Assembly: GCA_002763225.1 (NCBI GenBank)
Contig: PFAI01000008.1
Coordinates: forward strand, 1 to 17,608
Length of the DNA: 17,608 bases
DNA from: Candidatus Diapherotrites archaeon CG10_big_fil_rev_8_21_14_0_10_31_34
GTDB lineage: Archaea; Iainarchaeota; Iainarchaeia; Iainarchaeales; 1-14-0-10-31-34
Direction of reading: 5' to 3'
Shown piece after piece: positions 1 to 17,608 of the stretch. Position numbers and translations under genes: made by a program. Below the pieces are notes generated by a model. That model was not told the DNA's origin, made no database searches, and saw nothing but the letters and a program-made list of their open reading frames with translations. Position 1 is the first letter of the stretch; each line of letters begins with the position of its first letter.

Positions 1-2553
1 GTCGCAGTAGGAGACGCAGATTGTTCAGGAGGAGCAACCCCTTCAGTAACAGGATTAACTGTTGACTTAAGTGTTGGAGGAACAACTTCTGTTTCAGGAG
101 GGAAAACCTTCTATGCTGATATGTATTCAGGAACATCAGCACAAGAAGCAAACTTCAACAACCAGTCAGTAACTAACGCAAATGTTCCATCCTTATACTA
201 CAACGGAGCAAAATCCTACACTTATAACGCCACAAGCTATTCAACTTCAATCCAAGAAAGACTGACCTTTATAGCAGACATAAAGTTTGATGAAGTAACA
301 AACAAAGCATTAGTGGCAGAAATAACTTCAGGAAACCTGAAATACAACCTTAACTTAGGACAGGGAATTCCAAGATATGAAGCATTAGGCGGTTCAGTAA
401 ACTTCACTGATGATTCAAACGACAATGTAAGAGTTCCTTTCTTTGGAGACGACTATCTTGTGAAAAACGTCACCACATCCTATGTCGAATTAATCAAGAC
501 TTCAGGAGAAACACAGTACTCTGAAGGAGACAGAATAACTGATTTAGAAGGATATGACAATGAAATGTACTATATTGAAATCGGGGCAGGAGGAACTTCT
601 GGTTCAACACAGAAAATTACCTTGTCTTTGTATAAAGAAGACGGGACTCTTGTAAAAACTGATTTATTCTCTACAGGAGATGTAGTATTCTATGACGACA
701 GCACAGGACAGCCAGTTTTGGATACATTGGTTAACATCAGTGAAATCCTGAAAACAGTTGTATCTGACGCAGAAATCTACACACCAATAGTTCTTGTAGG
801 AAGCTCAAGAGTATTATTGTACAACGATAAAGGATATCCTTATGACGCAACAAAACCAGCTGACGATTATGACTGGGAAGTTAAATTAAGCTTTTCAGGA
901 GACTACCTGAAAGACATTAACATCCAGAACAGGTCAGAATACGACTTTGTCGGAACAGACGCTTTGTTAGTTGGCGAAGAAGCTGTATTCCCTAACGGTA
1001 CAGGAAAAATATCTTTTGTAGGGTTGCAGTTGCCTGAATTTACAGGTGTTTCAAAAACAGAAAGAACAACTGTATTTGGAATAGAAGACGGAGTCTTAAG
1101 CTACAAAGATTCAACTTATGAAGCAACACACTCAGTTCCATTGTACACCGTAAGCCTAGCAATGTCAGATGAAGGAACAGACACTCAAAGTATTGATTCA
1201 AAAACAATCTGGTATAAAATAAACACAACTGATTCAAACATTTTGGGAAACAGTTCAGCTGATGGTTCAGGAACAGGATCTGAATGTATTGGTGACTCAA
1301 ACTACATTAACGGAGAATTAATCCGCATTAACAGAATCTTCAAAGGAGGAAGCGGAAGCGATGACAACGCATTCATTGGAAACCAATTCTATCATATTGG
1401 TGATGCAAATGTTGACATTAACGGAATGCAGTTCACTTTCTCAGGGGTAAACGACACAAATCTTTGTATCTACCTGACAGCAGACGGAAACGTTACCTTT
1501 AAGAAAGAAACTTCCACAGGAACTTTAATCCAAGAAGTCTATTATGCAGACGGAAACTATGGAGTTAATATTCCAATAACTTTTGAAGGAGCAAGTTCTG
1601 TAAACCATGACTATGAAATAATGGTTGATGAAATAGGTTCAACTGCAAGACTGTGGTTATTCTTTGACTCACAGGCATTAACTACACAGTACAACAAGCA
1701 CGTGCAGTTATTAGGAACCGATATTCAGGAAGACACAACTTTCGGAGACTATGGTTTCTATTTGCCACACAGCCAGTACTTACCAACAAGACTTGACGGT
1801 GACACAAACTACAACTCAAACGAATACTTTGTAGCAAACATAAGAATAGATGAAGACGAGGACAGTACATATGACCTGAATGCATTCATTAACACAGCAA
1901 CAGGCAACTTAATTGCGCTGCCAAACAACGAATTAAGCACCTACTCTTATGAAGCAGACTATAACCACAATACAAAGTTTTTGAGTGAAAGCACTACCGC
2001 AACTTATCCTTCATCAGCATACACTGACTTTGGAACACACATTGTCTTAAGCGACCACAAATACACCGCAACAGTTCCAGAAAACAGACCTCAAGCAGAA
2101 CTTCTGGTTTCAGGAACAGGAACTTCAACAACTGTTACAGGCGGAGAAGAGTTGACAATAGCTGAAGGAGCAACAGGAAGCACTACAAGCGGAACAAGAG
2201 TAACTGTAACTAATATCAACTATGATGCAACTTGTACTGGTGGAACCGGAACAGGATCAGGTGTTTGCACAGTTTCTCCAACAATGTATAAAAGCTTTGT
2301 TGCAGCAAGAAACCTTGTAAAAGACGATTCTGGAGCTTCAGCAGCCACACACGTTATTGTAGGAGGCTGGAAAGTCAACGCTTTAGCTGACGGAGTAACT
2401 GTTGGTGGCCAGAGCTTGAAAGACATATTAACCGGATCAGGAAAATATGTTGCAGACAAGACTGATGACGAAGACATAATTGTTGCAGGATTCAATGCCA
2501 GCGGAACAGGAACCGCTGCACAAGAATTAATTAACGCAATAGAAAACCTTTAA
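1..2553 (+). CDS. S-layer (surface) glycoprotein, 5'-truncated by the window edge
   Basis: Frame 1 is open from base 1 (VAVGDADCSGGATPS...) into the listed ORF, so the true start is upstream of the window. The protein is T/S/G/D/N-rich and acidic with about 12 N-x-S/T sequons. The C-terminus (HVIVGGWKVNALA...DIIVAGFNASGTGTAAQELI) resembles the Methanococcales/Thermococcales S-layer C-terminal domain (LILVGGPxxN...VAG...T..AA). Higher GC and a preference for AAC/GAC/TAC/TTC codons suggest high expression. Confidence 0.85.
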   Translation, partial: VAVGDADCSGGATPSVTGLTVDLSVGGTTSVSGGKTFYADMYSGTSAQEANFNNQSVTNANVPSLYYNGAKSYTYNATSYSTSIQERLTFIADIKFDEVTNKALVAEITSGNLKYNLNLGQGIPRYEALGGSVNFTDDSNDNVRVPFFGDDYLVKNVTTSYVELIKTSGETQYSEGDRITDLEGYDNEMYYIEIGAGGTSGSTQKITLSLYKEDGTLVKTDLFSTGDVVFYDDSTGQPVLDTLVNISEILKTVVSDAEIYTPIVLVGSSRVLLYNDKGYPYDATKPADDYDWEVKLSFSGDYLKDINIQNRSEYDFVGTDALLVGEEAVFPNGTGKISFVGLQLPEFTGVSKTERTTVFGIEDGVLSYKDSTYEATHSVPLYTVSLAMSDEGTDTQSIDSKTIWYKINTTDSNILGNSSADGSGTGSECIGDSNYINGELIRINRIFKGGSGSDDNAFIGNQFYHIGDANVDINGMQFTFSGVNDTNLCIYLTADGNVTFKKETSTGTLIQEVYYADGNYGVNIPITFEGASSVNHDYEIMVDEIGSTARLWLFFDSQALTTQYNKHVQLLGTDIQEDTTFGDYGFYLPHSQYLPTRLDGDTNYNSNEYFVANIRIDEDEDSTYDLNAFINTATGNLIALPNNELSTYSYEADYNHNTKFLSESTTATYPSSAYTDFGTHIVLSDHKYTATVPENRPQAELLVSGTGTSTTVTGGEELTIAEGATGSTTSGTRVTVTNINYDATCTGGTGTGSGVCTVSPTMYKSFVAARNLVKDDSGASAATHVIVGGWKVNALADGVTVGGQSLKDILTGSGKYVADKTDDEDIIVAGFNASGTGTAAQELINAIENL

Positions 2554-2558
2554 ATAAA

Positions 2559-2599
2559 AAAGTAGGGTTTACCCCTACTTTCTCTTTTTCTTTTTTTTT
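2559..2599 (+). terminator. Hairpin plus oligo-T terminator of the S-layer gene
   Basis: AAAGTAGGG-TTTAC-CCCTACTTT (9-bp stem, 2559-2581) lies 5 nt after the TAA and is followed by CTCTTTTTCTTTTTTTTT. Confidence 0.8.
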
Positions 2600-2629
2600 A
2601 AATTTTACTTTAAATATCATTAGCTTAAA

Positions 2630-2858
2630 CGTTTCGCCGTCGCGCCTGCTCGCGCGAGCCGATTTCGCTCGGCTGTCACGAGGCACGAGTTTCACTCGTG
2701 CTAGCACGACTTTACGTCGTGCACCGGCACTCACGATTGAAATCGTGAGCGTGCTACTTTCAGTAGCACTGCTATAAGTTAGTTTATTTCTTTCCTAATT
2801 CAATGCTTTCGCGCTTTCGTGCGCGAGCAACGGTGTACGACATTCACTTTGTTCAGTC
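2630..2858. repeat. GC-rich array of short palindromic hairpins (REP-like element or structured ncRNA)
   Basis: About 59% GC over 2631-2770 by hand count. Stems at 2657-2674, 2683-2701, 2704-2722, 2730-2749, 2751-2769 and 2809-2826. A 9-bp inverted repeat (2647-2655/2821-2829) encloses them. Confidence 0.8.
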
Positions 2859-2929
2859 CTGCTGTATTTCTTATTTTAACCCCTAATCAATTAGTTTTAT
2901 TTTAAATCTTTTTGCTGTGTTTACTTTTT

Positions 2930-3547
2930 ATGGAAAGAAATAATTTGATTGCATTAATTTTAGTATTATTAATTTTTGTTTTTGCAGGAGTGTATTTTTT
3001 TTATCAGGAAGAACAGTTTATTTATCAGGAAGAAATAAATGGAATAGTGTTTAATTCAAATTCTTTTTCTTCTCCTCAAAAATATTTTTCTGAAACAGTT
3101 AAAGAAAGAGATTCATTTATTTTTGTTTCTGAAGTTGATTCAAAGCAAAACAATTTAGTTGATGCTTCAATTCAGGTTGCTTTGGTTTCAGGGATTTTTT
3201 CTGCTACAGGAAAAAACATTTCTTCAGTTATTTTTGTTTTAAATGAACAAAATGAACTAGATTACTGTCAGACCAATTTTGGGGAAAAATCCAAAAACGA
3301 AAAATTAACTAAAAGGCAATGTGAAAATTTATTGAATAACTCAAGCGATTTCAAGTTTATAGCAAAATTAGCTGATGAAAAACTAAATAAACCTCAGGTA
3401 GAAATGTATAATAATTCTGTTGTAATAAAGCCGACAAGAAAAGAAGAAACAATAATTATTTTGCAGCAGTTATTTACTGCAATTTATTCTGATTCAGCTG
3501 AAATAATTGATAAAATTAATTCAATACTGCATTCCATTACATCTTAA
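2930..3547 (+). CDS. Hypothetical membrane-anchored protein (205 aa, single N-terminal TM helix)
   Basis: ATG at 2930 is preferred to TTG 2912 because a TATA-like TTTAAAT at 2901-2907 sits at leaderless spacing. Hydrophobic LIALILVLLIFVFAGVYFFY is followed by a soluble domain with two Cys. No family recognised. Confidence 0.75.
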   Translation: MERNNLIALILVLLIFVFAGVYFFYQEEQFIYQEEINGIVFNSNSFSSPQKYFSETVKERDSFIFVSEVDSKQNNLVDASIQVALVSGIFSATGKNISSVIFVLNEQNELDYCQTNFGEKSKNEKLTKRQCENLLNNSSDFKFIAKLADEKLNKPQVEMYNNSVVIKPTRKEETIIILQQLFTAIYSDSAEIIDKINSILHSITS

Positions 3548-3558
3548 CTGGTTTTTTG

Positions 3559-4536
3559 ATGAAAAATTTTATTAAAAAAAGCATTTTTTCACTGATTTTT
3601 TTTATTGCAGTTCTTACAATAGTGTTATTCTGGACTAATGCTCATATTGAATTGCTTAAAATTGACTGGTTTCTTTTCTTTATTGCCTGCTTTTTTTTCT
3701 TGTTTTCTGTTTTTGTCTGGCTAATTTCCTGGGCTTTTTTAATCAGGAAAAGGGCAAGTGTTTCTTTTTCAAATCTTTTTATTATTGGTTTTAGTTCTTT
3801 GTATGGTGCATTGACTCCGATTCAATTAGGGGCAGAAGCACTGCGTTCAATGAAACTAAAAAGCTTTTTTAAGGTCCCGTATGAAGAATCAATTTCTTCT
3901 TCAATGATTGTTAAAGGAACTAAATTTATTATTCTTGCAATATTTTTTGTTTTTATTTTGATTTTTTTTGTTTCTAAAGCAGACCTTGATTCAACAACTT
4001 TTTTTGCTTTATTAAGCGGTTTTTTTGTTATAGCAATTGTAATCTTGTTTTTTATTCTGCCTTTAAACAATAAATGTGGTTTAATTATCAGCTCTTTTTT
4101 GAGGTTTTTATCAAAAGACATTAGTTTGTTTGCTGTAATTGAAAAATTTTTTTTGGCTTATTCAAAAAATTTAAAGAATTTAACTATGAAAACTTTTTTC
4201 TTTGTTTTAATTATTTCTCTTTTCTCTTATTTGTTTGAGTTTCTTGCATTTCAATTCAGTTTTTTTACTGTAGGCATTTCATTGGGTTTTGTTCCATTGC
4301 TTGTATTGTTTACTGTGATTTCTGTTTTAGAGAGAACCCCGTTTCTTCCAAGAGGAATTGGTTTAGTGGAATTTGCTGCATTAACTTTTCTTTCAATTCC
4401 CTGGTTTGTTAATACAACTCTTTCTTTGCCTGAAATTGGTGCAGTATTAATTGTATTTGATTTTGTCAGGCTGGTTATTCCGACTGTTTTCAGCTTATTA
4501 ATTGCAGCAGTATTCAAAATAGATATTAAAGAGTGA
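3559..4536 (+). CDS. UPF0104 / lysylphosphatidylglycerol-synthase-TM family (AglD-like flippase domain) membrane protein
   Basis: Multi-pass membrane protein with the family-like motifs W..LI, LTPIQLGAEALR, TPFLPRGIGLVE and FDFVRL. ATG at 3559 follows TTG 3556. Confidence 0.8.
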   Translation: MKNFIKKSIFSLIFFIAVLTIVLFWTNAHIELLKIDWFLFFIACFFFLFSVFVWLISWAFLIRKRASVSFSNLFIIGFSSLYGALTPIQLGAEALRSMKLKSFFKVPYEESISSSMIVKGTKFIILAIFFVFILIFFVSKADLDSTTFFALLSGFFVIAIVILFFILPLNNKCGLIISSFLRFLSKDISLFAVIEKFFLAYSKNLKNLTMKTFFFVLIISLFSYLFEFLAFQFSFFTVGISLGFVPLLVLFTVISVLERTPFLPRGIGLVEFAALTFLSIPWFVNTTLSLPEIGAVLIVFDFVRLVIPTVFSLLIAAVFKIDIKE

Positions 4537-5479
4537 TTTTTCCGAAAATATAGAGCCAAACCAAGCAATTTAGTGCTACTACCACTAGATTAATCAACAC
4601 AATTTGCCATTCTTTTAATGGCCCAAACACTTTTAAAACAAGTTTAGCAAAATCATATTTTGTTTTTCCTGTATATTCTGGAATAGCTAATCTGCTATCT
4701 TCAAGTAATTTGTATGGTTTTGATTTAACTTGAGTCATGTCTGTTAAATTAGTTCTCATTTTCAAAAACAAGAAATCAATTAAATGAGGTAAATAAAAAA
4801 AACAAAAAACAATTATTAAATTTTTTTCCATTGTTAATACAATTAATCCGGTTATTGCGCTTCCCATTAATAATGTTCCTGAATCTCCTGGAAAAACTCT
4901 TGCAGGAAAAACATTAAATACAAGCAAAGCCAGAATTGCTCCTAAAACTGCAATAGAATAAATAAATAATCCTGAACCAATCAGCAAAAAAGAAACAAAT
5001 AAACAAATAATATAACTTGAACCTACTTCCCAGCCATTTAATCCGGCAAAACTATTATGAAAAGAAGAAAATATTGCAATAAAAAATCCAATCAAAATCC
5101 CAGTAATTATTTCTCCTGAAATTAAATAACCAAAAACAATTGAAGCAATTATTACAGGCAAGGCTCTTTTTTTCCAGCCTAATGGTTTGCCCCATTTATT
5201 TTTTGTGTCATCAACAAACCCAACCAAAGAAAAAACAGTTATTATTCCCATCCAATAAAAGCTTTGAATCCAAAATCCTTCCAAAAAATTTATTGTTAAA
5301 ACAATAATCCATAAAACAAAAAGCAATACAATTCCTGTTGCTTCAGGAGTTTTATTTTGTGTTTTTTTATTAATATCTGTTCCTAAAGCAAAGTTTTTTG
5401 TCCGGCTCCATTTTTCAAAGAAAAAAATTCCTATTAACCCTAAAATTAACGGCAAAAAAAAATAGATTAGTTCATTCAT
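4526..5479 (-). CDS. UDP-GlcNAc:polyprenyl/dolichyl-phosphate GlcNAc-1-phosphate transferase (MraY/GPT family, AglH-like)
   Basis: Motifs GTDINK, PEATG, GFVDD, NSFAGLNGWE and FNVFPARVFPGDSGT match the archaeal/eukaryotic GPT branch of the family. About 10 TM helices. Its stop overlaps the 3' end of the convergent gene by 11 bp. Confidence 0.85.
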   Translation of the reverse strand: MNELIYFFLPLILGLIGIFFFEKWSRTKNFALGTDINKKTQNKTPEATGIVLLFVLWIIVLTINFLEGFWIQSFYWMGIITVFSLVGFVDDTKNKWGKPLGWKKRALPVIIASIVFGYLISGEIITGILIGFFIAIFSSFHNSFAGLNGWEVGSSYIICLFVSFLLIGSGLFIYSIAVLGAILALLVFNVFPARVFPGDSGTLLMGSAITGLIVLTMEKNLIIVFCFFYLPHLIDFLFLKMRTNLTDMTQVKSKPYKLLEDSRLAIPEYTGKTKYDFAKLVLKVFGPLKEWQIVLINLVVVALNCLVWLYIFGKITL

Positions 5480-5480
5480 T

Positions 5481-6719
5481 TTAACACTTCATTAATTCTT
5501 TTAATACTGTGGTAGCATAATTGCCTTTTGATAAATAAAAGCTTATCCTTGCTTTTAATTTTCCTTCATTAAATTCGTCTTCAGAAATTTCCTCTAATTT
5601 CAAATCTTTTGGAAACAAAACTATTTCTTTTCTTGTTCCTTTAGAAGACATTTCTCTCATTTCTTTTACATAAAATTGTTTTAATTCAATTTTTTCTTCT
5701 TCTAAAATCTCTTTTTCAATTATTCCTATTTTTCCTTCAGCAAATTTGCTTTCAAATCCAGCCAGCAACCCTGATGGAACTCCGTTAATTAATACATCTC
5801 CTTTAGTTTCTTTTAATCCAATTCCTTGTGTAATCCTTTCCTGAATTATTTTATTAAACAAAAAACTTTGATAAGCATGAACAAATAAATACCTTAAACT
5901 TTTTGGAAGAGTCCTGAATGCCCCAATAAAATCGTCTGGATTTTTAACTAAATGATTTAGCATTGCTCTTTCATACCTGAATTTTATCGGCATGTCCTTT
6001 AATGCTTTGCCAAAATCTCTTGTTTTCTCTAATTCTGTTCTTGCATTTCTTATTTCTTCTTCTTCTAATTCGTTTGTTGCAGTTAAATAAATCATTACTC
6101 CTTTTTCCGGGTTTCCTTTAACAAATTCTTTTCCAACTAAATGGCTTACTTTTCTTATTCCTCCAAATCTTTGTTCCCCAAAATAGTTTGCTATTCCTTT
6201 ATCTATTTCTTTAAAACATTCTTTAATTCTTTTTTCTGTTTCTTTTTTGTCTAATTCAATCTGTCTTACAGTTATTTCAAATTTGTTTCCTTTTAGCATT
6301 CCAATTCTTAGTCTTTCTTTTTTCCATTCAGGATTAGATAATTTAACAAATTTGCTTTTAAACTCAGCTACTCTTTCTGTTTCTGGCTTGAAAAAACAGA
6401 TTTTTTGGGAAGTAATTGCTCTTTTGTCTTTTACTCCTGCATAAGTAATTCTTTTTTTTGATATTCTGTTGTATCTTGCAAGCCTTCTGATTGCTTCATT
6501 TACATCTAAATTAAATTTCTGCATTTCCAAATACAAGTACTTGCATTCTTTTTCGTTTTCCGGAATAATTAATTTATCTTGTCTTTCAAGGCATTCTTCA
6601 TCGAGCCATAAATCACAGTCTTTTCCTTCTTCGCTTACTTCAATTACTTTAAAGTCTTTAATTCGTTCTTTTATTCTTCCGCCTATTCCTTTTGTTTTAG
6701 TTGAATAAAATTCGTTCAT
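5481..6719 (-). CDS. truD: tRNA pseudouridine(13) synthase TruD
   Basis: Motifs DFKVIE, AGVKDKRAITSQ (catalytic Asp), LKGNKFEI, NYFGEQRFG, HAYQSFLFN and FYLSKGNYAT. Confidence 0.95.
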   Translation of the reverse strand: MNEFYSTKTKGIGGRIKERIKDFKVIEVSEEGKDCDLWLDEECLERQDKLIIPENEKECKYLYLEMQKFNLDVNEAIRRLARYNRISKKRITYAGVKDKRAITSQKICFFKPETERVAEFKSKFVKLSNPEWKKERLRIGMLKGNKFEITVRQIELDKKETEKRIKECFKEIDKGIANYFGEQRFGGIRKVSHLVGKEFVKGNPEKGVMIYLTATNELEEEEIRNARTELEKTRDFGKALKDMPIKFRYERAMLNHLVKNPDDFIGAFRTLPKSLRYLFVHAYQSFLFNKIIQERITQGIGLKETKGDVLINGVPSGLLAGFESKFAEGKIGIIEKEILEEEKIELKQFYVKEMREMSSKGTRKEIVLFPKDLKLEEISEDEFNEGKLKARISFYLSKGNYATTVLKELMKC

Positions 6720-6729
6720 ATTTAATCAG

Positions 6730-9462
6730 TTATTTGTATCTTAAAAAGGCTCCGATTCCTCCAAAGCCTTTAAAAAATTGTTCGCCTTCGCTTGTTTCAG
6801 TTGAAATAATTTTGATTGATGCTCCGCCTTCTTTTGCTTTTTCTTCCATGAATTCAGCGTACTCTAATTCTTCTAATTCCTCTATTTTAGTTGACTTGCA
6901 TTTACTGCATTTAAGTTTTGGTTTGCTTTCGTCCTTTATAATAAGTTCTTCAATACTATTGCATGAAATGCACTTAAATTTTATTGCAGTCCATTCAATT
7001 CCTTCTGAAAGCAATACTGTTTCTGCTTTTCCTATTTTTAGTGCTTCAATTACTTCATTTTCTCCGTAAGCTACTAAACCATCTTTAACTATTTCTTCCA
7101 AAAACCTGTTCATCAATCCTCGTTCTTTCATTAAAGCCGTGTCTCTTAACAATTCCTCTGATTTTTGAATCATTTCTCTTATTCCTGATTCATCTGTATA
7201 AGAAGTGTCTAAAACCCCAATTATTTTTTCTTTTAAACGGTAATCTAATGCTTCTTTTTCTAAAAACCTGTTTTTTGTTATTCCTGGTCCTCCAACAATT
7301 ACTCCTTTTAAGTTTTCTCCGTATTCTTCAAAAGTCTTGTTTATTTTTTCGCTTGTTCTTTTAAAAAAGTCTTGAGCAGCTTCTTCTCTTAATCTTTCAA
7401 ACCTGTGAGAACTATTATGGACTATTAACCCGTTTGCAATGAAATTCTGGTTTAATACACTAATATCAACTAAACCAGTTTTTTTATTTGATTTAATTAT
7501 TTTATTGATTTTTGCAGGAATCAAAGGAATTTCCATCAATTTTTTTAATTTTGTTTTCAATTTTTTGTTTTTGACGTAACCAAGAATAGATTCATTAAAC
7601 ACTTTTTTGCTCATTTGTCGTTCATTCCTGAAAAAACTGTTTACTTTTGGGAACAACTCCAAATTATATCCCTGTTCTTCAATTATTTTTCTGATTTTTT
7701 TTCCTGAAACAATTATCTGCCTTACATTGCTTCTAATGTGTTTTCGGTTTTTAATTAGTGCCATTATTTTTTCCTGCTTTTTCTTTAAGCTAAACCCAAT
7801 TAACTTTGAAAATAATTTTAGTGATTCATTATCAGATATGTCAACTGTAAACCTTGGGTTATCTGAATAAGGGTTTCTTTTGTTGTCATATTTATGCAAA
7901 GAAGCAATAATTCCAAACCTTAAAAGTGAAAGCCTTAATTGTTCAGCCATTTTTTTGTTGTTTATCCCTAATCCTATTCCTCTTTTGCTTGTTGCATATC
8001 CTTCTGCATCATAAAACCCTTTTATGAATGAAGCTAAAACATCATTTTCTGATTTTAATATTTTTAATGGGATTTCAGTGTTTCTTGCTTTTTTTATTTC
8101 AGAAAAGTTTTTTTCAATAAACTTAACAATTGACTTTCCATAAATTCTTATTTGATAGCAGCCTTTGTTTTCCCTGAATTTTATTGAACTATTAGCATTG
8201 AAAAAATCAGAAACTTTGTTTTTGTAGTGTTCTGCAAGTTCTTTATTTTGCTCTGAAAAACTTATTCTTTCTTTTTCAAAACTTCCGTCTCCGACAAAAT
8301 AACCAATTATTTTTGAGAGTTCTTTTGTTAATTTTTTTGGCATAACCAAATCAGAATTGGCTTTTGTTTGAGTTTTAATAAACTTCTCAAAGTCAATATT
8401 TAATTCTTTGCATAATTTTTTTATAAGGTTTTTTCTTACATCTCTTTTCCCTAATTCAATAACTGAAACTCCTGTTTGAGTTATTCCTGTTTTTTTTCCA
8501 AGTTTTTTCTGTGAAATCCCTGCTTTTTTTCTTGTATTAATTAAAACATTTTTCCCGTTTTCTGAAATATGATATGAGTTAAAGCAGTCAAATGATTCAA
8601 GGAATTGAGTTTTTCCTTTAATTTCAATTTTTTCAGGCATTAATAAGAATTCCCCGACTTTTAGTTCTTCTGCAGATTTTTCTTTAATTTCTTCTCCTGC
8701 AGTAAAAAACAAATGGTCTTTTGAAGAAACAATTTCTGTTCTTGGGTATTTTGTTATTATTTTGTAAACGCTTTTTTTTGTTTTCCATTTGTCTTTTATA
8801 TTTGAATCAGTAAAAACATTATTCTTAAAATCAAAGCTTTTTACCTGTAAAGGGTTATGAGACTCTTTTATTGGAATAATTGAGCCGTCATTTAACTGAA
8901 TTAGTGTTTCAGGAGAAAGGCATTGTCCTCCTGCCCTTGTTTTTCCTGCTACATTAGAAGTAAAATGTCCTACAACTTCATAGCTTTTTCCTTTTAATAT
9001 TGCTACTGTTGCTTCTCTTTTATCTAATACAATTAATGCATGCACTTCTTTTGTTTTCTGCATGTCTTCAACTGGATCTAAGTGAAAGCTTGAATCACAC
9101 CAATATAATTTTGTTTTTAATGGTTTGATTGGGTTTAAAGGAAACATTTTGATATCGCTTCTTCCTTCTGTTTCTGAAACATTTCCGCAAAATAATACTA
9201 AACCATTTTTTGGGATTTTGAAATTAATGTTTTTTAGAAAAGTGTCAAGCTTTCTTAATGCTCCCTGCACATTTTTTCTTGTCTGAGGACTCTTAATATT
9301 TGAGCTCTGGCTTAATTCTTCTGTTATTTGTCCCATTACTGAACTTCTGTCTGCATTTTCCGGAATGTATAAACTAATTAATTCAGTTCCTCTTCCTTTA
9401 AACTTTTTTAGTTTCTTTAATTTTTTTCTGAATATTTCTATTGAGTCATCTATTTCTGACAT
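6730..9462 (-). CDS. prf1: Peptide chain release factor aRF1 precursor containing an intein (407 aa after splicing)
   Basis: GTELISLYIP, NIKS, YWCDSSF (YxCxxxF), AGGQ...SSHRFERLRE, VGGPG, a CISC/CSKC zinc-ribbon insert and a C-terminal FGGIGAFLRY. SD-like GTGAT upstream of the ATG. Confidence 0.95.
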   Translation of the reverse strand: MSEIDDSIEIFRKKLKKLKKFKGRGTELISLYIPENADRSSVMGQITEELSQSSNIKSPQTRKNVQGALRKLDTFLKNINFKIPKNGLVLFCGNVSETEGRSDIKMFPLNPIKPLKTKLYWCDSSFHLDPVEDMQKTKEVHALIVLDKREATVAILKGKSYEVVGHFTSNVAGKTRAGGQCLSPETLIQLNDGSIIPIKESHNPLQVKSFDFKNNVFTDSNIKDKWKTKKSVYKIITKYPRTEIVSSKDHLFFTAGEEIKEKSAEELKVGEFLLMPEKIEIKGKTQFLESFDCFNSYHISENGKNVLINTRKKAGISQKKLGKKTGITQTGVSVIELGKRDVRKNLIKKLCKELNIDFEKFIKTQTKANSDLVMPKKLTKELSKIIGYFVGDGSFEKERISFSEQNKELAEHYKNKVSDFFNANSSIKFRENKGCYQIRIYGKSIVKFIEKNFSEIKKARNTEIPLKILKSENDVLASFIKGFYDAEGYATSKRGIGLGINNKKMAEQLRLSLLRFGIIASLHKYDNKRNPYSDNPRFTVDISDNESLKLFSKLIGFSLKKKQEKIMALIKNRKHIRSNVRQIIVSGKKIRKIIEEQGYNLELFPKVNSFFRNERQMSKKVFNESILGYVKNKKLKTKLKKLMEIPLIPAKINKIIKSNKKTGLVDISVLNQNFIANGLIVHNSSHRFERLREEAAQDFFKRTSEKINKTFEEYGENLKGVIVGGPGITKNRFLEKEALDYRLKEKIIGVLDTSYTDESGIREMIQKSEELLRDTALMKERGLMNRFLEEIVKDGLVAYGENEVIEALKIGKAETVLLSEGIEWTAIKFKCISCNSIEELIIKDESKPKLKCSKCKSTKIEELEELEYAEFMEEKAKEGGASIKIISTETSEGEQFFKGFGGIGAFLRYK
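7414..8922 (-). mobile_element. Intein (503 aa) with an Xre-type HTH and a LAGLIDADG homing endonuclease, inserted at GGQ/S of aRF1
   Basis: Block A begins CLSPETLIQLNDG (Cys181). Block B is IVSSKDHLFF. LAGLIDADG motifs are IIGYFVGDGS and FIKGFYDAEG. Blocks F/G are LVDISVLNQNFIANGLIVHN, followed by Ser+1. Removing residues 181-683 restores RAGGQSSHRF. Confidence 0.95.
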
Positions 9463-9505
9463 TTAAAATCACTTTATCAAATAAAATTAGTGTATTAATA
9501 TTTAA

Positions 9506-9524
9506 GAAAAAATATCTTTTTATA
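9506..9524 (+). promoter_or_regulatory. Putative BRE-TATA of pyrH within the divergent aRF1/pyrH intergenic region
   Basis: Purine-rich GAAAAAA is followed by TTTTTATA (9517-9524), ending about 25 nt before the ATG at 9550. This is typical leaderless archaeal spacing. Confidence 0.5.
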
Positions 9525-9549
9525 CTTGTTCTATGTTGTTTTATAATAT

Positions 9550-10323
9550 ATGTTTGACATGTTTGAAAACTATAATCAAGAAGATGAAACTTCTTCGGTT
9601 TCTTTGGCTGTAAAGCCTGTTATAGTTGTTTCTGTTGGGGGCTCAGTTATTGCACAGGATAAATTAAATGCTACTTTAATGGCAAAATTTGCTAACTCGA
9701 TTAATGAGTTAAGAAAAGAAGGATTTGAGTTTATTTTGGTTGCAGGAGGAGGAAAAATTGCAAGAGATTATATTGCTACAGCTAAAACTCTTGGAATCCA
9801 AAACAATTTTGTGTTAGATGAAATTGCAATTACTGTAACAAGATTAAATGCATTGCTTTTAATTCAGGCTTTTGAAGATGCTTATCCGGATGTTTTAATT
9901 GATGTCAAAAGAATTCATGGAATTCTTGAATCAAAAAAAATCCCTGTTTTTGGGGGGTTAATCCCTGGTTTTACCACTGATACTGTTGCTGCAAGCATTG
10001 CAGAATACACTGGAGGCATTTTTATTAATCTTTCAAACCAGGATGGAATCTATAACGTTGACCCAAAATATTCAAAGACTGCTCATTTAATTCCTAAAAT
10101 GGATCACGAAAAACTAATGAGAGTACTAGCAAAAAAAGATTCAAGAAACCCAGGAGAAAACATGATTTTAGATGCATTTACCTGCATGATTTTAAACCGA
10201 AGCAAAATAACTACTTTTGTTTTGAATATGGAAGACTTAGTTAATTTTGAAAACGCAGTCAAAGGCCATGAATTCAAAGGAACAATAGTTGAATCAATTA
10301 GTGCTCTGGAAACAGAAATCTAG
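9550..10323 (+). CDS. pyrH: Uridylate (UMP) kinase, archaeal type
   Basis: Motifs VSVGGSV, VAGGGKIARDYI, TRLNALLL, PGFTTDTVAA, NQDGIYNVDPK and KGTIV, plus a short acidic N-terminal extension. Confidence 0.92.
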   Translation: MFDMFENYNQEDETSSVSLAVKPVIVVSVGGSVIAQDKLNATLMAKFANSINELRKEGFEFILVAGGGKIARDYIATAKTLGIQNNFVLDEIAITVTRLNALLLIQAFEDAYPDVLIDVKRIHGILESKKIPVFGGLIPGFTTDTVAASIAEYTGGIFINLSNQDGIYNVDPKYSKTAHLIPKMDHEKLMRVLAKKDSRNPGENMILDAFTCMILNRSKITTFVLNMEDLVNFENAVKGHEFKGTIVESISALETEI

Positions 10324-10325
10324 AT

Positions 10326-11839
10326 TTATTCAACTTCTATAGTAGTTATCAAAATATTGTTTGATTCATTTGATTCTTCAATATTGTTTGTGGAATCTAT
10401 TACTACTTTTAATTCATGACTGCCTGAAGAAAGTTCATAAACATAAAACCAGTTTAGCCTGGAATCACTTTCTGCGGACGTAAAAGGACTTGGGCTTGTG
10501 CCCACTTTTTGTTCATCAACATAATAATCAATATTAAAAGGCACACAATAATCAATAGTAGGGGCTCGGTATAAATCAAATATTATCCATTTAAGGGAAT
10601 CTTGATATTTTAAATCTTCGCCATAAAGATCAACTAAAGGGCCAGTAAATTGTCTTTCAATAGTATTATTGTTTTCGTTAATTTCGCTAATTAAGTTTTC
10701 TGGATCAAGAATAACTTTAACTGTGTGTCCAATCAAATTTTTTTCATAGGGCTGTTGCATTATTATATTCATTGTTGTTTCTGGCGTGTGGTTTATGTAA
10801 TGGGAATAAAGTTTTTGTGAATCATAATAAACATCATAATTTACTTTATTGGTTTCAGTTGTGCCTGTTGAAGTTGTTGTAAATTCTAAACTATAATGGT
10901 TTCCAATACAAGTATCCTTAAAAGAAATTTCTCCGCCAATTATGTCTGTGGATTCTGTAGTAATTTCAGTGCATGAAATACTACAACAGTTTCCAGAATC
11001 AGATGTACTTAATAAGCTTCCATTGCAGGTTTTATTTGCTCCACAAATATATCCTGATTGTTCAGAACAAGTTTTTAGAATGCAATTTCCTTCAACACAT
11101 TTTTCGTTGGCTGAACAAGTGATTCCATAACAAGGATTTGATTGAGGGGTAATGCAAGTACTAGGGCAACAGCTAGAGGAATCTATTGCATCTAAAAGAG
11201 AAGAGCCACAAATCTGATCATTTGAACAAATATTTCCATTTAATTCAGCACAAGTTTTTTCTTGAATTACTTGAACACAGTTTCCAGAACAACATAAAAA
11301 AGAAGTTTTAGTGTTTGATGCAATAATCATCTCTCCTGAACAATAACTTGTTGATATATCGCATAATTTCCCTTTTTGTTCTTCACAAGTTAAACTGCTT
11401 TTTGAAATGCATTTTTCTGAACAACAGTTGTCTGAATCAGTTGCATTCAATAAAGACTTTTTACAAACATTGTTTTCCGAACAAGCAAATCCCCCTAAAT
11501 TAGAACAAATCCTTTTCAAGTCCTTTGCACAATCAGTGTCGGTTGTATAATTGCACCCCATAGGGCAATACTTGTCTTTGTTAAGACATTCAGTTTTCTT
11601 TAAGTGAACGCATTTATTGTCTGTTCCGTTGCAAAAATCATCTGTTGAAACATCTTTGTCGTCGCAATCTAATTCAGTTTTGCATTTATCTAAATCAACT
11701 GGAGTTTCATCTTTTGGTTCAAATTTATTTAAATCAGTTAAATTATTTGAATCATAGAATTTGAATCTTTTGATTCAGTGCAGCCAATTAACAGCAAACT
11801 AACAATAACTAGACTTGCAAGGATTATTTTTTTGTTCAT
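10326..11839 (-). pseudogene. Cys-rich repeat / CARDB-domain surface lipoprotein, frameshifted just after the signal peptide
   Basis: ATG 11839 encodes MNKKIILASLVIVSLLLIG-C (lipobox, Cys20) but stops at TAA 11738-11740. The frame of the listed 411-aa ORF is open from 11774 and continues the Cys-rich sequence. It has four 6-Cys repeats and two CARDB-like ends (VILDPENLISEINENNN, VVIDSTNNIEESNESNN). This could be a real pseudogene or a 1-nt assembly error. Confidence 0.75.
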
Positions 11840-11882
11840 CTATTAAACAAACATTTTTCTTATTAATAAAACTTTCTTTGAA

Positions 11883-12836
11883 TTAAATTTTTTCTAATAC
11901 TTCAAATAATTCTTCCGGATTTAACACTGGTTTGTCATTTAAATTGTCTTCAATTATTCTTGGACAAGCAGTATTAACATAACAGTCAATGTTTATTCCC
12001 ATTAAATATTCTGATTTAATGAAATCCATTGAAAAAATAAAAGCTTTTTTTCCTTTTCTTTCAATTCTTTTTTTTAATTCTAAAGCCAGTTCTTTTCTTA
12101 GTTGGCCTTTTTTTCTGCTTACTAAAATCCCAAAAACTTTTGCGTTCATTGCTCTTGCAATACTTCCATATCTTTTTCTTACAAAAATGTTTTTTTCTTC
12201 AACTAAATCCTTTATTTCTCCGTTTAATGGATTAAAAGCCAGAACTTTTTTGTCTGTTGAAACTGCTACACCTAAAGGATGAAAAAAACCGTCTCCAATA
12301 TACAAAAAACCATCAACTTTTTTTTCTATTTTTACTGCAGAACTCTGGTCACAGCCCAAAACCTGGCCTTTGCAGTCAATTTTTTCTCCGCCTTTTTCCA
12401 ATAAAACAGTGAACTTTTTTTTCTTTAATCCTTTTTCTATTTCTTTTAAAATATTATAAAATTGCACTGCACACAATAACCCTACTTTTTTTATTTTTTC
12501 GTTTTCAAGCATTCTTTGAATTTTATCTAAATTAATTTCTTTAACTGAATATTCTAATGGAACATAAACTACTTTTATTTTTGAATCAGTATATTTTGCA
12601 TGACCTAAATGAATTAATAAATCTGCGTTAAATTCTTTCATTTCTGTTTCAGCTAAATCGCAGGCTCCCCAGACAGGATCCATTACAGCAATAACTTTTG
12701 CCTTGGTTTTTCCTTCAATTCTTTCAATGATTTCAAGTGTTTTTCCTTTTAATCCTTCAGGTAACTGAAGTATAACAGTCTTTGCATTCTTTTTTTTTAT
12801 TTCTGTAATAGCTTTCTTTATATCTAATTTAAGCAT
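11883..12836 (-). CDS. dph2: Diphthamide biosynthesis enzyme Dph2 (2-(3-amino-3-carboxypropyl)histidine synthase)
   Basis: LQLPEGLK, HLGHA, GDGFFH and KKGQ, with the three 4Fe-4S Cys motifs WGACD, VLGCD and TACPR. Confidence 0.93.
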   Translation of the reverse strand: MLKLDIKKAITEIKKKNAKTVILQLPEGLKGKTLEIIERIEGKTKAKVIAVMDPVWGACDLAETEMKEFNADLLIHLGHAKYTDSKIKVVYVPLEYSVKEINLDKIQRMLENEKIKKVGLLCAVQFYNILKEIEKGLKKKKFTVLLEKGGEKIDCKGQVLGCDQSSAVKIEKKVDGFLYIGDGFFHPLGVAVSTDKKVLAFNPLNGEIKDLVEEKNIFVRKRYGSIARAMNAKVFGILVSRKKGQLRKELALELKKRIERKGKKAFIFSMDFIKSEYLMGINIDCYVNTACPRIIEDNLNDKPVLNPEELFEVLEKI

Positions 12837-12887
12837 GAAATAACTAACGTTAAATAACTATTTAAATTTAGTTAAAAGGAGAAAAAC

Positions 12888-15275
12888 TTATTTTTTCAGT
12901 TTTTCCAGCAGTTCTTCTTTTTCCATTATTAATACATGTCTTTTGATGTTTTCAACTGCATCAATGTTAGCTGAAACAGATTTGATTCCAAATTTGACTA
13001 ATTTTTCAACCATTTCTTCGTTTGAGGCAGCCTGACCGCAAATTGAAGTTATTACTCCTGCTTTATTGCATTTTTTGATTACATGCTCGCAGCTTCTTAA
13101 AACAGCTGGATGTAATTCACTAAAAAGTTTTTGAATTTGTTCATTGTTTCTGTCAATTCCAAGTGTTAGCTGAGTCAAGTCATTTGTTCCAAAAGAAACA
13201 AAATCCATTCCTTCTTCAATTAATTCATCTATTGCCCAAACTGCTGCAGGAGTTTCAATCATTACTCCAAACTGCACATCTTTTCTTGGTTCTAATCCTA
13301 CTTCTCTTGCTAATTCTTTTGCTTTTTTTAATTCGCTTGCAGAAATTACAAATGGAAGCATTACCCCTAAATTTGTAAATCCTTCTTCTGTTAATTCTTT
13401 TATTGCTTTGAATTCAGCTTGAATTAATTTTGGTTCATCCAAGCTTCTTCTAATGCCGTGCCAGCCAATCATTGGATTATCTTCTTTTGGTTCTTTTTCT
13501 CCGCCTTTCAAGTTCCTGAATTCATCGCTTCTTGCATCAAAAGTTCTATACCAAACTGGTTTGTCTTTAAATAATTCAGCTACTTTTTTTATTCCTTTTT
13601 TTACTGCTTCAATTAATTCATCTTCTTTTCCTTCTCTGATGAATTCTGCCGGATGCATTCCTGATTCAGTAATCATATGTTCTGCTCTTAACAAGCCTAC
13701 TCCGTCTGCATTTGTTTCTGCAGCTTTTTCTGCTGCTTCAGGCAAAGCAACATTAACCTTTACTTTGATTGTTCTTTCCTCTAATAATTCCTCTAAATGC
13801 TCCATTAACTTTCCGTTTGTTTCTTTTCCAAACTTTTCTCCTTCTTCTTCCAGTTCTTCTTTTACTTCTTTTATTTCTTCTTTGTCTTCAAATACTTCTT
13901 CTTCTATTTCTTCAGGAACCTCTAATTCAACTTTTCCTCTGTAAATTAATCCATTAAATCCGTCTACAGTAATTATTTCTCCGTCATGGATTTTTTCCAT
14001 TGCGTTTTCTACTCCAACCACACAAGGAATTCCTAATTCTCTGCTTACTATTGCTGCATGACAAGTTCTTCCTCCTTCTTCTGTTATGATTGCTTTTGCT
14101 TTTTCCATTATTGGAACCCAGTCAGGAGTAGTCATTTTAGTTATAATAATGTCTCCTTCAATTACTTTAGAAACATTTTTTACATCCGGAATTATAACTG
14201 CTTTAGCTGATGCAATTCCAGGAGATGCTTTTAATCCTGATGCAATTGGAGTTTCTTTTGTTTGAATAATTCTTTTTCTTTCTTTGTCTGTTTTTTCTTT
14301 CATGCCCAAAGTAGTTATTGGTCTTGCCTGAACAATATACATTTGTTTGTTTTCTACTGCCCATTCAATATCCATTGGCTTTTTGTAATGGTTTTCAATT
14401 TGTCTTCCGATTTTAGCTAACTGAATAATATATTTGTCGTCCATTTTTTGTTTGCTTTGTTTTGCTTTAGGAATATTATTTTTTTTGTTTCCTTTTTCTG
14501 CTCGTTCAAGACTCCATTCCTGTTTTCCAATTTTTTTTTCAATTATTTTAAATGTGCCTTTTTCTATTGTATAAGTATCCGGAGTAATGCTTCCTGAAAC
14601 AACTGCTTCGCCTAAACCATATCCTGCTTCAATAACCATTTTACTTGTGTCTCCGGTTGGTTCTGCAGTAAACAATATTCCGGCTATTTCTGAGTCAACC
14701 ATTTTTTGAATTACAACTGCAATTCCAACTTTTTCTGTTTCAAATCCCTGTTTTTTTCTGTAATATACAGCTCTTGCAGTAAACAATGAAGCCCAACATT
14801 TTTTGACTGCATCCAGTACTTCCATTCTTCCTTTTACATTCAAAAAAGTTTCCTGCTGGCCCGCAAAACTTGCTTCAGGTAAATCTTCTGCTGTAGCAGA
14901 ACTTCTTACCGCAACAAATTCTTCTTCTCTGGTTGTAATAAAAGCAATTTTTCTTTGATTCATTTTTGAATAAGAATCTTTTATTTCTGCTTCAAGCATT
15001 CTGTTCATGGGAGTTCTTAAAATCAGTTCCCTTATTTCTGCTGAAACTTTTTCCAGCTCATCTGTTTTTTCGACTTCAATTGCATCGATTTTTTTTATTA
15101 TTTCTTGTTCAATTCCTTTTTCTTTAATAAACTTAAAGTATGCTTGTGCAGTAATAACAAATCCTTGGGGGACAGGAAAAGCTTCGTTAACCATTTCCCC
15201 TAAATTAGCTCCTTTTCCTCCTACAAGAGGAATGTCTTCTTTTTTTATTTCTCTAAACCACATTATGTTTTTCAT
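12888..15275 (-). CDS. ppsA: Phosphoenolpyruvate synthase (pyruvate, water dikinase)
   Basis: GGKGANLGEM, VAVRSSATAEDLPEASFAGQQETFLN, phospho-His motif GGRTCHAAIVSRELGIP, DGVGLLRAE, MIETPAA, SFGTNDLTQ and SICGQA. ATG 15275 has an SD-like GTGAG upstream and is preferred to GTG 15284. Confidence 0.96.
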   Translation of the reverse strand: MKNIMWFREIKKEDIPLVGGKGANLGEMVNEAFPVPQGFVITAQAYFKFIKEKGIEQEIIKKIDAIEVEKTDELEKVSAEIRELILRTPMNRMLEAEIKDSYSKMNQRKIAFITTREEEFVAVRSSATAEDLPEASFAGQQETFLNVKGRMEVLDAVKKCWASLFTARAVYYRKKQGFETEKVGIAVVIQKMVDSEIAGILFTAEPTGDTSKMVIEAGYGLGEAVVSGSITPDTYTIEKGTFKIIEKKIGKQEWSLERAEKGNKKNNIPKAKQSKQKMDDKYIIQLAKIGRQIENHYKKPMDIEWAVENKQMYIVQARPITTLGMKEKTDKERKRIIQTKETPIASGLKASPGIASAKAVIIPDVKNVSKVIEGDIIITKMTTPDWVPIMEKAKAIITEEGGRTCHAAIVSRELGIPCVVGVENAMEKIHDGEIITVDGFNGLIYRGKVELEVPEEIEEEVFEDKEEIKEVKEELEEEGEKFGKETNGKLMEHLEELLEERTIKVKVNVALPEAAEKAAETNADGVGLLRAEHMITESGMHPAEFIREGKEDELIEAVKKGIKKVAELFKDKPVWYRTFDARSDEFRNLKGGEKEPKEDNPMIGWHGIRRSLDEPKLIQAEFKAIKELTEEGFTNLGVMLPFVISASELKKAKELAREVGLEPRKDVQFGVMIETPAAVWAIDELIEEGMDFVSFGTNDLTQLTLGIDRNNEQIQKLFSELHPAVLRSCEHVIKKCNKAGVITSICGQAASNEEMVEKLVKFGIKSVSANIDAVENIKRHVLIMEKEELLEKLKK

Positions 15276-15298
15276 TTTTCTCACATAAAGAAAAGTAG

Positions 15299-15439
15299 AA
15301 ACTTATTATTAAGTTTAATGGCTCTGCCCTTTTTCTTTTTTCCGAAAAAGAAAAAGTGTAAGTTGCAACTTAATTCCCAAAAGAAATTAAGTGCACACTA
15401 AAACTCAAAAGTTTTAGTAGTGCCCCAAAAGAAAAAAGG
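15299..15439. repeat. AT-rich chain of hairpins and palindromes between trm11 and ppsA
   Basis: Stems at 15299-15316, 15329-15356 (12 bp), 15359-15372 (14-bp palindrome), 15368-15392 and 15397-15418 (9 bp). CCCAAAAGAAA occurs twice (15376, 15424). Confidence 0.7.
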
Positions 15440-15455
15440 ATTTAAACTGACTGCA

Positions 15456-16637
15456 TCAGATTCTTTCCAGAATAAATATTTTTCTGTTGATATTGCTTTC
15501 TTTTTCCATGTAAATATATGGAAAAGCTTTTTTGTCAGTCCATTTAATCGGATTAACTGACTTAAAATACGAGCTAAAAACTTTTTCTGTTAAAGGAATT
15601 TTTTTTCCATCAGAACATTCAATTTCAGGCAAAATAATTACAATTCTTTGTTCTTTTACAATCAAAGAAAGTTTTTTGAAGAAAGCAAAATAAAGTCTTG
15701 ATAAATCTTCAATTATTTTTTTTGCTTCTGTTTCTCTTGGCTTGATTTTCAGGTAAGGCCCTAAAAATGGTTCTGATGCAATTCCATCAAATTTTCTTCC
15801 CTGCAGGGTTTCTTTTACAAAACAGGAATCTCCTTGAATCACAGTGTATTTCATTCCAGTATTATATTTTTTTTCAAACCAAGCTAAGTTTTTTCTTGCA
15901 ATCCCTGTTGTTTTGTCATCTAAATCAATTCCCAAAACATTTAATCCGTTAAACATTGCTTCCTGTAAAACAGTTCCGGTCCCGCAAAAAGGATCTAATA
16001 AAGTTTCACCTTTTTTTAATCCGGTTAAATTAATTAAAATTCTTGCCATTCTTAAAGAAACTGAATACAGTACTTGTTGTTCAGGCCGTTGATTGTCTCT
16101 GTCTCTTAATTCTTTTGGATTAAAGCATTCAATTGTTAAACCAAAAAAAAGTTTTTTCCCTTTAAAGAAAACAAAATCGCTTTGTTCTTTAATTAAATCC
16201 CATGAATGCACTTGGCTGGGAGAACTATTAAATCCTTTAATTTTATGTTTTCTTGCTTTCCTGTAAAAAGCTTTTTTTTTCAGTGACTTGAATTTGTTTT
16301 TAAAAAATTCTTCTATTTGGTTTTGGTTTTCAAATTCTTTCCCGTAAAAATTTAAAGCAAAATAAAACTTTTCATTCATCCATTCCAGTAATTCTTTTTC
16401 TTTAATTTTTTCAAGTATTTCTTTTAAGCTTCCTTCAAACAAAATCTGGATTATTTTGGTTGTTCCCCCTAAATCATGCATTAATTCTTTTGGTTTTAAT
16501 TCATTTGATTCAATTAAAACAGAGTCTTTTTCTTTTTCCTTTAATTTGAATTGGATTTTTCTTGAATTTAAATAAACAATTAGTTCTGCAATAGATAATA
16601 CTGGGTCTCGTCCTAAAACAAAAAGATATTGTTGCAT
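15456..16637 (-). CDS. Trm11/TrmG10-like RNA methyltransferase (THUMP-like N-terminus plus SAM-dependent MTase domain)
   Basis: LGGTTKI in the N-terminal part; RP...S...RMARILINL; SAM motif LLDPFCGTGTVLQEA; GIDLD; motif IV variant SEPFLGP. Confidence 0.8.
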   Translation of the reverse strand: MQQYLFVLGRDPVLSIAELIVYLNSRKIQFKLKEKEKDSVLIESNELKPKELMHDLGGTTKIIQILFEGSLKEILEKIKEKELLEWMNEKFYFALNFYGKEFENQNQIEEFFKNKFKSLKKKAFYRKARKHKIKGFNSSPSQVHSWDLIKEQSDFVFFKGKKLFFGLTIECFNPKELRDRDNQRPEQQVLYSVSLRMARILINLTGLKKGETLLDPFCGTGTVLQEAMFNGLNVLGIDLDDKTTGIARKNLAWFEKKYNTGMKYTVIQGDSCFVKETLQGRKFDGIASEPFLGPYLKIKPRETEAKKIIEDLSRLYFAFFKKLSLIVKEQRIVIILPEIECSDGKKIPLTEKVFSSYFKSVNPIKWTDKKAFPYIYMEKESNINRKIFILERI

Positions 16638-16665
16638 TAATAAACAGTGATAGAATCAGGTTAAA

Positions 16666-17403
16666 TTACTTTTTTTTCTTTGCGTCTTTGCTTTTATCGT
16701 CTTTTTTGTCGTCTTTCTTTTCTTCTTTCTTTCCTTTGCCTTTTCCTTCGTCTTTCTCTTCTTTTCCTTTTTCTTCTTTCTTTCCTTTGCCTTCTTTTGT
16801 TTCTTCTTCTTTTTCTTCTTCTTTTTCTTTTGCTTCCATTCTTTTCTTGATTCTTTTTGGCAAAGTTCCAATGCTTTCAATATTTGTTCCTATTCTAACA
16901 GAAGTTTTGCATGAAATCTTTGATTTAACTTTTGTTAATGAAGCTTTAACGTGCTTTAAATTTTCTTCGTCAATTAAAACACTCATGATTTTTTGTCCTG
17001 GCCTTACTCTTGCAGCTCTTCCAATTGGTTTTCCAAAAGGATGGCTCATTCCTTTTGTTACTCTGTCTGCTCCTGCTCCCTGTGCCTGCTTGTTTTCCCT
17101 TAAAATCTGATAAGGATAAATTCTGATTCTTAAAAAATAGTTTTCTTTTCCAACATGCTTGGTTAAATCTCTGTTAACTGCAACTCTGGTTGATTCAAGT
17201 GAATTATCTCTTACCTGAACTTTTTCTTCTGCAATCAAGTCAACTATATGAGAATATTTTTTCAATGGGTTTCCGGTATTAAACTGTCTTGTTTTAACTC
17301 CAGGAGTAGAACCAATATAGTTTCTTCTGTGCACTTTAATGGCTACTCTAGTATAAGACGGCTTGTCATGTGTTCTATAACATTTTCCTGGTCTTAAACC
17401 CAT
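16666..17403 (-). CDS. rpl10e: 50S ribosomal protein uL16 (L10e) with a long K/E/D-rich C-terminal extension
   Basis: MGLRPGKCYR, QVRDNSLESTR, IRIYPYQILRENK, GAGADRV and GMSHPFGKPIGRAARV. SD-like GTGAT upstream. Confidence 0.96.
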   Translation of the reverse strand: MGLRPGKCYRTHDKPSYTRVAIKVHRRNYIGSTPGVKTRQFNTGNPLKKYSHIVDLIAEEKVQVRDNSLESTRVAVNRDLTKHVGKENYFLRIRIYPYQILRENKQAQGAGADRVTKGMSHPFGKPIGRAARVRPGQKIMSVLIDEENLKHVKASLTKVKSKISCKTSVRIGTNIESIGTLPKRIKKRMEAKEKEEEKEEETKEGKGKKEEKGKEEKDEGKGKGKKEEKKDDKKDDKSKDAKKKK

Positions 17404-17510
17404 TTACATCACTTTCTATAAATAAATATCAACTAAAATAAAAGCTTTAAAGAATTCGCTTTACTTATAATTCTGTTGAAAGAAAATCTTTTAAATGCTC
17501 CTTCTGGCTG

Positions 17511-17528
17511 ATAAAATTCCTTTTAAAA
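17511..17528 (+). promoter_or_regulatory. Putative BRE-TATA of the tRNA-Cys gene
   Basis: An A-rich run followed by TTTTAAAA (17521-17528), ending about 27 nt before the tRNA 5' end. Confidence 0.45.
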
Positions 17529-17555
17529 GCTTTTTCAAGCCCTTTCTTTAATTAA

Positions 17556-17608
17556 GCTGAGGTGGCAGAGAGGATATGCATCCGCCTGCAGTTCCAACCT
17601 TTTCTTTT
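17556..17608 (+). tRNA. tRNA-Cys(GCA), 5' half up to G37 followed by intervening sequence; truncated by the window edge
   Basis: Acceptor strand GCTGAGG, TG, D-arm GCA-GAGAGGATA-TGC, A26, anticodon stem TCCGC, loop CT-GCA-G (anticodon 17588-17590). The expected A-GCGGA does not follow; TTCCAACCTTTTCTTTT follows instead. Confidence 0.85.

Follow-up and report, generated by a model that had tools for sequence, protein, structure and literature searches.

Inteins are hosted chiefly by proteins of replication, repair and nucleotide metabolism, and conditional splicing is known for the inteins of RadA from Pyrococcus (P. horikoshii) and of mycobacterial DnaB and SufB. According to Novikova et al. 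2016, core translation components carry few inteins, and IF2 is a listed archaeal intein host. Among described systems, the TliVMA and PhoVMA inteins of the Thermococcales V-ATPase subunit A (7qss, 7qsu, 7qst) combine a HINT domain with a nested LAGLIDADG endonuclease; as described by Beyer & Iwai 2022 (PMC8966425), a helical accessory domain follows the endonuclease and precedes the C-terminal HINT part, while an unstructured loop of 28-32 residues links the N-terminal HINT part to the endonuclease. PI-TkoII and PI-PfuI, inteins of an archaeal polymerase and a ribonucleotide reductase, are likewise multi-domain intein-endonucleases with extra DNA-binding modules. Here we analyse an intein of the archaeal class-1 release factor aRF1, encoded within a stretch of 17,608 nucleotides (the window) of contig PFAI01000008.1 from a Diapherotrites archaeon. 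We conclude that it is very probably a canonical class-1 intein with a LAGLIDADG endonuclease and two accessory modules, seated in the GGQS of the sole aRF1 and persisting there as a selfish mobile element.

Results

An intein directly after the GGQ motif of aRF1

Translation of the minus strand over the precursor gene (Table 1) yields one uninterrupted frame of 910 residues. Pfam detects in it eRF1_1, eRF1_2 in two stretches, eRF1_3, Intein_splicing, LAGLIDADG_3 and HTH_3, and the NCBIfam model aRF1_eRF1 (TIGR03676) matches with 428 bits against a cut-off of 234.7, again split over two stretches. With all three eRF1 domains present and SSNIKS, YWCDSSF and AGGQ readable in the translation, the host protein is an archaeal class-1 release factor. 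The intein comprises 503 residues (precursor residues 181-683; 7414..8922, minus strand), beginning with CLSPET at residue 181 and followed by SSHRF at residue 684. Its junctions read RAGGQ/C upstream and HN/S downstream (the slash marks the splice point), and its excision leaves an aRF1 of 407 residues. The position of the insertion can be read from the Halobacterium aRF1 structure 4af1, to which residues 11-181 of the precursor align with chain residues 17-188 and residues 684-909 with chain residues 188-412 (E 9.8e-67): because the two halves of the alignment abut at residue 188, the insertion lies precisely between GGQ and S. Intein-free orthologs carry GGQS at the equivalent position. A first-pass annotation made from the window alone had placed a homing-endonuclease intein directly after the GGQ glutamine, with that Gln as residue -1 and Ser as the +1 nucleophile; translation, Pfam and the 4af1 alignment bear this out, the Ser +1 being at least 90% conserved, and its interval and its sizes for the intein and the spliced protein are reproduced exactly.

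Table 1. Features of the interrupted aRF1 gene (coordinates are those of the window)
Feature	Position	Strand	Details
aRF1 precursor gene, 910 codons plus stop	6730..9462	-	sole aRF1 found in the assembly; translation, Pfam, TIGR03676
N-extein, aRF1 residues 1-180	8923..9462	-	stop-decoding N domain (NIKS, YxCxxxF) and start of M domain; ends in GGQ
Gln -1 codon	8923..8925	-	last codon of the N-extein
N-terminal HINT part, intein residues 1-119	8566..8922	-	Cys1 at 8920..8922; block B Ser67-x-x-His70, His70 at 8713..8715
XRE/Cro-type helix-turn-helix module, intein residues ~120-190	8353..8565	-	Pfam HTH_3, AlphaFold model, deletion map
LAGLIDADG homing-endonuclease domain, intein residues ~191-378	7789..8352	-	Pfam, alignment, model
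LAGLIDADG motif 1, GYFVGDG	8287..8289 (Asp212)	-	
LAGLIDADG motif 2, GFYDAEG	8002..8004 (Glu307)	-	
Second helical accessory domain, intein residues ~379-465	7528..7788	-	AlphaFold model; between endonuclease and C-terminal HINT part
C-terminal HINT part, intein residues 466-503	7414..7527	-	block F Asp486 at 7465..7467; block G His502-Asn503 at 7414..7419
Ser +1 nucleophile codon	7411..7413	-	first residue of the C-extein
C-extein, spliced-protein residues 181-407	6733..7413	-	remainder of M domain and C domain; Pfam, 4af1 alignment

Judged by its sequence and its predicted structure, the element is a canonical class-1 intein, with a HINT fold, the block residues and a precise in-frame insertion. 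The score for Intein_splicing is 57 bits (cut-off 35.8), and C1, S67, H70, D486, H502 and N503 are invariant in all 91 aligned inteins. Block B reads S67-K-D-H70, with Ser in place of the usual Thr. The AlphaFold model of the intein (pLDDT 95.8, pTM 0.93) superposes on mini-inteins (DnaB) with Z of about 21 and rmsd of 1.3-1.5 Å (VIA-align). Two further modules are recognizable by Pfam: an XRE/Cro-type helix-turn-helix (HTH), which matches HTH_3 with 41.4 bits (cut-off 23) and has five predicted helices over intein residues 121-185, and a two-motif LAGLIDADG homing endonuclease (LAGLIDADG_3, 72.9 bits in two stretches). The latter has the alpha-beta-beta-alpha-beta-beta-alpha fold, and each of its two LAGLIDADG helices ends in an acidic residue: Asp212 is invariant and Glu307 at least 90% conserved among the aligned sequences. 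In the model, intein residues 195-399 resemble I-Tsp061I (Z 18.3), with I-DmoI also matched by Foldseek.

From the conservation of these residues we infer that the intein splices, cuts DNA and homes. The precursor would be translated whole; Cys1 would initiate an N-S acyl shift at the Gln-Cys bond, the resulting thioester would be attacked by Ser +1, Asn503 would cyclise with the aid of His502, Asp486 and the block B His70, and an O-N shift would leave a normal GGQ-S peptide bond in the 407-residue protein. The GGQ Gln is presumably accessible only after splicing to a HemK-related methylase, whose gene lies at another place in the genome. Once excised, the intein would act as a DNA endonuclease specific for the conserved sequence that encodes GGQ-S, and would cleave aRF1 alleles lacking the intein; the HTH would contribute additional DNA contacts, and repair of the break would copy the intein into the empty allele.

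The only aRF1 in the assembly

The source genome is a MAG, 81% complete. The first-pass annotation had asked whether it encodes a second, intein-free aRF1; none was found by tblastn of the whole assembly or by a PF03464 search, which returned only Pelota, a family member without GGQ. A second aRF1 at E ≤ 1e-15 was likewise found in none of the 47 genomes of the phylum with a split gene. Since the assembly yielded no intein-free aRF1, termination would have to depend on splicing of the precursor, as far as a genome 81% complete allows this to be judged. The genome carries at least nine further inteins, which makes the aRF1 intein one of at least ten; their hosts are EF-2, MCM, PolD DP2, a HerA-like ATPase, a T2SSE ATPase, NifU/IscU, geranylgeranyl reductase, a P-type ATPase and one unnamed ORF.

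Distribution of the site and its variants

The first-pass annotation had raised the question of how patchy the site is, and patchy it proved. Within the genus the GGQ/S site is occupied in three of six genomes, and of 41 relatives searched, 38 have an aRF1 match, 10 of them with a split gene. In the phylum, 201 genomes have an aRF1 match; about 47 of these reach no more than the lower score that split genes usually give, a count that rests partly on genome-level E-values, and about 154 lack the intein; an intein at least 40% identical to ours is present in 40 of the 47. Records titled as several other DPANN phyla also have the site occupied. A protein search with the precursor returned 461 cluster representatives of 500-1593 residues at E ≤ 0.001, more than 30 proteins of identical architecture matching with E = 0, far above chance. 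The GGQ/S site is shared by all 120 among the matches listed and by 61 of 79 loci. No aRF1 intein turned up in a scan of viral contigs, where three loci match the endonuclease part only (residues 195-424, at 22-32% identity).

The full-length form is accompanied at the same site by a series of reduced ones, comprising inteins of 431-435 residues without the HTH and mini-inteins of 130-144 residues. We also observed one allele in which GGGG replaces GDG in endonuclease motif 1. Separately, the -1 residue of some alleles is Trp or Met and not Gln (GGW/C, GGM/C), and in two such genomes this is the only aRF1 detected; the oddity is compatible with a reading in which splicing serves as a valve on termination, weighed below.

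Many of the homologues bear titles in public records such as 'LAGLIDADG family homing endonuclease' or 'helix-turn-helix domain-containing protein', so that an essential translation factor is hidden from annotators; JGI labels some of them 'eRF1/intein/homing endonuclease'. The insertion site is common in sequence databases, yet we found no paper describing a natural aRF1 or eRF1 intein in the literature searched (release factor, termination, DPANN and Woesearchaeota inteins). The main text and two of the three supplements of Novikova et al. 2016 name no release factor, termination, eRF1 or aRF1, while file 1 may list the host; in the accessible part of a giant-virus paper that includes eRF1, the inteins sit in polymerases and not in eRF1. 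The earlier remark that aRF1 is not one of the classic hosts agrees with this literature, but the site itself is not rare.

Mobility and selection

The distribution of the intein over the host tree is close to random: among 37 rows of the extein tree, nine carriers require seven changes, compared with a mean of 8.1 after shuffling. Nor do the two histories agree. Of 3655 pairs compared, 1310 (36%) are closer to each other in the intein than in the host protein, the Spearman correlation being 0.31, and the intein and host-gene trees reject each other in AU tests (intein data on the extein tree, delta lnL 2810, p 2e-6; extein data on the intein tree, delta lnL 1856, p 2e-76), in which the topologies came from FastTree and each was inferred from the dataset that it wins on, the likelihood gaps being very large regardless. 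All modules of the intein are under purifying selection, with dN/dS among three congeneric alleles of 0.16-0.19 for the whole intein, 0.12-0.14 for the endonuclease and 0.18-0.30 for the HTH; a codon alignment of congeneric alleles gives 0.09-0.13 for the exteins, which indicates strong purifying selection. Within the genus, dS is lower in the intein (0.51-0.71) than in the exteins (0.83-1.03) in three of three pairs, although the values are high (0.5-1.0), the genome is AT-rich and the pairs are not independent.

Logan contigs from four runs span both junctions with the intein present. No joint skipping 7414..8922 was found in them, contigs being a form of assembly that drops rare variants; the joints listed have sides of 20-46 letters and lie elsewhere. 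Around the insertion site, the intein-free alleles of congeners differ at 6-11 of 30 bases from the flanks in the PFAI01000008.1 genome, and comparison of intein-bearing with intein-free flanks showed scattered, mostly synonymous differences and no clear pattern of resistant and sensitive sites.

Together, these findings favour a selfish, mobile element, a parasite of an essential and highly conserved site that would pass across DPANN archaea through a cycle of gain, endonuclease decay to HTH-less and mini forms, and loss.

Discussion

The first-pass annotation had proposed that splicing might be conditional, gated by redox, metals or temperature, so that unspliced precursor binds stop codons through its N domain and tunes termination and readthrough throughout the cell. 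In favour of the proposal, the only aRF1 has its catalytic loop interrupted by the intein, the nucleophile Cys1 is sensitive to redox, the HTH holds another Cys, C171, with conservation of at least 90%, and conditional inteins exist in other hosts; moreover, as no second aRF1 was detected at E ≤ 1e-15 in the 47 split-gene genomes, slower splicing would affect termination. We nevertheless find no support for conditional splicing and regard it as very improbable. Half of the congeners and most genomes of the phylum with an aRF1 match lack the intein, its presence is near-random on the host tree and its phylogeny conflicts with that of the host. Purifying selection acts on the endonuclease, an activity of use to mobility rather than to regulation of the host, and the aRF1 intein is one of at least ten in this genome. 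Nor is there a Cys that could act as a disulfide trap, either at +1, where the residue is Ser, or in the last 13 residues of the N-extein.

A related reading, in which a selfish element has at least sometimes been co-opted as a post-translational valve on termination, seems to us equally doubtful. Were it true, all termination in about one quarter of the species of the phylum would pass through a splicing step at GGQ, and the rate of splicing would govern, cell-wide, how efficiently translation terminates and how much readthrough occurs; the precursor keeps the stop-decoding N domain and the C domain and, were it to persist or to respond to redox or temperature, might be a competitor at stop codons.

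It is just as unlikely that the intein is an immobile relic, which entered a DPANN ancestor once, was inherited vertically with an inactive endonuclease and was occasionally lost. The identity of the insertion site throughout the listed proteins and in most loci would fit such a history, as would degenerate forms such as the mini-inteins and the allele with GGGG in motif 1. Against it stand the mutual rejection of intein and extein trees, the 36% of pairs in which the intein exceeds its host in similarity, the conserved catalytic residues and low dN/dS of the endonuclease, and the lower dS of the intein within the genus. Finally, that aRF1 has been killed by the insertion and another factor terminates translation, or that the locus is an artefact of assembly, is a thought that an incomplete MAG invites but that is scarcely credible for a gene with 910 open codons, every splicing residue intact, both junctions covered by contigs of other runs and exteins under strong purifying selection, in a genome whose only other eRF1-family gene is Pelota.

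We return to the selfish, mobile intein. On this reading, the sole copy of the gene carries a fully equipped and apparently mobile intein at the motif that is most conserved in release factors of archaea and eukaryotes, and the allele is widespread across DPANN lineages. The intein catalogue gains a well-populated site with full-length, HTH-less and mini forms, which offers both a natural system to study homing across deep lineages of episymbiotic archaea and a source of compact splicing domains with Gln -1 / Ser +1 junctions. The accepted view of how inteins work is unchanged.

Comparison with known inteins

Superposition of the model of the aRF1 intein on the TliVMA intein gives Z of 36.1 for 7qsu (rmsd 2.5 Å over 324 aligned residues) and 35.9 for 7qss (rmsd 3.4 Å over 391), and Foldseek matches the model to 7qss with E 6.7e-23. 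Both inteins sit in the catalytic loop of an essential protein, and the second accessory domain of the aRF1 intein appears, in the model, to lie where the accessory domain of the VMA inteins does (PMC8966425). The aRF1 intein differs from them in its host, in its GGQ/S site, in sequence (19-22% identity) and in carrying, after the N-terminal HINT part and ahead of the endonuclease, an XRE HTH of about 70 residues that Pfam recognizes. The model also matches PI-TkoII (2cw7; Z 33.7, 426 aligned) and PI-PfuI (1dq3; Z 29.0, 387 aligned), whose hosts and sites are others and whose sequences are 20-26% identical; phmmer matches 1dq3 with E 2.5e-14.

More distant in sequence are inteins at the P-loop site of aIF5B/IF2, in records titled Nitrososphaerales or Thaumarchaeota (21-22% identity), and the EF-2 intein of the same genome (29% identity). 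Their relatedness to the aRF1 intein shows that members of this intein family can reside in translation factors; however, the IF2 and EF-2 inteins lie in the P-loops of GTPases, whereas the aRF1 intein lies in the peptidyl-tRNA hydrolysis motif of a factor that is not a GTPase. With the conditional inteins of P. horikoshii RadA and mycobacterial DnaB and SufB it has in common that an essential active site is blocked and that activity would depend on splicing. Unlike them, it has no flanking Cys, carries Ser at +1, is patchily distributed, being absent from three of six congeners and from most genomes of the phylum with an aRF1 match, and is, by the evidence of its trees, mobile.

The aRF1 gene is interrupted at its GGQ motif

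Translating the window, we observed a single long minus-strand frame that encodes an aRF1 precursor (see Table). Its junctions read VAGKTRAGGQ/CLSPETLIQLND on the N side and FIANGLIVHN/SSHRFERLRE on the C side, and an aRF1 of 407 aa is left after removal of the intein; the translation thus bears out all the coordinates, junctions and sizes of the first-pass annotation, which had placed an intein between GGQ and Ser. In Pfam the precursor matches three eRF1 domains (eRF1_2 in two stretches), Intein_splicing, LAGLIDADG_3 in two stretches and HTH_3, and it scores 428 bits against the NCBIfam aRF1 equivalog (cut-off 234.7). In alignment with the Halobacterium aRF1 structure (4af1), the N and C parts meet at chain residue 188, where the former stops and the latter begins; therefore, the insertion is precise. 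Reading conservation from an alignment with 90 database relatives, we found the splicing residues C1, S67 and H70 (block B), D486 (block F), and H502 and N503 (block G) to be invariant, as is endonuclease residue D212 (GYFVGDG); Ser +1 and endonuclease residue E307 (GFYDAEG) are conserved at 90% or more.

Table. Features of the window, the intein, the source genome (G000) and related loci
Feature	Location	Strand	Size or content
ORF running off the 5' end	window 1..2553	+	at least 850 aa
ORF	window 2912..3547	+	211 aa
TruD	window 5481..6719
aRF1 precursor	window 6730..9462	-	910 codons
aRF1 intein	window 7414..8922	-	503 aa; precursor residues 181-683
Diphthamide synthesis gene	window 11883..12836
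Methyltransferase	window 15456..16637	-	393 aa
Ribosomal protein L10e	window 16666..17403
HINT N part	intein residues 1-119		beta-rich
Five helices	intein residues 121-185		coincident with Pfam HTH_3 match
Endonuclease	intein residues about 200-375		alpha/beta
Accessory domain	intein residues 380-463		helical
HINT C part	intein residues 467-503
TIGR00537 ORF	G000 C13:15866-16396	-	203 aa
Further inteins or LAGLIDADG-interrupted genes	G000 C35:39975-43772, C15:157-3846, C41:2690-7780, C25:4974-9359, C3:4151-7927, C22:26637-28178, C52:26388-28754, C13:31821-35606, C55:2-2239
Mini-inteins at the GGQ site	G032 (L012), L105, L108, L111, L114, L115, L119
GlmS-site relatives			GIGH/C...HN/SRWAT; titled Methanocaldococcus, Paceibacterota, Gammaproteobacteria
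IF2 P-loop-site relatives			GHTDAGK/C...HN/TSLLD; titled Nitrososphaerales, Thaumarchaeota, Micrarchaeota
Loci at GlmS and IF2 sites	L092, L093, L094, L107; L099, L100, L102, L103

Proposed dependence of termination on splicing

Peptide release requires the GGQ loop to enter the peptidyl-transferase centre. An insert of 503 aa in this loop should therefore block release, and so we infer that translation termination depends on intein splicing. The second, intein-free aRF1 for which the first-pass annotation had allowed was not found in the G000 assembly (1.04 Mb, 65 contigs, 81% complete), where a PF03464 search and tblastn returned nothing beyond the split gene except a 345-aa protein encoded on contig 24. 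The latter was rejected as a second aRF1: it lacks a GGQ and is a Pelota, scoring 237 bits in TIGR00111 (cut-off 177.65). Intein-bearing relatives likewise yielded only the split gene and a Pelota-like match, including one assembled as a single contig (G009, 94% complete), and none of the 47 genomes of the phylum with a split-type match gave a second aRF1 match at E ≤ 1e-15.

A separate ORF of G000 scores 166 bits in TIGR00537, a family of HemK-related archaeal methylases (cut-off 87); it is a candidate methylase of the GGQ glutamine, and could presumably act only after splicing.

Neighbouring genes

The two plus-strand ORFs at the start of the window match no Pfam family at E ≤ 0.001, and the G+C content of the stretch holding the first is 0.38-0.41, against about 0.28-0.33 in the remaining window. 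The 393-aa methyltransferase, which has translation-related neighbours (TruD, the diphthamide synthesis gene and L10e), matches UPF0020/RMKL-like and N6_N4_Mtase families and falls under the NCBIfam cut-offs of TIGR01177 and Trm14. Probably, it is related to tRNA guanine-N2 methyltransferases.

Distribution of the insertion site

Of 41 related genomes searched, 38 have an aRF1 match, and 10 of these show a split eRF1_2; the split gene occurs in three of six genomes of the genus and in none of three from the rest of the family. Sampling the phylum, we obtained an aRF1 match in 201 of 215 genomes, uninterrupted in 154; the other 47 score no higher than is typical of a split gene (E 1e-20 to 1e-29), a class inferred from genome-level E-values, and 40 of the 47 contain an intein that shares 40% identity or more with the aRF1 intein.

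A database search limited to proteins of 500-1593 aa gave 461 cluster representatives at E ≤ 0.001. In all 120 matches listed of these 461, the intein lies at GGQ/C...HN/S as far as the junction pattern could read, P0037 having no visible GGQ and five others missing the C-junction pattern only. For 13 of the 120 listed, the precomputed Pfam annotation includes no HTH family. Source names of the listed proteins include Diapherotrites/ainarchaeum, Aenigmarchaeota, Woesearchaeota and Nanoarchaeota; some carry the JGI label 'eRF1/intein/homing endonuclease', and NCBI names are often 'LAGLIDADG family homing endonuclease' or 'helix-turn-helix domain-containing protein'. Of 79 related loci in species-representative genomes, 61 are aRF1 genes with the GGQ site occupied (44 with the strict pattern, 10 with RY or RL after the junction, 3 cut at contig ends, 1 with a title naming Fermentimicrarchaeum and 3 with a -1 residue other than Gln), further titles being Pacearchaeota, Iainarchaeum, Forterrea and Nanohalobium. 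Most of the remaining loci are inteins at the GlmS or IF2 site, or free endonucleases; the relatives at these two other sites are distant (21-31% identity).

The three alleles with a non-Gln -1 residue (L077 in G215, L090 in G217 and L084 in G216) comprise two reading GGW/C (codon TGG; titles Woesearchaeota and Aenigmatarchaeota) and one reading GGM/C (ATG; title Aenigmatarchaeota). Their N domains look normal (NIKD/NIKS, YxCxxxF). The GGW allele is the only eRF1_2 match in assembled G215 (1.2 Mb) and G217 (1.1 Mb), and LAGLIDADG motif 1 of the G217 intein reads GGGG in place of GDG; G216 has an uninterrupted 419-aa aRF1 besides its intein allele.

Shortened variants occupy the same site. Those of 431-435 aa lack exactly residues about 111-199, the HTH module, which is therefore optional. 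In mini-inteins of 130-144 aa, residues about 111-475 are gone, and with them the second accessory domain as well as the HTH and the endonuclease; these variants are predicted to be compact natural splicing domains with Gln -1 and Ser +1 junctions.

A homing element or a regulatory switch

The first-pass annotation had proposed that conditional splicing acts as a switch on termination. We found no feature supporting this: the last 13 residues of the N-extein contain no Cys, the +1 residue is Ser, and congeners do without the intein. Besides C1, the intein has Cys at 113, 171 and 255, of which only C171, within the HTH, is conserved.

On an extein tree of 37 rows (omitting G029, whose gene the pattern missed), nine intein carriers require 7 state changes, against a mean of 8.1 for shuffled labels, and therefore intein presence is barely clustered on the host tree; starred branches force at least 3 changes. 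Across 86 precursors, intein and extein identity are weakly correlated (Spearman 0.31), and in 1310 of 3655 pairs similarity is higher for the intein than for the release factor, as between the G000 precursor and P0057 (53% intein identity, 40% extein identity). AU tests reject the partner's topology both ways (delta lnL 2810, p 2e-6; delta lnL 1856, p 2e-76). Three congeneric intein alleles are 81-82% identical without indels, with dN/dS of 0.16-0.19 for the intein, 0.12-0.14 for the endonuclease and 0.09-0.13 for the exteins. In all three pairs, dS is lower in the intein (0.51-0.71) than in the extein (0.83-1.03), which, although the values are high and the pairs non-independent, suggests that the intein was transferred after the species diverged.

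Beyond aRF1, the roughly 1-Mb genome has nine or more inteins or LAGLIDADG-interrupted genes, with hosts EF-2, MCM, PolD DP2, a HerA-like ATPase, a T2SSE-type ATPase, NifU/IscU, geranylgeranyl reductase, a copper P-type ATPase and an ORF that matches no other Pfam family. The nearest paralog of the aRF1 intein is the one in EF-2 (29% identity across residues 26-503). Metagenome runs from groundwater and aquifers contain the stretch, and seven of them have at least half of its sequence words. In four further runs, contigs span both junctions and retain the intein; none of these contigs skips it, although contigs could miss a rare allele. Patchy presence, discordant trees, selection, dS and the further inteins together describe an element in the homing cycle, and lend no support to a switch that serves the host.

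Comparison with known inteins

This is a textbook-type element in an unusual host class, at a site undescribed yet common in databases. Our literature search found no description of an aRF1-site intein; in Novikova et al. 2016, release factors are absent from the main text and two of three supplements. The AlphaFold2 model built from the alignment of the intein with its 90 relatives is very confident (pLDDT 95.8, pTM 0.93), and its top structural matches are archaeal inteins of known structure that carry an endonuclease: TliVMA (Z 36.1 and 35.9), PI-TkoII (33.7), PhoVMA (31.9) and PI-PfuI (29.0); mini-inteins match its HINT part at Z about 21 (rmsd 1.3-1.5 Å). Beyer & Iwai (2022, PMC8966425) describe accessory domains, some HTH-like, that follow the endonuclease, ahead of the C-terminal HINT part, and modulate DNA recognition, and, in VMA inteins, an unstructured 28-32-residue loop that joins the N-terminal HINT part to the endonuclease. 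By that description, the XRE-type HTH of the aRF1 intein occupies the position of this loop.
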